From NCBI GenBank assembly GCA_016722635.1, contig JADKIX010000003.1, positions 411,543 through 475,542 on the forward strand: 64,000 nt of DNA, written 5' to 3'. The stretch is from Rhodospirillaceae bacterium (GTDB lineage: Bacteria; Pseudomonadota; Alphaproteobacteria; JAEUKQ01). The notes under the pieces were generated by a model. That model searched no databases. It saw only the letters and a list, made by a program, of their open reading frames with translations, and was not told where the DNA came from. A program made the translations under genes and the position numbers. Positions 1 through 64,000 of the stretch are shown in pieces. Position 1 is the first letter of the stretch, and each line of letters starts with the position of its first letter.

Positions 1-897
1 AGCCGGCTTGAGGAAAAAGGCAAGGAATGGCTGAAAAAATTTGCCTATCAATCCCATGTTCCGGTGCCGTGGGGCAATTGGGAAAGTTTCAGGGAGGAAG
101 TCAAGGAACATTTAGAGAAAATTTTTGTATCGCGTGCACCACGCCGCAAGGCCAGTGGGCCAATTCATGATGAAACCATCCGTTCTACAAAAAAATTGCA
201 ATCGGATGGTGTTTCCGCCCTTCGTACTAAATTAGCTAATATTAAGGCTAAGAATGCCGACGATTTGGATAAACTTATTTTTGATACAGACCGTGGCTCC
301 AACTCCGTTTACCAGGTACTGCTGGAGAGGCTTCAACAACATGGGTGGGATAGTAAAAAGGCTTTTGTCAATGATCTTCATATGCGACGGAGAGATGGCA
401 CCGACGGCCCCGTGATTAAAACCGTACGCCTCCAAAATACGCAAAAATCCGGTATGACTGTGCGGCAAGGAATTGCTGATAATGGTGATATGGCACGGGT
501 GGATGTGTTTTGCAAAGACAAAAAATTCTATCTAGTACCCATTTACCTGAAAGATTTCACCCAAGGCATCTTACCCAACAAAGCGGCCACGGCAGGAAAA
601 GAAGAAAATGACTGGCGGGTGATTGATGATACTTATCAGTTCATCTTTAGTTTATTCAAGGATGATCTAATTTTGGTTAAAAAGAAGAAAGAACCGGAGG
701 TTTTTGGTTATTACACAGGTATGGATAGAGCTGCAGCCAGTATTAATTTTGATCAATACAACAGGGTAAAATCAGAACGAGGCTGGGGAGTTCAAAGCTT
801 GGCAATATTTAAAAAATACCAAATTGATGTTTTAGGCAATTATCATGAGGTGAAGGGGGAAAAACGTCAGCCATTCGGTAAACCAAAGGTGGCCTGA
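1..897 (+). CDS. cas9: Cas9 (type II-C), C-terminal portion only; the N-terminus lies outside the window
   Basis: The frame is open from base 1. The C-terminal 277 aa resemble the Neisseria-type Cas9 PAM-interacting tail (DVFCKDKKFYLVPIYLKDF..., ...KKYQIDVLGNYHEV). The stop overlaps the cas1 ATG by 1 nt, a typical cas9-cas1 junction. Confidence 0.85.
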   Translation, partial: SRLEEKGKEWLKKFAYQSHVPVPWGNWESFREEVKEHLEKIFVSRAPRRKASGPIHDETIRSTKKLQSDGVSALRTKLANIKAKNADDLDKLIFDTDRGSNSVYQVLLERLQQHGWDSKKAFVNDLHMRRRDGTDGPVIKTVRLQNTQKSGMTVRQGIADNGDMARVDVFCKDKKFYLVPIYLKDFTQGILPNKAATAGKEENDWRVIDDTYQFIFSLFKDDLILVKKKKEPEVFGYYTGMDRAAASINFDQYNRVKSERGWGVQSLAIFKKYQIDVLGNYHEVKGEKRQPFGKPKVA

Positions 898-1784
898 TGG
901 GATGGCGTATTATCCATATTGGCAAGGACAGCCGCCTGAGTTTCAAAAATCATCAATTGCTGTATAAACCCGCCGATGGTTCGGAAGAAGTGACCATGCC
1001 GCTTGAGGATATTGCGGTGATCATTGCAGATAATGCGGAAATAACTTTTAGCAGTTTTCTGCTGCGGGAGTTGGCCAGTCATGGCATTGCCCTTTTCACT
1101 TGTGATGCCAGCCATATCCCCAATGGCCTGTTTTTACCCTTCCATCAGCACAGTCGCTATAGTGAGATATTGAATTATCAAATAGGCTGGAGCGAGCCTT
1201 TTAAAAAAAGGGTTTGGCAAAAAATTGTTGAGCAGAAAATTTACAATCAATTTACTGTCGTGAAGAAAGTAAAGGGTTATACCAACGCGCGATTACTCAA
1301 ACTCTCCCAATCCGTCCTTTCTGGTGATCCCGATAATTGTGAGGCGCATGCCGCCCGTGAATATTGGGATTATTTATTCGCAAATTTCAGGCGCGGCCAG
1401 GAAGACATGAAAAATAAAGCCCTAAATTATGGCTATGCCATTTTACGCGGATGTGTGGCCAGAAACTTGGTTGCCAGTGGTTTTATACCGGCCCTGGGCG
1501 TGCATCATGCCAATAACCTGAATGCCTTCAATCTAGCGGATGATGTGATTGAGCCATTCCGGCCGTTTATTGATCAAATGGTATATACCGAATTCCAAGA
1601 TTTGGAACGGCATGATTTAATACCTGCCGATAAACAAAAACTGATTGCCGTGTTAACAGAATTTTGTTCGTTCCATGAGGAAAAAATAACCGTTTTAAAG
1701 GCGATTGAGCGCACGGCGGAAACCTTGCAAAAAGCCACGCGTGAGAAAGACCCAACCGTGCTGTTGCTGCCAAGCTTTATTTAA
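897..1784 (+). CDS. cas1: Cas1 integrase (type II)
   Basis: 295 aa. The N-terminus MGWRIIHIGKDSRLSF... and overall length match type II Cas1, and it sits between cas9 and cas2. Confidence 0.9.
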   Translation: MGWRIIHIGKDSRLSFKNHQLLYKPADGSEEVTMPLEDIAVIIADNAEITFSSFLLRELASHGIALFTCDASHIPNGLFLPFHQHSRYSEILNYQIGWSEPFKKRVWQKIVEQKIYNQFTVVKKVKGYTNARLLKLSQSVLSGDPDNCEAHAAREYWDYLFANFRRGQEDMKNKALNYGYAILRGCVARNLVASGFIPALGVHHANNLNAFNLADDVIEPFRPFIDQMVYTEFQDLERHDLIPADKQKLIAVLTEFCSFHEEKITVLKAIERTAETLQKATREKDPTVLLLPSFI

Positions 1785-1856
1785 ATATCCTTCATTAATT
1801 TTTTGATTTTTTTTGAGGCTATCAATAATCCCATGAACCATAAGGAAGAGAAATTT

Positions 1857-2162
1857 ATGCGGATCCTGCTGTTTTTTGATCTTCCCACCGAATCAAAATT
1901 TGAACGGAAATGTGCCAACCAATTCCGCAAATTTTTAATTAACGACGGGTATTTCATGGTGCAGTTATCGGTTTATTGCCGCATCTGCAAAGGGCAGGAT
2001 ACCGTGGATAAACATATCGGCAGGCTAAAAAACAATTTGCCCGCAAAAGGCAGTATCCGGGTGTTGGAAATTACCGATCAGCAATATGCACGCATTAAAA
2101 TTTTAGTTGGGACGCTAAAAAAAGTGGAAAAAATAGGCAAAGAACAACTGGTTTTATTCTGA
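1857..2162 (+). CDS. cas2: Cas2 (the ORF track extends to 1803; the [10 protein letters not shown] start is more likely)
   Basis: About 101 aa. The [13 protein letters not shown]... start is typical of Cas2. An AGGAAG RBS lies upstream of 1857. The array follows immediately. Confidence 0.85.
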
Positions 2163-2169
2163 TTTTTCT

Positions 2170-2209
2170 GGCACAAAAAAGCAAAAACCCCCTTATTTAT
2201 TCGGGGGTT
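2170..2209 (-). terminator. Rho-independent terminator, strong on the minus strand, between the cas2 stop and the first repeat
   Basis: GC stem AACCCCC/GGGGGTT with a loop. On the minus strand the hairpin is followed by TTTTTGCTTTTTT. This is consistent with stopping array transcription before it runs antisense into cas2. Confidence 0.6.
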
Positions 2210-2220
2210 AATGCGTTGAT

Positions 2221-3009
2221 ATTATAGAGCATCCGTGTGGAAAAGGAAGCTATAACCATTCATAATTGTCGTCAATTCGCCCGCATCTATTATAGAGCAT
2301 CCGTGTGGAAAAGGAAGCTATAACCCTATGAAAAATTATGAGCCTCAACGGTTATTATAGAGCATCCGTGTGGAAAAGGAAGCTATAACTTTAAATTATA
2401 AAGATTATAGAGCATCCGTGTGGAAAAGGAAGCTATAACTAAAGAATTATTTTGATCGAAATATATTATAGAGCATCCGTGTGGAAAAGGAAGCTATAAC
2501 AGCCTGGATGATGTCCAGCAAGCCTTAAACATTATAGAGCATCCGTGTGGAAAAGGAAGCTATAACGTTTCTGATTTAACGGTGGCCGATTGCATTATAG
2601 AGCATCCGTGTGGAAAAGGAAGCTATAACCATCATGTATTATAGGATATCCCTATATTTATATTATAGAGCATCCGTGTGGAAAAGGAAGCTATAACAGT
2701 GGTTAACTTGTCATCAATAAACACTGCGGCAATTATAGAGCATCCGTGTGGAAAAGGAAGCTATAACTTAGGCAGATTTCATACATTATAGAGCATCCGT
2801 GTGGAAAGGAAGCTATAACGCGCAAATTAGCTTGGCCGATATTATAGAGCATCCGTGTGGAAAAGGAAGCTATAACTCAAATATCTTGGCAAACGCCGCT
2901 AATAGCAATTATAGAGCATCCGTGTGGAAAAGGAAGCTATAACGGCTGTTAAGAGCCGGAAAAACATTGTCGTATTATAGAGCATCCGTGTGGAAAAGGA
3001 AGCTATAAC
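2221..3009 (-). CRISPR. CRISPR array with 13 repeats and 12 spacers. The plus-strand 36-bp repeat is ATTATAGAGCATCCGTGTGGAAAAGGAAGCTATAAC and the crRNA sense is probably the reverse complement GTTATAGCTTCCTTTTCCACACGGATGCTCTATAAT.
   Basis: Repeats sit at 2221, 2289, 2354, 2404, 2465, 2531, 2594, 2662, 2732, 2785 (35 bp, one A deleted), 2841, 2908 and 2974. Spacer lengths are 32, 29, 14, 25, 30, 27, 32, 34, 17, 21, 31 and 30. The reverse complement closely resembles the N. meningitidis II-C repeat (GTTGTAGCTCCC...CTACAAT) and ends in TATAAT. Confidence 0.95.
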
Positions 3010-3027
3010 TTATAGCGAGACCAATGT

Positions 3028-3056
3028 TTGATTTTATATCCTAAAAGTTGTATAAT
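3028..3056 (+). promoter_or_regulatory. Near-consensus sigma70 promoter TTGATT-17bp-TATAAT pointing away from the array
   Basis: TTGATT at 3028-3033, exact 17-bp spacer, TATAAT at 3051-3056. The predicted TSS is about 3063, directly upstream of the degenerate repeat / anti-repeat. Confidence 0.6.
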
Positions 3057-3062
3057 TTCTTT

Positions 3063-3207
3063 GAGTTATTGAGCCATCCAGAAAAGGAATAACCCCTGAC
3101 CTGCCCCCAAATTCTAATCCAGGAGAGAGTAGAGTGTTGCCGTGGTTATAGACGGTGGTGGTAAGACCATCAATGATTGATCAGGGGGCATGCCCCCTGA
3201 TTGGTTT
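3063..3207 (+). ncRNA. Candidate tracrRNA. The anti-repeat is at 3068-3093. The body may be interrupted by, or chimeric with, the IS remnant that begins at 3097.
   Basis: ATTGAGCCATCCAGAAAAGGAATAAC is an imperfect copy of the plus-strand repeat. It would pair with a minus-strand crRNA repeat leaving bulges, as in tracrRNA:crRNA duplexes. A promoter lies just upstream. A perfect palindrome ATCAGGGGGCATGCCCCCTGAT followed by TTGGTTTG at 3179-3207 could act as a terminator, but it lies inside the IS remnant. Confidence 0.3.
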
Positions 3208-3561
3208 GCAGGGTTTGACGGATTTTATCGTTGAGGCTTTCGGTGTAGCTGTTTGGCTGCGGCTTGCCCGGCGCGATATAATGTTAGTCGATGCTTTGCG
3301 CTGACGCTCAGATCAGAACGGCCGCGCTGGTCAGTTCCGGCCCGTTGTCAGAGATAATCACCTGGGGCTTGCCACGCATCTGTACGAGCCGATCCAGCTC
3401 ACGCACGACACGTAGCCCCGGCAGGGAAGTGTCCGCACTTTAATAATCTGTTCTTCCGTAAATCTCTTCTTCATAGGTCTGTTCTTTCTGCCCTGTCTTA
3501 AGGGCCTTGATCTATACCAGACCCTCCTCTATTTTGGACTAGTTTATTGGGGAGCAGGTCA
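3097..3561 (-). mobile_element. Decayed, internally deleted IS3-family (IS407-group-like) insertion sequence remnant with both terminal inverted repeats
   Basis: TGACCTGCCCCC at 3097-3108 and its near-perfect inverse GGGGAGCAGGTCA at 3549-3561. Between them on the minus strand are an orfA-like start MKKRFTEEQII and an orfB-like DDE C-terminal region. Local GC is about 60% against a host GC of about 42-45%. Confidence 0.7.
3170..3474 (-). pseudogene. IS3/IS407-family transposase remnant. The orfA 5' end is fused by deletion to the orfB 3' region, which carries two in-frame stops.
   Basis: Minus-strand translation gives MKKRFTEEQIIK... then ...ELDRLVQMRGKPQVIISDNGPELTSAAVLI*ASAQSID*HYIAPGKPQPNSYTESLNDKIRQ. 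The rve motifs (SDNGxEFTS, HYIAPGKPxQN..ESFNG.R) are recognisable but interrupted by TGA and TAA. Confidence 0.7.
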
Positions 3562-3826
3562 AATATCGTTCCTGAATTCGTTTCTTAATCTGCTCTTTCT
3601 CATAACGTCCTTTATAACACTTTCTTCGTCATCTAGGACAGTCGCCGAAATTTTTCATCGGGAAAGATAAGCCTAAAATTAAGATATCCTAGTTGCCTGG
3701 AACCAGAATCTTGACTATATTACAACCTGTCCGTTTTGGATCCCATATAAGAATGATCTATCGGTCACATCGTTATGGGTTTTTGAATCATTTAGAATAG
3801 GTATAATGGCTTAGATAGGATTTATC

Positions 3827-4390
3827 TTGTTTGCAGATTTGGAAGCCTGTACAGCTCTTGTCCTTAATGCCGATTTCCGGCCGCTTAGTTATTTTCCTTT
3901 ATCATTATGGTCCTGGCAAGATGCCATTAAGGCCGTTTGCCTGGAAAGGGTTCATATCCTTTGCGAATATGACCGCTATGTCAGCAGCGCGACCCTCCGC
4001 ATGAAAATCCCCAGCGTCATTGCTTTAAGGGAATTTATCCCCCTATCCCGCAAGCCAGCTTTTACCAGATTTAACGTATTCTTGCGCGATTGTTTCACCT
4101 GCCAATATTGCGGCACTCCCCATAAGGCCGCAGAACTGACCTTTGATCATGTCATACCTAGGTCAAGAGGGGGAAGAACCAATTGGGATAATGTGGCAAC
4201 CGCTTGCCAAACCTGCAATATGAAGAAAGGCAACAATCTGCCAGAGGTAAGTAGGATGATCCCGCTGCGCTATCCCAAAGAACCAAGCAGTTGGGAATTA
4301 CAAGAACAGGGGCGTTTTTTTCCGCCCCATCACCTGCACCAAAGTTGGCGGGACTTTTTATATTGGGACAGCGAACTCGAAGAAAGCTAA
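3827..4390 (+). CDS. HNH endonuclease family protein (TTG start at 3827; exact start uncertain)
   Basis: HNH motif CQYCG...DHVIPRSRGG..NWDNVATACQTCNMKKGN. It is about 187 aa, the conserved alphaproteobacterial small-HNH architecture. Confidence 0.75.
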   Translation: MFADLEACTALVLNADFRPLSYFPLSLWSWQDAIKAVCLERVHILCEYDRYVSSATLRMKIPSVIALREFIPLSRKPAFTRFNVFLRDCFTCQYCGTPHKAAELTFDHVIPRSRGGRTNWDNVATACQTCNMKKGNNLPEVSRMIPLRYPKEPSSWELQEQGRFFPPHHLHQSWRDFLYWDSELEES

Positions 4391-4941
4391 ACTTTCTTTG
4401 ACAGCCAAATTGCTGTTCTGGTCAAGGCCTGAATGGCTGTTTTCAAAACAGGATAGGCAGGCGCCTCATTTGCCTTATTTGCAAGGGCGGTATCGCGGTG
4501 ATGGCATTCATCTTCCCGGCATTCGGCAATAACCGCCTTTAAAGAAGATTGGTTGGGGGGTAATTTTGCCAATTGTTCCTGATAATGCCGGTCAATTACT
4601 TCCTCAACTGCCACGGTACAAGCCATCGCGGCCTTAACCCCCATTGCTGCAGTGATGACCCCCAATCCATAGCCAGCCATATGCCAAATCGGATGCAACA
4701 AGGTTGGACGGACTTTTTCTTGCCGCAATAATTGATTGAAAATATCCAAATGCTTTTGCTCTTGTTGCAACATGTTTTGCACAAGGGCAACCGTAGGGGT
4801 ATCCTTGAGCACAGCCAATTGCCCTTGGTAAATACGGATCGCCCCATATTCCCCCGCCTGATTGACGCGCAAGGCCTGATGCAGGCTTTCCTGCTCACTT
4901 AAATCACCCGGCAAGGGGGGATGGTAGGCATCATTAAACAT
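4387..4941 (-). CDS. coq7: Demethoxyubiquinone hydroxylase (Coq7 family)
   Basis: VNQAGEYGAIRIYQGQ and di-iron carboxylate motifs. Length 184 aa. Confidence 0.8.
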   Translation of the reverse strand: MFNDAYHPPLPGDLSEQESLHQALRVNQAGEYGAIRIYQGQLAVLKDTPTVALVQNMLQQEQKHLDIFNQLLRQEKVRPTLLHPIWHMAGYGLGVITAAMGVKAAMACTVAVEEVIDRHYQEQLAKLPPNQSSLKAVIAECREDECHHRDTALANKANEAPAYPVLKTAIQALTRTAIWLSKKV

Positions 4942-5440
4942 TCACTTTTCCCTTCCGGGTTGCCCTGGCCAGATAGGCCAATAAACCAACCCCTGTCACC
5001 GCATACAATAAATTATAGCCTGTCATGGAAATACCAGCCCATGTCCAAGCCGGACGGTCACAACGAACCAAAGGCTGGGTTTGCAAGGCCCGGATAAAAG
5101 ACCCAGGATCCTGCCCAATATCAATCGGGGTGCCTGCACAAGCATTCGTGCCTGCCCACCATTGCTGCTCAACACCCACATGGAAAACCGCCACCGCGCC
5201 GCTCGCAGCAATACATAAAATACCTAAGGCAGCCAACCAACGGGAGGGCCAAAACAGGGCAGCAACCAACGCCACAAGCAAACCGGCCACATAGGGATAC
5301 CGCTGATAGTGACAGAGGATGCAAGGCGCAAGCCCGCCCCAATATTGAGCCATGAGGGCTGTAAAAAGAGCCGCAAAACACCAGCAAAACATTAAAATAA
5401 AAACAATATGGGCAGTATGGGCAGGATGTTTTTTGACCAC
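4934..5440 (-). CDS. dsbB: Disulfide bond formation protein B family
   Basis: Membrane protein with CILCHYQRYPY and a second Cys pair. 168 aa. Confidence 0.65.
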   Translation of the reverse strand: MVKKHPAHTAHIVFILMFCWCFAALFTALMAQYWGGLAPCILCHYQRYPYVAGLLVALVAALFWPSRWLAALGILCIAASGAVAVFHVGVEQQWWAGTNACAGTPIDIGQDPGSFIRALQTQPLVRCDRPAWTWAGISMTGYNLLYAVTGVGLLAYLARATRKGKVNV

Positions 5441-5476
5441 AATTTTCTCCTTACAACCACTATGATGTTTTTCTTA

Positions 5477-6079
5477 TCATAAAAAAGCGATACTGGCAAA
5501 ACCCGCAATAATTAGGATAACCAGCAGCAAAATGCTTAGCCCACGATAACGGGCCATCATCAGATGGACATATGTACCATAGCGATAAACCAGAAACCCA
5601 ACAATTATAAATCGCAGTCCCCGCGTCAAGATCGACATCCCCAAAAATATCCGCCAATCGAACCCCGCTATGCCGCTGGCTATGGTTATCAATTTATAGG
5701 GGATGGGGGTTAACCCTTTTAAAAAGATAATCCATACACCCCATTCCGCATAGATCTGCCGGAACCTTGCCAAGTCCGATTCGAACCCATAGGTACGGAC
5801 AACCCACTGGCCCAATGTGTCATATAACCAAGCCCCGATGCCGTAGCCGATCATCCCACCCACCACCGATCCAACCGTGCAGGTAATCGCCCACCGCACC
5901 CAATGATTAGGACGGCCTATAACCAAAGCAATCAAAAAAATATCGGGAGGCAGTGGAAATATCCAGCTTTCAAAAAAGGCAAAACAGAAAAGGTAAAAGC
6001 CAGCCCACCGGTGCTCCGCCCACCGCGTCATCCGTTGTTGGAAAGATATCTTCTTTGATGGTATGGCCTGTTCGTCCAT
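5477..6079 (-). CDS. DedA/YqaA family inner membrane protein
   Basis: Hydrophobic 200-aa protein with YqaA-like signature residues (WIFPLPPDIFLIALVIGRP). Confidence 0.6.
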   Translation of the reverse strand: MDEQAIPSKKISFQQRMTRWAEHRWAGFYLFCFAFFESWIFPLPPDIFLIALVIGRPNHWVRWAITCTVGSVVGGMIGYGIGAWLYDTLGQWVVRTYGFESDLARFRQIYAEWGVWIIFLKGLTPIPYKLITIASGIAGFDWRIFLGMSILTRGLRFIIVGFLVYRYGTYVHLMMARYRGLSILLLVILIIAGFASIAFL

Positions 6080-6100
6080 GTAGCTTTCGGTTCCCTGCCC

Positions 6101-6928
6101 TTATTCGCTAACCCTGTTTTCTAAATCGCCAATATGGCTGATAGTGATTTTTATATGGTCGCCCGCCCGCAGGAAGCGCGGCGGATTAAAGCCCATGCCA
6201 ACGCCTGCCGGTGTGCCGGTCGCGATGATATCGCCCGGCTGCAAGGTGATTCCCGCAGCCAAGGTAACGATTAAGCTTGGGATATTAAAAATCATTTTTG
6301 AAATGCTGCTTTCCTGACGTAATTCCCCGTTGACCCAACATTTAATTGTTAAGTCTTGCTGGCCAATTTCTTCTTTGGTAACAATCCAAGGACCCATGGG
6401 CAGGAAAGTATCCAGGGATTTCCCCAGGAACCATTGTTGATGGCGTTTTTGGATATCCCGCGCTGTCACATCATTAGCAATCATATAGCCGAAAATATGC
6501 TCATCCGCTTGCGCCAGGGTAATATTTTTGGCCGTTTTGCCAATAACCACCGCTAGTTCTGCCTCATAATCGATTTTTGAGCTTAAATATTTCGGCAATT
6601 TGATGGATTGGTTGGGCCCAATAATACAATTATCTGCCTTGGTAAAAAAAATAGGGTATTCGGGGACAGCATCCCCGCTGACAGCTGTTTGGCTGACTTC
6701 CTTCAAATGCTCGTGGTAGTTTTTCCCCACACAAAACACATTGCGGCCAGGTTTGGGGATGGGCGCTAACAGCGTGATTTGGCTAAAAGGGATCGATGGC
6801 GCTTCAAAAGATGTTTTTTGCTTGATAATATCCATCATATCGAACGCCAACGGCTTAACGGTTTGTTGTCCTAAATCAACAGCCCCGGCCAATTGCTGAC
6901 CTTGGTATAAGAAAGTCGCATACTTCAA
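6101..6928 (-). CDS. Fumarylacetoacetate hydrolase (FAH) family protein
   Basis: 275 aa. FAH-fold motifs (GKNYHEH, DYEAELAVVIGK, GDIIATGTPAGVG). Confidence 0.75.
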   Translation of the reverse strand: MKYATFLYQGQQLAGAVDLGQQTVKPLAFDMMDIIKQKTSFEAPSIPFSQITLLAPIPKPGRNVFCVGKNYHEHLKEVSQTAVSGDAVPEYPIFFTKADNCIIGPNQSIKLPKYLSSKIDYEAELAVVIGKTAKNITLAQADEHIFGYMIANDVTARDIQKRHQQWFLGKSLDTFLPMGPWIVTKEEIGQQDLTIKCWVNGELRQESSISKMIFNIPSLIVTLAAGITLQPGDIIATGTPAGVGMGFNPPRFLRAGDHIKITISHIGDLENRVSE

Positions 6929-6937
6929 GTGAACCCC

Positions 6938-9900
6938 CTAAACTTTTGCCGTCGTAGCGGGCCGTAAACCCAATTGTTTCAAAGAATGATCAACCCATAA
7001 AGCGGTTAATTTTTCTTGCAAGGAATTTTGCGATAGACGCCCGGATAATACTCCCCAATCCACATGATCGAGTGGTTGGTCTTGGTTGCTACAAGAAAAT
7101 ACCACTGTTTCTTTACCGGTTACCGGATCACGGTGGGTTTGCAAACATTGGGCACAGATTTCTTTCATCATACATTGCATCGGCGAATTGATGGAACCGA
7201 TGGCTTGATGGTTTTTTGAAATAAAGGGCGCCAGAATTCCGTGCCGCGCCCGGGCAACCGCCGCCATCATCCGGTCGGAACCAATGGCAATCAGCCGGTC
7301 GGTTTCCTTCATCGACAAGACCGGTGTGCCAAGACGGCCGCTGGCATAGGCCGCCATCGCTTCCACAATATTACCCACAAAACTTTTATCTTGCGGCCTT
7401 TCTGGCAAAAATCCCGGAGCTTCATCACAACACCACACCACAACATCTGCCGCGGCTTCAATTTGCTCGATCTTGTAACGGTCTTGGCGTTTTTTATATC
7501 CGGCAAAATACAAAACTTTGGTGCCAGCGGCGCGCAAGGCTGCGCCAATTGAAAACAATACCGCATTGCCAAGCCCCCCGCCCACCAAGACCGCCAGTCG
7601 TTCGGTAACAATTTCTGTAGGCGTGCCGGTTGGCCCCATGAGGACGACTTGTTCGCCCGGTTGCAGATGGGCGCATAAATCAGAAGACCCCCCCATTTCT
7701 AGGGCAATAACGGCAATCAGGCCTTTTTCGATATCCGTCCAAGCGCCCGTCATCGCCAATCCCTCCATCGCGAGTAAAGTATGGTTGGTGTATTTGGCAT
7801 AATTTTCATAATTCTGCAGGCGGTAAAACTGACCGGGCTTGAACGAGGATGCAGCCTGTGGGGCTTTTAGCACCACTTCCACAATATTTGGGGTCAACCG
7901 GTTGACGGCATGGACAATTGCCGGTAACTGCTGATTGAGTTGCTGCACCAAATCTTTCGCGGAAACGGTCGTTGGCAGGCGCTTCGATAAAATACGGCTG
8001 ACCACCGGATATCCCTGCTTGGCGCTGCCCATAGCTTTCACCACATTCCCAAAAAAAGACGGATGCAGGTCGCCAAAGAAACTGATAAACCGGCCGTCAG
8101 GATACCGTGACATCAGCATTTCGGGGACGGGTGGTTTGGCAAGCGCTTGAACCGGCTTAACCGGCAGGCCATTTGCATCAATGGCTTGGAAATAACGCCC
8201 TTCAACCTTAATGATATCGCTTTCTTCCTTGGCCAAGGTGGTATTCGGTTGGGTTCCGGCTGCAATTAAAATGCTGCGCGCAGGCAATATCTTTTCGCTA
8301 ACCCTCCCTTGTTGCTCCACTTTCACCCTTAAACCTTTGACGGCTTGGTATTCATCAACCTCAACCGCCAGCGGGGTCACCCCTTCGGCAAATTGGATCC
8401 CCTCCTCCATGGCAATCGCCACTTCCTCATGATTCAAGGTATAACTGGGGGCCTCTATCAATTGGCGCCGATAAGCAACCGTTACGCCCCCCCATGATTC
8501 AATCAAAGACTGAAATTTTGGTAACCTGTCTTGTTTTTTGGCAGCCACACGCTCAGCACGAATGGCTGCCGCATGGGATAGGAATTCTTGGGAAACAATG
8601 GCTTCTTCTGCCGTCCAGTTTTTGCGGACGGTTGTTTCCCCCAACTTGCCCACCAATATTTGGTAACGTTCGGCAAATTTCTCCACCTGCCGTACATAAT
8701 AAGCCATAGCTTCCGTAGCCGTATCAATGGCGGTCAAACCGCCACCGATCACGACGACCGGCAAGCGCAGTTGTAAATTGGCAATAGATTCATGACGGGC
8801 AGCACCCGTCAACTGCAAAGCCATTAAAAAGTCCGAAGCCATCCGCACCCCTTTCGCCAAGGCATAGGGCATCGGAATATTGGTTGGACGACCAGCGCCC
8901 GCACATAAAGCAATATGATCAAAACCTAAATTCATGGCAGCTTCTATGGTGATGGTGCCGCCAAAACGTACCCCGCCAAACAGGCTGAAATGCTCACGCC
9001 TTTCCAAAAGCAGGCGGATGATTTTTAAAAAATTCTTATTCCAACGGACGGTGATCCCATACTCAGCAACCCCGCCAAATCCCGCCAACACCCTTTTATC
9101 AAGATCTTCCTCAAGCACTTTATAATCCTGGATGGGTTCGAAAGAAATGCGCTGACCGTTATGTTGAATGCCGGATAAATTCGGCGACAGCGGTTCAATT
9201 TTCAACCCATCAACGGCCACAATGCTATGGCCATCATTCATCAGATGATGGGCAAGGGTAAAACCGGCAGGCCCCATCCCCACCACCAGTATTTTATACC
9301 CGCTCTCCGGCTTTGGCAAAGGCCGCCTGATATTTAAGGGATTCCACCGCGTTAATAAACTGTAAATTTCAAAGCCCCAGGGCAATTCCAAAACATCCTT
9401 TAAAACCCGGGTTTCCACCTGGGGGATATTGACCGGTTCTTGTTTTTGATAAATGCAGCTTTTCATGCAGTCATTGCAAATACGGTGGCCGGTTGCCGCC
9501 AGCATGGGGTTATCCACCACCGCAACCGCTAACGCTGCAACAGCGTAGCCTTGGGTTTTCAAGCTGTGCATTTCAGATATTTTTTCTTCCAAAGGGCAGC
9601 CCGTCAGGGTAACCCCGAATACGGATTTCTGAAATTCACCGGTTTTGCGGTCTCTTAACCCCTTGGAACAGGAATCTTTCCCCTGATCGTGACAAAGGAT
9701 GCAATAATGGGCTTCATCTAAAGCATGCTTTAAATCAGCACCTACATCCGTTAAAGAAAAACCATCCCGTGACCGATGTTTAGATGGCGGCAAGCGCAGC
9801 ATGCGCACCCCGTCCTTTTCTATCACATCCAGGGGGATCAGATGCTGGTGATCTAATTTATGAGGCTGATGAAATAAAATACCTTTTTGGTGACGTTTTT

Positions 9901-10516
9901 GTCCCATCGGGGTTAAGGTTGCCCAGGCCGCGTATCTTAAGGCTATATTTTTTTGGGTTTGATGGATATCTGGCTGTTTTTCCCACTCCATCACTTTGGT
10001 TGCAAAAGCCAGCTCATCCCAATCTTTACCTAGGATATCCGTTAATTGTTGGTCTAATTCCCCTACGGAGAATAAAGCAGCCTCTTCCCCTTTAAAAGCC
10101 TTGACAGCCTGCCGCTGGACAAATAGGCGTTTGCAAGCATAGAGAGGCGCCAATTGATGAGTTTGGGCTGATAAAGCTTGTAATTTGTTTTCCACACCAA
10201 ATAGTTCACCGATAAACTGCTCCAGGTAAGGGGCCAATTCAATCAGCAGATTGCTTTCTTCCAAAGGTTTAGCAGCCGCTGGATTAGCCCTGGCAGCCAA
10301 TAAGCGCCCAACCAACGGTTGCTGATGTTTTTCCAGATACTCCATAAAAGCGTGATCCAATTTGATGATGCCGGTACGATCATAAAGGTCAAGGAATTGA
10401 AGACCGCCAGCAAGCTTTAATTGCCGAACCGACGACGGCAACTGCCTCACATTCGTTTTCGTATTTTTCATCATTCCATCCTTTTTATCTGCACCCACAG
10501 CAACTGAATATTTCAT
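6938..10516 (-). CDS. Large (1192 aa) multidomain FAD/NAD(P)-binding oxidoreductase with a GltD-like (glutamate synthase small-subunit-like) domain and CxxC Fe-S motifs
   Basis: Dinucleotide-binding GMGPAGFTLAHHL and a second Rossmann motif. CILCHDQGKDSC and CNDCMKSC cysteine clusters. An N-terminal region of about 330 aa has no assigned domain. Confidence 0.5.
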   Translation of the reverse strand: MKYSVAVGADKKDGMMKNTKTNVRQLPSSVRQLKLAGGLQFLDLYDRTGIIKLDHAFMEYLEKHQQPLVGRLLAARANPAAAKPLEESNLLIELAPYLEQFIGELFGVENKLQALSAQTHQLAPLYACKRLFVQRQAVKAFKGEEAALFSVGELDQQLTDILGKDWDELAFATKVMEWEKQPDIHQTQKNIALRYAAWATLTPMGQKRHQKGILFHQPHKLDHQHLIPLDVIEKDGVRMLRLPPSKHRSRDGFSLTDVGADLKHALDEAHYCILCHDQGKDSCSKGLRDRKTGEFQKSVFGVTLTGCPLEEKISEMHSLKTQGYAVAALAVAVVDNPMLAATGHRICNDCMKSCIYQKQEPVNIPQVETRVLKDVLELPWGFEIYSLLTRWNPLNIRRPLPKPESGYKILVVGMGPAGFTLAHHLMNDGHSIVAVDGLKIEPLSPNLSGIQHNGQRISFEPIQDYKVLEEDLDKRVLAGFGGVAEYGITVRWNKNFLKIIRLLLERREHFSLFGGVRFGGTITIEAAMNLGFDHIALCAGAGRPTNIPMPYALAKGVRMASDFLMALQLTGAARHESIANLQLRLPVVVIGGGLTAIDTATEAMAYYVRQVEKFAERYQILVGKLGETTVRKNWTAEEAIVSQEFLSHAAAIRAERVAAKKQDRLPKFQSLIESWGGVTVAYRRQLIEAPSYTLNHEEVAIAMEEGIQFAEGVTPLAVEVDEYQAVKGLRVKVEQQGRVSEKILPARSILIAAGTQPNTTLAKEESDIIKVEGRYFQAIDANGLPVKPVQALAKPPVPEMLMSRYPDGRFISFFGDLHPSFFGNVVKAMGSAKQGYPVVSRILSKRLPTTVSAKDLVQQLNQQLPAIVHAVNRLTPNIVEVVLKAPQAASSFKPGQFYRLQNYENYAKYTNHTLLAMEGLAMTGAWTDIEKGLIAVIALEMGGSSDLCAHLQPGEQVVLMGPTGTPTEIVTERLAVLVGGGLGNAVLFSIGAALRAAGTKVLYFAGYKKRQDRYKIEQIEAAADVVVWCCDEAPGFLPERPQDKSFVGNIVEAMAAYASGRLGTPVLSMKETDRLIAIGSDRMMAAVARARHGILAPFISKNHQAIGSINSPMQCMMKEICAQCLQTHRDPVTGKETVVFSCSNQDQPLDHVDWGVLSGRLSQNSLQEKLTALWVDHSLKQLGLRPATTAKV

Positions 10517-10728
10517 TGATCAGCATCAGCAAAAAAATTTATTTATTTCGCTTACTCACCTATATAAAGAAATGAAAGAAATTTAAAGAAAATCCTTTCA
10601 ATAATTTTTCTTATGGATAAAAGATAATAATGTGAAAGAAAAAATATTCTAAGCCAGATGATAAATGATGGTTTCAAAGCAAAACCCATCTTACGAATTT
10701 CATTCGTCCAATCATAAAGGTTATAAGC

Positions 10729-11121
10729 ATGCCGCCTGGCGTTACAATTTTAGAAGACATTATCGGGAAAGGACCTGAAGTCCAACGGCACCGATTTTAT
10801 CGCATGTCATTGTCAATCTGGCTCAATCAAAGGGAACCGCTCATATGGTCACAGTCCCCTCGATTTATGGCGTTTGGCCTTTCCGATACAAGCCAAATTT
10901 CGGAAGATGGTTGCGCCCTAACCACAGATTACCGGCTTGACCGGGAATTTCTTTTCGAGGGCTTATGCCAAGGTATCCAAGGAATGCGAATAGGCGGAAA
11001 AAAGATTTTGAGAATTGCGCCTTTTTTAGCCTACCGTAACCAGGGGGTAGAAAAAATAATTCCCCCGAACGCTTCATTAAAAGTTGAAATCATCATCCAC
11101 GGGGAAAGGAAAATACCGTAA
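10729..11121 (+). CDS. FKBP-type peptidyl-prolyl cis-trans isomerase
   Basis: ILEDIIGKGPEV...GMRIGGKKILRIAP.LAY...IPPNASLKVEI is FKBP-domain-like. 130 aa. Confidence 0.55.
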   Translation: MPPGVTILEDIIGKGPEVQRHRFYRMSLSIWLNQREPLIWSQSPRFMAFGLSDTSQISEDGCALTTDYRLDREFLFEGLCQGIQGMRIGGKKILRIAPFLAYRNQGVEKIIPPNASLKVEIIIHGERKIP

Positions 11122-11212
11122 AATACGTTAACCAAGGGATTAAAATGTTCTCACAAGAACAATGATAACAATGAATAAAGCGAGAAGCTTCAGGAAGTTT
11201 GCTGGTCAATAT

Positions 11213-11289
11213 TGGTGTCCTCGGCGCGACTCGAACGCGCGGCCTACAATTTAGGAAACTGTTGCTCTATCCACCTGAGCTACGAGGAC
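11213..11289 (-). tRNA. tRNA-Arg (anticodon CCT)
   Basis: The reverse complement folds as a 77-nt cloverleaf (GTCCTCG acceptor, TTCGAGT T-loop, anticodon loop TTCCTAA) ending in CCA. Confidence 0.85.
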
Positions 11290-11460
11290 ATGATCAATCA
11301 CGTTTTAGCTTGATCTTTATAACAAAAAAATTCCTTAATAAGCAAGTGCCTGATTAACTGTTTTTACCGTCCCATCAACAATTTTTATCTGCAATTTTTT
11401 CTAGAATTGCTAGAATGCGGTGGTTTCAATGATGTTATTTTTGACTAGGAAATACATGCA

Positions 11461-12183
11461 ATGCCTGAAGTAACCGCCCATATTGCGTTGATTGATGATG
11501 ATAAAAACATTTTACAAAGCCTCTCTATCTTCCTGAAACAACAAGGATTTGATGTGAGTTGCTTTAGTGATGGCCGAGAAGCCTTACATAGCCTTGTGCG
11601 CGAGCCTATGGATCTGGTCATTTTAGATATTAAAATGCCGGTTTTGGATGGCATGAAGCTTTTACAAAAATTGCGTCAACAGTCGCTAACGCCAGTCATT
11701 TTCCTGACGTCTAAGGATGAGGAAGCGGATGAAGTCGCGGGCTTGCAAATCGGGGCGGATGATTATATCCGTAAGCCTTTCTCACAGCGCTTGTTACTCG
11801 AGAGAATCCGCGCAGTCCTTCGCCGTCATCAACCTTTGCCTTTACAATCCATTGCCGCTACCGAACATAATCATCATGAGAAAATAGTTATCAAGGGATC
11901 CTTAACCTTAAATCCGGCACGACACAGCTGCGCTTGGAAAAACCAGCCGGTTCCCTTGACCGTCAGTGAGTTTTTGTTGCTGAAATTACTCGCAGCCTTC
12001 CCAGGCCACGTTAAGACCCGTGATCAATTGATTGATACCGCCTACGGTCAAGATTATTATGCCGATGACCGCACTATTGACAGTCACATTAAAAGAATCA
12101 GGCATAAATTTAAGAAAATTGACAGTAGTTTCGATCAAATTGAAACCCTGTACGGGTTGGGATATCGCTATAAAATAGAGTAA
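11461..12183 (+). CDS. chvI: OmpR-family response regulator, ChvI/BvrR-like
   Basis: Receiver domain (ALIDDD...DLVILDIKMP) plus a winged-helix C-terminus. Followed by the chvG-like kinase. Confidence 0.85.
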   Translation: MPEVTAHIALIDDDKNILQSLSIFLKQQGFDVSCFSDGREALHSLVREPMDLVILDIKMPVLDGMKLLQKLRQQSLTPVIFLTSKDEEADEVAGLQIGADDYIRKPFSQRLLLERIRAVLRRHQPLPLQSIAATEHNHHEKIVIKGSLTLNPARHSCAWKNQPVPLTVSEFLLLKLLAAFPGHVKTRDQLIDTAYGQDYYADDRTIDSHIKRIRHKFKKIDSSFDQIETLYGLGYRYKIE

Positions 12184-12223
12184 CCTTTAAAATAACTGAT
12201 ATTCGGGAAAGATTGCCCCCTTC

Positions 12224-13873
12224 ATGCTAAAATTTCTGACAAAGATAAATTTTAAAAATCGGCGATCGAGGCTATCCCGACGCATATTACTGATTAACTT
12301 GCTTGCCTTACTGATCCCGCTGATTGGTATTTTGCAAACCAATAAATATCGGCAAACTTTAATTGAACGGGAAGAAAATGTTTTGGAAACCGACGCCAAG
12401 ATCTTCGCTGCAGCCTTGGCCAGTACTGCCATTATTTGGGGTGAATTTGGCGAAGAACGTTTATCGCCTGAGCTTGCACTCGCCGCGCTCAAACGTTTAG
12501 AAAGCATATCGGGGCATCGGGCCAGGCTATTTGTTCCAGGTGGGATATTGATTACCGATACCGCAGGGACTTCTTTTGCCAGCAATTCCATCCAAATAGA
12601 AGTCCTGCCTGACCCATCCTCCCTGGGTGATTTCAACGATCTGCTGAATTCCCTTTCCTCTTTCATGTCATATTTAACGTTTGAAAATCAAAAACTGGAA
12701 ATGTACCAGGAATTCCCCATCCAAACCGCTAGCAATTATCCCGAGGTTGTCCAAGCCCTTGATGGCCAAAACAGCCATATGGTACGCCAAAACAGCTCCG
12801 GGCAATTAATTTTAACGGCGGCTGTCCCGGTCCAGCTTTACAGGCGCGTGCTAGGGGCTCTTTTATTATCCACGGATGGCAGCAATATTTCCTTGGCAAT
12901 ACGGCGTTTCCACATGGATATTTTGTTGGTTTTTTTGATCAGCCTGTCCGTGACCACCCTTTTATCGTTTATTTTGTCACAGACCATTGCAAGACCCATC
13001 CATCAATTGGCAAAAGCGGCTGAAGAAGTGCAAATACTATATTCCTCGCCAGGCAAGCCAGACCGAAGAAGACGCCAATTGACAGCGGCCTCTATCTTAT
13101 CGTCTGCTGTGCCTCATTTAACACATCGACGGGATGAAATCGGCTATTTATCCTTATCGTTGCAACGGATGACGGAAGCCTTGCGAGATCAAATCGACAA
13201 TATGGAACGTTTCGTAGCCGATGTTTCCCATGAATTCCGCAACCCCTTAACTTCCATGCGTAGCGCTTTAGAAAATTTGGCACGGACACCGCTTGCGGAG
13301 GCCGACCAAAAAATGATTTCTATCGTTCAAGAAGATATCGGCAGGCTCGATCGCCTAATCCACGATATTGCCGAATCATGCCGGTTGGATGCCGAATTTT
13401 CTAAAACTCCGCCTGAATTGTTTGATTTATGCCATTTGCTTAACACATTTGTCCAAATTAACAGACAGGTTAGCGCCCAAGCTTTCATAATCCATGTTCC
13501 ACCTACTCCATTACCGGTTTACGGCCACCGGAATCGATTGGCCCAAGTTTTACAAAATTTGGTTGAGAACGCCCAATCCTTTAGCCCGGAAAATGGAAAA
13601 ATTTATCTCAACGCAGGATCCACCAAATCGGATATATGGTTTTCCGTTGGCGATGACGGGCCGGGCATTGCGGAAGAAAATCTTGAAAAAATCTTTGAAC
13701 GATTCTTTTCGTTGCGGCCCAACCAGGAGAAATTCGGTACACATTCAGGCCTGGGATTAAGCATATGCCGCCAAATAATTGAGGCCCATGGCGGCTGGAT
13801 TGTTGCTCAAAACCGCTCCCCTGATGGCTCCCAGGCAGGGGCCGTTTTTACCGTTACCTTACCTGCAATTTAG
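12224..13873 (+). CDS. chvG: Sensor histidine kinase, ChvG/ExoS/BvrS-like
   Basis: Two transmembrane segments and a periplasmic domain. HisKA H-box VSHEFRNPLTSM. HATPase motifs (GDDGPGIAEE, GLGLSICRQII). Confidence 0.85.
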   Translation: MLKFLTKINFKNRRSRLSRRILLINLLALLIPLIGILQTNKYRQTLIEREENVLETDAKIFAAALASTAIIWGEFGEERLSPELALAALKRLESISGHRARLFVPGGILITDTAGTSFASNSIQIEVLPDPSSLGDFNDLLNSLSSFMSYLTFENQKLEMYQEFPIQTASNYPEVVQALDGQNSHMVRQNSSGQLILTAAVPVQLYRRVLGALLLSTDGSNISLAIRRFHMDILLVFLISLSVTTLLSFILSQTIARPIHQLAKAAEEVQILYSSPGKPDRRRRQLTAASILSSAVPHLTHRRDEIGYLSLSLQRMTEALRDQIDNMERFVADVSHEFRNPLTSMRSALENLARTPLAEADQKMISIVQEDIGRLDRLIHDIAESCRLDAEFSKTPPELFDLCHLLNTFVQINRQVSAQAFIIHVPPTPLPVYGHRNRLAQVLQNLVENAQSFSPENGKIYLNAGSTKSDIWFSVGDDGPGIAEENLEKIFERFFSLRPNQEKFGTHSGLGLSICRQIIEAHGGWIVAQNRSPDGSQAGAVFTVTLPAI

Positions 13874-13982
13874 AAAGATATTGCTTCAACATTTGAAATA
13901 GAATTATTTTGTCGCAAAAAACCTATGGATCATTGATAATCTGGTGAAATTTTAAGCAAAAACTAAATAAAAGATTTCCTGC

Positions 13983-14876
13983 ATGCCCCCATCAAGCACG
14001 TTACAAAACCATCCCATCATTATCGTGACAAGCCTTTCCGGTGCCGGGCGAAGCACCGCATTAAAAGCCTTTGCGGATATGGGCTTTTATGTGGTTGATA
14101 ATTTGCCCATGACTTTCTTGCAAGCTTTCAGTTACGAAAATAACGAATCATTATCCCATAGCCCTTTTGCCCTGGGCATTGATAGCCGGACCATCGGTTT
14201 TTCCTCGCATCTCTTACAAGAAGTTATTGGCCGCTTAAAAGCCAAAGAAGGCTTTGATGTACGTCTTTTATACTTGGATTGCGATAATGATGTGTTGGTC
14301 CGGCGCTTTACGGAAACGCGACGCCGTCACCCCTTGGCCTCCGATCGTCCCGTTATGGATGGCATTATCCAAGAACGCGCGTTACTGGCGCCACTCAAAG
14401 ACCAAGCGGATTTGGTGATTGATACTTCCGCGTTATTGGCGGTTGATTTAAAAGAAAAATTGCGCCAATTTGGCAGCCTGGTATTAGGTTCATCCTTAGC
14501 CATCACAAAAATGTCGATCCACTTGACATCATTTTCCTATCGACACGGATTGCCGCGTGATGCAGATTTGGTTTGGGATTTGCGCTTTTTGCGTAACCCT
14601 CATTACCAAGAATCAATCCGTCATTTAAGTGGGCAAACGAAAATGGTGCAAGCCTATATTCAAGCAGATCCTTTATATGAACAATTTTTTCAATCTTTAA
14701 AAACCCAACTTTTGATCCTGTTACCGGCCTTTGAACATGAAGGGAAAAGTTATTTGAACATTGCATTGGGTTGCACCGGGGGTAAACACCGTTCTGTTTT
14801 TATAGCGGAAGCATTGTCAAATTGGCTGCTTAGCCAAGGCTATCAGCCGACGATAAAACATCGAGACTTAGGGTGA
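13983..14876 (+). CDS. rapZ: RapZ/YhbJ-like P-loop nucleotide-binding regulator
   Basis: Walker A GAGRSTALKAF and VDNLP motifs. 297 aa. Confidence 0.75.
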   Translation: MPPSSTLQNHPIIIVTSLSGAGRSTALKAFADMGFYVVDNLPMTFLQAFSYENNESLSHSPFALGIDSRTIGFSSHLLQEVIGRLKAKEGFDVRLLYLDCDNDVLVRRFTETRRRHPLASDRPVMDGIIQERALLAPLKDQADLVIDTSALLAVDLKEKLRQFGSLVLGSSLAITKMSIHLTSFSYRHGLPRDADLVWDLRFLRNPHYQESIRHLSGQTKMVQAYIQADPLYEQFFQSLKTQLLILLPAFEHEGKSYLNIALGCTGGKHRSVFIAEALSNWLLSQGYQPTIKHRDLG

Positions 14877-14925
14877 GCATTTTGCTAATATCCCGAAGAT
14901 TCGGTATTAGTTTCAGGAGAGGTAT

Positions 14926-15351
14926 ATGATCGGGATTGTTTTGATAACCCACGGAAAGTTAGCTTTAGAGTTTTTCAGCACGTTAGAACATGTAGCAGGT
15001 CCACAGGAAAATATTAAATGTGTCTGTATCGCCAGCGCCGATAATATGGAGCATAAGCGCCAAGAAATCCAGCAAACCATTCAATCCGTCAATCTGGGTC
15101 AAGGGGTCATTGTATTAACCGATATGTTTGGTGGTGTTCCATCCAACCTGGCTATTTCTATCATGGAACAAGAACCGATTGAGGTTATTGCTGGGATTAA
15201 TTTACCGATGCTCGTGAAATTAACCCGCATAAGGCAAAGCGGTTCTTTAATTGAGGCAGCCACCGCTGCCCAAGAAGAAGGTCGCAAATATATCAATATT
15301 GCGTCCCAAGTTCTTAATAATCGAAAAGCAACCCTACCCTTGGTAAAATGA
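14926..15351 (+). CDS. PTS EIIA component, mannose family
   Basis: MIGIVLITHGKLA N-terminus with the phospho-His, typical of EIIA-Man. 141 aa. Confidence 0.8.
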   Translation: MIGIVLITHGKLALEFFSTLEHVAGPQENIKCVCIASADNMEHKRQEIQQTIQSVNLGQGVIVLTDMFGGVPSNLAISIMEQEPIEVIAGINLPMLVKLTRIRQSGSLIEAATAAQEEGRKYINIASQVLNNRKATLPLVK

Positions 15352-15611
15352 TTATAATCTTAAAAATTCTTAATAAACGCGGCTTACACGCCAGGGCTGC
15401 CGGAAAATTCGTCAAGACTGCGGGCTTGTTTGCCAGTGAAATTGTCGTTTTAAAGAATGGGCTTGAAGCTTCTGGGCAATCCATCATGGAATTACTGATG
15501 TTAAATGCCGGGCAGGATGACCAGATCACGATTAAAGCTGAGGGGGTGGACGCGGAGCAGGCGGCACTTGCCTTGAAAACACTGATCGAAAATAAATTCA
15601 GCGAAGATTAA
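15348..15611 (+). CDS. HPr-family phosphocarrier protein (NPr)
   Basis: 87 aa. GLHARAAGKF active-site His motif. The ATGA start overlaps the EIIA stop. Confidence 0.85.
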   Translation: MIIILKILNKRGLHARAAGKFVKTAGLFASEIVVLKNGLEASGQSIMELLMLNAGQDDQITIKAEGVDAEQAALALKTLIENKFSED

Positions 15612-15756
15612 GGCAATCAAATGCCTTCTTCGGAAATAATGATCGCCGTATTTTGCCTTTCCCAAGCAAAAAAAGTTTCTTGTTTTTTATTTCATTTCCC
15701 CCTACTGCTATATCAACTACTGACCCGCACTTGCATGCACATAAAGGAAGAAATCA

Positions 15757-17052
15757 ATGATGAAAAAAACTGATTATAAAGTGGCTGATCTGTCTTTGGC
15801 AGAATGGGGCCGGCGCGAAATCAGTATTGCTGAAACGGAAATGCCGGGATTAATGGCTTTAAGGCAAGAATATGCAGCCCAGTCCCCCTTGAAAGGCGCT
15901 AAAATTACTGGTTGCTTGCATATGACCATCCAAACAGCAGTCCTCATTGAAACATTGGTTAAATTAGGGGCAGAAATACGGTGGAGTTCCTGCAATATTT
16001 TTTCAACCCAAAATCATGCCGCCGCCGCCATTGCAGCCGCTGGCATCCCGGTATTTGCTTGGAAAGGGATGAGTGAGGAGGAATATTGGTGGTGTGTGGA
16101 ACAAACCATTACCGGCCCCAATCAATGGACGCCGAATTTATTGCTGGATGATGGGGGTGATTTAACCCAGGTTTTGCATGAGAAATATCCACAATTGTTG
16201 AAAAACATTAAGGGGGTTTCAGAAGAAACCACAACCGGAGTACGCCGTTTATATGAAATGGCTAGCCAGAAAAAATTGGCAATTCCTGCCATGGATGTCA
16301 ATAGCTCCGTCACCAAATCAAAATTTGATAATTTATACGGCTGCCGCGAAAGCCTGATTGACGGTATCAAGCAAGCGACAGGGGTAATGTTGGCCGGAAA
16401 AGTAGCGGTAGTTTGCGGTTTTGGCGATGTCGGCAAAGGTTGTGCCAGTTCTTTAAGAGGCCAAGGCGCCCGCGTTATCATAACGGAAATTGATCCTATT
16501 TGCGCCCTGCAAGCTGCCATGGAAGGATACCAGGTGACAACGCTTGAAGACGTGGCCGGTTATGCGGATATTTTTGTGACTGCCACCGGAAATGTGGATA
16601 TCATCACGCTCGATCATATGCGCAACATGAAAGACCGGGCGATTGTTTGCAACATCGGGCATTTTGACCAAGAAATCCAGATTGATGCCCTTAGGAATTA
16701 CCGGTGGGAAGAAGTGAAGCCGCAAGTTGATGAAGTGGTCTTCCCGGACGGCAAAAGATTGATTGTTTTAGCTAAAGGGCGTTTAGTTAATTTAGGCTGT
16801 GCCAGCGGACACCCAAGTTTTGTGATGAGTACATCCTTTACCAACCAGGTGTTAGCGCAAATCGAATTATGGCAGAACCACAAAAACTATACGAAAAACG
16901 TTTTCACGTTACCAAAAAAACTAGATGAAAAAGTGGCGGCCCTCCATTTGGCAAAAATTGGGGTTAAATTGACAACCCTGAATAAAAAACAGGCTGATTA
17001 CATTAATGTCCCAGTTAAAGGGCCGTTTAAACCAGAAAGCTATCGCTACTAA
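15757..17052 (+). CDS. ahcY: Adenosylhomocysteinase
   Basis: 431 aa. [12 protein letters not shown], a GxGxxG NAD-binding site and conserved C-terminal motifs. Confidence 0.95.
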
Positions 17053-17070
17053 TGATTGCTGCAGAATCTA

Positions 17071-17101
17071 GGGTTGATAAAATTCCATTTTTATCAACCC
17101 C
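17071..17101 (+). terminator. Rho-independent terminator downstream of ahcY
   Basis: 12-bp stem GGGTTGATAAAA/TTTTATCAACCC with a 5-nt loop. Confidence 0.55.
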
Positions 17102-17255
17102 GTCTTATGAGTAACCTGCTTTACCCGCATGCCTTATCTTTGTGAGATACAAGCTGGCAATCAGGCAAATTCCTTTTTAAAGATTGCGGTTGCTCCCACA
17201 TTTTGTTACCATTTTGTTAACTCTATTCATTACTTGGCCATAAGGTTACCCGCCC

Positions 17256-19517
17256 ATGAATGACCCTGCTCTTTTCTGGTTTATGGTTGGTGCCTTAGTA
17301 TTATCATGCCTTTGCTTGCTGGTTTTAGCAATTAGCCATTTTCGTTTGAAAAAATCCCAAAGAAAAAATCAATCTTTTTTGGAAGGCTTAGCCGGTCAGG
17401 GGAAAGTTTATGCTTTTTATAAAGATTCAGGCGGCACACCAAGCGCCAGCTTTTGGACAGCTATCATAACAACCCCTACCCTCGATCACATTTTATCAGA
17501 GGAAGACCATCAAGCGCTCAATCAGGAGATCCAGGGACGCTTGGCATCTGCACCGATCGGATTTTGGTATACAAGCTCCGCTGGTAAAATAATGTTTTGC
17601 TGCGTTTATCAACAAGAAAATCGCCTTTACTTATTGCTTATTGATCATTTGGTGCTCTCGGATTTTTATCAAACCCTTTTACAGCGGGAATACATACTGA
17701 ATGATCTTCCTTTTCCGGTTTGGGGTAGAAAGAAAAATTTACAGTTATTCTATTGCAATCAAGCCTACGCCAATATTTTAGGTAAAGACCAAATCTCCAT
17801 TATATTGGATCATAGCGAGCTGCTGGCGCCGGGGCAGGGTATTAATCTGCAGAAATTGGCAGGACGTTCGCTAGATTTAAACCTGACCCAGTCAGAAAGC
17901 CACCATGTTATCATCGGTGGCAAACGGCATTTATTGGATTTTCAAGAAACCCCCGTTTCTGAGGAAGGGTTAAAGAAAGATTTTGCAACGATAGGGATTG
18001 CTTTGGATGTTACCGGTTTGGAGGATTTACAAAACCGCTTATCGCAGCAAATTTCCGCCCATGCAGAGATACTAGAGACGATTGACACCGGCATTGCCAT
18101 CTACAGCCCCGAAAGCCGTCTGCGCTTTTTCAACCAGGCTTACTGTAAAATTTTAGGATTGTCTGAAAATTTCTTGGGCAAAAATCCCAGCATGGCAGAT
18201 GTTTTGGAGCAGTTAAGAAACCATCGCCGCATTCCCGAACAAGTTGATTTTGTGCAATATAAGAAAGATTTAGTTAGGCTTTATATGTCTGTTACCGAAT
18301 CTTTTCAAGAATTGTGGCATTTAAGTGATGGGTCAACGCTGCGTCTGGGGGTTTCTCCCCATCCTTTTGGCGGGGTATTAATGCGGGTTGATGACGTCAC
18401 GGATCGGCTTAGTTTGGAGCGGTCTTATAATACATTAATTGACGTTCAACGGGCAACGATTGACCACCTCCATGAAGCCGTGGCTGTTTTTGGCAGCGAT
18501 GGACGCTTAAAACTTGCCAACGCCGCCTACCGCAAATATTGGCAGCCGGAAAATACCTCCGTTAATCAGACCCCCCATATCACCGAAATTGTCCCCAAGA
18601 TCGAAGCCATCTTATTACCCCAACCAGGCAAGTCATCAGCCATACAAGCGACGGAAGTTATTGGGTTAATTACCAATGGTCAATCAAGGCAGGGTAAAGT
18701 TGAATTGAAAGACGGCCGTGTTTTCCAATTTAGTGTGGAACCTTTACCAGACGGCAGCAGCTTATTTAGTTATTTGGATATTAGCGATAGTTTCCGGGCA
18801 GCGGAAGCCTTACAGCAACGCAATGAAGCATTGGAGGCCGCTGATAAAATGAAAACCACCTTCCTGGCCAATATTTCTTATGAGTTCCGCACCCCCTTGA
18901 ACGCTATTGTGGGTTTTACCGAAATGCTGCAGGCGGGTTATTGGGGACAATTGCCCAAAGCGCAGCAACCCATCATGGGCAATATCATTGAAGCATCCGC
19001 CCAATTAACCCAATTGATCGATGATGTTTTAGATGTCACTGCCATTGAAGCAGGCTATTTGGAACTCGCGAGGCATCCGGTTAACTTACGTGAATTATTA
19101 CAGCAAATGGTCGATTCACTGAGTCCACAGGCCAAACAACAGCAGATTGTCATCCATTTTTATCCCGCTATAAACCAGGCTTGGATTTATGGGGATGAAA
19201 AACGTTTAAAGCAGGCGTTAATGACCATTATCAGCAATGCCGTCAGTCGCTCTTCAGTGGGCAAAGCCGTCAATATCACTTTAAAATTTGAGCAAGGTTT
19301 GTTTATTTTAACGGTCAAAGATCAAGGTAAATTTTTGTCTCCCTTAGAGCAAAAAGCAACTTTTGAGAAATTTGCAGATAACCATGCCCGTAAAAAATCC
19401 GGGGCGAATTACCTGAGCATGGCCCTCAGCAAGCAATTAATTGTGATGCATCAAGGCAGTATCTCGCTTGAATCAAATACAGCAGAAACCACCATCACCT
19501 GCACTTTTCCCGCATAA
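17256..19517 (+). CDS. PAS-domain sensor histidine kinase (membrane-anchored)
   Basis: N-terminal TM segment, multiple PAS-like regions, HisKA H-box SYEFRTPLNAIVGFTEML. The C-terminal HATPase region looks divergent in its G1/G2 boxes. Confidence 0.75.
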   Translation: MNDPALFWFMVGALVLSCLCLLVLAISHFRLKKSQRKNQSFLEGLAGQGKVYAFYKDSGGTPSASFWTAIITTPTLDHILSEEDHQALNQEIQGRLASAPIGFWYTSSAGKIMFCCVYQQENRLYLLLIDHLVLSDFYQTLLQREYILNDLPFPVWGRKKNLQLFYCNQAYANILGKDQISIILDHSELLAPGQGINLQKLAGRSLDLNLTQSESHHVIIGGKRHLLDFQETPVSEEGLKKDFATIGIALDVTGLEDLQNRLSQQISAHAEILETIDTGIAIYSPESRLRFFNQAYCKILGLSENFLGKNPSMADVLEQLRNHRRIPEQVDFVQYKKDLVRLYMSVTESFQELWHLSDGSTLRLGVSPHPFGGVLMRVDDVTDRLSLERSYNTLIDVQRATIDHLHEAVAVFGSDGRLKLANAAYRKYWQPENTSVNQTPHITEIVPKIEAILLPQPGKSSAIQATEVIGLITNGQSRQGKVELKDGRVFQFSVEPLPDGSSLFSYLDISDSFRAAEALQQRNEALEAADKMKTTFLANISYEFRTPLNAIVGFTEMLQAGYWGQLPKAQQPIMGNIIEASAQLTQLIDDVLDVTAIEAGYLELARHPVNLRELLQQMVDSLSPQAKQQQIVIHFYPAINQAWIYGDEKRLKQALMTIISNAVSRSSVGKAVNITLKFEQGLFILTVKDQGKFLSPLEQKATFEKFADNHARKKSGANYLSMALSKQLIVMHQGSISLESNTAETTITCTFPA

Positions 19518-19531
19518 ATGCCCGAAAAATA

Positions 19532-19747
19532 GGGGATTATATACTTGACAGACCCACATACTAAATGTGGTGTGTTTATTTTTTTCCAAGCCCCCAACAT
19601 ACTTTTCGTTGGCTTCTACAATTGTATCCTTACCCCCCATCGGTTCAATGTGTAATTCACGCATTGCTTCACGCTCATTATGGCATTCCCTTAGTTATTA
19701 AGAAAACACTAAGTCATTCGCTTGGGTCTATTAAGTATATAATCCCC
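19532..19747. mobile_element. MITE-like element, 216 bp, bounded by perfect 15-bp terminal inverted repeats GGGGATTATATACTT / AAGTATATAATCCCC
   Basis: The inverted repeat was read directly at 19532-19546 and 19733-19747. The element sits in the convergent intergenic gap between the kinase and argC. An internal hairpin plus T-run (19553-19585) is positioned to terminate the kinase gene. Confidence 0.55.
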
Positions 19748-19767
19748 CAAACTATATTTTCCGAAGC

Positions 19768-20706
19768 TTATTTCATACGGCCATTGAGCATGATATTCAA
19801 GTTCTGCACTGCGGCTCCCGATGCGCCCTTGCCCAGATTATCGTAGACTGCCGTCAGCAAAACATGTCCCGAATTTTCTTTCGAGAACACGTAGACGTCG
19901 AGCTTATTGCTCCCATTCAAATATTCAGGATCCAGCTGAGACACGGCACGCGCCTGTTCCAAGGACAGAACATTGATATATTCGGTATCGGCATAATGCT
20001 CACTCAGACTAGAGTGAATCTGTTCAACCGATATGCCTGGTGCCAGCAAGCGCAGGTGAAGCGGCACATACAATACAATCCCTTGTCGGTATTTACCATA
20101 ACTCGGTGTAAAGATAGGGCGATACTTCAGCAACGCCTCAGTCTGCATTTCTGGAACATGCTTATGTTCCAGGTTTAGCCCGTAACCGCGAAACGGCGCA
20201 TTCGTATGCTGCGGATGCTGCGGATCCTCATAAGCGTCAATTAAAGAACGACCGGCGCCCGAATATCCGGAAATTGCATGTACGTTCACCGGATAATCGA
20301 GCGGTACTATTTTCGCTTCAGTCAACGGACGCAATAATGCAATAGCACCAGTAGGGTAGCAGCCCGGGTTAGATACACGCGGCGCCATTGCAATCCGCTG
20401 GCTCTGGCCAATGGTCAACTCAGGAAAACCATAGACCCAAGCCGGTGTGGTGCGATGGGCTGAACTGGCGTCCAGCACCCGAACTCGCGGATTTTTCACG
20501 AATGACACTGCTTGACGGGCCGCGTCGTCAGGCAGACACAAGATGGCGATATCACAAGAATTTATCGCCTCCGTGCGCCTTAATGGATCTTTTCGGTCAG
20601 CTTGGGGAAGTTGCAGCAACTCGATATCGCTGCGATTGCTCAGCTGGGAATGGATTTGCAGACCAGTGGTACCGGCTTCGCCGTCGATGAAAATAAGTGG
20701 TTTCAT
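19768..20706 (-). CDS. argC: N-acetyl-gamma-glutamyl-phosphate reductase (short, type-2 form)
   Basis: 312 aa. The N-terminus MKPLIFIDGEAGTTGLQI and the active-site Cys region are typical of the alphaproteobacterial ArgC. Confidence 0.85.
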   Translation of the reverse strand: MKPLIFIDGEAGTTGLQIHSQLSNRSDIELLQLPQADRKDPLRRTEAINSCDIAILCLPDDAARQAVSFVKNPRVRVLDASSAHRTTPAWVYGFPELTIGQSQRIAMAPRVSNPGCYPTGAIALLRPLTEAKIVPLDYPVNVHAISGYSGAGRSLIDAYEDPQHPQHTNAPFRGYGLNLEHKHVPEMQTEALLKYRPIFTPSYGKYRQGIVLYVPLHLRLLAPGISVEQIHSSLSEHYADTEYINVLSLEQARAVSQLDPEYLNGSNKLDVYVFSKENSGHVLLTAVYDNLGKGASGAAVQNLNIMLNGRMK

Positions 20707-20786
20707 GTTTTATAAAAAATAAATATCCCGTTCAATCCGTGGCCCCTTGTTTTCTAGAGAAAGAAGAAAAAATTTACCTTTAAGAC

Positions 20787-21824
20787 TTAAGAAAGCGGGT
20801 TAACCCCTGAAGTCGTTGAATATTCAAAATGCACCACCTCATCCGGGCGTAAATAGGCCCGGATGGCGTGGGCCGCGCTTGCGGCTTCGCTAAACCCGGT
20901 TAATATCAACTTCAATTTACCGGGATAGGCCGCAATATCGCCAACCGCATAAATACCAAGTTGGTTGGTTGCACAATGTTCAGGATTGATTTTGATATGG
21001 TGGTGATCAAGTGATAACCCCCAATCGGCAATCGGCCCTAATTGATTGGATAGGCCAAAGAAAGCCAGCAAGGCATCGGCCTTCAAGCTTTTCTGATGGC
21101 CATCCAAATCTTGCAACACCATTTCTGTCAAGAAACCATTCTGACCCTTTAATTCATGTAACTGATAGGGCACCACCACCTCTATTTTGCCCTTTTTAAC
21201 AAGATCTTCCAGTTTTTCTAAACTGGCTGGGGCCGCCCGGAATTTCTGGCGGCGATGGATCAAGTAGGTTTTGGCGGTTAAGGGGCTCAGGTTAATCGCC
21301 CAATCCAGGGCAGAATCACCCCCACCCGCAATCACAATGGTTTTACCTGCAAACTGGCTGGGTTGGCGCACATGGTAAAAAACGCTTTTCCCCTCATATT
21401 CCTCAATATTAGCCAAAGGCGGGCGGTTGGGGCCAAATGCCCCTACCCCTGCCGCCACAATCACGGCCGATGCGTTGATAACCAAATTCTTATTGGTTTT
21501 TGCCTGCCATCTGCCTTCATAAAAATGCAATTGTTGGATTTGGTGCCCCAAATGGAAAACCGGATGAAAAGGGGCAATTTGCGCCTGCAATTTTTGGATT
21601 AAATCAGCCCCGGTAATCAGCGGGTAGGCTGGTATATCATAAATAGGTTTTTCAGGATATAAGGCATTGCATTGCCCGCCGATCATTTCAAGCGAATCAA
21701 CCACCTGGCAACGCAGCTTTTGCATGCCGCAAGCAAAAACACTGAATAATCCAACAGGGCCTGCCCCCACAATTAAAACGTCAGTCGTATGATGTTGCAT
21801 GATACCCGCATTTCCCTTTGTCAT
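20787..21824 (-). CDS. Ferredoxin-NADP reductase, thioredoxin-reductase-like (YumC type)
   Basis: Two dinucleotide-binding motifs (VLIVGAGPVG, IAGGGDSA). 345 aa. Confidence 0.75.
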   Translation of the reverse strand: MTKGNAGIMQHHTTDVLIVGAGPVGLFSVFACGMQKLRCQVVDSLEMIGGQCNALYPEKPIYDIPAYPLITGADLIQKLQAQIAPFHPVFHLGHQIQQLHFYEGRWQAKTNKNLVINASAVIVAAGVGAFGPNRPPLANIEEYEGKSVFYHVRQPSQFAGKTIVIAGGGDSALDWAINLSPLTAKTYLIHRRQKFRAAPASLEKLEDLVKKGKIEVVVPYQLHELKGQNGFLTEMVLQDLDGHQKSLKADALLAFFGLSNQLGPIADWGLSLDHHHIKINPEHCATNQLGIYAVGDIAAYPGKLKLILTGFSEAASAAHAIRAYLRPDEVVHFEYSTTSGVNPLS

Positions 21825-21928
21825 TGATAGAAATTGTTTGGTATATTATCCACTGAATTGATGTATAATGTCATCCTATTCTTATTAATTATAGATTAAG
21901 TTAACTCACGGTCGTTTTTTTTAGAAAT

Positions 21929-22426
21929 ATGTATCCCGAATTTCCTTCTTTGCCGATCCTTAGAAAGTTATCCAGCCAAAAACTGGCCGATATCAAAATT
22001 TTTGCCCGTCAATTGGCAATTCTTTGTAACCCAGGGGATATTATCGCTTTATGGGGAAATTTAGGGGCCGGTAAAACGACTTTCGCCCGCTATTTTATCC
22101 AAGCCTTATACCCCCAAATCGGGGAAATCCCCAGCCCCACTTTCCCCTTGGTTCAAGTGTATTCGGGTGGGACGGAAACTATTTGGCATTTTGATCTTTA
22201 TAGGCTTCAACAACCGGAAGAAGTATTAGAGTTATCCATTGAAGAAGCATGGGCAACTGGCATTAGTTTAGTAGAATGGCCGCAACGTTTGAAGCATTTT
22301 TTGCCAAAAGAACGACTGGATATCATGATTGAATTTGCTGAAACAGCGGAAAAGCGGCATATTAGCGTATATGGATCTACCAATTGGCAAGAAAGACTAA
22401 CTTTAGCAGGATTATTCGATGTCTAA
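21929..22426 (+). CDS. tsaE: tRNA threonylcarbamoyladenosine biosynthesis protein TsaE
   Basis: P-loop GNLGAGKTTFARYF. 165 aa. Conserved position upstream of amgK-murU-addBA. Confidence 0.8.
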   Translation: MYPEFPSLPILRKLSSQKLADIKIFARQLAILCNPGDIIALWGNLGAGKTTFARYFIQALYPQIGEIPSPTFPLVQVYSGGTETIWHFDLYRLQQPEEVLELSIEEAWATGISLVEWPQRLKHFLPKERLDIMIEFAETAEKRHISVYGSTNWQERLTLAGLFDV

Positions 22427-23436
22427 TCTCAAGGAACGAGAAATAAGCCTTCAGCATTTTCTTCGGGAACATGGTTGGCAACAGGCGCAAAGGATCAAAA
22501 TTTCTGGGGATGCGTCTTTCCGGCAATATGAACGGTTACACCTTGCGAATCGGCAGTCCGCCATGTTAATGGATGCCCCGCCACCCAAGGAAAGGATTGA
22601 TCATTTTCTAAAAATTGCCCAAATACTTCATAAAATGGAGATATCTGTCCCAGAGATCTTGGCCGTTGATCTGCAACAAGGCTTTATCATCATGGAAGAT
22701 TTGGGAGATAATACCTACACCCGCTTACTGCAAACAGGCTATGAAGAAAAAAATTATATCAACTTGCCTGCGATCTTTTGATCCATATCCGTCATCATTC
22801 TGATCCCCCATCCTAGCGCAGTTATCACCTTTTGATTTAAATAAAGTGTTGCGCGAGGTTCAAGTTTTTACGGAATGGTATTGGCCAATGATTCATAAAA
22901 CCCCTATTCCTGCAGCCACTCTGCAAGAATATGTTGAAATTTGGCAACATATTTTCCAAACAACCGCATCCCCGCATCAAGTATTGACCCATTTTGATTT
23001 TCATGTGGATAATTTGATGGTTCTGCCCCATAAACCCGGCATAAAAGCCTGTGGCTTGCTTGATTTCCAAGATGCCGTCCAAGGGCCTGCCATGTTTGAT
23101 TTGATGTCTTTAATTGATGATGCCAGGCGGGATGTGGGCCAGGCTTTAGGCACGCAGCTTATTCACAGATATCAATCAGCCTTCCCCCAAGACCACCGGG
23201 AAGAATTTGATGCCAGTTATGCGCTTTTTGCGGCCCAGCGGCATACGCGCATTCTGGGCACCTTCGTCAGGCTTTTCAAACGGGATACCAAACCCGGTTA
23301 CCTGCAATTTATCCCAAGGGTCTGGAAACAGTTGGAATCAGCCTTGGATTATCCCTCCTTACTACCTTTAAAAAATTGGTTTGCAGGCCATTTTCCTGCA
23401 AAAATAAGACATAACCCCTTAAGCTTGAAAGCCTAG
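22419..23436 (+). pseudogene. amgK: AmgK-like aminoglycoside-phosphotransferase-fold kinase (anomeric MurNAc/GlcNAc kinase family), apparently disrupted
   Basis: Two APH-family ORF fragments (22419-22781 in frame 0, 22846-23436 in frame 1). The linking segment carries a -1 frame change near 22776 plus a TGA at 22801. Confidence 0.5.
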
Positions 23437-23444
23437 CATATATT

Positions 23445-24179
23445 ATGATGACCCAGTCACCTGTCATACGTACCGCCATGATTTTAGCCGCAGGCTACGC
23501 CACCCGGTTACGGCCCATATCAACCCATATGCCCAAAGCCATGGTTCCCATTTTGGGAAAACCCATTCTCGGCTATATCCTTGACCGCTTAAAAGAAGTC
23601 AATCTTGAAGAAGTGGTCATTAACAGCCATCATTTGGCAGACCATTTACACCAATATCTTGCCCGTCAAACCGGTATTAAAATCACCCTAAGCGAAGAAA
23701 AAGAAATTTTGGAAACAGGCGGCGGGGTCAAACAAGCATTGCCTTTGCTGGACAACCAGCCTTTTTATGTCATTAATGGCAAAATTATTTGGTTTAATGC
23801 CAGCCATAACGCCTTGCGGCATCTTGCCGGGCAGTGGGATGATACCAAAATGGATGTTTTGCTTTTATTGCAACCGGTAATCAAGGCGGTTGGGTATCAC
23901 GCGGCCGGGGATTTCCATTTATTTGCAGATGGCACCGTAAAGCGCCGGGAGGATGGGGAGGTAGCCCCTTTCGTTTTCAGCGGCATCCAAATTATCCACC
24001 CAAGATTATTTGACACAAGCCCTACAGGGAAATTCTCCTTGAATGTCTTATATGATCAAGCGATTGCCAACCAACGTTTATATGCCGTCCGGCATGACGG
24101 TGAATGGTTGCATGTCAGTACGCCGCAAGATATCAAGGAAGTTGAAAATTACCTAAAAACCAAGCATCGGAACGGTTAA
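23445..24179 (+). CDS. murU: MurU-like sugar-1-phosphate nucleotidyltransferase
   Basis: N-terminal AMILAAGYATRLRP nucleotidyltransferase motif. 244 aa. Adjacent to amgK. Confidence 0.75.
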   Translation: MMTQSPVIRTAMILAAGYATRLRPISTHMPKAMVPILGKPILGYILDRLKEVNLEEVVINSHHLADHLHQYLARQTGIKITLSEEKEILETGGGVKQALPLLDNQPFYVINGKIIWFNASHNALRHLAGQWDDTKMDVLLLLQPVIKAVGYHAAGDFHLFADGTVKRREDGEVAPFVFSGIQIIHPRLFDTSPTGKFSLNVLYDQAIANQRLYAVRHDGEWLHVSTPQDIKEVENYLKTKHRNG

Positions 24180-24200
24180 AAAATTGAACCCATTGACGGC

Positions 24201-27170
24201 ATGACCTTATATTATACCCCACCCGGTTATTCCTCGATCCAATTACTGGCGGATTATATTACCGATGAGACGAAGAATGACCCCTTGTCGATGGCCAAGG
24301 CGATTATTTTTCTGCCTAACCGGCGTTCTTGCCGCTTTTTACAAGCAGCGCTTTTGGAAAAAACCCCTAGCGCTGCCGCGATCCTTTTGCCAAGAATTTT
24401 GCCCATCTCTGATGTGAAAATTGATACGCCCATTCCCGGATTATTGCCAAATTTCTTAGCCACAAACCCCTGGAAACCCGCCTTATCTAAGACACGCCGT
24501 GAATTTTTATTGGCGCGCTTAATCCGGCAAGGGGGATTTACGGCAGTCGGCAGCCATAATGTGCGACATTCTTTACGTTTGGCCCGTTCTTTAGTGGGAT
24601 TCTTGGAAGAAACCATCAACTTTCGGACCGATCTCAGCGAACTTGAAAATATTGTTGATAGCGATTATGCAGAACATTGGCAGAAAACCTTAGTTTTCTT
24701 AAATATTATCCGGCAAGCTTGGCCCCAAATTCTGGCCGATGAAGGGGCCATAAACCCCGAAGAATTGCATCAACAAGCGTTGGAAAGCCTTTGCCACCTA
24801 TGGCGTACCGTGCCGCCAGCGGATCCGGTAATCGCGGTGGGCATCACCCACACAGATCCCCTGATCCTGCAACTATTATCCGTGATTGCCCGTTTACCCA
24901 AGGGGGTGATTTTATTTCCTGCGATTGATCTTTTGGCCAGCCCTGGTTTACAGCAAGAAATCCGCCAAGACCCTACCCATCCCCAATATAAAATCCTTAA
25001 AATAATGACTTATTTGAAGCAGGATATAGCTTTAGTGCAGCCCTGGCCATCCGCCCCCCCTATACCGCATGCAGAAGGCCGTCATCAATTGCTGCATTTG
25101 GCCATGCGTTCATCTGCCTTGATTGGGGATTGGTATCATGAAACCAATCATATTCCAGCCACATCTTTGGAAAACATCCAATTAGTTGAATGCCCAGGGC
25201 TGCGGGAAGAAAGCCAGGTGGTTGCCTTAATCTTGCGTGCGGCCTTGGAAAACCCGGATCACCGCCGGATTGCCCTCATCACCCCTGATCGTAGGTTAGC
25301 CCTGCAAGTCGCCATTGAATTAAAGCGTTGGCATATCAATATTGACGATTCGGCTGGCCAATTCCTGCATCAAACCGTCATCGGTAAATATTTGCGGCTG
25401 ACCGCTCAAATGTTTAATCCCAATCAAAAAACTGCTTCGTTTCTAGCCGCTTTGAAACACCCTTTTAGCCATGCCGGACGCAACCGCCAGATGTTCCTGA
25501 CTATCATTCGGCAAATTGAAATAAAATTTTTGCGCCAGAATTTTCCTGCTAATCTGGCCATGCTTTTGGAAAGGTGCCGGGAGAAAAAAGAATACAGGCG
25601 TTTATTGCCGCTTTTAACACTGCTGCACCAGCAATCCGCGGCCTTTGCCGATTTATTTAAAGAGCCTTTGGTCAGTTTCAAAAAACTGGTTAAAATTCAT
25701 TGTGCATTTGCGGAATGGTTAGCTAGTACCCCCGAACAATCAGGTGCTTCTTTGCTTTGGAAAAATGAAGAAGGGGAAACAGCCGCCCAAGTGATTGCCG
25801 ATATCTTAGAGGCTGATCAAAATGACCTGCTCATTGCACCCGAACAATATGCGGATATTTTAACCGATTTCTTGAAGGAGAAAACGATCTATCCAAAAAT
25901 CGGCTTCAATCCCAGGCTGTTTTTATGGGGGGTATTGGAGGCGCAATTACAACAGGCTGATGTCGTCGTCCTGGCGGGGCTTAATGAAGAAAAATGGCCG
26001 CCAACCATCCCCTCAAACCCTTGGCTTAACAGCCGTTTTCGGCAGCAATTGGGCTTGCCGCCGTCCGAGGAAATGATTGGGGCTTCCGCTTTTGATTTTA
26101 TTCAAAATTGTTACGCCCGAAAAGTATATTTAACCCGGTCGATTAAGCTGGATGGCACCCCCACCCGCCCATCCCGCTTTATCCAACGCCTCCAGGCTTT
26201 GGCCAAAGCCAGGTTCGGCATGGATATCCCCAAAGGCGATTGGCTGAATTGGCAACAACAGCTGATTGAACCTGTCACACCCGTTAAAATCCCCAGGCCG
26301 CATCCCTGCCCTGCTTTCGAACAAAGGCCGCTTAAAATAGCAGCGACCGATATGGAAATATTGCTGCGCAACCCTTATGAATTTTATACAAAACGCATCC
26401 TACGGTTAAAACCTTTATTGGGGTTAAGAATGGATCCCCAAGCACGGACCCGTGGAATCCTTATCCATCATATCCTATATGAATTTAATCGTCTTTATCC
26501 CCAACAATTACCCAAAGCGGCAGAAAAACGTTTCTATGAGCTGGCCCAAGATTCTTTTGCCCCTTACTTAAAAAACCCCCAAATATGGGCCTTCTGGTGG
26601 TTGCCTTTTCAACCGGTGCTGGCATGGCTGTGGCAAACGGAATATGAAAATCGTCCTACCATCAAACAGGTTTTTTGTGAAAGTGAAGGGTCTATCGTCC
26701 TATCAATTGGCAACCAATCCCTTACCCTTCATGCCCGTGCTGACCGGATTGACTGGCTTAACAATGATCAATTACGGATCATCGATTATAAAACTGGCAA
26801 AATCCCTTCAAAAACCCAAATCGTCGAAGGGGAAGCCTGCCAATTGCCGATTGAATTATTAATTGCCGAAGCTGGCGCTTTCAAATCGATCCCCGCCAAA
26901 AAAGTCCAGGAATTAACCTTTTACCAATTAGGCAGCCAATTTAAAAATGATCCGATGTTGTCACTGGATCCCTATGAACTGCCAATCCGGGAAAACCTAA
27001 CGGCAAAATTACATCAAACCTTAAATTATTATTACACAGTCCCCACTTCAACTTACGAATTCCCCGTTAACCAACCTGATTCTGCCTTATTATTACCTTA
27101 TCAGCATTTGGCCAGGTTCGATAGTTGGAATTCCGGATCCCAAGGATTAGGTGCAGATAGTGATGAATAA
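24201..27170 (+). CDS. addB: Double-strand break repair protein AddB (alphaproteobacterial form)
   Basis: 989 aa with a C-terminal PD-(D/E)XK-like nuclease region. Immediately upstream of addA. Confidence 0.8.
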   Translation: MTLYYTPPGYSSIQLLADYITDETKNDPLSMAKAIIFLPNRRSCRFLQAALLEKTPSAAAILLPRILPISDVKIDTPIPGLLPNFLATNPWKPALSKTRREFLLARLIRQGGFTAVGSHNVRHSLRLARSLVGFLEETINFRTDLSELENIVDSDYAEHWQKTLVFLNIIRQAWPQILADEGAINPEELHQQALESLCHLWRTVPPADPVIAVGITHTDPLILQLLSVIARLPKGVILFPAIDLLASPGLQQEIRQDPTHPQYKILKIMTYLKQDIALVQPWPSAPPIPHAEGRHQLLHLAMRSSALIGDWYHETNHIPATSLENIQLVECPGLREESQVVALILRAALENPDHRRIALITPDRRLALQVAIELKRWHINIDDSAGQFLHQTVIGKYLRLTAQMFNPNQKTASFLAALKHPFSHAGRNRQMFLTIIRQIEIKFLRQNFPANLAMLLERCREKKEYRRLLPLLTLLHQQSAAFADLFKEPLVSFKKLVKIHCAFAEWLASTPEQSGASLLWKNEEGETAAQVIADILEADQNDLLIAPEQYADILTDFLKEKTIYPKIGFNPRLFLWGVLEAQLQQADVVVLAGLNEEKWPPTIPSNPWLNSRFRQQLGLPPSEEMIGASAFDFIQNCYARKVYLTRSIKLDGTPTRPSRFIQRLQALAKARFGMDIPKGDWLNWQQQLIEPVTPVKIPRPHPCPAFEQRPLKIAATDMEILLRNPYEFYTKRILRLKPLLGLRMDPQARTRGILIHHILYEFNRLYPQQLPKAAEKRFYELAQDSFAPYLKNPQIWAFWWLPFQPVLAWLWQTEYENRPTIKQVFCESEGSIVLSIGNQSLTLHARADRIDWLNNDQLRIIDYKTGKIPSKTQIVEGEACQLPIELLIAEAGAFKSIPAKKVQELTFYQLGSQFKNDPMLSLDPYELPIRENLTAKLHQTLNYYYTVPTSTYEFPVNQPDSALLLPYQHLARFDSWNSGSQGLGADSDE

Positions 27171-27182
27171 TAGGAACCATCC

Positions 27183-30100
27183 TTGCAACAAAAAGCCTTC
27201 CATGATCAGCGGCAAGCCTCCGACCCGCAGGCATCTGCCTGGGTATCCGCCTCGGCAGGCACGGGTAAAACCAAAGTATTAACAGATCGGGTTTTAAGGC
27301 TGTTGCTGGACGGCACCAAAGTTTCAACCATCCTTTGTTTAACTTACACCAAAGCGGCCGCATCCGAAATGGTCAACCGTATATTGGAACGGATGCTAGC
27401 ATGGGTGGTGAACGGCCAGGAATTTTTGGAAAAAGATTTAATGCAACTTTTGGGGGTTGCGCCTGCCAAAGCCGATATTGTCAGGGCCCGGCAGCTTTTT
27501 TTCCAAGTTCTTGATGATCCCATTGGCTTGCAAGCCTCCACCATGCATTCCTTTTGTCAAAGCTTGTTAGAAAGATTCCCACTGGAAGCAGGTATCTCCC
27601 CAGGTTTTCAGGTGATGGAGGAAACCGAGGCAAAACTTCTCGTGAAACAAGCCCTTGAAGATACGCTGCAGGAAATCCGTGAGACTGCGCGGCCAGATTT
27701 ACGGCAAGCCCTTCATCAGGTAACTAGCCAATATAGCTGGCCCGCTTTTATCGACATGATGGGTATGCTGCGGCAAAACAATCGCTTTTTCCATCAATTG
27801 TTGGATGAGCATCAGAATGTTGAAAATGTCGTTAATATCCTCAAGCACCAAGAAGGCATAGAAAATTTGGGGGATAGCGAATTGATCCGCCAAGAATTTT
27901 ATAAAAAAACCAAGGAACGTCTAAAAAAGCATGGGATCAAAAGCGATTTTTCAATTTCTAAAACAACATTTGGTAAAACAGTTGAAAAGATCCAGGAATG
28001 GGTTGCGCGTGCAAGCGGTACCAGCCATCACCTGCAACAATATGTAGCGATTTTCTTAACCAAAGAAGAAACACCCCGCAAAGAACTGGAAAAAATAGAC
28101 GCCAATTCCGCAGAGGGCGCATTCATCCATGGCGAAATCCAAGCATGCGTCCAATATCTGTCCGTTATCAGGGCAGAACAATGGATCGGTAAAATCAGTA
28201 ATTTGCTGGTGATTTATCAACATTTTGATACCCATTATCAATTGATCAAAAGACGAAACCTAAGCCTTGATTACCAAGACTTGGTCCGTTTGGTCAGCCG
28301 TTTTCTGCTTTCCACCCAGAATGTTTCCTGGGTTTTATACAAACTGGACAATCATATCAACCATGTTTTACTGGACGAAGCCCAAGATTCAAACAGTGAG
28401 CAATGGCAAATGATTGAAACCTTGGTTCAGGAATTTTTTGCCGGGCGCGGGCAACGCCAAGATAACCGGACGGTTTTTGCCGTGGGCGACGTGAAACAAT
28501 CCATCTATGGTTTTTTGCAGGCAGAACCAGCTGAATTTTTAAAAGCCAACCACCGCTTTCACCAATATACACAACAGGCTGCCAAAAAATGGCGAAATGT
28601 GGATTTGGACATATCTTTCCGTTCGACCAAAGCCATCCTAGAGGTTGTGGATGCCGTCTTCACCCAACCCCAATCTTTGATGCAACAGCAGGGATTTAAG
28701 ATCAATCATATCCCGAATCGGCAAGAAGCCGGGGGAATCGTTGAATTATGGCCCATGCTTCAATCTAAAAATCCCCTTAATGGTGCGGAAAATGCGGACA
28801 TCGTCCTGGCCCAGGCCATCGCCCGCCGGATTAAGAAAATGCTTTCAGGCGAGATGTTGGCGTCCCAAGGTCGTCCCATCCAAGCACGGGATATCATGAT
28901 TTTGGTGCAAAGGCGCAAACCTTTAACCAGCATTTTATTAAATGCCCTGCGCCAACAAGAAGTTCCCGTAGCAGGTGTTGATCGATTGGCTTTGAAAGAA
29001 AATATGGGGATTAATGATTTGGTGGCTATCGGAAAATTTTGTCTGCTGCCGCAAGATGATTTCAATTTGGCGATTGTATTAAAGGGGCCTTTGGGCCGCC
29101 TCACGGAGGAGGATTTGCTTGATTTATGTCATGGCCGCTCCTCCTCGCTCTGGCAGAACCTGAAACAGAAAAAACGGGATCATCCCCCCTATCAGCCTAT
29201 ACATGAAATGTTGCTAAGCCTGCTCAGCACCGTTGATTATCAGCGCCCCTACCATTTTTATATAAATATTCTAGACCATTTGGGCATGCGTTCAAAACTT
29301 CTGGCCGAACTAGGAACAGATATTCATGAGGCGATTGATGAATTTTTGCATTTAGCACTTAATTTTGAAGAGCAAGGTATTGGTACTTTACAAGAATTTA
29401 TTGACCATTTAGAGGAAAGTGATGCCGAGATTAAACGCGATCTTGAACAACCCATCTTGGATCACGTCCGCTTAATGACCATTCATGGGGCGAAAGGCTT
29501 GCAGGCGCCTATCGTTTTTCTGGCCCAAACCTTATTTGTTAATAATCTTTCAAGCCAAATTTTTTGGGATGATCAGAAGCCTTGCCCCCTTCCTATTATG
29601 GTACCTGGTAAAGGCCAGAATACGGAATGGCAAAATAGGGTGCGCGAAAAAATGGATGCAAAGATACTCGAGGAACAAGAACGTTTATTATATGTGGCCA
29701 TGACCAGGGCTGAAGACAGGCTATATATTGGCGGCTCGATGACCACCACAAAATCAAGAAAAAATTGGCATGATTTTATCCGCAGCGGCATGGAGAAAAT
29801 AGCAAGTTCATTTGACTTAAGCCAATCGGATGCAGATTGGCCAGCATCCGGTTTAGGGTTAAGGATTGATTGCCCGCAAACTATCCCTTTACTTGCGAAG
29901 GCGCCCCCTGCACCGGTTTTGGCAAATTCCTTGCCGGTTTGGTGGAAAAAACCGATTGTGGAAAGAAACAGCCCGGTTGCCACTATGCTGCCCAGTGGGG
30001 AACAGCAAAGCCATTTGATTAGCCCCTTATCTGAGGACGGCAAACAATCGGTTTATTTAAGGGGACAGATTATCCACCAATTACTGCAAATGGCCGAACA

Positions 30101-30575
30101 GCAACCACCAGCCGATTTTCAAGAAACGGCCAAACAGTTTCTGGCGCGGGCGGTTTTTGCCCTTCCCATCAGACAACAACAAGAAATATTGCATCATATT
30201 CATCACTTGCTCGGCAGTCCTTTATGGCAATCGTTACGTATGGCCGAGAATTTATATGAAGCACCGATTCAAGGGTTCATCCCTAAAAAATCAGGGGAAA
30301 GGGTACATATCACCGGACGCATTGATCGGTTGGCTATCTTTGATAAAGAAATATGGATTATGGATTATAAGACCCATCATGCCCTGCCCCGGTCAATTGC
30401 CGATGTTCCAGCTGAATATTTCCGGCAAATGGCCATTTATCGATCATTGATTAGCCAAATATATCCCCCCGATATCTATCCCCCTAGCCAGATTCGCTGT
30501 TTTTTGTTATGGACAGCAAAACCCTTGCTGATGGAACTGGAAAATGATCTACTTAATACCTACATCATCCATTGA
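27183..30575 (+). CDS. addA: Double-strand break repair helicase-nuclease AddA (UvrD-like)
   Basis: Walker A AGTGKTKVL, UvrD/REP helicase motifs and a C-terminal nuclease region with IDYKT. 1130 aa. Confidence 0.85.
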   Translation: MQQKAFHDQRQASDPQASAWVSASAGTGKTKVLTDRVLRLLLDGTKVSTILCLTYTKAAASEMVNRILERMLAWVVNGQEFLEKDLMQLLGVAPAKADIVRARQLFFQVLDDPIGLQASTMHSFCQSLLERFPLEAGISPGFQVMEETEAKLLVKQALEDTLQEIRETARPDLRQALHQVTSQYSWPAFIDMMGMLRQNNRFFHQLLDEHQNVENVVNILKHQEGIENLGDSELIRQEFYKKTKERLKKHGIKSDFSISKTTFGKTVEKIQEWVARASGTSHHLQQYVAIFLTKEETPRKELEKIDANSAEGAFIHGEIQACVQYLSVIRAEQWIGKISNLLVIYQHFDTHYQLIKRRNLSLDYQDLVRLVSRFLLSTQNVSWVLYKLDNHINHVLLDEAQDSNSEQWQMIETLVQEFFAGRGQRQDNRTVFAVGDVKQSIYGFLQAEPAEFLKANHRFHQYTQQAAKKWRNVDLDISFRSTKAILEVVDAVFTQPQSLMQQQGFKINHIPNRQEAGGIVELWPMLQSKNPLNGAENADIVLAQAIARRIKKMLSGEMLASQGRPIQARDIMILVQRRKPLTSILLNALRQQEVPVAGVDRLALKENMGINDLVAIGKFCLLPQDDFNLAIVLKGPLGRLTEEDLLDLCHGRSSSLWQNLKQKKRDHPPYQPIHEMLLSLLSTVDYQRPYHFYINILDHLGMRSKLLAELGTDIHEAIDEFLHLALNFEEQGIGTLQEFIDHLEESDAEIKRDLEQPILDHVRLMTIHGAKGLQAPIVFLAQTLFVNNLSSQIFWDDQKPCPLPIMVPGKGQNTEWQNRVREKMDAKILEEQERLLYVAMTRAEDRLYIGGSMTTTKSRKNWHDFIRSGMEKIASSFDLSQSDADWPASGLGLRIDCPQTIPLLAKAPPAPVLANSLPVWWKKPIVERNSPVATMLPSGEQQSHLISPLSEDGKQSVYLRGQIIHQLLQMAEQQPPADFQETAKQFLARAVFALPIRQQQEILHHIHHLLGSPLWQSLRMAENLYEAPIQGFIPKKSGERVHITGRIDRLAIFDKEIWIMDYKTHHALPRSIADVPAEYFRQMAIYRSLISQIYPPDIYPPSQIRCFLLWTAKPLLMELENDLLNTYIIH

Positions 30576-30612
30576 ATATATTATTGAACCACAAACGATC
30601 AAAAGGTGCCTT

Positions 30613-30933
30613 ATGTCAACCATCAGAACAACCGATTATAATTTTCAGAAAGATGTTTTGCAGTCCAGCAAGCCCGTACTCGTGGATTTTTTTGCGGATT
30701 GGTGCGGCCCTTGCAAGGTCATTGCCCCCGCTCTTGAAGACATTGCAACCCAGTTAAAAGAAAAATTGACTATTGCCAAGATCAATATCGATGACAATCC
30801 CAATACCCCGCAAAATTATGGGGTGCGTGGTATACCGACCTTAATGCTGTTCAAAAATGGCCAAGTGGCCGCCACAAAAGTTGGTGCCATGCAGAAAACA
30901 AAATTATTAGAATGGATTGAATCAGTCCTCTAG
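30613..30933 (+). CDS. trxA: Thioredoxin
   Basis: WCGPCK active site. 106 aa from the MSTIRTT start. The ORF track starts upstream at 30544, but the conserved length supports 30613. Confidence 0.9.
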   Translation: MSTIRTTDYNFQKDVLQSSKPVLVDFFADWCGPCKVIAPALEDIATQLKEKLTIAKINIDDNPNTPQNYGVRGIPTLMLFKNGQVAATKVGAMQKTKLLEWIESVL

Positions 30934-30989
30934 CTTGACCAAAACTATGGATTTTTCTTAAATCCATTCAATATCAAATTTTTATACAT

Positions 30990-31253
30990 TTGAAGATGTT
31001 AGAGATCAATATTTCAAGCAATCCTTTGAAATCACGCCTAGGGATTAAATTTTTATGGGGTTTATTTTTGATTGGATATTCATTTTTGACGATGGAAACT
31101 ATTGCTATGGCCGACAGCATGATCGACAGCGACAGAGTAATCCGTATAGATGATAGAAATATGTCAGAACCGATCGGTATCTATTTTGACAAACATGCGG
31201 CCATATATTTCCTAAAACGCGATGATCCTCATTTTGTTTCCTATCCCTATTAA
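30990..31253 (+). CDS. Hypothetical small protein (87 aa)
   Basis: ORF only. One hydrophobic segment. No recognisable domain. Confidence 0.3.
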   Translation: MKMLEINISSNPLKSRLGIKFLWGLFLIGYSFLTMETIAMADSMIDSDRVIRIDDRNMSEPIGIYFDKHAAIYFLKRDDPHFVSYPY

Positions 31254-31349
31254 GGAAAAGCCAAGCAGAAAAAACCTTGGTTCGCTTTCGTTTTAATGTT
31301 TACGGCCAATTCTTAACATTCGTTGAGGCCGACCATCCCTAAGCACAAA

Positions 31350-31388
31350 TTAAAAACCCCTGTTGGCATAGCCAAAACAGGGGTTTTG
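31350..31388. terminator. Bidirectional rho-independent terminator (palindromic)
   Basis: AAAACCCCTGTT-GGCATAGCC-AACAGGGGTTTT is a perfect 12-bp stem with T/A runs on both sides. Confidence 0.65.
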
Positions 31389-31428
31389 AGAAGATCTCTC
31401 TAAAAACAATTACTTGCTTTCAGAAAAA

Positions 31429-31509
31429 TTACTTCTTTTTGCCACCGGCTGGTGCGCTCGGCTTTGAAGTCGGAGCTGGCTTACCGGCTGGCTTTTGATT
31501 CTTATTCAT
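31429..31509 (-). CDS. Candidate 26-aa Lys/Pro/Ala-rich small protein (MNKNQKPAGKPAPTSKPSAPAGGKKK)
   Basis: ATG is preceded by AAGGA at -8 on the minus strand. Ends just before the bidirectional terminator. Not in the ORF track because it is under 60 aa. Confidence 0.35.
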   Translation of the reverse strand: MNKNQKPAGKPAPTSKPSAPAGGKKK

Positions 31510-31671
31510 TTTCTTTATCCTTTTATAAAATCGCCCCACAATGGTGCGATAAGTTCAATGTATCCTACCCTGCTATCGAATAAAACGGCAAATTATATGG
31601 TTATTCATCAAAACTGATGAATAATTCGATAATTATTTCTTGCTTTATTTCGGCATATACATTATAATCAC

Positions 31672-32979
31672 TCATTCGTTATCCCGCAGAATCTCCCCAG
31701 CCAAATACAAAGAACCACAGATCAAAACCCTTGCAGGCTGTTGCTCATTCACAATAATGTTTTGAAGAGCCGTTTTTTCATTTTTTTCGGCCCTAATATT
31801 TGTAGATAATTTTTGAGTCATTTCCACAATATGTTGTGGGTCGAAAGCGGAATGATCAGAACCCGCAATCGGAATCACTTTGACCGCAGATACTTTCCCC
31901 TCAAAATAACCTAGGAATTCCAAAGGTTGCTTGGTGGTAATCATGCCGAAAATAAGATAGGTCGGCTTCGATGGCTGTTGCTGCAACCAATCCAGCAAAA
32001 TTGCAGCACCCCCCTGATTATGGGCGCCATCCAGCCATAATTCCCACAAAGGCGGTAACATTTTACTTAAGGGACCCTTCGTCAAGCGCTGTAATCTCGC
32101 TGGCCAGTCCGCTGTTCTCAAGCCCCGCGCTATATCCGAATCATCTAGGCGGAACTTTTTTAAATATTTTAAAGCCGCAATCACGGTTGCTGCATTTAAC
32201 ACTTGGTGTGATCCGGGTAAAATAGGTTTAGGGAAAATTTTTGTCCGACCCGATTCTTTGAAAATGAAATCTTCTGTCCGTTCTTCAACATCCCACTCCA
32301 CCCCATAGCGGCTGAGTGGGGCCGATAAGCTTGCAGCTTTTGGGATAAATACTTGCATCGCATCAAAGGGTTGGGGGCCAATCACCGCAGGCACGCGATA
32401 TTTCATAATGCCCGCTTTTTCTGCCGCAATATCAGCCAAACTATTGCCTAAATATTGCATGTGATCAAAAGAAATCGGGGTTAAAATTGTTACCAAAGGT
32501 TCGGCAATCACATTGGTGGCATCTAACCTGCCGCCAAGACCCGTTTCCAGCAAAACAATATCAGCGGGCGCCCTTGAAAAAGCCAAAAAGGCGGCAGCCG
32601 TGGTAATTTCAAAAAAAGTAATCGGCTCCCCCCCGTTGGTTTTTTCGCATTCATCGAGTAAGGCCGTTAAGGTTTCATCATCAATTAAACGCCCCGCCAC
32701 CCGAATACGCTCATGGAAATGAACCAAATGGGGCGAAATATAAGCGTGGACTCGGTAACCGGCTGCTTCAAAAATGGCCCGCAAATAAGCAACACTTGAT
32801 CCTTTGCCATTGGTACCTGCCACATGAATGACCGGCGCCAGTTTTTGATGGGGGTTATGTAGCTTTGCCAGTAAATGTTGGATACGCCCCAAAGAAAGGT
32901 CGATCATTTTCGGGTGTAAATGTTTGAGCCTTTCGAGAATTTGGCCGCTGGGCCCTGTCTGTTGATTTTTTATTTTCAT
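31672..32979 (-). CDS. folC: Bifunctional folylpolyglutamate synthase / dihydrofolate synthase
   Basis: Mur ligase family motifs (VAGTNGKGS). 435 aa. Downstream of accD, the conserved accD-folC pair. Confidence 0.85.
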   Translation of the reverse strand: MKIKNQQTGPSGQILERLKHLHPKMIDLSLGRIQHLLAKLHNPHQKLAPVIHVAGTNGKGSSVAYLRAIFEAAGYRVHAYISPHLVHFHERIRVAGRLIDDETLTALLDECEKTNGGEPITFFEITTAAAFLAFSRAPADIVLLETGLGGRLDATNVIAEPLVTILTPISFDHMQYLGNSLADIAAEKAGIMKYRVPAVIGPQPFDAMQVFIPKAASLSAPLSRYGVEWDVEERTEDFIFKESGRTKIFPKPILPGSHQVLNAATVIAALKYLKKFRLDDSDIARGLRTADWPARLQRLTKGPLSKMLPPLWELWLDGAHNQGGAAILLDWLQQQPSKPTYLIFGMITTKQPLEFLGYFEGKVSAVKVIPIAGSDHSAFDPQHIVEMTQKLSTNIRAEKNEKTALQNIIVNEQQPARVLICGSLYLAGEILRDNE

Positions 32980-33045
32980 CAGGCAAAAGCTTCCTAAAAA
33001 ATAAATTCACCAAATTTTTCATAGGGGGCCAATGCTTATCCCCTG

Positions 33046-33912
33046 CTATCCTCTTGCTAATTTCTTAGCCGCCGGATTTAAATGTTGCAAAATGGTTGCC
33101 AAGGTAGCTGGGATATCTTGGCGATGCACGACCAAATCAACCATCCCATGCTCTTGTAAATATTCAGCCCGCTGAAATCCTTCCGGCAACTTCTCACGGA
33201 TAGTTTCTTCAATCACCCGTGCGCCAGCAAAACCGATAATAGCGCCCGGTTCAGCCAATGTAATATCACCCAGCATAGCAAAAGAAGCGCTAACCCCGCC
33301 AGTGGTTGGATCCGTCAGCAAGACTAAATAAGGCAACCCGGCTTTTTTAACACGCTCCACCGCAATGGTTGAGCGGGGCATTTGCATAAGGGATAATATG
33401 CCTTCTTGCATGCGCGCCCCCCCGGAAGCGGGAATGGCCAACAAAGCAGCTTTACTAGCGATAGCGGCCTCTGCAGCGGCCAACAATCCCTCACCCACCG
33501 CTATTCCCATCGAACCGCCCATAAAAGCAAAGTTAAAAATAGCCACCACCAACGGATGGCCTTGGACTTCACCTTCCGCGACCACCAAGGCATCATTTTC
33601 ACCACTTTTATTTTGGTATTCCTTTAACCGGTCCACATATTTTTTCTGATCACGGAATTTCAAGGGATCAATTTCAAACTTAGGCAATTCCCTTCTGGTA
33701 TATTTGCCGTGATCAAATAATTTTTCCAAACGTGTTTTATAGCTCAGGCGCAAATGGTACTGACAAGTTGGGCACACAAATAGATTTGCATGTAAATCCC
33801 TGTGGAAAATCATTTGTTTACAACCGGGACATTTTTCCCAAAGATTATCCGGTGTTTCGGTTTTCCTTAAGGATTGAATTTTAGGGCGTACAAAATTTGT
33901 CAGCCAGCTCAT
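33046..33912 (-). CDS. accD: Acetyl-CoA carboxylase carboxyltransferase subunit beta
   Basis: MSWLTNFVRPKI start, zinc ribbon CPGC...CPTC, carboxyltransferase domain. The ORF track begins 23 codons upstream at 33981. Confidence 0.9.
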   Translation of the reverse strand: MSWLTNFVRPKIQSLRKTETPDNLWEKCPGCKQMIFHRDLHANLFVCPTCQYHLRLSYKTRLEKLFDHGKYTRRELPKFEIDPLKFRDQKKYVDRLKEYQNKSGENDALVVAEGEVQGHPLVVAIFNFAFMGGSMGIAVGEGLLAAAEAAIASKAALLAIPASGGARMQEGILSLMQMPRSTIAVERVKKAGLPYLVLLTDPTTGGVSASFAMLGDITLAEPGAIIGFAGARVIEETIREKLPEGFQRAEYLQEHGMVDLVVHRQDIPATLATILQHLNPAAKKLARG

Positions 33913-34159
33913 GCGATCATCTCCCAACACAAAAACAATATCGTTTCTCTTTACTTTAGCGTCTGTTGCAAACAATCGCAACAGTTGGTAAATTAATAAT
34001 GCAATAAATTAGTTGGCATTATCTTTCCTTTACTATTACAAACGTTTTACGAGTACCGAAATATTATGCCGCTGTACAATAAATTCTTTTAGAATGTTTT
34101 TACAACAGGCCTCTATAACCTCTTGATCAGAAGCCAATCAACGCCGGACAGTATGTATA

Positions 34160-34780
34160 ATGCCACTTTTCCCAAGCATCAAACCACGCCTTAAACGGCA
34201 ATTAAAACCCTTCGTTCAGCGCCTTGCTTCAGCGGGCGCCACCCCCAACCAGGTGATGTGGGTTAATTTTATCTTATGTGCCACCGGTGGCGGGGCCGTG
34301 TTACTCGGATCTTTTTCCCCTCATTTTTTATTGGCCATCCCCGTCGTGTTATTGCTTCGAACCATGTTAAATGCAACCGACGGCATGCTAACCAGGGAAT
34401 ATAAGCACCAAACAAGGCTGGGGGCAACCTTGACCGAATTGGGTGATGTTTTTTCCGACGTGATGTTGTATTTACCTTTTGCGCTGATTCCTGGGATTCA
34501 TGCCTGGCTCATGGTGGTTTTGGTCATTTTAATTGTTATTGCGGAATTATCCACCATCATGGCCCATATTGCCAGGGTGGCCAAACCGTATGACGGGCCG
34601 ATGGGGAAAAGCGACCGTGCAGCCATCTTTTTCATCTTATCCTTAGTCATTGGTTGCGGCGTAACCCCGGGCTTATGGACGAATATTGTTTTAGGCATTA
34701 CAGCCATCCTGCTGGTGATTGCCATGTATTGGCATTTATCACAGGCCCTATTAAAAGCTAGAAGAAGATTTAAGCGGTAA
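34160..34780 (+). CDS. CDP-alcohol phosphatidyltransferase family protein
   Basis: DG..TR...LGA..TELGD..SD motif, multiple TM segments. 206 aa. Confidence 0.6.
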   Translation: MPLFPSIKPRLKRQLKPFVQRLASAGATPNQVMWVNFILCATGGGAVLLGSFSPHFLLAIPVVLLLRTMLNATDGMLTREYKHQTRLGATLTELGDVFSDVMLYLPFALIPGIHAWLMVVLVILIVIAELSTIMAHIARVAKPYDGPMGKSDRAAIFFILSLVIGCGVTPGLWTNIVLGITAILLVIAMYWHLSQALLKARRRFKR

Positions 34781-34816
34781 AAGGCGTTGGATGTTTTGAT
34801 AGTGCCATAGCAGCGC

Positions 34817-36628
34817 CTAACGTCTGCCGAAAAGTTTTTCCATATCTTCGCGTTTCAATTCAATATAAGTCGGACGCCCGTGATTACATTGGCTGCTATT
34901 GGGGGTTTGCTCCATCTGGCGCAACAGCGCATCCATTTCATTGAGACTAAGCGTGCGGCCAGCCCGAATGCTACTATGGCAAGCCAAAGTGCCGCAAATT
35001 TCATTCAAATGGTTTTGGATAATCCAACTTTCGCCATTTTCAAATATCTGTTCTGCTAAATCAAGGATGGTTTGGGTAATATCTTCCCTCCCCAATAAGG
35101 CAGGAATTTCGCGCACCAATACCGCATCCACCCCAAATGGCTCAATTGTTAAACCCAATTTGGATAGTTCTGCTGCCTTTTCAATAAATATGGCAGCCCT
35201 TCCTTGAGGCAAATTGACAACTTCCGGGATCAATAAAGCCTGCCTTTTCACCCCTTCCGCTTGCAGCCCATTTTTCATTTTTTCATAAATCAGCCGTTCA
35301 TGGGCAGCATGTTGATCAACAATCACTACTTTTTCCTCGGTTTGCGCCACAATATACGTGCGGTGGATTTGGGCAACTGCCCGTCCCAGAAAATACTCGG
35401 GTTCAACGGGGCTAAGGGTGGAAGAACCAGGTGCGGAGGCAGGGCTATTGTCCTGAGGGGGGTAGAACGTATTATCTTGCGTTGAAAAAGAAGCACGGCT
35501 TGCATTCCAAGAGAATTGCTGGGCTGGCGCTTTCTCGGCAAAAACCAGGCCCGGATTTTGCACGGCCGCGTTTGGCTTAAAATAATCGATGGCTTGTTGG
35601 CCAATGGTGTTCGCGGTTTTAACATCATTCTGCATAAGGCGTGATCTCAGCGATGAGATGATCAAGGAGCGCACGCGGTCTGCTTGACGAAAACGCACCT
35701 CCGTTTTAGCGGGATGGACATTCACATCCAATTGATCGGACGGCATTTCCAAATATAAGATGGTCGCCGGATAGCGGTCATGGGGCAAAACATCCTGATA
35801 CGCAACGCGGATGGCAGCCTGAAGTTGGCGGTCACGGACAGGGCGGTTGTTCACAAAGAAATATTGTTCTTGGCTGTTCGAACGGTGATAAGTGGGCAAT
35901 CCAATGAAACCCCATAATTTCAGTTCCTCGCGCTGCGCTTCAACCGTCAAGCTATTGGAGATAAATTCTTGCCCGATGACTTGCAGCACACGGGGTTGGT
36001 ATAAATCCGTCCCCAACAGATTGTCCTGAATTTTGGCATAGCGTAAGAGCGAGCGTTCCCGGTGCTGGACACTAAACCCGATTTTGGGGGCAATCAACGC
36101 CAGGCGATTGACGATATCAATGATATGGGCCAATTCCGTGGCATCTGATTTTAAAAATTTCAATCGGGCGGGGGTTGCGAAAAATATATCCCCAACCTCC
36201 ACCATCGTGCCGGGATTTAAGGAGGCCGGATGCACCGCAGATTTTTTACCACCATGTACTTCGATTTGCCAGGCCGCTTCAGCACCTGCCATACGGCTGG
36301 TAATGGTTAATTTGGCGATAGCCCCGATGGATGGCAAAGCCTCGCCCCGAAAACCTAAAGTTGCGACATCACTTAAATCATCCCCGGGTAATTTTGAGGT
36401 GGCATGCCGTTCAATGGCCAATGCCAGGTCTTGGGGCGAAATACCGCAGCCATTATCGTTGACAACAATTTTGGTTTTGCCCGCATTCTCAAGCATGACA
36501 GATATCTGCGAAGCCCCGGCATCAATCGCATTTTCCAAAAGCTCTTTAACCACCGACGCTGGCCGTTCAATCACTTCACCAGCGGCGATCACATTAATCA
36601 TATGTTCGGGAAGAACGCGAATAGCCAT
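34817..36628 (-). CDS. mutL: DNA mismatch repair protein MutL
   Basis: N-terminal GHKL ATPase motifs (IAAGEVIERPASVVKELLENAIDAG) and a C-terminal dimerisation domain. 603 aa. Confidence 0.95.
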   Translation of the reverse strand: MAIRVLPEHMINVIAAGEVIERPASVVKELLENAIDAGASQISVMLENAGKTKIVVNDNGCGISPQDLALAIERHATSKLPGDDLSDVATLGFRGEALPSIGAIAKLTITSRMAGAEAAWQIEVHGGKKSAVHPASLNPGTMVEVGDIFFATPARLKFLKSDATELAHIIDIVNRLALIAPKIGFSVQHRERSLLRYAKIQDNLLGTDLYQPRVLQVIGQEFISNSLTVEAQREELKLWGFIGLPTYHRSNSQEQYFFVNNRPVRDRQLQAAIRVAYQDVLPHDRYPATILYLEMPSDQLDVNVHPAKTEVRFRQADRVRSLIISSLRSRLMQNDVKTANTIGQQAIDYFKPNAAVQNPGLVFAEKAPAQQFSWNASRASFSTQDNTFYPPQDNSPASAPGSSTLSPVEPEYFLGRAVAQIHRTYIVAQTEEKVVIVDQHAAHERLIYEKMKNGLQAEGVKRQALLIPEVVNLPQGRAAIFIEKAAELSKLGLTIEPFGVDAVLVREIPALLGREDITQTILDLAEQIFENGESWIIQNHLNEICGTLACHSSIRAGRTLSLNEMDALLRQMEQTPNSSQCNHGRPTYIELKREDMEKLFGRR

Positions 36629-36838
36629 ATAAAATTCCTATAATAAATGACGGGGTATAAACCCTTTGATGGGAAAGAAGATTGTTTTATCCAAAATAGC
36701 CATTATAAATATAGAAAGGATTCTTTCACGTCACAAGACAGGAATATGATATTCTTCATCATCCTGTCATCAATCCATGCTTTTTAAGCTAGGAACCCCT
36801 GAGGGCAATGAGGCTTCCTGATACATAGAAAGAACTGG

Positions 36839-37024
36839 TTGATTAATAAGATGGAACACGGCCTATATATTTTGCTGTCCTATGGAATTACCATAACCGT
36901 TTTATTGCTGACAACGGTCGTGGTTGTTTGGCGTTTTTTATATCATCAAAAACAGATGAAAAATATCCGCAATCAAAAGCGTACCACCACCCCGTCATTG
37001 GAACATCGTCCCCATGAACCCTAA
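36839..37024 (+). CDS. ccmD: Heme exporter protein CcmD
   Basis: 61-aa single-TM protein immediately upstream of, and overlapping, ccmE. Confidence 0.55.
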   Translation: MINKMEHGLYILLSYGITITVLLLTTVVVVWRFLYHQKQMKNIRNQKRTTTPSLEHRPHEP

Positions 37025-37472
37025 AAGATACCGTTTATATTTATGTTTAATTATTTTAGGATTGGCCGTTGCTGCCACGGCTTTGTTAATCTATGTCATT
37101 AACCAAAATTCAGCATTTTTTTATACCCCCAGTGATTTACAACAGCCCAAATCCCCCCTTGCCGATGGGCAAAAATTACGGGTTGGGGGCTTGGTAAAAC
37201 CTGGCAGCTTCCACCTGTCCCCGGACGGCCGCATTGATTATTTTATCATTACCGATCTTCAGGCTGAAATTGTCGCGGTGACCAAAAACTACATGGGGGA
37301 TTGGCCAGCCCTATTTAAAGAAGGGAAAGGGGTGGTAATTGAAGGGATATGGCGGCAAGACGGCACCGTTGAAACTACCCTGATCCTTGCCAAACATGAC
37401 GAAAATTATGTTCCCCGCTCCGTCCAAAAAACCTTGGACCTAAACAGCCAATTGCCTCATCGGGAACAATAA
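37014..37472 (+). CDS. ccmE: Cytochrome c-type biogenesis protein CcmE (heme chaperone)
   Basis: N-terminal membrane anchor, OB-fold and conserved C-terminal region. 152 aa. Confidence 0.85.
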   Translation: MNPKRYRLYLCLIILGLAVAATALLIYVINQNSAFFYTPSDLQQPKSPLADGQKLRVGGLVKPGSFHLSPDGRIDYFIITDLQAEIVAVTKNYMGDWPALFKEGKGVVIEGIWRQDGTVETTLILAKHDENYVPRSVQKTLDLNSQLPHREQ

Positions 37473-37474
37473 AG

Positions 37475-39436
37475 ATGGTGGCAGAAATTGGCCTTTTCCT
37501 TCTGATCCTAGCTTTTTGCCTAAGCCTGATCCAAGCATCGGGAATGTGGGGCAAGCCAGCAGCCTGGCGTTCTTTTGCCTATAGCATTATTCCTGTCGTC
37601 ACCAAATTACAGTTTCTGTTTTTGCTGTTTTCTTTCCTGTGTTTGATCTATGTCCATGCCACTTCTGATTTCTCGGTGCTCAATGTGGCGGATAATTCTT
37701 CCTCAAAACAACCCCTGTTTTTCCGCATTAGCGGGGCTTGGGGTAATCATGAAGGTTCCATGATGTTATGGGTGGTGTTATTTTCTTTTTTCAGTTTTTG
37801 CCTGTCTTGGAAAATGGTCAATCTCCCCCTTGGTTTCCGTATTACCGTATTGAGTTGCCAAGGATTGATGGCAGCGCTTTTTTTGGCCTTCATCCTTTTT
37901 TCTTCGAACCCTTTTGAACGCCTATGGCCAGCGCCCTTACAGGGGGCTGAGCTTAATCCCCTGCTGCAAGATGCGGCTTTAGCCCTGCACCCCCCTACCC
38001 TTTACATGGGATATGTGGGTTTTTCAGTGGCGTTTTCTTTTGCTATTGCTGGCATGCTGCGGCGGAAAATTGACCAAGAATGGGCCAGTTGGCTAATGCC
38101 CTGGGTTCTTATCTCCTGGATTTTCTTAACCTTGGGGATTGGCGCTGGTAGCCATTGGGCGTATTACGAATTGGGATGGGGCGGCTGGTGGTTTTGGGAT
38201 GCTGTTGAAAATGCCTCGCTATTGCCCTGGCTTGCCGGAACCGCTTTGTTGCATTCCCTGCATGTTTTAGAAAAACGCGATGGTTTTAAAAGCTGGACGA
38301 TATTGCTGGCGATTATTTGTTTTTCCTTATGTCTGCTTGGAACGTTTTTAGTGCGCTCAGGCTTGGTCATTTCCGTCCATAGTTTTGCAACCGACCCCAG
38401 CCGCGGTATTTTCATTTTGGCCATATTATTCCTGACCATTGGCAGCGCCTTTTGGTTATATGCGCGCCGTGGGATGGTTTTTGAAGGATCTATCCATTTT
38501 CGCAATGCCAGTAGGGAAGCGGGTATTTTGCTGAATAACTTGTTATTATTGACGGCAATGGCAACGGTCTTAATCGGCACCTTATATCCGGTTGTTTTGG
38601 AAGCGATTGGGGCGCGCAGCTTAGCCGTCGGCCCACCTTATTATAACCAAACCTTTGTGCCTATATTCTTACTTTTATTAATTTTGATGGGTTTTGCACC
38701 TTTCTTACCTTGGAAAGGCGGCCATTGGCTGCCTGTGTTAAAACGGCTATTCGTTGCTTTATTCCTGACGATAATCATTACCCTGCTGATTTTCTGGTGG
38801 CTGGGCGGCAATTGGGTAAACATTATCAGTTTGGGATGCGGGATTTGGGTTATCACCTCAACCTTATCTTGGTTTATTAAGCGGCTGCGCGGAAGTAAAC
38901 CTGCCTTTTTCCTATCCCGTTTCCGTCATATCCCTTTATCAGATTATGCGATGTTGTTGGGACATCTGGGTTTAGGGATATTGGCGGCCAGTATTGCGGG
39001 GAACATGGCCTGGAAAATGGAAGTGGTGCAGGTTCTGGCACGCGGCGAACAAACGGCAATCGGCCCTTACCAAATCATTTTACAAGAAACCCGTCCATTC
39101 CAAGGCCCAAATTTCCAGGGCGAACGTCTGCAACTGGATGTCATCGAAAACGGCCGAAAAATCGCCTCGCTTTACCCCGAGAAAAGATATTTCCCGGTTA
39201 AAGAAATGGTAACTTCGGAAGCAGCCATTTTATCACGTGGCTGGCATGATTTATATGCAGCAATTGCCCAAGAAAATTATCCACAAGGAAAAGCGCGGAT
39301 ATGGATCTATATCAATCCGTTAATCGAGACTTTGTGGGGTGGGATTGGATTGATGATCAGCGGGGGAATTATTGGTTTGATTGCCGCAATCCGAAAAAAA
39401 AGGCGTTTTCTCAACCGCCCTACCCAGCTATCATGA
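37475..39436 (+). CDS. ccmF: Cytochrome c-type biogenesis protein CcmF
   Basis: 653-aa polytopic membrane protein with WGGWWFWD Trp-rich motifs. Confidence 0.9.
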   Translation: MVAEIGLFLLILAFCLSLIQASGMWGKPAAWRSFAYSIIPVVTKLQFLFLLFSFLCLIYVHATSDFSVLNVADNSSSKQPLFFRISGAWGNHEGSMMLWVVLFSFFSFCLSWKMVNLPLGFRITVLSCQGLMAALFLAFILFSSNPFERLWPAPLQGAELNPLLQDAALALHPPTLYMGYVGFSVAFSFAIAGMLRRKIDQEWASWLMPWVLISWIFLTLGIGAGSHWAYYELGWGGWWFWDAVENASLLPWLAGTALLHSLHVLEKRDGFKSWTILLAIICFSLCLLGTFLVRSGLVISVHSFATDPSRGIFILAILFLTIGSAFWLYARRGMVFEGSIHFRNASREAGILLNNLLLLTAMATVLIGTLYPVVLEAIGARSLAVGPPYYNQTFVPIFLLLLILMGFAPFLPWKGGHWLPVLKRLFVALFLTIIITLLIFWWLGGNWVNIISLGCGIWVITSTLSWFIKRLRGSKPAFFLSRFRHIPLSDYAMLLGHLGLGILAASIAGNMAWKMEVVQVLARGEQTAIGPYQIILQETRPFQGPNFQGERLQLDVIENGRKIASLYPEKRYFPVKEMVTSEAAILSRGWHDLYAAIAQENYPQGKARIWIYINPLIETLWGGIGLMISGGIIGLIAAIRKKRRFLNRPTQLS

Positions 39437-39510
39437 AGAATATAAATCCTTCTTAAAAAAATCTTGAGGATAAGGTATATCTAGATAACTTTAAAACCAC
39501 AGCAGGTCAC

Positions 39511-40047
39511 ATGCGATCACATTATTTCTTTTATCTTCCTTTAGCGCTTGTTTGTGTGCTGGCCGCTTATTTAGGCTTTGCTTTGTTAAAAAACATGCAG
39601 CCACAGCAAGAACCTTCAGAAATGCTGGGCAAGCTGGCACCTGATTTTTCCTTGCCTTCCCTATCCCAACCGGACAGGATGGTTTCTTTCAAAGATTTTG
39701 CGGGCAAACCGCTGATGATTAATTTTTTTGCATCCTGGTGTGCCCCATGCCGGGAAGAACATGCCTACCTGCTTTATTTAAGCAACCAGGAACATATTCC
39801 TATCGTTGGCATTGCCTATAAAGACAAGGCTGAAAATTCACGGGCTTTTTTAAAAACACTGGGCAACCCTTTCCAAGAGACCTTGTCCGATTATCAAGGC
39901 AGGGTGACAATCAATTTTGGCATTTCCGGTATCCCTGAGACATTTTTGATTAACCGTCAGGGAAAAATTGTTTTCCGGTATGCAGGCCCCCTCAATCAAG
40001 CAATTATCCAGGAAAAACTATTACCCTTATGGGAAAAAATAAAATAA
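39511..40047 (+). CDS. ccmG: Thiol:disulfide interchange protein CcmG/DsbE
   Basis: Thioredoxin fold with WCAPCREE. 178 aa. Confidence 0.85.
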   Translation: MRSHYFFYLPLALVCVLAAYLGFALLKNMQPQQEPSEMLGKLAPDFSLPSLSQPDRMVSFKDFAGKPLMINFFASWCAPCREEHAYLLYLSNQEHIPIVGIAYKDKAENSRAFLKTLGNPFQETLSDYQGRVTINFGISGIPETFLINRQGKIVFRYAGPLNQAIIQEKLLPLWEKIK

Positions 40048-40487
40048 TGAAATGGATCCCTGCGAAGACAACAAAAATATTGGCCAGCCTCTTGCTGTTT
40101 TTCCTGATACCCGTTCTATCTGTCATGGCCCAACAGGCGCCGGATGCTGCCAATAATTCCTTGCAACAACGCGCTTACAACTTATACAGCCAATTGCGCT
40201 GCCCGGTCTGTCAGGGCCAATCTTTGGCTGAATCGCCGGCGGAATTAGCGGGCGATATGCGAGCGTTGATATTAGAGCAGTTGCAAGCAGGTGATGATGA
40301 ACAAACGATCATCAATTTCTTAAAGGACCGTTATGGTGATACCATCTTATTCAATCCCCCCTTTAGCGGGCGGACGTATATTTTATGGTTATTGCCTTTT
40401 ATTATTTTATTAACAGGGTTATGGGTGGTGATCCGGCGCACCCAAAAAGCAAGCTCCCTTCCCGATCAAAGGCACTTGCATGAATAA
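40029..40487 (+). CDS. ccmH: Cytochrome c-type biogenesis protein CcmH (CycL)
   Basis: LRCPVCQGQSLAES motif. 152 aa. Confidence 0.85.
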   Translation: MGKNKIMKWIPAKTTKILASLLLFFLIPVLSVMAQQAPDAANNSLQQRAYNLYSQLRCPVCQGQSLAESPAELAGDMRALILEQLQAGDDEQTIINFLKDRYGDTILFNPPFSGRTYILWLLPFIILLTGLWVVIRRTQKASSLPDQRHLHE

Positions 40488-41181
40488 CACCTTTCTTTTT
40501 TGGGGGATCATGGTTGGTCTTCCCCTCCTCATCATGGCCGCATCTTTCGTGGCGGTCAGACGGCCGCGGATGGTACCTGCTGCTATTTCCAGCCCTTCCT
40601 TCAAGAACATTCCCCTCTATAGAAATGTTATGATTATTCTGTTGCTGGCAGTTTCAGGAAGTTTATACCTTTATTTAGGCCACCCTGATTTGGCAATAAC
40701 CCCTTCAGCACCCTCGGCAAACAGGCAGCTTGAGGCGTTAATTAAAGATTTAAAAATATATTTGCAGGAAAATCCTGGTGATATCCAAGCACTTTATTTG
40801 TTGGCTGACAGTTACCGCCGCTTGGGAGAATACCCCTTGGCCGAAGAATATTACAAAAAATTAGGGGAAGCCGCCTTGACTGCTCATATTCAATTGCCAG
40901 CAGAATATGATGCCATTTATGCGGAAATCCGAATTCGTATCCATGGGATTGCCGATCCTATTTCCCGTGGGCTTTTGCAAAAAGCCTTAACCCTGGAACC
41001 CGCCAACATCCGCGCCCGTTTTTATATGGCCTTGATCCATGCAGAAGATGGGGAAACACAATCTGCCCTTGATGAATTAAAAGAAATAAGGCAAGCAGTT
41101 CCTGCAGGCACCCCTTGGGCCCTTGCAATCGAAGAACAATTGCAAAAGCTGTCTTCTACCCCTGCCCCCTCAGCCGAATGA
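40480..41181 (+). CDS. ccmI: Cytochrome c-type biogenesis protein CcmI (CycH), TPR-containing
   Basis: Membrane-anchored TPR protein closing the ccm operon. 233 aa. Confidence 0.7.
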   Translation: MNNTFLFWGIMVGLPLLIMAASFVAVRRPRMVPAAISSPSFKNIPLYRNVMIILLLAVSGSLYLYLGHPDLAITPSAPSANRQLEALIKDLKIYLQENPGDIQALYLLADSYRRLGEYPLAEEYYKKLGEAALTAHIQLPAEYDAIYAEIRIRIHGIADPISRGLLQKALTLEPANIRARFYMALIHAEDGETQSALDELKEIRQAVPAGTPWALAIEEQLQKLSSTPAPSAE

Positions 41182-41268
41182 TCATTTTCCTAAAATATTT
41201 ACTTGCTTCTCATCCCTGGCTCATGCTTCAATCATCGCTAGAAAATGAAATTCCACCCATGGAAGCTG

Positions 41269-42045
41269 ATGAACAATAATCCCACCCTTATCGTTGAAAA
41301 TATCCATAAAAGTTTTGGGGACATTAAAGTCCTCAAAGGCATTTCTTTAACGGCCCGCCAAGGGGATGTGATTGCCCTAATCGGCAGCAGTGGTTCCGGT
41401 AAAAGCACTTTTTTACGGTGCATCAATATGCTGGAAATCCCTGATCAAGGGCAGATTACGGTGGATGGCGAACTGATCAAAATGCAGTATAACAGAAAAA
41501 AGGTTTATGAACCTTCCGACCGTTTGCAAGTGGATCGCATCCGAACAAAATTATCGATGGTTTTTCAAAATTTTAACCTTTGGGCCCATTTGACCATTTT
41601 GGAAAACGTCATCGAAGCCCCTGTCCACGTTTTGAAAAAACCGAAAGATACCGCCATATCAGAGGCAAAAGAATTGTTGGATAAAGTGGGTATTATCGAT
41701 AAAGCTTCTTATTACCCTAACCAACTCTCTGGCGGGCAACAACAACGGGCCGCCATCGCCCGCGCCTTGGCCATGAATCCCAAGGTTATGTTACTGGATG
41801 AGCCAACATCCGCCCTTGACCCAGAATTGGTTGGAGAAGTATTACGTGTTCTACAGCAATTGGCGCAGGAAGGACGCACGATGATTATTGTTACCCATGA
41901 AATGAAATTTGCCCGGGACGTTGCCTCACATGTTGTGTTTTTGGACAAAGGGAAAATTGAAGAAGAAGGCTCGCCCAAAAAAATCTTTTCTTCTCCGCAA
42001 TCAGAACGTTGCAGACAGTTCCTGGCTAGTGTAAAGTGGGAATAA
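41269..42045 (+). CDS. Polar amino-acid ABC transporter ATP-binding protein
   Basis: Walker A GSSGSGKST, signature LSGGQQQR, Walker B LLDEPTSALD. Start taken at MNNNPTL; the ORF track's upstream ATG is at 41245. Confidence 0.85.
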   Translation: MNNNPTLIVENIHKSFGDIKVLKGISLTARQGDVIALIGSSGSGKSTFLRCINMLEIPDQGQITVDGELIKMQYNRKKVYEPSDRLQVDRIRTKLSMVFQNFNLWAHLTILENVIEAPVHVLKKPKDTAISEAKELLDKVGIIDKASYYPNQLSGGQQQRAAIARALAMNPKVMLLDEPTSALDPELVGEVLRVLQQLAQEGRTMIIVTHEMKFARDVASHVVFLDKGKIEEEGSPKKIFSSPQSERCRQFLASVKWE

Positions 42046-42091
42046 TGATCCCTAATAATCCGATTTAAATAATGAAAGAAGGAGTTTATTC

Positions 42092-42964
42092 GTGAATAAA
42101 TTTTTGTTTTTTGTGGTGGTTATAGCCGCCGCTTTAGGAATTTACTTTTATTTGAACCCTGCTGAATATACTCGGGCGAAAATATGGTTAGGGATTGAAA
42201 GCCCCTCCTCTGTACTCACCCCGACCGAACCATCTGCCAATCCAACGGGATTGTTAAGTAAAAAAATTACGATTGCGACGGAAGGGGCTTATCCCCCTTT
42301 TAATTACACCGATCAAAACGGCCAATTGATTGGCTTTGAAATTGATCTGGCCAAGGCCCTATGCCAAAAAATGAATGTGGAATGCGTGATGGTGGGCCAA
42401 GATTGGGATGGCCTGATCCCTGCCTTGCAAAGCGGCAAATTCGACGCCATCATGGCCGGGATGTCGATCACACCGGAGCGGAAGCAACAAGTTGATTTCA
42501 GCAACAAATATATTAATACCCCCACCCGTTTTGTTGCCAAAAAAGGATCTGATTTTACCATTACTGCTGCAGGCTTAGCTGGCAAAAGGGTTGGGGCGCA
42601 ACGGGCGACCATCCATGAAGGTTTTTTGCGCCGCTTGTTCCCCCAGGCCACGATCGTTTTATATGATACATTGGAAAATGCCCATTTAGATATGGTCGGC
42701 GGCAGGTTGGATTTGATTTTAGCTGACAGTGTTGCGTTAAATGAGGGGTTTTTAAAAACAGTGGCAGGACAGAATTATGAATTTGTTGGCCCCAGTTATA
42801 CAGAACCCAAGGATATCCTTGGGGAAGGTGTTGGTATTGCCGTACGCAAAGGCGACATCAGCCTTTTAAAAGCCTTCAATCAAGCCATTGCCCAAGTTCG
42901 GGCAGATGGGACTTTTAAAAAAATCAACGACCGGTATTTTGATTTCGATGTCTATGGTAACTAA
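42092..42964 (+). CDS. Amino-acid ABC transporter periplasmic substrate-binding protein (Lys/Arg/Orn/His/octopine family)
   Basis: Signal peptide plus type-2 PBP fold motifs. 290 aa. Confidence 0.8.
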   Translation: MNKFLFFVVVIAAALGIYFYLNPAEYTRAKIWLGIESPSSVLTPTEPSANPTGLLSKKITIATEGAYPPFNYTDQNGQLIGFEIDLAKALCQKMNVECVMVGQDWDGLIPALQSGKFDAIMAGMSITPERKQQVDFSNKYINTPTRFVAKKGSDFTITAAGLAGKRVGAQRATIHEGFLRRLFPQATIVLYDTLENAHLDMVGGRLDLILADSVALNEGFLKTVAGQNYEFVGPSYTEPKDILGEGVGIAVRKGDISLLKAFNQAIAQVRADGTFKKINDRYFDFDVYGN

Positions 42965-43030
42965 TTAACGGGTGACTATCTTACGGGGAAGGAGTTAAAA
43001 CCTTCCCCTTTTTTCATGATATGTTGAATA

Positions 43031-43732
43031 ATGTTTAAAAATATTGCGGCCTACGGTTGGATGTTGATCGATGGGGTGATCTTAACCATCGAAATTGCCC
43101 TATTATCTTTTATGGTTGCCATTTTATTCGGTTTAATTGGCGCTTACGGAAAACTGGGCCGGTCACGAATCAATCGTTTTATTGCCAATTGCTACACCGT
43201 GATTATTCGGGGGATACCTGAATATGTATTGTTGCTTGTTTTATACTATCAAGGTGCCCAACTGATCCGTTTGATTGTGTCTTTATGGTCGGAACCACAG
43301 GGCTTTATCGAAATTAATTCCTTTATTGCTGGCTTCATCACCTTGGGTTTTGTTTACGGTGCCTATGCAACGGAAACGTTCCGGGGCGCCATTTTAGCGA
43401 TCCCCAAAGGTCAGGTGGAAGCTGCCTATGCTTGCGGGATGAGCCGTTGGTTGATGGCCCGCCGGATTTTAGTGCCGCAAATGTGGCGTTTTGCTTTACC
43501 AGCACTTGGGAATATTTGGCTAATTTTATTAAAATCCACCGCCATTATTTCGTTGATCGGCCTTGAAGAATTGACCCGCAAAAGCCGGATCGCTGGCGGC
43601 GCCACCCGCGATCAGCTATTATTCTTTGGGATAGCGGCCATCATGTATTTATTGCTGACGGTGGTTTCAACCTTTGTCATTAAATATTTGGAACACAAAA
43701 ATAATTATGAACGCAGAAAGCCAGGGATATAA
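43031..43732 (+). CDS. Amino-acid ABC transporter permease (HisQ-like)
   Basis: Permease EAA-type motif region and multiple TM segments. 233 aa. Confidence 0.8.
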   Translation: MFKNIAAYGWMLIDGVILTIEIALLSFMVAILFGLIGAYGKLGRSRINRFIANCYTVIIRGIPEYVLLLVLYYQGAQLIRLIVSLWSEPQGFIEINSFIAGFITLGFVYGAYATETFRGAILAIPKGQVEAAYACGMSRWLMARRILVPQMWRFALPALGNIWLILLKSTAIISLIGLEELTRKSRIAGGATRDQLLFFGIAAIMYLLLTVVSTFVIKYLEHKNNYERRKPGI

Positions 43733-44421
43733 TGGACTTTCAGCTGCTGCAACAATATTGGCCGGATTTATTAAAGGGCGCTTGGCTCACCGTCCAACTG
43801 GTGTCTTTATCGTTGTTGATTGGGTTTATCTTGGCGGCTTTGATCGCTTTAGCTGCTTTATCCCGTTACCGGATTTGCCGCTATGCGGCCCAGACATATA
43901 TTTTTATTTTTCGGGGCTCACCCCTATTGGTGCAGATATATCTGATTTATTATGGCAGCAGCCAAATCGGTTGGGTTCAGGATTCTTTTTTATGGGCAAT
44001 TTTAATTGATGCCTATTGGTGCGCCCTAATTGCCTTAACCCTTAACACCAGCGCTTACACCGCGGAAATTATTCGGGGCGCGATGGCCAATGTTCCCCAA
44101 GGGGCGATTGAGGCAGGTCAGGCATTCGGGATGTCCCGTTGGCTGTTACTGCGGCGGATTATATGGCCCCAAGCCTTCCGCCTGATGTTGCCCGCTTATT
44201 CCAATGAAGTCATTCAAATGCTGCATGCCAGTTCCCTGGTGGGGGCCATTACCTTGCTTGATTTAACAGCCGCCGCCCAAAATCTGATTAGCAGAACCTA
44301 TGCCAGCAACACTTTTTACTTAGCCATCGCTTTTATCTATTTAGCCACCACTTACTTGATCAGTGGGCTTTTCCGCCTGGCCGAAAAACGGTTATACCGC
44401 CATTTAAACCGATCTCAGTAA
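43732..44421 (+). CDS. Amino-acid ABC transporter permease (HisM-like)
   Basis: Second permease of the pair. 229 aa. Confidence 0.8.
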   Translation: MDFQLLQQYWPDLLKGAWLTVQLVSLSLLIGFILAALIALAALSRYRICRYAAQTYIFIFRGSPLLVQIYLIYYGSSQIGWVQDSFLWAILIDAYWCALIALTLNTSAYTAEIIRGAMANVPQGAIEAGQAFGMSRWLLLRRIIWPQAFRLMLPAYSNEVIQMLHASSLVGAITLLDLTAAAQNLISRTYASNTFYLAIAFIYLATTYLISGLFRLAEKRLYRHLNRSQ

Positions 44422-44473
44422 TCACAAGCAAGCAGCTTAAACGCAAAAAATAAACACCGGGCGGAGTTAATTA

Positions 44474-45388
44474 TCATAAACTGGCATAGGGACGGTTTAA
44501 CCCCTGATAACAAAGCTTCAAGGTATTATGCAAAAGAAAGGCAACGGTCATGGGGCCAACCCCGCCTGGCACAGGGGTAATGGCTTTAGCGTTTGGCAGT
44601 ACCTCCAAAAAAGCCACATCTCCTTGCAGGCTATAGCCTTTCTGTCCTGTGGGATCATCTATTTTATTAATCCCCACATCAATGACCACCGCACCATTTT
44701 TTACCCAATCCCCCCTGACCAACTGCGCATGCCCAGCAGCAGCCACGATAATATCCGCCTGCCTGCATTGGCCAGCCAAATCCACCGTATGCCGGTGTGC
44801 CATGGTTACCGTACAATTTTGCTGCAGCAACAACCAAGCCATTGGCCGCCCTACCAAGGCGGAACGTCCAATCACGACAGCCTTTTTACCCTCCAAGCCC
44901 TTCGGAAAAATTTGTTGCAGTAAATATAAACAACCGGCAGGCGTACAAGGTATGATGGAAGGTTGGCCGTTGGCTAAATGCCCCGCATTGATGCTATGCA
45001 ATCCATCCACATCCTTGGCAGGATCAATATGGTCAATGACGGTACGGACAGGTAAATGGGAAGGCAATGGCAATTGGATGAGAATGCCGTGGATGGCAGG
45101 GTCTGCATTCAATTGCCCAATCAATTGCAATAATTTGGTTAAACTGGTGGTAGCAGGCAAGCGAAAATCCTTGGATTTTATCCCGATTTTTTGTGCCTTT
45201 TGGGTCTTCATGCCTACATATAAAATACTAGCCGGATCATCGCCAACCAAAACCATCGCCAATCCAGGCGTTACTTTTTCTTTCTGCCCAAGCTCACGGA
45301 CTTGTGAAACAACAAGGTCCAGCAATTGTTGGGCATAAAATTTACCGTCAATAATCTTGGTAGATAAGGGGGGGGTGGAAACCGTCAT
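44474..45388 (-). CDS. folD: Bifunctional methylenetetrahydrofolate dehydrogenase / methenyl-THF cyclohydrolase
   Basis: 304 aa. Conserved FolD motifs (YVGMK, GRSALVGRPMA, PVPGGVGPMTVA). Confidence 0.9.
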   Translation of the reverse strand: MTVSTPPLSTKIIDGKFYAQQLLDLVVSQVRELGQKEKVTPGLAMVLVGDDPASILYVGMKTQKAQKIGIKSKDFRLPATTSLTKLLQLIGQLNADPAIHGILIQLPLPSHLPVRTVIDHIDPAKDVDGLHSINAGHLANGQPSIIPCTPAGCLYLLQQIFPKGLEGKKAVVIGRSALVGRPMAWLLLQQNCTVTMAHRHTVDLAGQCRQADIIVAAAGHAQLVRGDWVKNGAVVIDVGINKIDDPTGQKGYSLQGDVAFLEVLPNAKAITPVPGGVGPMTVAFLLHNTLKLCYQGLNRPYASL

Positions 45389-45693
45389 TCGATATCTTCT
45401 GTTCCTGCGGGGGCCAATAATTGCATGACATTTGTCTGATCACTCTTAATCAATATCGTTTTGTATTGATCTTTAGCGCCCTGTTCAAGGGTAATATTTT
45501 TCAAGGGAATCTTCAACTGAACACTTAAGAATTTTAGAACGACCTGATTGGCTTTTCCTTTTTCGGCAATAGCGGCCACCGATATTTTAAGCAATTTCAA
45601 ACCTTTATCCTGGGTGATCCACCCCATTATCCGGGTGCAGCGGGCGTTGGGGATAACCTTCACATAAAGCTTAATATATTCCTCTTTAATCAA
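45385..45693 (-). CDS. DUF167 (YggU) family protein
   Basis: 102 aa. Positioned between yggT and folD as in many proteobacteria. Confidence 0.6.
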   Translation of the reverse strand: MIKEEYIKLYVKVIPNARCTRIMGWITQDKGLKLLKISVAAIAEKGKANQVVLKFLSVQLKIPLKNITLEQGAKDQYKTILIKSDQTNVMQLLAPAGTEDIE

Positions 45694-45729
45694 CAGGTTA
45701 TCCTTCGCAACCGACTATTTAGTGATACC

Positions 45730-46026
45730 TTAAACCCTGAAAATCCACCCCAGCCAATATTCATACATCAAGCTGCGGATCAGATAGATGATCAGGAATA
45801 AGACAAGTGGCGACAAATCAACCCCTTGGATCGCCGGTAACAACCGCCGGATAGGACGCAATAAGGGCTCCGTGACCGCAAATAAAAAGTGAGTAATGCT
45901 GCGCACAAAATGATTGCGGGCATTGACGACATCAAAAACAATCAGCCAGCTTAAAACCGCACTGATAAGTAATATCCAGCCATAAACGTTTAACAGGGTA
46001 TCGACCAAGCGGAACAGGGAATACAT
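45730..46026 (-). CDS. YggT family membrane protein
   Basis: 98-aa two-TM protein with YggT-like sequence. Confidence 0.65.
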   Translation of the reverse strand: MYSLFRLVDTLLNVYGWILLISAVLSWLIVFDVVNARNHFVRSITHFLFAVTEPLLRPIRRLLPAIQGVDLSPLVLFLIIYLIRSLMYEYWLGWIFRV

Positions 46027-46397
46027 GCCTATTGAAGACCATTTTTAAAAATAAAATATTAAGGTGAAATACTAAGACAGCTTAACTATTTGGGCAAGAA
46101 CCAAAAGTTAGGATCAGGACTTTTATTGATCTGCCTAAAACTTACCTAGAAACAGTGCTTTTTTCATGGGCGTTGAATATTCAAGCTTTCACGGAACGTG
46201 ATAAGCGCAGAAATGTATAGTCATCAAACCATATCCTGCACCTGTTTTCTATCCCTCTTTTATGCCATGACTTTAATTATTTGACATGGCCACTTCTTGA
46301 AACCAGCAAACTTAGTTGTAAACTCCCTGCAGAAGGAGTACAATAGCCTGGTATGGTATTTATTGGCTAAAACCCTAGGCAAAACAAGGAGATAAAA

Positions 46398-46562
46398 ATG
46401 AAAAAGATACTATATCTTGCTATTATTCTTGCTGTTGCTTTGGTGGTTTTTTTCCGCTTCCATCCAGAAGAAGTGGAAAAAATGAAGAAATATTGTGATA
46501 AAATACGGAAGAAAGTATGGGTTGAGGTTGGTAAAAAACTGCTTAGCACTTTTCTTCGGTAA
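46398..46562 (+). CDS. Candidate 54-aa small membrane protein (MKKILYLAIILAVALVVFFRFHPEEVEKMKKYCDKIRKKVWVEVGKKLLSTFLR)
   Basis: Strong AAGGAGA RBS 7 nt upstream of the ATG. N-terminal TM helix. Followed by a rho-independent terminator. Replaces the ORF-track minus-strand ORF 46367-46549. Confidence 0.45.
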   Translation: MKKILYLAIILAVALVVFFRFHPEEVEKMKKYCDKIRKKVWVEVGKKLLSTFLR

Positions 46563-46596
46563 GATTTGATGAATATTCGCTAAATTCTACAAGGAT

Positions 46597-46634
46597 AACC
46601 CCAATCTAAGGATCTTAGGTTGGGGTTGTTTTTT
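46597..46634 (+). terminator. Rho-independent terminator after the small ORF
   Basis: AACCCCAA..CTTAGG / CCTAAG..TTGGGGTT stem followed by GTTTTTT. Confidence 0.6.
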
Positions 46635-46692
46635 AAGCGAAAATCTTGCCCTATATGTCTTGGAAAATTTCATTTGGATAGATACGGAAGAA

Positions 46693-46769
46693 TGGTGCGC
46701 CCGAAGAGACTCGAACTCCTAGCCTTCTGATTCGTAGTCAGATGCTCTATCCAATTGAGCTACGGGCGC
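46693..46769 (-). tRNA. tRNA-Arg (anticodon ACG)
   Basis: The reverse complement gives a 77-nt cloverleaf: GCGCCCG acceptor, anticodon loop CTACGAA, TTCGAGT T-loop, CCA end. Confidence 0.85.
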
Positions 46770-47005
46770 GCAATAACACCAAATGCAAAGGCTGTTTTAC
46801 ACGAGCGTTCTAAGAAAGGCAAGAACAGTTTATAAAAGAAATGTTCTTGATTTATTAAACCACCCATAAATCTAGTGATATCTTGGCATCTATAAACACA
46901 CATCTCACCAGATGCGCCCAAATAACAATCGATTGCTTTTTATGAAGGAATGAATTAGTGATAGGCTAATACTTTTTATCCCTTCAATACCCTTTTCGGT
47001 GCACC

Positions 47006-47503
47006 ATGAATCCAGTCAATAAATATTTTCCTGTTACCTGGGACGAATTCCACCGCCACACCAAGGCATTAGCTTGGCGTCTCGTCAACCAAGGCCCTAA
47101 CAACGGTCGCTGGACAGGGATTGTTGCGATCACGCGGGGCGGGCTGGTGCCAGCCGCTGTCATCGCGCGCGAGTTGGATATCCGGTTAATAGATACCGTT
47201 TGTATCGCCAGTTATGATGATGAAAAACAAGGGGGCCTAAAAATCTTAAAGCCCATTAAAGGCGATGGCAAAGGCTGGTTAATCATTGACGATTTGGTAG
47301 ATACCGGTAAGACCGCCAAAGCGATTCGCGCCATGTTGCCCCATGCCCATTTCGCTTGCATTTATGCCAAACCCGCCGGTCGCCCGTTGGTTGACAGTTT
47401 CGTCACGGAAGTCAGCCAAGACACCTGGATTTTGTTTCCCTGGGATATTGAACATCAAATGACCCAGCCGATTGCTGACCAAATCCCCGTTGATAAGCTT
47501 TAA
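47006..47503 (+). CDS. gpt: Xanthine-guanine phosphoribosyltransferase
   Basis: High similarity to Gpt across its length (VTWD...IIAVSRGGLVP...DTVCI.SYD...[15 protein letters not shown]...[11 protein letters not shown]...QDTWI.FPWD). Confidence 0.9.
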
Positions 47504-47542
47504 GTCATTTTTTCATTGCGCCTGATTATATAGAAACAGGGC

Positions 47543-48298
47543 TTACATCACCTGGTTGTTATGTTGGGATAGTTCTTGCTGCGCCTGTTGCATTTCAGAC
47601 TGAATGGCCTGGGCGGCTTCAGCAGGATTGACCGCTTGTAAAATAGGCCGGCCAACCACTAAATCTGTTGCACCCTCTATAATGGCTTGCCTTGGCGTTA
47701 TAATCCTTTTTTGATCAACTGCCTGTTGCAGCGAAGGTCTGACCCCCGGCACAACCAAACGCAATTTATCTCCGAAAACCGCTTTTAAAAAACCCACTTC
47801 CAATCCAGAACATACCACGCCCTGAACCCCACTTTGATAAGCCAAATTTGCCAAACGCAAACTTTGGTCCAGAGAGGAGGAAAAGGACCCAAAATCCTCC
47901 AGATCGCTTTTCTCAAGGCTGGTTAATAAGGTAACCGCAATCAAATCAGGACAGTGCACCCGGTATTTATCTGCCGCTTCATGGGCTGATTCTACCGCCG
48001 CTTTTAACATAGCTGATCCGCCGCTTGCATGAACCGTTATTAAATCTGGCTGGCAATTTTTGACCAGTCCGTCAATTGCCCGTGCTACCGTATGGGGAAT
48101 ATCGTGCAATTTTACATCTAAAAATAATTGATAGGGATTTTTCTCGCATACTTCCTTCATTTTTTCCCAACCGATGGCATAGAGGAATTCCAACCCTATT
48201 TTTATCCCTTGGATGTGATTGGACAATTTCTGAAGGATCGGGTTAATTTGTTCTGAATCGTGAATGTCTAAAGCTACAAATAAGTTTGGGGGGGTCAT
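47543..48298 (-). CDS. pyrF: Orotidine 5'-phosphate decarboxylase
   Basis: LFVALD...KIGLEF motifs. 251 aa. Confidence 0.85.
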   Translation of the reverse strand: MTPPNLFVALDIHDSEQINPILQKLSNHIQGIKIGLEFLYAIGWEKMKEVCEKNPYQLFLDVKLHDIPHTVARAIDGLVKNCQPDLITVHASGGSAMLKAAVESAHEAADKYRVHCPDLIAVTLLTSLEKSDLEDFGSFSSSLDQSLRLANLAYQSGVQGVVCSGLEVGFLKAVFGDKLRLVVPGVRPSLQQAVDQKRIITPRQAIIEGATDLVVGRPILQAVNPAEAAQAIQSEMQQAQQELSQHNNQVM

Positions 48299-48384
48299 GG
48301 GGATGTCAAGGAAAATTCCTTGCCCTTCTTCATTGCGTGTCTATTAGTATTTGATGACACGAGAATTTTGTGATTAAGAAAAAT

Positions 48385-48588
48385 TTATTTGGGACGCTTT
48401 GCAAACCAACGACCAATCCAACCCGCCCAAAACCCTATAAAAAAGATAACGAGGACTAATAAAAAAACCTTCGTTTCCGCCGTAACAAATGGCCAAATAG
48501 TAATAACGACAGATTGGGTGTTGGTTACCGCAAAAACAACCAATATAGCGATGACCGGAATAGCAATAATCCATCCTAACTTTGACAT
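48385..48588 (-). CDS. lapA: LapA/YciS family (DUF1049) small inner-membrane protein
   Basis: 67 aa with two TM segments. Located downstream of ihfB, the conserved position. Confidence 0.6.
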   Translation of the reverse strand: MSKLGWIIAIPVIAILVVFAVTNTQSVVITIWPFVTAETKVFLLVLVIFFIGFWAGWIGRWFAKRPK

Positions 48589-48601
48589 CGCATGCTCCTG
48601 A

Positions 48602-48892
48602 CTAATTTTTAGAGACCTGGTTAATTCTTTCTTTTAATTCTTTACCTGCCCGGAAAAAAGGGCTTCTTCTTTCCTGCAACATAACTTTTTCACCGGTTTT
48701 AGGATTCCTGGCAGGGCGGGGATCCCGCAGGCGTGTTGAAAAAATTCCAAACCCTCTCAACTCCACCCTTTTCCCTTTGATCATCGCTTCACTAATCCGA
48801 TTAAAAACGCTTGTAACAACGCGTTCTGCCTCATCATGGGTTAGCAGGGGGTGAAGGCTAAGAAGCGTAGCTATTAACTCTGATTTTGTCAT
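48602..48892 (-). CDS. ihfB: Integration host factor subunit beta
   Basis: MTKSELIA start and IHF/HU fold (RVELRGFGIF, RNPKTGE). The ORF track starts 37 codons upstream at 49003. Confidence 0.85.
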   Translation of the reverse strand: MTKSELIATLLSLHPLLTHDEAERVVTSVFNRISEAMIKGKRVELRGFGIFSTRLRDPRPARNPKTGEKVMLQERRSPFFRAGKELKERINQVSKN

Positions 48893-49115
48893 GGATCTCG
48901 AACCTTTTATTATCCCGATAAAATTCAATGATGCTTTATATACTGATATTACCTTAGCAAAACAATCTAAATTGTGCGGAAGATAAATATAGACCATTGC
49001 CATTCAAACGGCCTTTTGAGGAGATATATTTTCTACATCTTCCTTATTGCCGGATACATATTACTTGCTTCAACAATCAATCGTTTTGATCCGTTTTGCA
49101 ATTAATTCTTCCTAA

Positions 49116-49149
49116 GAAAAAGGCCTGATCAGGATAACCAGGCCTTTTA
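49116..49149 (-). terminator. Rho-independent terminator downstream of rpsA
   Basis: AAAAAGGCCTGATCAGGATAACCAGGCCTTTT hairpin with a T-run on the minus strand. Confidence 0.65.
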
Positions 49150-49178
49150 TATTTAAGTCTTCTGATCCTGCGGCAATT

Positions 49179-50933
49179 TTATGCCTCTGAATCTTCCGAT
49201 TTCTTTTTCTTTGGTTTGGTATCCTTTTGTGCTTTTGAAATAGCAGCACCTAATATTTCACCCAAGCTTGCGCCCGAATCAGAAGAACCATAATCGGCCA
49301 TTGCTTGCTTTTCTTCATCCATTTCCTTCGCTTTTACAGATAAAGAAATCTTGCGGGTTTTGCCATCAACGCTTGTCACTTTTGCATCGACTTTTTCCCC
49401 GATAGCAAAACGGTCTGTTCTCTGCTCCGAACGTTCACGGGCCAAATCAGCTTTACGGACGAACCCAACCACCCCTTCTTTCAGGGATACTTCCAATCCT
49501 GCTTCCTGAATAGCGGTGATGGTCGCCGTCACCACATCGCCTTTTTTATATTGATCGGAAGCAGTAGCAAATGGATCTGCATTTAACTGTTTAATCCCTA
49601 AGCTAATCCGTTCCTTTTCCGAATCAATATCCAGGACACGCACTTTAACTTTATCGCCATTTTTATAATCGGCAATGGCTTGCTCGCCAGGGCGTTGCCA
49701 ATCAAGATCGGATAAATGTACCATTCCATCCACATCTCCCGGCAATCCTACAAATAAGCCGAAGTCAGCAATATTACGCACTTCGCCTTCCAAAACCGTC
49801 CCAACCGGATTCTTTTGTTGGAAAGAAATCCATGGATTATCAGCAGTTTGTTTTAAGCCTAAGCTAATCCGGCGTTTTTGGTGGTCAATATCTAAAACAA
49901 CCACTTCAACCTGTTGACCGACCGTGACAATCTTGCTGGGGTGCAAATTCTTTTTTGTCCAACTCATTTCGGAAACATGAATCAGCCCCTTAACATCATC
50001 CTCGAGTTCCATAAAGGCGCCATAATCAGCAATATTGGTAATTCGGCCGTTAACCTTGGTCCCGACAGCATATTTATTCGCAATATTTTGCCATGGATCT
50101 GTTTCCAACTGTTTCATGCCTAAAGAAATCCGCTGATTCTCTGGGTTAAAGCGAATAATTTGGACTTTAACAGGCTGGTCTAAGGACAAAACGTCCGATG
50201 GATGGGTAATTCTTTTCCAAGAAATATCGGTGATATGCAGCAATCCGTCAACACCACCTAAATCCACAAAGGCGCCATAATCTGTAATGTTTTTGATTTT
50301 GCCAGTCAGTATTTGGCCTTCCTTCAAACCAGCGACCAGTTCAGTTCTTGCTTCAGCACGGCTTTCTTCCAAAATTGCCCGGCGTGAAACCACAATATTG
50401 CCACGGGCACGATCCATTTTCAAAATTTGGAAAGGCTGGGGATGGCCCATTAAGGGAGTGATGTCTCGAATGGGACGGATGTCAACCTGGCTGCCTGGTA
50501 AAAACGCAACCGCTCCGGATAAATCAACCGTGAACCCACCTTTAACCCGACCAAATATAACACCCGTAACACGGACATTTTGTTTGTGGTTATTTTCTAA
50601 TTGAACCCATGATTCTTCTCGGCGCGCTTTTTCACGGCTTAATAAAGCCTCGCCATTTTTATCCTCAATTCGTTCAATGTAAACTTCGACAATGTCGCCC
50701 GCCTTAATTTCCGAGGTTTGGCCGGGGGAGGCAAATTCTTTTATCGAAATGCGGCCTTCCGACTTCAATCCAACATCAATGATCGCCAAATCATTTTCAA
50801 TGCGAATAACTTTACCTTTAACCACAGAGCCTTCAATATTTTTACGGTTACCAAATGACTCTTCCAGAAGGGCTGCAAAGTCTTCCATTGGGGGAATGGT
50901 TGATTTGCTAGCGCTGTTTTTTGTTACGTTCAT
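49179..50933 (-). CDS. rpsA: 30S ribosomal protein S1
   Basis: Six S1 repeats. 584 aa. N-terminal EDFAALLEESF typical of alphaproteobacterial S1. Confidence 0.95.
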   Translation of the reverse strand: MNVTKNSASKSTIPPMEDFAALLEESFGNRKNIEGSVVKGKVIRIENDLAIIDVGLKSEGRISIKEFASPGQTSEIKAGDIVEVYIERIEDKNGEALLSREKARREESWVQLENNHKQNVRVTGVIFGRVKGGFTVDLSGAVAFLPGSQVDIRPIRDITPLMGHPQPFQILKMDRARGNIVVSRRAILEESRAEARTELVAGLKEGQILTGKIKNITDYGAFVDLGGVDGLLHITDISWKRITHPSDVLSLDQPVKVQIIRFNPENQRISLGMKQLETDPWQNIANKYAVGTKVNGRITNIADYGAFMELEDDVKGLIHVSEMSWTKKNLHPSKIVTVGQQVEVVVLDIDHQKRRISLGLKQTADNPWISFQQKNPVGTVLEGEVRNIADFGLFVGLPGDVDGMVHLSDLDWQRPGEQAIADYKNGDKVKVRVLDIDSEKERISLGIKQLNADPFATASDQYKKGDVVTATITAIQEAGLEVSLKEGVVGFVRKADLARERSEQRTDRFAIGEKVDAKVTSVDGKTRKISLSVKAKEMDEEKQAMADYGSSDSGASLGEILGAAISKAQKDTKPKKKKSEDSEA

Positions 50934-51053
50934 ACCAGTATTAATCCTAATTTATATTTGGCCAGCCAGTTTGAAACGGCGGACTTGGGGTTGATAATTT
51001 TATACACAAGATATTTTCAGGTTTTAGACCTATAAAACACCTCAATTAAATTA

Positions 51054-51764
51054 TTAATGATAATTGGCTAATCTTTGCTGAACATGGCCTAAAGCAACTT
51101 GAAAAGCCTGTTCGGCATTAAGATTGGAATTATCAATAATAACGGCATCCGCAGCGGGTATCAAAGGCGCATGCAACCTATTCTGATCGCGCTTGTCACG
51201 CTCTTGGATATCTTGCAGAACCTGCGCATGTATAACTTGTTGCCCACGATTTAGCAACTCTTTATAACGCCGATTCGCTCGAATTTCTTGCAAAGCAGTT
51301 ACAAACAGCTTTACCTGAGCGTCAGGCCAAATAACAGTGCCGATATCACGCCCATCTAAAATCGCCCCTTGAAGTAATTTATTACCCGCAGTTGCCGATT
51401 CTGGGAAATTCCGCTGAAATGATAATAAAGCTGCCCTGATTGCCGGGAATGTTGCAATAATAGATGCGGTCTGCCCCACTTTTTCCTCGCGCAAGGAAGG
51501 TGACTGCAAATCAACTTCCGTTAAATTTTTGGCGAGATCAAGCAACTTAGGATTGTCTTTATTGTTCCAATCCAGCTGATGCTCAAGCGCTTTGGCAGCA
51601 ACCGCCCGGTACAATAGGCCCGTATCCAAATAAGCAAATTGCAAATGCCGCGCCAACTGTCGGGCCAATGTGCCCTTTCCTGCAGCGGTTGGCCCATCAA
51701 CCGCAATCACCACGATGGTTTTCTTTTTATCTGAGATTTTATGCATCTTAATATCCTTAACCAC
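51054..51764 (-). CDS. cmk: Cytidylate kinase
   Basis: P-loop IAVDGPTAAGKGT. Upstream of rpsA, the conserved cmk-rpsA pair. The start may be the internal MHKIS at 51746. Confidence 0.85.
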   Translation of the reverse strand: MVKDIKMHKISDKKKTIVVIAVDGPTAAGKGTLARQLARHLQFAYLDTGLLYRAVAAKALEHQLDWNNKDNPKLLDLAKNLTEVDLQSPSLREEKVGQTASIIATFPAIRAALLSFQRNFPESATAGNKLLQGAILDGRDIGTVIWPDAQVKLFVTALQEIRANRRYKELLNRGQQVIHAQVLQDIQERDKRDQNRLHAPLIPAADAVIIDNSNLNAEQAFQVALGHVQQRLANYH

Positions 51765-51941
51765 ATTCCCATGTTACATAATGAGCGTTTGCAACATATC
51801 AAAACATCTCATGCGCCTTAGAATGAGACATTATTAAATAGAACCCCTATTTTATTTCGGCAAGTCATTCATTTATCTTTTGACAAAAACCTCAGAAGAT
51901 GGCAATTCCCATTCGGTTAATATTTTTGCTTAAAGGAGTAA

Positions 51942-52298
51942 ATGGTCTTGGCAAAAGAAAAATGGGGTATCAAAAGGTTGTGCCTAAGCTGTGGGGCATA
52001 TTTCTATGATTTGAACCATCAACCCAGCACTTGCCCCAAATGTGGGACATTACATGATCCCGAAGCCTCGTTAAAATCGAGAAAAGGCCGGGGCGCAGCC
52101 GCAAAAACGGTGGCCGCCAAAAAGGCGGAATTGCTTCCTGAAACTGTCGAATTTTTAGCTGACGATGCTGACATTGTGCTGCCTGGGTTAGATGCCACCC
52201 ACAAGGATGATGAATTAATTGAAGATACATCAGAACTAGCTGAAGAAGATGATGTGGGCAATGTGATTGACAATGTGGAAAATGAAGAAGAACAATAA
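51942..52298 (+). CDS. FYDLN_acid family protein (TIGR02300), conserved alphaproteobacterial zinc-ribbon protein with an acidic tail
   Basis: CLSCGAYFYDLN...CPKCG zinc ribbon and a D/E-rich C-terminus. Confidence 0.7.
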   Translation: MVLAKEKWGIKRLCLSCGAYFYDLNHQPSTCPKCGTLHDPEASLKSRKGRGAAAKTVAAKKAELLPETVEFLADDADIVLPGLDATHKDDELIEDTSELAEEDDVGNVIDNVENEEEQ

Positions 52299-52379
52299 AG
52301 CCTGCAATAAATAATCGTCGGCTTATTGATTTTTTTGTTGCATAGGGAAGGTCTTCTCCTTTACAAAGGAATCGACATT

Positions 52380-52455
<76 letters not shown>

Positions 52456-52508
52456 AATTGTGAAAGCAGTTCACCAAATTGTGAACTGCTTTTTTTATGG
52501 AAAATACT

Positions 52509-53405
52509 TCATGTATTGCTGGGTGGGGTAGGTTTTTTATCATGGAAATCAACGATGATTTTCCAGGCTTGTTCCGGCGTGTCCACAAATTGGAGCAAAG
52601 CAAGGTCTGAGGCAGAAATCATCCCTTGTTCCAACAAAAAATCAAAATTAATAAGTTTTTTCCAAAATTCCTTATAAAAAAGGATGATTGGCAACGGCTC
52701 AACTTTCCCTGTTTGAATTAACGTCAAGGCTTCGAACATTTCATCTAAGGTACCAAAACCCCCTGGGAAATACACCAACGCCCGCGCCCGTAACATGAAA
52801 TGCATTTTCCGCAAGGCAAAATAATGGAACCTAAAATTCAAATCGGGGGTGATATAGGGGTTGGGATATTGTTCATGTGGCAACTCAATATTAAAGCCGA
52901 TATTGGGGCTTTCCGCATCCGCCGCGCCGCGATTAGATGCTTCCATGATCCCGGGTCCACCGCCCGTGGAAATCACAAAATCCCTGCATATATGGGCGCA
53001 TTGAAAACGTTTCTGGCTTTCTTTGGCAATTAAAAAAGATAAAGCCCGTGCCCTTTCATATATCTCTGCTTGCCCTAACAATTTTTCTGCCCGCGCCAAC
53101 TCCTGTTCGCGTATCCGCGGATTTTTGGTTTTTCTTGCATTTTCTAACACCATCAAAGCGGTTTCAGGAGAGGGAATGCGTGCACTGCCAAAAACCGCAA
53201 TCGTTGAGCGGACGTTCCACTCTTTTAAAAGCATATCAGTTTTTAAATATTCCAACTGCAATCGAATCGGGCGTAAATCTTCCCGGGCAATAAAATCCAG
53301 ATCCTTAAAAGCGATAATAGACCTTGGGTTTATTTTCTCTTCCGGTTTTTGTGGCGGTAAAGCGGAAATATTCGGTGACTCCACGGGGGGAATAATGGGT
53401 TTCAT
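52509..53405 (-). CDS. LOG family (TIGR00730) Rossmann-fold nucleotide-binding protein
   Basis: GGGPGIMEA and PGGFGTLDE motifs. 298 aa. Confidence 0.75.
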   Translation of the reverse strand: MKPIIPPVESPNISALPPQKPEEKINPRSIIAFKDLDFIAREDLRPIRLQLEYLKTDMLLKEWNVRSTIAVFGSARIPSPETALMVLENARKTKNPRIREQELARAEKLLGQAEIYERARALSFLIAKESQKRFQCAHICRDFVISTGGGPGIMEASNRGAADAESPNIGFNIELPHEQYPNPYITPDLNFRFHYFALRKMHFMLRARALVYFPGGFGTLDEMFEALTLIQTGKVEPLPIILFYKEFWKKLINFDFLLEQGMISASDLALLQFVDTPEQAWKIIVDFHDKKPTPPSNT

Positions 53406-53632
53406 CTCATTTCTTTCTTTATCCAGGCATTCAATTACTGAAAACCCGCTTAAAGCGGGTGATCTTCATTTGTTAGACGTCAATAGATTTTTACTTCCTA
53501 TTTATAGCCCCATTGCTTGGTAGCCGCAATATAATCGGCAAGAAAATAATAATAAGAATGTTTTAATGCCACCTCTCCTCATTCATTCATTTATTTCTTT
53601 TCCTTACATATTTGTCTTGCTATAGTGAGGAT

Positions 53633-53728
53633 GGAGATCGACAATGGACGGATGTCGCGCTAACCCGGCCAGGTCCGGAAGGAAGCAGCCGTAACGATTG
53701 TCAGCCCGGGTCATTGCTCGGTCTCCCC
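53633..53728 (+). ncRNA. ffs: Signal recognition particle RNA (4.5S, small bacterial type)
   Basis: Contains the domain IV motif CAGGTCCGGAAGGAAGCAGCC. The 5' end GGAGATCGACAATG pairs with the 3' end CATTGCTCGGTCTCC. Located upstream of dnaX, the conserved ffs-dnaX-ybaB-recR arrangement. Confidence 0.8.
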
Positions 53729-53856
53729 ATACAAACGGTTGCCATAGCTATCAAGCCCCTGGTTAAAGGGGTAAAAATAATTCATGACAAACCTCATTTC
53801 TTCCATTACATAACATTCGCATATGCGATAAATTAAAGGGTTACCCACAACGAATC

Positions 53857-55719
53857 ATGACAAGCGGTTATCGTGTCTTAGCACGGAAGTATCGTCCGAC
53901 CATTTTGCAGGAGTTGGTTGGCCAGGAAACGTTGGTGCGTATCCTTCATAATTCCTTCCAAAGTGGCAGGATTGCCCATGCTTTCATGTTAACAGGGGTC
54001 CGGGGTGTTGGCAAAACCACAACGGCCCGGATCATTGCCCGTAGTTTAAATTGTATAGGCTTAGACGGCCAAGGTAGTGTTACCACCAAACCGTGCGGAA
54101 CCTGTACCCATTGTGCCATGATCAGCCAGGATCGCCATGTTGATGTACTCGAAATTGATGCAGCCAGCCGGACAGGGGTTGGCGATATGCGGGAAATTAT
54201 CGATAGCGTGAAATATTTGCCTGTTTCCGCGCGCTATAAGATTTATATTATTGATGAAGTCCATATGTTATCAACTAGCGCTTTTAATGCTTTACTCAAA
54301 ACGCTGGAGGAACCGCCGCCGCACGTTAAATTCATTTTTGCCACCACTGAAATTCGGAAGGTTCCAGTAACCGTCCTTTCCCGTTGCCAAAGGTTTGATC
54401 TACGCCGGATTGATACACCGGTATTAACCCAACATTTATTAAATATTGCCCAGCAAGAATCCATTGCTCTGGATCAGCAGGCGGCGATCTTGATTGCGGA
54501 GGCTGCAGATGGTTCAGCCCGGGACAGTCTGTCTTTGCTTGATCAAGCCATTGTCATGGCGAATGGCACCATTACCAGTCAAATGATCCAAGAAATGTTG
54601 GGGCATGCCCAAGATCAACATATCTTGGTTCTATTTGAATATTTAATTGATGGCAAAATTGCCTTAGCCATCCAGGAATTGGAACAATTTTATCGTCAGG
54701 GTGTGGATCCTTCCTTTTTACTACAAGACCTATTGCGCTTTACCCATCAATTTACCCTGTTAAAATATGGTGTTAAGTCAAACCTGACTTGGTTAGGGGT
54801 GGATACGGAGAACTTGTCCCCCGCCTATCGCCAACTGTTGGACAAATTGCGGGTGGATGGATTAAACATCATGTGGCAGATTTTGTTAAAAGGTTTAAGC
54901 GAGGTGCAGACAGCCTTTGCCCCCTTACAGGCCGCCCAAATGGTGCTGATTAGACTGACGCATTATTTAGCCATGCCTAGCCCGGGGGAGATCAGCAATT
55001 TATTTTTGTCAAACCAACAGGTCCCTCAAGCCGGGCAACCGGCCCAAAGCAATTCTGCTACGCAACCTAGCGTTTCCATCAGCGTCCTATCAAAACCAAC
55101 CACCCCTGCCAACCCTACCGCATTAGCCGTATCGCCCTTTCCAACGATCGAGAAAGATGTATCATCGCCCCCTGCTGTGCCCCCTTCTACCTATGCTAAT
55201 CTGGCTAAATCATCGGAACCGGCCAATAAAACAGGAGCGCCGGGCAAGGTTCAAAATTCTTCTGTTTCTTCCCCACCTACCTTGCTGCTTCATAGTTTTC
55301 AAGAAGTTTTGAAACTAGTTGACGAGCGTCGGCAGGGACTTTTGCATGCCCATTTGATGCGGGATATGCGCCTAATAACATTCGCCCCCGGTTTTATCGA
55401 ATGCGGCTTAACCCCTGACGCACCCAGCAATCTGACCCTTAAGCTTGGACAATTTTTAAGGGAAACCACGGGAACAGCCTGGGAAATTAAAGTGAATAAC
55501 CAGAAAGTGGATGTTCCAACTGCCTTAGAGCAACAGAAAATATTGAAAGATAGACAGGAACAATCGGCAATACAGCATCCGGTCATGCAAAATATCTTCA
55601 AACATTTCCCGGAAAGCAAGATTGAACGTATTTATCAAAAAACAAAAGATTTTGATATTTTATCAGCCGATTCTGATAAAACAGACATGAACCCGAATTT
55701 TGAGGAGATGAATGAATGA
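53857..55719 (+). CDS. dnaX: DNA polymerase III subunits gamma/tau
   Basis: AAA+ clamp-loader motifs (GVRGVGKTT, a zinc module with CGTCTHC, SRC). 620 aa. Confidence 0.95.
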   Translation: MTSGYRVLARKYRPTILQELVGQETLVRILHNSFQSGRIAHAFMLTGVRGVGKTTTARIIARSLNCIGLDGQGSVTTKPCGTCTHCAMISQDRHVDVLEIDAASRTGVGDMREIIDSVKYLPVSARYKIYIIDEVHMLSTSAFNALLKTLEEPPPHVKFIFATTEIRKVPVTVLSRCQRFDLRRIDTPVLTQHLLNIAQQESIALDQQAAILIAEAADGSARDSLSLLDQAIVMANGTITSQMIQEMLGHAQDQHILVLFEYLIDGKIALAIQELEQFYRQGVDPSFLLQDLLRFTHQFTLLKYGVKSNLTWLGVDTENLSPAYRQLLDKLRVDGLNIMWQILLKGLSEVQTAFAPLQAAQMVLIRLTHYLAMPSPGEISNLFLSNQQVPQAGQPAQSNSATQPSVSISVLSKPTTPANPTALAVSPFPTIEKDVSSPPAVPPSTYANLAKSSEPANKTGAPGKVQNSSVSSPPTLLLHSFQEVLKLVDERRQGLLHAHLMRDMRLITFAPGFIECGLTPDAPSNLTLKLGQFLRETTGTAWEIKVNNQKVDVPTALEQQKILKDRQEQSAIQHPVMQNIFKHFPESKIERIYQKTKDFDILSADSDKTDMNPNFEEMNE

Positions 55720-56042
55720 AAAATAATATTGGCGCCATGATGAAACAAGCGCAAATGATGCAGCAAAGAATGCAAGATGTCCAAAATCAGCTGGACAAGG
55801 TAGAAATTAGCGGGGCATCAGGCGGCGGCTTGGTACAGGTGACCTTGACGGGTAAAGGCAATGTCCGCCAAATTAAAATTGATCCCTCCTTGTTTAAAGG
55901 CGAGGAAAAAGAAATTGTGGAAGACTTGATTTGTGCCGCCTTTAATGATGCTAAAAATAAAGTGGAACAGCATGCCTCCCAAGAAATGTCCAAAATAACC
56001 GGCGGATTAAATTTGCCCGCTGGCTTTAAAATGCCATTTTAA
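55716..56042 (+). CDS. ybaB: YbaB/EbfC nucleoid-associated protein
   Basis: 108 aa. The characteristic MMKQAQMMQQ N-terminus. Confidence 0.9.
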   Translation: MKNNIGAMMKQAQMMQQRMQDVQNQLDKVEISGASGGGLVQVTLTGKGNVRQIKIDPSLFKGEEKEIVEDLICAAFNDAKNKVEQHASQEMSKITGGLNLPAGFKMPF

Positions 56043-56049
56043 TCCGATC

Positions 56050-56658
56050 ATGTACGGCATAGAAATCTCACAACTTATCCAAATACTCGGCAAACTACCC
56101 GGCGTTGGGCCGCGGTCGGCCAAACGCATTGCCTTGCATCTCTTGAAGAAAAGGCAAAGTTTGATGCCGCAGCTGTTGTCCATCTTGGCACAAGCCCAGG
56201 AACACGTAAAAACCTGTTCTCAATGCCACAATCTTGACAGTAAAGATCCCTGTTTTATTTGTAGCGATGGGAAACGGGATCATCACAGCCTGTGCGTGGT
56301 CGAGGAAATATCCGACCTTTGGGCGATGGAGCGGACGCAAAGTTTTAAAGGCGTTTATCATGTCTTGGGCGGAACCTTATCAGCCATTGACGGAATCGGG
56401 CCTGAACAGCTGAATATCGCCTCATTGGTCACCCGCATCAATCACAAGCCAATCCACGAGCTGGTTTTAGCCACCTCAGCAACTGTTAATGGCCAAACCA
56501 CCGCTTATTACTTGACAGAGTTGTTTGATAAAAATACCGTCCGGGTTACCCACTTGGCTTATGGGTTGCCGGTAGGCGGAGCTTTGGATTATTTAGACGA
56601 AACTACCATTGCCCTAGCCTATAAAGCCAGACTGCCTTTTAAGCAAACCAGTACTTAA
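56050..56658 (+). CDS. recR: Recombination protein RecR
   Basis: HhH, Cys4 zinc finger (CSQCHN...CFIC) and Toprim domain. 202 aa. Confidence 0.95.
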   Translation: MYGIEISQLIQILGKLPGVGPRSAKRIALHLLKKRQSLMPQLLSILAQAQEHVKTCSQCHNLDSKDPCFICSDGKRDHHSLCVVEEISDLWAMERTQSFKGVYHVLGGTLSAIDGIGPEQLNIASLVTRINHKPIHELVLATSATVNGQTTAYYLTELFDKNTVRVTHLAYGLPVGGALDYLDETTIALAYKARLPFKQTST

Positions 56659-56706
56659 ACACCTAGCCATCTACTAGAACTAATCCGAACCACGGGGAAA
56701 AAACCT

Positions 56707-57156
56707 ATGACAAATGCTAATCTGCTAAAAACATCTTATGTGGAAGACTTGCACATCGGAATGGAGGCAAGCTTAACGAAAAAAGTGCAGGAAAAAGATG
56801 TCTTGTCTTTTAGCGAAATTTCCGGTGATAAAAATCCCGTCCATTTGGATGAAGCCTTTGCGAAAACCACCCGCTTCAAAGAGCGCATTGCACACGGCTT
56901 GCTGTCGGCCAGCTTTATTTCTGCGGTTTTCGGAATGAAAATGCCGGGGCCTGGCAGTATTTATTTAAACCAAGCCCTTCAATTTAAAGCGCCGGTTAAA
57001 ATTGGCGATACAGTCACAGCAAAAGTCAAAGTCAAAAACATTGATTTAAATCGGGCACGGGTGATATTTGAAACCACTTGCTCGGTTGGCGAATTACTGG
57101 TGATTACCGGAGAAGCGGAATTATTAGTACCCAAACGTCCCGCACCCTCTTTATAA
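56707..57156 (+). CDS. MaoC-like (R)-specific enoyl-CoA hydratase / dehydratase
   Basis: Hot-dog fold with DKNPVHLDEAFA...IAHG. 149 aa. Confidence 0.75.
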   Translation: MTNANLLKTSYVEDLHIGMEASLTKKVQEKDVLSFSEISGDKNPVHLDEAFAKTTRFKERIAHGLLSASFISAVFGMKMPGPGSIYLNQALQFKAPVKIGDTVTAKVKVKNIDLNRARVIFETTCSVGELLVITGEAELLVPKRPAPSL

Positions 57157-57186
57157 TATGTTGTTAGGCCGATCCCCCTTATTGAA

Positions 57187-58128
57187 ATGCAGATTTTTCG
57201 CTCCCTTCATGCGTTAACCCCCAAACAGCAAGGGGCGGTTGTTGCCATCGGCAATTTTGATGGATTGCATCGTGGCCATCAAGCGATCTTAACTCTCACA
57301 AAAAAATTAGCCAACAAGCACGGGAAAGCAGCAGCTATACTAAGCTTTGCCCCGCACCCTCGCCTTTATTTTTCGCCATCGGCGCCAGCCTTTCAATTAA
57401 CTAATTGGCGATGCAAGGCCGAATTACTGGCAAGCTATGGCATGAATTTTCTTTATCTGCAGCATTTCGGCCCGGCATTGGTCAAAACAAACGCGCAAGA
57501 TTTTATTGAACATATTTTAATCAAGCAGTTGAAGGTTTCCAACATTGTGGTGGGCCAGAATTTTGCCTTCGGTCACCAGCGTCAGGGCACCATTGCTTTA
57601 TTGAAAGAGTATCATCAATTTTTTTCAACCACTGCCCTAGAGCCCTTTACGGATGCGAATGGAACTATTTGCTCTTCAACCACCGCCCGGCGTTATTTGG
57701 AAGAAGGGCAGTTAGATAAACTCAAAGATTTACTGGGGCGCCCCTGGATGATTGCGGGACATGTACAACATGGCCGCAAACAGGGTCGGCTACTCGGTTT
57801 TCCAACCGCTAATTTATCTGTCAAAGACCGGCTGTTACCGCCTTACGGCATATATACGGTGCGGGTAAAAATGAACTCAAATTCTGCGGAAACCATCTGG
57901 CAAGGGGTTGCGAATTTAGGCATTAGGCCGACGTTTGATGAACAGGAACCCTTATTAGAAGTTCATCTTTTTAACTTTAATCAATCCTTATATGGGCAGC
58001 GTTTATATGTGCAGTTTCATCACTTTATAAGGCCCGAGAAAAAATTTTCTGACCTTCAAAAACTTCGTGCACAAATTGCTAAAGATTGTCAGCAAGCACT
58101 TTTTCTTTTGAAGAAAATTGACAATTGA
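57187..58128 (+). CDS. ribF: Bifunctional riboflavin kinase / FMN adenylyltransferase
   Basis: GNFDGLHRGH nucleotidyltransferase motif and the C-terminal riboflavin kinase PTANL motif. 313 aa. Confidence 0.9.
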   Translation: MQIFRSLHALTPKQQGAVVAIGNFDGLHRGHQAILTLTKKLANKHGKAAAILSFAPHPRLYFSPSAPAFQLTNWRCKAELLASYGMNFLYLQHFGPALVKTNAQDFIEHILIKQLKVSNIVVGQNFAFGHQRQGTIALLKEYHQFFSTTALEPFTDANGTICSSTTARRYLEEGQLDKLKDLLGRPWMIAGHVQHGRKQGRLLGFPTANLSVKDRLLPPYGIYTVRVKMNSNSAETIWQGVANLGIRPTFDEQEPLLEVHLFNFNQSLYGQRLYVQFHHFIRPEKKFSDLQKLRAQIAKDCQQALFLLKKIDN

Positions 58129-58206
58129 GCGTGGTTCGACTTTTATAAGCGAGAGCGTGAGAGATATCTTATCATGTTTATTGATTGTGGATGAAGGGGA
58201 ATAGCC

Positions 58207-61050
58207 TTGGATTTTAAATCAACAGTTTTCCTGCCAAAAACTGATTTTGCCTTGCGGGCGAATTTATCTGAACGGGAAGCCCAGATACTCGAAATATGGC
58301 AAAAGACCGATCTTTTTAACCAATTACGCAAGGCTCATAAAGGCAAGGAAAAATTCTTACTGCATGATGGCCCACCCTATGCAAATGGTCATATCCACAT
58401 CGGTACAGCCCTTAATAAAATTTTAAAGGATATGGTAAACCGTAGCCAGTTTATGCTGGGCAAAGATGTGAATTACGTCCCTGGTTGGGATTGTCATGGA
58501 TTACCGATTGAATGGCAAATTGAGCAGCAATACCGTAAAGCAGGCCGTGACAAAGATAAAGTGCCAGTGGCAGAATTCCGCCGTGAGTGCGAACAATTTG
58601 CGAAGCAATGGTTGGATACCCAGCGACAGGAATTTAAAAGATTAGGCGTGAATGCGGATTGGGATCATCCCTATATGACCATGTCACCCCAGGCCGAGGC
58701 CCAGATTTTGCGGGAAATCGGCAAATTCGTGATGAATGGTGGATTATACCTTGGTTTTATTCCCGTTTTATGGTCGGTGATTGAGAAAACGGCTTTAGCC
58801 GAAGCGGAGGTCGAGTATCATGATAAAAACTCCTCAGCTATTTATGTGCGGTTCCCGGTTGTTAAAACATCTCTGCCCTCTCTAAAGGGCAAGAATTGTT
58901 ATGCCGTCATTTGGACAACCACGCCCTGGACTTTACCAGCCAACCGCGCCATTGCTTTTGGGGCGGATTTATCTTATGTGGCCTTAAAGGTTGGGCAAAC
59001 GAAAGATAATGTTGCTATACAAACAGCCGATATTTATTTGGTAGCAGCTGATCTGGTTCAAGGGTTCTGTGAGGCAACCGGCATTATCCAGCACCAGATA
59101 CTACAAGAAATCAAGGGCAGCATGTTGACTGGCAGTATGTGCCAACATCCGCTGCACGGCAAAGGCTATGATTTTAATGTTCCCCTGGTTGAAGGTCACC
59201 ATGTCACCACCGAACAAGGGACGGGGTTGGTTCATATTGCCCCTTCCCACGGGTCTGACGATTTCGAAATCGGCAAAAAATACAAATTGGAAGTCCCAAA
59301 CCTCATTATGGAGGATGGCAGTTATAGCCCAACCGTTCCTTTATTTGCGGGTGCCCGGATTTTAAAGCTGGACGGCAAAACAGGAGACGCTGATAAAGTC
59401 GTGATTGAGGCTATACGCCAAGCCACACACCTATTGTCTTTGAAGCAAATCACCCATAGCTATCCCCATAGCTGGCGGTCGAAATCGCCCTTGATCTACC
59501 GCGCAACCCCACAAATATTCATTAGCATGGATAGAAACCAGTTGCGAGAAAAGGCTTTAAAATCCATTGATCGGACGCATTTTATCCCGGTTCAGGGCAA
59601 ACAGCGCCTGAAATCGATGATTGAACAACGGCCGGATTGGTGCATTTCCCGTCAACGCAGCTGGGGAACACCGATTGCATTGTTCATCCATAAAAGAACG
59701 GGCGAGATTTTGCGCGACCAGAAAGTCATTGACCGTATCGCCCAAGCTTTTGAAAAAGAAGGTGCCAATGCCTGGTTTAGCGGCAATCACGAACGCTTTT
59801 TAAAACCCGAATATCAGCTTGCTGATTATAACGTCGTCATGGATACGGTTGATGTTTGGTTTGACAGTGCCTCCACCCACAGCTTTGTGTTAGAAAATCG
59901 GCAACATACAGATATGAAATGGCCAGCTGATTTGTATTTGGAAGGATCCGACCAACATCGCGGCTGGTTTCACACCTCCCTGCTTGAAAGCTGCGGCACC
60001 CGCGGCGAAGCTCCTTTTAAAGCCTTGTTGACCCACGGGTTCGTTTTGGATGAGCAGGGGCGGAAAATGTCAAAATCACTAGGTAATGTCATGGCCCCGG
60101 CGGATGTCATTAAACAATATGGGGCAGACGTCCTAAGGTTATGGGTGGTGGCATCCGATTATACCGATGATTTACGGATCGGTTCAGAAATTTTGAAACA
60201 TCAGGCCGAAGCTTACCGCCGCCTGCGTAATACCATGCGCTATCTCCTAGGTGCTTTAAATGGTTTTGAAGCAGGCCAGAAATTGCCTGTTGATCAATTG
60301 CCTGCCCTGGAAAAATGGGTTTTACATCGTTTATGGCAGCTGGACAAAGTGGTTCGGCAATCTTGTAACGATTTTTCTTTTCATCGGTTATTCAGCGAAA
60401 TTAGCCATTTTTGTGCCATCGATTTATCTGCCTTTTATTTCGACGTTCGCAAAGATTCCCTGTATTGTGATGATCTTGCCAACCCTACCCGTCGTGCCAC
60501 GCAAACAGTCATGCACGAAGTATTTGAATGTCTAACAGCTTGGCTAGCCCCTATTTTATGTTTTACCACTGAAGAAGCCTGGCAAACTTATCATCCGAAT
60601 TCTTCCAGTGTCCATTTGCGGACCTTCCCCATCATTTCTGATAGTTGGGAAAATCAGGATTTAGCAGACAAATTTGTAAAAATCCGCTCCGTCCGCCGGG
60701 TGGTGACCGGCGCCTTGGAAGTGGCGCGGGCCGAACAAAAGATCGGCTCTTCTCTGCAGGCCAAGCCGATTATTTATGTGGATAAATCATTGGCAAAATT
60801 GTTGCAACTGATGGATGTTGCCGACCTGATGATTACCTCAACTGCAGAAGTGCGCTCAACCCTCGCCCCAGCACACGCGTTTAAATCAGCCGATATGCCC
60901 GAAGTGGCGGTGGTGGTTGAGCTGGCAGACGGGCAAAAATGTGACCGCTGCTGGAAAACTTTACCGGAAGTGGGAAATTTTAAAGCCTATCCAAGCTTAT
61001 GCGCGCGTTGTCATGATGTCATTCAACATGCAGGGCATTCCCATGTTTAA
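58207..61050 (+). CDS. ileS: Isoleucine--tRNA ligase
   Basis: HIGH (PYANGHIHIGT) and KMSKS motifs, C-terminal zinc-binding cysteines. 947 aa. Confidence 0.95.
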   Translation: MDFKSTVFLPKTDFALRANLSEREAQILEIWQKTDLFNQLRKAHKGKEKFLLHDGPPYANGHIHIGTALNKILKDMVNRSQFMLGKDVNYVPGWDCHGLPIEWQIEQQYRKAGRDKDKVPVAEFRRECEQFAKQWLDTQRQEFKRLGVNADWDHPYMTMSPQAEAQILREIGKFVMNGGLYLGFIPVLWSVIEKTALAEAEVEYHDKNSSAIYVRFPVVKTSLPSLKGKNCYAVIWTTTPWTLPANRAIAFGADLSYVALKVGQTKDNVAIQTADIYLVAADLVQGFCEATGIIQHQILQEIKGSMLTGSMCQHPLHGKGYDFNVPLVEGHHVTTEQGTGLVHIAPSHGSDDFEIGKKYKLEVPNLIMEDGSYSPTVPLFAGARILKLDGKTGDADKVVIEAIRQATHLLSLKQITHSYPHSWRSKSPLIYRATPQIFISMDRNQLREKALKSIDRTHFIPVQGKQRLKSMIEQRPDWCISRQRSWGTPIALFIHKRTGEILRDQKVIDRIAQAFEKEGANAWFSGNHERFLKPEYQLADYNVVMDTVDVWFDSASTHSFVLENRQHTDMKWPADLYLEGSDQHRGWFHTSLLESCGTRGEAPFKALLTHGFVLDEQGRKMSKSLGNVMAPADVIKQYGADVLRLWVVASDYTDDLRIGSEILKHQAEAYRRLRNTMRYLLGALNGFEAGQKLPVDQLPALEKWVLHRLWQLDKVVRQSCNDFSFHRLFSEISHFCAIDLSAFYFDVRKDSLYCDDLANPTRRATQTVMHEVFECLTAWLAPILCFTTEEAWQTYHPNSSSVHLRTFPIISDSWENQDLADKFVKIRSVRRVVTGALEVARAEQKIGSSLQAKPIIYVDKSLAKLLQLMDVADLMITSTAEVRSTLAPAHAFKSADMPEVAVVVELADGQKCDRCWKTLPEVGNFKAYPSLCARCHDVIQHAGHSHV

Positions 61051-61507
61051 ACGCAGCTTATGTTGGATTGTTGCCATTATCTTAATCGACCAAGTCAGTA
61101 AATATTGGATTTTAGAAACTTTCTGGTCACCCACTGCCCCTTTTTCTATTCCGGTGACTAGTTTCTTTGATTTAGTACTGGTTTGGAATAAAGGCGTGAG
61201 TTTCGGCATACTGGCATCTGACAATGTTTACCAACAGGCTTTAATTATTGGGTTTACACTCTTGATCGCCTGCGGATTAATGATATGGTTATGGCACAAT
61301 CAACGACCTTATTTATCAGTTGTGTTGGCTTTAATTATTGGTGGCGCCTTAGGAAATTTGATTGACCGGCTGCGTTTTCGCGCCGTTGTTGATTTCCTTT
61401 ATGTACATGTCGGCAGTTTTTCTTGGCCGGCGTTTAATGTGGCTGATACCGCGATTACTATAGGTGTTGTGTTACTAATGCTCGACAGCTTTCGCAAAAA
61501 AGCATAA
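61043..61507 (+). CDS. lspA: Lipoprotein signal peptidase II
   Basis: Start at MFKRSL overlaps the ileS stop by 8 nt. Four TM segments with conserved Asp residues. The ORF track's longer ORF begins inside ileS. Confidence 0.85.
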   Translation: MFKRSLCWIVAIILIDQVSKYWILETFWSPTAPFSIPVTSFFDLVLVWNKGVSFGILASDNVYQQALIIGFTLLIACGLMIWLWHNQRPYLSVVLALIIGGALGNLIDRLRFRAVVDFLYVHVGSFSWPAFNVADTAITIGVVLLMLDSFRKKA

Positions 61508-61545
61508 GATGTCGTCTGTTAAAAGAGCAATGGAAGGAATTAGGT

Positions 61546-62124
61546 ATGAGTAACTTGGCTTTTTCTAAAAAAATGACAGTTATGGGATTATCAGCCGTGT
61601 TAATGCTGATTTTATCCGGATGTGAAGGCATTAAAGAATCATTAGGCTTTGGAGGGGCAAAAGCGCCAGATGAATTTATGGTCACCACCCACCCGCCTTT
61701 GACCTTGCCGCCCGACTTTGCCCTGGTTCCACCTGTGGCAGGGGCACCTAACCGCAATAGCGGCACCCCTGCCAACCAGGCAGAGACCGCTTTAACTAAT
61801 GGCAAAAATCTTGCCAATCGCTTGAATGATCAACCCGCATCCGCAGGTGAGGCAAACCTGATCGCTAAAACCGGCATTGGCAATGTACCCTCAGATATCC
61901 GTAGGCTTGTGGAACAAGAAACAGCTTCTATTAACCGCTCCAACCGCAGTTTATTAGGCAAGCTTTTTTCATCCAGTCCCGGCAGCAATCCAGGCGTGGT
62001 GCTTGATCCAACTAAGGAAAAACAGCGTATTGATGAGAATTTGGCCGCCGGTCGACCCTTATCAACTGGTGAAACGCCTGTCTTGAAGGTTCGCAAGCGC
62101 TCCTTCTTTGATAGTTTATTTTAG
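61546..62124 (+). CDS. DUF3035 family lipoprotein
   Basis: Lipobox LSGC. Conserved position downstream of lspA in alphaproteobacteria. 192 aa. Confidence 0.6.
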   Translation: MSNLAFSKKMTVMGLSAVLMLILSGCEGIKESLGFGGAKAPDEFMVTTHPPLTLPPDFALVPPVAGAPNRNSGTPANQAETALTNGKNLANRLNDQPASAGEANLIAKTGIGNVPSDIRRLVEQETASINRSNRSLLGKLFSSSPGSNPGVVLDPTKEKQRIDENLAAGRPLSTGETPVLKVRKRSFFDSLF

Positions 62125-62158
62125 AAACACCCCCATGATGGTAAGGAGTAAAGGGTAG

Positions 62159-63493
62159 ATGATTAAACGAATGAGAAAATTGATCTTACTTCCCTTTTTC
62201 CTTATCTATTCTTTTACGCTTACTGCCCAAAATCGGCATGACTTTGTGGTAGAAAGCTTTCAGTTGTCGAATGGGTTACAAGTGGTCGTGCTGCCAAGTA
62301 ACCGTGCGCCCATTGTTACCCAGATGATCCTTTATCAAGTTGGCTCAGCCGATGAGGAGCCGGGCAAGTCCGGCTTGGCCCATTTCCTGGAACATTTGAT
62401 GTTTAAAGCTACCAAAAATTTTCCAGAGGGGTTTTATGACCAAGAAATCCAACGGGTAGGTGGCGAAGCTAACGCTTTCACCACCCCTGATTATACCGTT
62501 TATCATCAAACGGTTTCCTCAGAATTTTTAGAAATGTTGATGAAACTGGAAGCCGAGCGGATGCAACATTTGATTATCCATGATCCCGGTTTCACGGCCG
62601 AAAAACAAGTGGTGCGCGAAGAAATTCGCCTTAATCATACAGATCCCCCCACCAGCCGGTTATACACGATGATGATGGCGGTGCTTTTTACCCATCACCC
62701 CTACGGGACACCGGTCATTGGCTGGGATCATGAAGTCACCCAACTAACCGCCGTAGATGCCGACAATTTTTACCATCGTTGGTACAGCCCCAGCAACGCT
62801 ATTTTGCTGATTGCGGGGGATGTGCAAGTGCCACAAGTTCGGCAATTGGTTGAAAAATATTATGGCGCCATACCAGGCTTTGCTGTCCCCGCACGGACAC
62901 GCTTACAAGAACCGGCCCTGGCCATCCCGCGCCAGGTAGAATTCGCATCCGCCAATACCCAAGAATTTCGTTGGTGGCGGTTTTATAAAATTCCTTCCCA
63001 TGGAACTACCGAAGCCTTGCCCATGGAATTAATCGCCCAAATCTTAGGTGGCAATAGTAATAGCCGCCTTTATAAGCGATTAGTGATTGAGGAAAAAGTT
63101 GCCAGTAATATTTCCGTTTCCTTTGATACCAGCAATAGGGATTACGTAACCTTAAATTTTTACGCCAGTGCTTCATCAAGCGAACAATTCAGCCTGATCG
63201 AAAAAATCATTAACGAAGAAATTAATAAACTAAAAAACCAACCGGTTTCCCAAAGTGAGCTTGAACAGGCAAAGGCCCAATTAGAAAATGCTGCCATAAA
63301 ATCCCACGATAATATCAGTAGCCTAGGGCAATATATCCTGGTGGGATTAACAACCGGCTGGAAGTTAGAAGATTTACAAAACTGGTCAAATTCCATTCGC
63401 CAAGTGCAGCCGGAACAATTGCAAAAACAAGCGCAGCAATATCTTTTACTGGAGAATTCTGTGACTGGCACCTTACTTCCTCAACTTAAATAG
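62159..63493 (+). CDS. M16 family (pitrilysin-like) zinc peptidase
   Basis: Inverted zinc motif HFLEHLMFK and a signal peptide. 444 aa. Confidence 0.8.
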   Translation: MIKRMRKLILLPFFLIYSFTLTAQNRHDFVVESFQLSNGLQVVVLPSNRAPIVTQMILYQVGSADEEPGKSGLAHFLEHLMFKATKNFPEGFYDQEIQRVGGEANAFTTPDYTVYHQTVSSEFLEMLMKLEAERMQHLIIHDPGFTAEKQVVREEIRLNHTDPPTSRLYTMMMAVLFTHHPYGTPVIGWDHEVTQLTAVDADNFYHRWYSPSNAILLIAGDVQVPQVRQLVEKYYGAIPGFAVPARTRLQEPALAIPRQVEFASANTQEFRWWRFYKIPSHGTTEALPMELIAQILGGNSNSRLYKRLVIEEKVASNISVSFDTSNRDYVTLNFYASASSSEQFSLIEKIINEEINKLKNQPVSQSELEQAKAQLENAAIKSHDNISSLGQYILVGLTTGWKLEDLQNWSNSIRQVQPEQLQKQAQQYLLLENSVTGTLLPQLK

Positions 63494-63505
63494 GGTAATC
63501 ATTAC

Positions 63506-64000
63506 ATGTTTTCATGGCTTCCCCTTAAATTTTTTCAAATTTTATTTGGTTTTGTTGCCTTTTTTATATTCCCGTTCGCCTCTTTACAAGCATTTGATAT
63601 TCAAACGGTTACATCAAAAAAAGGCATTCAAGCTTGGCTGGTTGAAGATCACCAGGTTCCCCTTTTTTCCCTGGCAGTCGGTTTCAGTGGCACGGATTCT
63701 GACCCATCTTCCAAACTGGGACTGGCAAATTTCACCATGTCGATGCTGACGGAGGCGGCTGGAAGCTCACCCTACCTTGAGTTCCAGGAAAAATTGGACA
63801 ATTTGGCAATCGAATCATCCAGCTCGGCCGGTCGTGATCATGTTGTTATCCAGATACGGGGCCTAAGTAAATTCCGCGGGGACACTTTCGATGTTTTAAA
63901 CAAAATTTTATTGTTGCCGCGTTTTGACCAAACGGATATTGAGCGCAACCAACGTCAATACCAGGCTTATTTCCGTCGTCAACAGGAAGATCCAGGTAAT
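63506..64000 (+). CDS. Second M16 family peptidase; N-terminal part only, continues beyond the window
   Basis: Open frame from the ATG at 63506 to the window end (MFSWLPLKFF... signal peptide, then an M16-like N-domain). Paired with the upstream M16 gene. Confidence 0.6.
   Translation, partial: MFSWLPLKFFQILFGFVAFFIFPFASLQAFDIQTVTSKKGIQAWLVEDHQVPLFSLAVGFSGTDSDPSSKLGLANFTMSMLTEAAGSSPYLEFQEKLDNLAIESSSSAGRDHVVIQIRGLSKFRGDTFDVLNKILLLPRFDQTDIERNQRQYQAYFRRQQEDPGN

Follow-up and report, generated by a model that had tools for sequence, protein, structure and literature searches.

A Neisseria-type II-C CRISPR-Cas9 locus with probable repeat-internal crRNA promoters in an uncultured alphaproteobacterium

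What kind of Cas9 system opens this 64,000-nt stretch of DNA (hereafter the window), and in which direction and from which promoters is its CRISPR array transcribed? An initial annotation made from the letters alone had described a type II-C locus at 1-3096 whose repeats carry an embedded TATAAT, and the elements that it described are all found where it placed them. The plus strand begins with the 3′ end of cas9 (1..897; the final 298 of its 1063 codons, with the PAM-interacting domain; Pfam CjCas9_PI_CTD, E 3e-6), which runs with a 1-nt overlap of its stop and the next start into cas1 (897..1784, plus strand, 295 aa; PF01867, E 2e-24). These are followed by cas2 (1833..2162, plus strand; PF09827, E 3e-16), of 109 aa if read from ATG 1833 or 101 aa from ATG 1857, and called at either length on sister contigs. 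The Cas1 is exactly protein MBL0338017.1 of a Rhodospirillaceae bacterium MAG. Sister contigs L001-L004, 99-100% identical to the window, carry cas9 in full, and the ORF that enters the window from upstream is indeed a full-length Cas9 of 1063 aa, as had been supposed, with HNH_4, RuvC_III and Cas9_RuvC domains. Among the invariant residues of the Cas9 alignment are D8, D606/H607 and N630, presumably the catalytic residues of RuvC and HNH. The best PDB matches of this Cas9 are Nme1/Nme2Cas9 structures (E about 1e-196), and further matches are to other Cas9 chains of 1055-1095 aa. Both in the window and in L001-L013 the operon consists of cas9, cas1 and cas2, with no csn2 or cas4, and a cas operon of only these three genes is what defines type II-C (PMC3737331). 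Gene content and best structural matches together support the predicted type II-C assignment, and the proposed alphaproteobacterial origin fits the source names (a Rhodospirillaceae MAG here, Alphaproteobacteria and Rickettsiales MAGs among the relatives). On balance we think it probable that this is a functional Neisseria-type II-C CRISPR-Cas9 system of an uncultured alphaproteobacterium, with crRNA promoters inside its repeats and a terminator before cas2.

The strand of the array can be deduced from the tracrRNA. The initial annotation had remarked that cas9 and cas1 adjoin without a tracrRNA gene between them, and this is so: on the sister contigs the gene sits upstream of cas9, beyond the window by about 2.4 kb, and is read from the minus strand, away from the start of cas9 (L001:6576-6740). 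Seven related lineages (L001, L012, L007, L008, L009, L011; L013, L015) have a tracrRNA upstream of cas9, each with a promoter of the form TTGAC(T/A)-16-TAnnAT; the anti-repeat covaries with the repeat of the same locus, and the hairpin of the tracrRNA tail holds four compensatory pairs. No second tracrRNA copy turned up when the window was searched, and Rfam, at a threshold as lenient as E <= 1, matched no known RNA family in 1-4500. The duplex predicted between the anti-repeat and the minus-strand repeat comes to -43.8 kcal/mol, where shuffles average -10.5, and the pairing spans nearly the whole crRNA repeat. Because the conserved anti-repeat can pair with the repeat only when the latter is read on the minus strand, the crRNAs should come from that strand, toward cas2, in agreement with the direction first proposed; complementarity shows, independently of the TATAAT, a predicted transcription of the array opposite to the cas operon.

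The array itself (2221..3009, crRNA sense on the minus strand as given by the anti-repeat) is read from the sequence as 13 repeats and 12 spacers. The 36-nt repeat is ATTATAGAGCATCCGTGTGGAAAAGGAAGCTATAAC, exact in 12 of 13 copies and 35 nt long in the other (2785-2819). Since its reverse complement is GTTATAGCTTCCTTTTCCACACGGATGCTCTATAAT, each minus-strand unit closes with TATAAT, a hexamer that lies on the opening six plus-strand bases of the repeat (2221-2226, 2289-2294, and so on); the initial annotation had placed it at this 3′ end, and it stands there in all 13 array repeats. These 13 hexamers are copies of one repeat and thus not independent evidence; the independent sequence evidence is the conservation of the hexamer across the repeat variants of relatives. 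Five repeat variants of the clade differ just upstream of the hexamer, but TATAAT closes every one of them except that of L013, which closes with TGnTATAGT. Four other loci with inverted arrays have the repeat ends TGTTACAAT (N. animalis, L018), TTGTATAAT (L019), TGCTATAAT (L022) and TGCTATACT (L021), with the hexamers TACAAT, TATAAT or TATACT, and a co-oriented array, L020, has a repeat ending in CATTAAC and carries TATAAT in its leader instead. The opposite repeat end, on the plus strand, reads TATAAC or TACAAC, without the final T, the two repeat ends being near-inverted copies of each other (GTTATAG / CTATAAT). Between the window and N. animalis repeats 21/36 positions match, clustered in the opening 13 nt and the closing TAnAAT. 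At the far (old) end of the array, 54 nt (3010-3063) beyond repeat 13, we read a degenerate terminal repeat (3064..3093, minus strand) that is identical in L001 and absent from the L011 and L012 lineages; the flank adjoining 3010 is also present in L025 and L026.

By analogy with Neisseria, and given this conservation, promoters embedded in the repeats are our best reading, which we keep on the strength of the minus-strand orientation, the conserved hexamer and a conserved hairpin beside cas2. The terminal TATAAT of each repeat would act as a -10 element from which transcription of a short crRNA begins some 6-7 nt inside the following spacer; a 30-nt spacer would then leave about 24 nt of guide ahead of the repeat, with possible trimming of the 3′ end by tracrRNA and RNase III. 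New spacers would be added at the cas2-proximal end, and the far end would hold the old spacers and the degenerate repeat. In Neisseria, crRNA transcription starts from promoters embedded in the repeats (PMC5965381); the first transcribed base is the 6th nt of each spacer, and spacers are acquired at the leader end (PMC12477760).

By E. coli rules the repeat TATAAT would be a weak promoter. The window repeat reads TGCTC-TATAAT, with the TG at -17/-16, 2 nt farther upstream than an extended -10 requires; a proper TGn precedes the hexamer in L013, L018, L021 and L022 but not here; the best -35-like hexamer matches at 2/6 positions, and a simple sigma-70 scan did not call the repeat TATAAT. A repeat with neither a correctly spaced TGn nor a -35 would suit a different arrangement, in which the TATAAT is inactive and one long minus-strand pre-crRNA enters from beyond the far end, by a promoter or by read-through, to be processed by tracrRNA and RNase III. 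The near full-length duplex of repeat and anti-repeat would make a good RNase III substrate, and candidate sources of such a transcript are an insertion sequence (IS) remnant in the window and a tRNA gene that adjoins the array in L012, the remnant and the tRNA of L012/L016 both being directed at the array. Even so, we consider a long precursor unlikely. The far-end flanks are unrelated between lineages and a promoter scan found no minus-strand promoter-like site at 3010-3900, so that no conserved external promoter is available; the promoter-critical T-A...T is kept in every inverted array examined and missing in the co-oriented one; and repeat promoters have precedents in Neisseria and Campylobacter. 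It is also possible that the conservation of the repeat end instead reflects tracrRNA pairing or recognition by the Cas1-Cas2 integrase.

Between the repeats and cas2 stands a hairpin. The predicted intrinsic terminator (2172..2209, minus strand) pairs AACCCCC (2186-2192) with GGGGGTT (2203-2209) around a 10-nt loop and continues on the minus strand into UUUUUGCUUUUUUG, with the T-run at 2185-2172. Its fold has an energy of -18.3 kcal/mol (z = -3.6 versus shuffles), and it escaped a simple terminator scan for no other reason than a loop of more than 8 nt. Six lineages keep the hairpin, with two compensatory pairs and the T-run retained, at a distance of 11 nt from repeat 1 in five of them and 10 nt in L011; comparable hairpins are present in N. 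animalis, L019 and L022. The minus-strand terminator that had been proposed between repeat 1 and cas2 is thus upheld by its T-run, its fold and its conservation. Transcripts from the cas2-proximal repeats would be stopped at this hairpin and T-run, 11 nt past the last repeat, before they become antisense to cas2. Its position directly after the cas2 stop, and the near-constant distance from repeat 1, would also be expected if the hairpin (2186-2209) mainly marked the end of the cas operon or were a leader element that positions Cas1-Cas2, rather than an antisense barrier; in Neisseria, sequence adjoining the leader is essential for acquisition (PMC12477760). We regard this as possible, though doubtful. 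The T-run is on the minus strand only, the plus strand after the stem reading AATGCGTTG, which argues against this reading, and the roles of terminator, operon end and leader element are not mutually exclusive. The hairpin might just as well close the cas operon by terminating in both directions, or serve spacer integration as part of the leader.

The spacers of the window range from 14 to 34 nt and only 2/12 have 30 nt, whereas 30/30 spacers in short-read contigs of the same species and of relatives, and all further complete spacers of L025 and L026, are exactly 30 nt long. The irregular lengths are most likely an assembly artefact, and we rejected a biological origin. The lengths could be real if the array were decaying, or had been repurposed for regulation with truncated guides, and the rarity of 30-nt spacers, together with the absence of indels relative to sister contigs outside the array, would fit this; but we hold it very unlikely, since relatives are uniform, spacer 11 repeats, in scrambled and indel-rich form, the 30-nt spacer that L026 has in the corresponding position (6/2000 shuffles), the match of spacer 1 to a 30-nt phage site is exact over 15 nt and needs gaps over the rest, the 557-kb source contig suggests a long-read assembly, and the cas genes are intact. 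Spacer 12 (2944-2973), at the far end, is identical to the last spacer of the independent contig L026, while the cas2-proximal spacers are different in every sample; this speaks for an active array, as does a phage match of a sister spacer. Exact scans of viral contigs gave a single match, of 30/30 nt, between spacer 1 of the sister array in L001 and a phage contig; the whole array, compared by BLAST with phage and plasmid collections, had chance-level matches only, and none of the spacers targets the window itself. The 3′ flanks of one perfect and one partial protospacer, TTCACATAATTA and CGAACGATATTG, have only A4 and C5 in common.

Beyond the old end of the array, bordering the CRISPR locus and outside it, lies the remnant of an IS3-family transposase (3150..3440, minus strand; integrase core with in-frame stops, from translation and Pfam rve_3 and rve). 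A promoter/terminator scan also drew attention to a putative small RNA unit here, candidate B (3028..3207, plus strand), with a sigma-70-like promoter TTGATT-17-TATAAT (3028-3056, 10/12 match; predicted start near 3063), a degenerate anti-repeat-like 5′ end and a hairpin at 3178-3203 with a T-rich tail. As the tracrRNA, candidate B (3063-3207) was rejected: the conserved tracrRNA is upstream of cas9, B is absent from L011 and L012, and its end is in the IS remnant. It might still be a second tracrRNA or a scaRNA-like small RNA working with Cas9. The promoter directly before the degenerate anti-repeat, the T-tailed hairpin 120 nt downstream, and a predicted pairing with the crRNA repeat of -22.4 kcal/mol, marginally stronger than the best among 500 shuffles (the true tracrRNA reaches -43.8), would all be consistent with this, as would its parallel in position and orientation to NMnc0040/scaRNA of N. 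meningitidis, which lies at the same array end, is read the opposite way and has a sigma-70 promoter and a terminator (PMC5449619; PMC13431127). Yet candidate B is missing from the nearest lineages with a known far-end flank (L012, L011), its 3′ half lies inside the IS remnant such that its "terminator" falls within a transposase pseudogene, its fold has a z of only -2.0, it derives from a repeat and not from a tracrRNA, and in N. animalis the promoter-like site comes after the degenerate repeat, not before it as here. We consider a Cas9-associated role of this kind improbable, and give still less credence to an expressed plus-strand RNA at 3028-3207 that binds Cas9 or crRNA as the counterpart of scaRNA/NMnc0040. 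If true, such an RNA would have arisen at this site by the joining of a decayed terminal repeat with part of an IS. The likeness, which extends to the array end, the opposite orientation, the sigma-70-type promoter and the terminator-like hairpin, is one of layout, and candidate B is confined to one species and overlaps the IS remnant.

The locus is a previously uncharacterised example of a Neisseria-like II-C design, not a new mechanism, and the understanding of how such systems work is unchanged by it. What it does is extend that design, with its divergent tracrRNA, inverted array, repeat-internal -10 hexamer and terminator guarding cas2, to a small clade of uncultured alphaproteobacteria from environmental metagenomes. 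Among the II-C loci examined, every inverted array has both a terminal -10-like hexamer and a cas2-side hairpin, and the lone co-oriented array is without them. The compact 1063-aa Cas9, with its crRNA and tracrRNA sequences, might make a genome-editing tool, possibly with a new PAM.

The known systems nearest in design are the II-C locus of Neisseria meningitidis (Nme1Cas9), reportedly described by Zhang et al. in 2013, and that of Campylobacter jejuni, said to have been described by Dugar et al. in the same year. Closer at hand are five metagenomic Cas9 relatives (P0001-P0005; 63-89% identity) and, besides these, the MAGs "Alphaproteobacteria bacterium MAG-99", "uncultured Rickettsiales bacterium" and "Alphaproteobacteria bacterium UBA8987". 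These share the locus design, the tracrRNA family and the hairpin, with repeat variants that differ by 1-6 nt, but their genomic neighbourhoods differ; L007 has a solo repeat only, strain L016 has no cas genes, and the sole match of a metagenome scan with the exact repeat was a strain with a solo repeat. The C. jejuni array is likewise read opposite to the cas operon from promoters inside its repeats (PMC5965381; PMC3737331), and the window Cas9 C-terminus matches the CjCas9 PI-CTD Pfam family, although the match to the CjCas9 PDB chain is weak and partial (5x2g, E 8e-87). For Neisseria the direct comparison was made with the N. animalis locus, L018. Both loci have the order of a minus-strand tracrRNA upstream of cas9, then cas9-cas1-cas2, a hairpin, and an array read toward cas2, with the acquisition end adjoining cas2; both have 36-nt repeats and 30-nt spacers; their repeats share the start GTTnTAGCT.CC and the -10-like end TAnAAT, and both tracrRNAs read AAUAAG after the anti-repeat. 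The window hexamer is the consensus TATAAT, without the TGn extension of N. animalis TGTTACAAT. The window-type PAM-interacting domain aligns poorly with the Nme structures (best stretch 3-799), the Cas9 is only about 37% identical to that of Neisseria, and the host is an uncultured alphaproteobacterium.

The crRNAs of this locus are almost certainly transcribed from the minus strand, towards cas2, a reading that rests on pairing between the repeat and a tracrRNA encoded before the window. The window opens with the last 298 codons of cas9 (plus strand, matching the CjCas9 PAM-interacting domain family), followed by cas1 (897-1784, plus strand, overlapping the cas9 stop by 1 base), cas2 (plus strand, ending at 2162) and an array at 2221-3009 (crRNA sense minus) with 13 copies of ATTATAGAGCATCCGTGTGGAAAAGGAAGCTATAAC, of which 12 are exact and one is short of an A (2785-2819); beyond them, at 3064-3093, is a decayed copy. 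In minus-strand sense the repeat is GTTATAGCTTCCTTTTCCACACGGATGCTCTATAAT, and TATAAT closes every unit. The initial annotation had described these cas genes, the repeats, their TATAAT ends and a hairpin beside cas2, all of which are present, and Rfam matched no known RNA family at the locus. We found the tracrRNA gene on a sister contig (L001:6576-6800), ~2.4 kb ahead of the first window base; it is on the minus strand and points away from cas9, and a search for a copy inside the window found none. The unit is conserved in the related lineages for which the upstream region could be read, with a TTGAC(T/A)-16-TAnnAT promoter, an anti-repeat (CUUAUAGAUUAUCCGUGUGGAAAUGGUUGCUAUAAU in the window's species) that varies in step with each lineage's own repeat, and a tail (AAGAAGAAAUUCGUGGGUUCCUCCCGCCGCAAGGCGGGAUACCC) whose hairpin carries compensatory changes at four pairs. 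The anti-repeat forms a duplex of -43.8 kcal/mol with the minus-strand repeat over nearly its whole length (shuffle mean -10.5, shuffle best -23.1), and because of this pairing the proposed direction towards cas2 is borne out without need of the TATAAT. At most about 70 nt separate the tracrRNA promoter from the cas9 start codon; this promoter and the cas9 mRNA leader therefore overlap on opposite strands, which raises the possibility that the two genes are coupled in their regulation.

Another candidate tracrRNA, a plus-strand unit at 3028-3207 read away from the array, was our initial reading. It combines a sigma-70-like TTGATT-17-TATAAT (3028-3056, a 10/12 match) preceding a degenerate anti-repeat with a hairpin at 3178-3203 that has a T-rich tail. 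We rejected it: its duplex is weak (-22.4 kcal/mol), it is missing in two related lineages (L011 and L012), its fold z is merely -2.0, and its 3' half belongs to an IS3-family transposase pseudogene (3150-3440, minus strand, rve/rve_3, with in-frame stops), whose G+C exceeds that of its surroundings and whose inner palindrome, ATCAGGGGGCATGCCCCCTGAT, the scan had called as a terminator-like hairpin (stem 3184-3198). Two short-read contigs (L027:1-100 and L029:1-60) begin in a long, perfect palindrome whose centre is the GGGGGCATGCCCCC hairpin (window ~3184-3197), probably an assembly artefact of contig ends. In position and orientation the candidate resembles the Neisseria sRNA NMnc0040/scaRNA (PMC5449619; PMC13431127), but it is species-specific and partly an IS remnant, and we consider it improbable that it would play that part here.

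If the array is read towards cas2, what starts and what stops its transcripts? We think it probable, as an inferred step, that promoters embedded in the repeats are the main source of crRNA. Five repeat variants of the clade differ at four positions just before the hexamer (GCTC, GCGC, AGTC, GTTC, ATGC), and all retain TATAAT except the variant of L013/L007, which has TATAGT with a TGn at the right spacing before it. In four II-C loci that are more distant and have arrays inverted relative to cas, the repeats end in TGTTACAAT, TTGTATAAT, TGCTATAAT and TGCTATACT, while the sole co-oriented array among the loci examined ends its repeats in CATTAAC and carries a TATAAT in the leader instead. The other end of the repeat is a near-mirror of the TATAAT end without the final T of a -10. 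Past the far end of the array the flanks of different lineages are unrelated, and a scan of 3010-3900 showed no promoter-like site on the minus strand, so no conserved external promoter is available. The repeat end could instead be conserved for tracrRNA pairing or for the integrase, and in the window's repeat, TGCTC-TATAAT, the TG lies two bases too far upstream and the -35 region is poor. We favour the repeat promoters because the hexamer is kept, inverted arrays share the pattern, the other end lacks the final T and no conserved external promoter is seen.

The gap from cas2 to repeat 1 holds a G+C stem of 7 bp with a 10-nt loop (2186-2192/2203-2209; -18.3 kcal/mol, z = -3.6) that is followed by a T-run on the minus strand only. 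Six lineages retain both hairpin and T-run, and two of the pairs show compensatory changes, as expected of the minus-strand terminator that had been suggested, and the distance to repeat 1 is 11 nt in five of the six and 10 nt in L011. The simplest reading is that the hairpin is a stop for array transcripts, which would be halted before they run antisense into cas2; the last repeat would fire a useless transcript, also stopped here. The hairpin may have a second role, in the leader or in ending the cas operon.

An exact Cas1 protein look-up returned six sister contigs from other samples, which share 99-100% identity with the window except in the array, and on these the upstream ORF is, as had been supposed, a full-length Cas9 of 1063 aa with HNH and RuvC domains. 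Cas2-proximal spacers differ in every sample, and the far-end spacer 12 (2944-2973) is identical in an independent contig (L026), a pattern that fits acquisition at the cas2 side. A spacer of one sister array has a 30/30 match in UViG_3300020036_000706, an IMG/VR phage contig (L017:9538-9567, plus strand), so phage are a source of the system's spacers. Two different arrays of this species have spacers matching that contig, at 834-863 (minus strand) and 9538-9567, the two sites having the 3' flanks CGAACGATATTG and TTCACATAATTA, and it is likely a natural phage of this bacterium; it also encodes a 540-aa ORF at 7306-8928.

The window's own spacers 1-12 (2257-2973) measure 32, 29, 14, 25, 30, 27, 32, 34, 17, 21, 31 and 30 nt, so that 10 of 12 depart from 30 nt (range 14-34 nt), whereas in short-read contigs from this species and its relatives every one of the 30 spacers counted, like the further complete ones in L026 and another contig (L025), is exactly 30 nt. 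Spacer 12 matches L026 exactly, spacer 11 corresponds to the L026 spacer at the same position, scrambled and gapped (6/2000 shuffles score as well), and spacer 1 matches a 30-nt site on the same phage contig over 15 nt exactly and the rest only with gaps (0/200 shuffles). Outside the array the window has no indels relative to the sister contigs. From these comparisons and the 557-kb source contig, we rejected a biological origin of the irregular lengths, which probably arose as a consensus artefact when a strain-variable array was assembled; users should be warned not to rely on most of the spacer sequences of this record.

A stand-alone HNH endonuclease gene (187 aa, 3827-4390, plus strand, HNH_5/HNH) adjoins the locus; it is present in same-species sister contigs and has no cas linkage in other lineages. 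In a related strain (L016:5250-5700) the whole tracrRNA-cas9-cas1-cas2-array cassette is missing, either lost or never gained, and a solo repeat alone lies between the tracrRNA's usual upstream sequence and the tRNA flank of L012. In a Rickettsiales MAG (L009:645-5833), an integrase, Prim-Pol and PriCT_2/AAA_25 gene set directly before the cas9 locus suggests a cassette beside or within a mobile element.

The initial interpretation holds, and what we add is the full locus anatomy, including the location and sequence of the tracrRNA, the evidence from comparison for both the repeat promoter and the terminator, and the caution over the spacers. The Cas9 has only five close relatives (63-89% identity) in a collection of 5.8 billion proteins, the next reaching at most 44%; relatives from the GTDB set carry the labels of Alphaproteobacteria or Rickettsiales MAGs, and the window's own proteins are deposited under a 'Rhodospirillaceae bacterium' MAG. 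Neisseria and Geobacillus Cas9s are 36-38% identical; the best solved structures, Nme1/Nme2Cas9 (E ~1e-196), give a good alignment only across residues 3-799, which marks the PAM-interacting part as divergent. The locus is real and belongs to a well-known kind of system. Arrays of N. meningitidis and C. jejuni are transcribed opposite to cas (PMC3737331) from promoters inside the repeats (PMC5965381); the 6th nt of a spacer is where such transcripts begin, and new spacers are added at the leader end (PMC12477760). The tracrRNA placement of this locus recurs in N. animalis, which, like two other inverted II-C arrays (L019 and L022), also has a comparable hairpin between cas2 and the array.

Follow-up and report, generated by a model that had tools for sequence, protein, structure and literature searches.

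Directly behind the CRISPR array of this type II-C locus, a good match to a bacterial promoter is followed by an imperfect copy of the array repeat, and an insertion sequence begins almost immediately afterwards. Does this arrangement represent a tracrRNA gene, and has the insertion silenced the CRISPR system? An earlier note on the same DNA had proposed a candidate tracrRNA that was either inactivated by the insertion or now ended inside it as a chimeric transcript, with a degenerate terminal repeat of the array as the fallback. We examined the 64,000-nucleotide stretch of DNA that holds the locus (the window) together with related contigs that cover the same region.

The window opens inside cas9. 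The 3′ part of the gene, from codon 766 to the stop, occupies 1–897 on the plus strand in a frame that is open from the first base, and makes up the final 298 codons of a 1063-aa type II-C Cas9. This portion aligns in frame with the full gene on contig L004 (6810–10001) and matches the Pfam profile CjCas9_PI_CTD. On the same strand follow cas1 (897–1784), a 295-aa ORF whose exact protein product recurs on public contigs and is annotated there as Cas_Cas1, and cas2 (1857–2162; Pfam CRISPR_Cas2, E = 2.6e-16). The window also contains an addB of alphaproteobacterial type.

The array lies at 2221–3009 and comprises 13 repeats of 36 nt, recognized from the sequence itself and by weak matches to Rfam CRISPR-DR34. 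Read on the plus strand, the repeat is ATTATAGAGCATCCGTGTGGAAAAGGAAGCTATAAC; in the crRNA sense, on the minus strand, it is GUUAUAGCUUCCUUUUCCACACGGAUGCUCUAUAAU. This reverse complement (GUUAUAGCUUCC...GCUCUAUAAU) terminates in a perfect TATAAT −10 box and is similar to Neisseria-type II-C repeats, which likewise carry a TATAAT −10 box at the end. Since the repeat is Neisseria-like with a terminal TATAAT, and since the DR34 matches (weak and sub-threshold) fall on the minus strand only, the assumption of minus-strand crRNAs is sound; the directions of transcription are inferred. The earlier note was right both in assigning crRNAs to the minus strand and in reading the segment behind the array in the plus-strand sense.

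Between cas2 and the first repeat, at 2186–2209, the minus strand can form a hairpin, AACCCCC-N10-GGGGGTT, after which it continues with TTTTTGCTTTTTT. Compensatory stem changes in L023, L024, L025, L027 and L028 accompany this structure, which is likely an intrinsic terminator for read-through on the crRNA strand; our terminator scan missed it because the loop measures 10 nt. The flank that contains the hairpin may have a leader function. Spacer lengths in the window array (2257–2973) are irregular, at 32, 29, 14, 25, 30, 27, 32, 34, 18, ~20, 31 and 30 nt, and the repeat at 2785–2819 lacks one A. All 30 spacers of the related arrays (L004, L015, L016, L024, L027 and L028) are 30 nt long once the 2 nt taken per spacer by the search pattern are restored. 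The irregular spacers of the window may reflect genuine decay, or they may have arisen in the assembly, as a consensus of strains with differing arrays.

The segment at issue, TTATTGAGCCATCCAGAAAAGGAATAAC, was reported as an imperfect repeat copy at 3068–3093. It is real and slightly longer: end-to-end repeat alignment places it at 3066–3093, 28 nt that match the repeat better than any other site outside the array in the window. Relative to the 36-nt plus-strand repeat, the segment has lost 4 nt at two places, gained 1 nt at a third and carries two substitutions. Among 12,687 background windows, taken from both strands and scored under two schemes, not one reached its score, and for this reason we regard the segment as repeat-derived. 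That an unrelated AT- and purine-rich sequence merely came to look like the repeat by chance is extremely improbable: two observations lean that way, a local alignment score barely above the best background value (23.5 versus 23.0) and a duplex energy that many random sites equal or exceed, but the segment is the top non-array site under both schemes, its alignment runs from the first to the last position of the repeat, and it sits beside the array in the same orientation as the array repeats.

The predicted RNA duplex of the segment with a crRNA repeat has an energy of −22.4 kcal/mol and begins with 5 bp, a 4-nt bulge and then 8 bp; a perfect complement to the repeat would pair at −62.5 kcal/mol. 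The segment is ~2.8 sd below the average energy, but random sites that equal or surpass it through G-U pairing are numerous in the window, and duplex energy was therefore dropped as a discriminator.

The decisive comparison lies upstream of cas9, outside the window. The exact Cas1 protein look-up returned nine public contigs, of which four extend upstream of cas9; the contigs are 98.4–100% identical to the window over the shared cas9–cas1–cas2 stretch, and metagenome contigs with at least 99% identity to the window span the complete locus. (A Cas1 homology scan of genome contigs recovered only distant loci, at 37–43% identity, which were of no use for comparison.) On L004, a type II-C tracrRNA is encoded on the minus strand at ~6640–6745, 65 nt upstream of the cas9 start and divergent from it. 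Its promoter, TTGACT-16-TACTAT, is followed by CUUAUAGAUUAUCCGUGUGGAAAUGGUUGCUAUAAU-AAGAAGAAAUUCGUGGGUUCCUCCCGCCGCAAGGCGGGAUACCCUAU..., and its anti-repeat measures 36 nt. The sequence is identical in L004, L005 and L007, and L006 differs at one position in the 500 nt compared. With the repeat, this anti-repeat forms a predicted duplex of −44.5 kcal/mol, in which stems of 8 bp (guide-proximal) and 14 bp flank an internal loop. In the co-folding check that the earlier note had suggested, the segment thus gives −22.4 kcal/mol, set against −44.5 kcal/mol for the element upstream of cas9. The terminator scan called no canonical terminator at this tracrRNA.

A Cas9 homology search added five closer relatives at 63–89% identity (L023, L024, L025, L027 and L028), and all five carry the same tracrRNA in the same place. 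Across the six loci the −35 element TTGAC is invariant, the junction ...AUAAUAAGAAGAAAUUCGUGGGUUCC... and the hairpin are essentially so, and anti-repeat:repeat pairing ranges from −41 to −49 kcal/mol. Four of the 11 base pairs of the scaffold hairpin show compensatory double changes, and none is broken. The anti-repeat also tracks the repeat of its own locus, with CACACGGAU/AUCCGUGUG changing to CACACAGAU/AUCUGUGUG and GUUAUAGC/GCUAUAAU to GUUGUAGC/GUUACAAU; a G-C pair of the central stem becomes A-U in L024, L025 and L027, and an A-U pair of the first stem becomes G-C in L024.

On every criterion that can be applied in silico, the element upstream of cas9 is a predicted tracrRNA, and from the near-identical contigs we infer that the genome of the window carries the same one. 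It resembles the tracrRNA of the Neisseria meningitidis type in having its own promoter, an internal loop beyond the first 8 bp of pairing, the ...GCUAUAAUAAG... junction and a conserved hairpin; the junction of that type, which we take to be GUUGCUACAAUAAGG, is nearly the same. We found no Rfam family for it. It is a previously uncatalogued type II-C tracrRNA family that belongs to a clade of ~1063-aa Cas9 proteins known from metagenome contigs and one NCBI assembly. Its position agrees with the literature (PMC3737331): most anti-repeats of type II-C loci are located upstream of cas9, and loci of one Cas9 subcluster share their tracrRNA position. The earlier note had itself named, as grounds against its proposal, a canonical tracrRNA elsewhere whose anti-repeat pairs better, with the region upstream of cas9 as an example. 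Such a tracrRNA is found exactly there, covarying in five relatives; by the note's own standard the tracrRNA reading of the segment is refuted, and neither its IS-inactivated nor its IS-chimeric form is supported.

We then built a covariance model (R1) from the six tracrRNAs, which it scores at 104–126 bits. Because the anti-repeat resembles the plus-strand repeat, the model also matches the 13 true repeats of the window (10.6–29 bits; at least 17 bits for 11 of the 13). Over the 64 kb it matched nothing besides these true repeats. With filters off and E-values allowed up to 10, it did not report the segment at 3066–3093, and, again with filters off, it revealed no scaffold remnant over 3010–4200. 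There is likewise no Cas9-binding scaffold 3′ of the segment, where the inverted repeat of the insertion sequence starts 3 nt on. Compared with a type II-C tracrRNA, the window candidate is alike only in strand sense and in having a promoter match; it differs in that it lacks a scaffold, pairs weakly, is not kept in relatives and goes unmatched by the clade model.

The insertion sequence on the right of the segment was the second element of the original proposal. An IS3-family end, TGACCTGCCCCC, does start at 3097, 3 nt past the segment, as had been described; the element behind it, however, is not intact. Its inverted partner, with one mismatch, ends at 3562, so that inverted repeats, reading frames and Pfam matches together delimit an internally deleted, inactive remnant of 466 bp (3097–3562, minus strand). 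Between its two inverted repeats lie ~13 codons from the start of orfA and a piece of the orfB integrase core interrupted by stop codons. Read on the minus strand, the orfA start MKKRFTEEQII... is fused to the orfB fragment (...RGKPQVIISDNGPELTS...PGKPQPNSYTESLNDK...), with stops in frame; the fragment matches Pfam rve and rve_3, and the remnant shares ~70% nucleotide identity with IS3-family transposase genes on alphaproteobacterial plasmids. The TG...CA ends, the inverted repeat, the orfA start and the rve fragment are those of an IS3-family element, presumably of the IS407 group, to which we assign it by its inverted-repeat sequence. Unlike a functional member of the family, it is only 466 bp long, has internal deletions and in-frame stops, and lacks a target-site duplication (CCCC on the left versus AATA on the right).

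Directly right of the remnant, at 3827–4390, lies a stand-alone HNH endonuclease gene (187 aa; Pfam HNH/HNH_5) that is kept in all strains. The genes on this side differ from those next to the array in L023 and L028, in both of which a tRNA gene follows the array. Since no target duplication is present, the locus probably did not originally continue into the present right flank, and given in addition the different right-hand genes, the remnant probably marks an old rearrangement. Every contig that extends this far carries it in identical form, and the arrays on these contigs are largely or wholly different; the remnant is an old, fixed feature around which the array has since turned over. No IS-free allele was found: every contig reaching the region has the remnant, and an exact 25-mer scan of JGI metagenomes came back empty.

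These observations bear on a more elaborate version of the tracrRNA proposal, in which the segment belonged to a former second or ancestral tracrRNA gene whose scaffold was destroyed when the IS3-family element inserted after the anti-repeat, the anti-repeat having decayed since. A good promoter match directly upstream, the tracrRNA sense of the segment and the abutting insertion would all fit such a history. So would the literature: other type II loci are known in which the tracrRNA lies downstream of the array (PMC3737331), and an origin of tracrRNA from degenerate terminal repeats has been proposed (Chylinski et al. 2013; PMC3737331). We nevertheless consider it very improbable. This species and five relatives already have a conserved, covarying tracrRNA upstream of cas9, the covariance model detects no trace of a scaffold to the left or right of the insertion, and no relative has a tracrRNA-like element after its array. 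The insertion also lacks a target duplication, so that the right flank is probably not what originally followed, and the genes there show no synteny with L023 or L028. A heptamer (AAUUCGU) that the true tracrRNA shares with the DNA to the right of the insertion was also considered and rejected, being at chance level and without homology support from the covariance model.

The promoter match deserves closer attention. The earlier note had read TTGATT-17-TATAAT at 3028–3056, and this site is indeed present on the plus strand, matching the sigma-70 consensus at 10 of 12 positions. At least 10 of 12 positions are matched at 19 sites on the two strands of the 64 kb (128 kb of sequence), among which 3028–3056 is the sole site to combine a perfect TATAAT with 17-nt spacing. 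From these counts, the chance of finding such a site in this particular ~60-nt stretch is roughly 1%; the stretch is AT-rich (32% GC versus 45% for the window). The match is placed ~5–10 nt upstream of the segment, as it would be for a real small-RNA gene. It may be fortuitous or it may fire, and nothing that we see in the sequence indicates that any transcript from it would serve Cas9. A second promoter match on the plus strand, TTGGCT-18-TATAAT (10/12), lies at 3253–3282 inside the remnant, antisense to the transposase fragment. At the segment itself, the promoter scan found no promoter on the minus strand.

Downstream, the remnant contains a perfect 22-nt palindrome, ATCAGGGGGCATGCCCCCTGAT, at 3180–3201. 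The scan flags it as terminator-like on the plus strand, but its U-tract (TGGTTTG) is weak, which makes it a weak terminator candidate. Two short metagenome contigs, L017 (1–61) and L019 (1–38), which match window positions 3180–3240, begin with an inverted copy of the sequence next to this palindrome; they are almost certainly fold-back chimeras at the 22-nt palindrome, that is, assembly artefacts.

Promoter and palindrome together would delimit a live chimeric small RNA of ~140 nt, weakly paired with crRNA repeats, whose role might be that of a decoy, a modulator or a nascent tracrRNA paralogue. To this we assign a small probability. Besides the promoter match and the terminator-like palindrome ~120 nt further on, it could appeal to the favourable co-fold of the segment with the repeat (ddG ~ −10 to −14 kcal/mol) and to the 100% conservation of the whole module in all strains seen. 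That conservation is uninformative, however, because the strains are ~99% identical throughout, and the pairing is half as strong as that of the true tracrRNA and breaks after 5 bp on the guide-proximal side. The weak U-tract, the missing Cas9-binding scaffold and the absence of the module from relatives also stand against such an RNA.

A related and similarly doubtful idea, to which we give little credence, is that the trailer repeat has itself gained a real sigma-70 promoter from which transcription leaves the array and runs into the insertion, yielding an RNA of ~140 nt that has a weak anti-repeat and ends at the palindrome. If true, this RNA would be a snapshot of a tracrRNA-like gene arising from a decaying terminal repeat, or else a decoy for the crRNA repeat. 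The scaRNA of other type II systems contains a degenerate repeat in the crRNA sense that is able to pair with tracrRNA. In Francisella and Neisseria, scaRNA is a small RNA with its own sigma-70 promoter, linked to the type II locus (PMC13431127). The window candidate is like it as a small-RNA candidate with a sigma-70 promoter of its own and linkage to a type II locus; it is unlike it in that the promoter match would drive transcription in the opposite (tracrRNA) sense and has no minus-strand counterpart.

Comparison between strains also indicates which end of the array is old. The cas2-proximal spacer is different in all four strains compared (the window, L004, L005 and L006). At the other end, the distal-most spacer is common to pairs of strains (window and L016; L004 and L015) and the next spacer inward differs. 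The flank on the cas2 side (the hairpin and ~14 nt) is conserved across all relatives, and the distal flanks are unrelated between species. Acquisition on the cas2 side, with the distal end as the old trailer, would be the usual meaning of this signature, which comes here from a sample of four or five strains. Array turnover does not in turn prove that the tracrRNA functions, because in N. meningitidis the loss of tracrRNA raises spacer acquisition (PMC12477760).

Mutated terminal repeats at such an end have precedents. [quoted passage not shown] Like these type II-C trailer repeats, the segment lies far from the acquisition end and at the transcription-upstream end, in repeat orientation, mutated and truncated. 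It is unlike usual trailer repeats in being far more decayed (28 of 36 nt left, three indels), in its distance from the array and in the strong promoter match upstream that points away from the array. Since 56 nt, and not the ~30 nt of a normal spacer, separate it from the last full repeat, which ends at 3009, the segment is not simply the next unit of the array. The intervening trailer stretch (3010–3065) is identical in all strains examined (L004, L015 and L016) and possibly consists of an old spacer plus decayed array material; it shows no homology to the distal flank of the sister species (L028/L029). We also tried a second, more decayed repeat at 3031–3056, in which the TATAAT of the promoter match would be a relic of ...CTATAAC, and discarded it, because 49% of random windows align at least as well (score 3.5).

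In the relatives, a promoter followed by a degenerate repeat was found after the array in none of the four with a readable distal flank (L027, L028, L029 and L030). Two candidates in L028 were rejected: homology of its post-array flank to the window trailer, as 18–33% of controls match the window equally well, and a putative degenerate repeat, as 5% of background windows match the repeat to the same degree. Elsewhere in the clade, the state of the locus varies. L023, with a Cas9 that is 69% identical and the same guaB-side context, retains tracrRNA, cas9, cas1 and cas2 intact, and its array has collapsed to a single repeat (12498–12540) mutated at both ends. In L029, a strain of the sister species, a lone perfect repeat (5468–5503) stands between the guaB-side and tRNA-side flanks with no tracrRNA, cas genes or array; the module is either there or missing as a unit. 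The tracrRNA–cas9 locus of L025 (2645–7833) adjoins an island with integrase, Prim-Pol and PriCT_2 genes, a context which suggests that the CRISPR module moves together with a mobile element or alongside one.

Taken together, we conclude that the segment at 3066–3093 is very probably the decayed last repeat at the old, cas-distal trailer end of a Neisseria-like type II-C array, and not a tracrRNA. It was thus the fallback of the earlier note, a degenerate terminal repeat, that the evidence came to support. Two points speak against this reading, the gap of 56 rather than 30 nt and the better-than-chance promoter match. In the scenario that we favour, crRNAs would be read from the minus strand, starting from the −10 boxes within each repeat and running towards cas2, and new spacers would enter at the cas2-proximal end. 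With entry on that side, the distal end would hold the oldest material and be free to decay. The working tracrRNA would be the product of a separate, divergent gene just upstream of cas9, equipped with its own TTGAC −35 box, anti-repeat and scaffold hairpin. The IS3-family element would have landed beside an already dead repeat, later have lost most of its interior and now be fixed in the species, presumably without having disrupted anything needed for CRISPR function.

It had been suggested that the insertion bears directly on whether the CRISPR system still works. Inactivation does not follow from it, because the cas genes and the tracrRNA are intact and the arrays differ among strains that all carry the remnant. 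As far as the sequences of cas9, cas1, cas2 and the tracrRNA can tell, nothing here suggests a dead CRISPR-Cas9 system.

For tracrRNA prediction, the locus is a cautionary case, in which a promoter and a degenerate repeat beside an array mimic a tracrRNA gene and the real one lies elsewhere. At the same time, tracrRNA, repeat and locus layout are now defined for an uncharacterised clade of ~1063-aa type II-C Cas9 proteins from uncultured bacteria. The tracrRNA and repeat data of this clade are sufficient for the design of single-guide RNAs, which makes them modestly useful.
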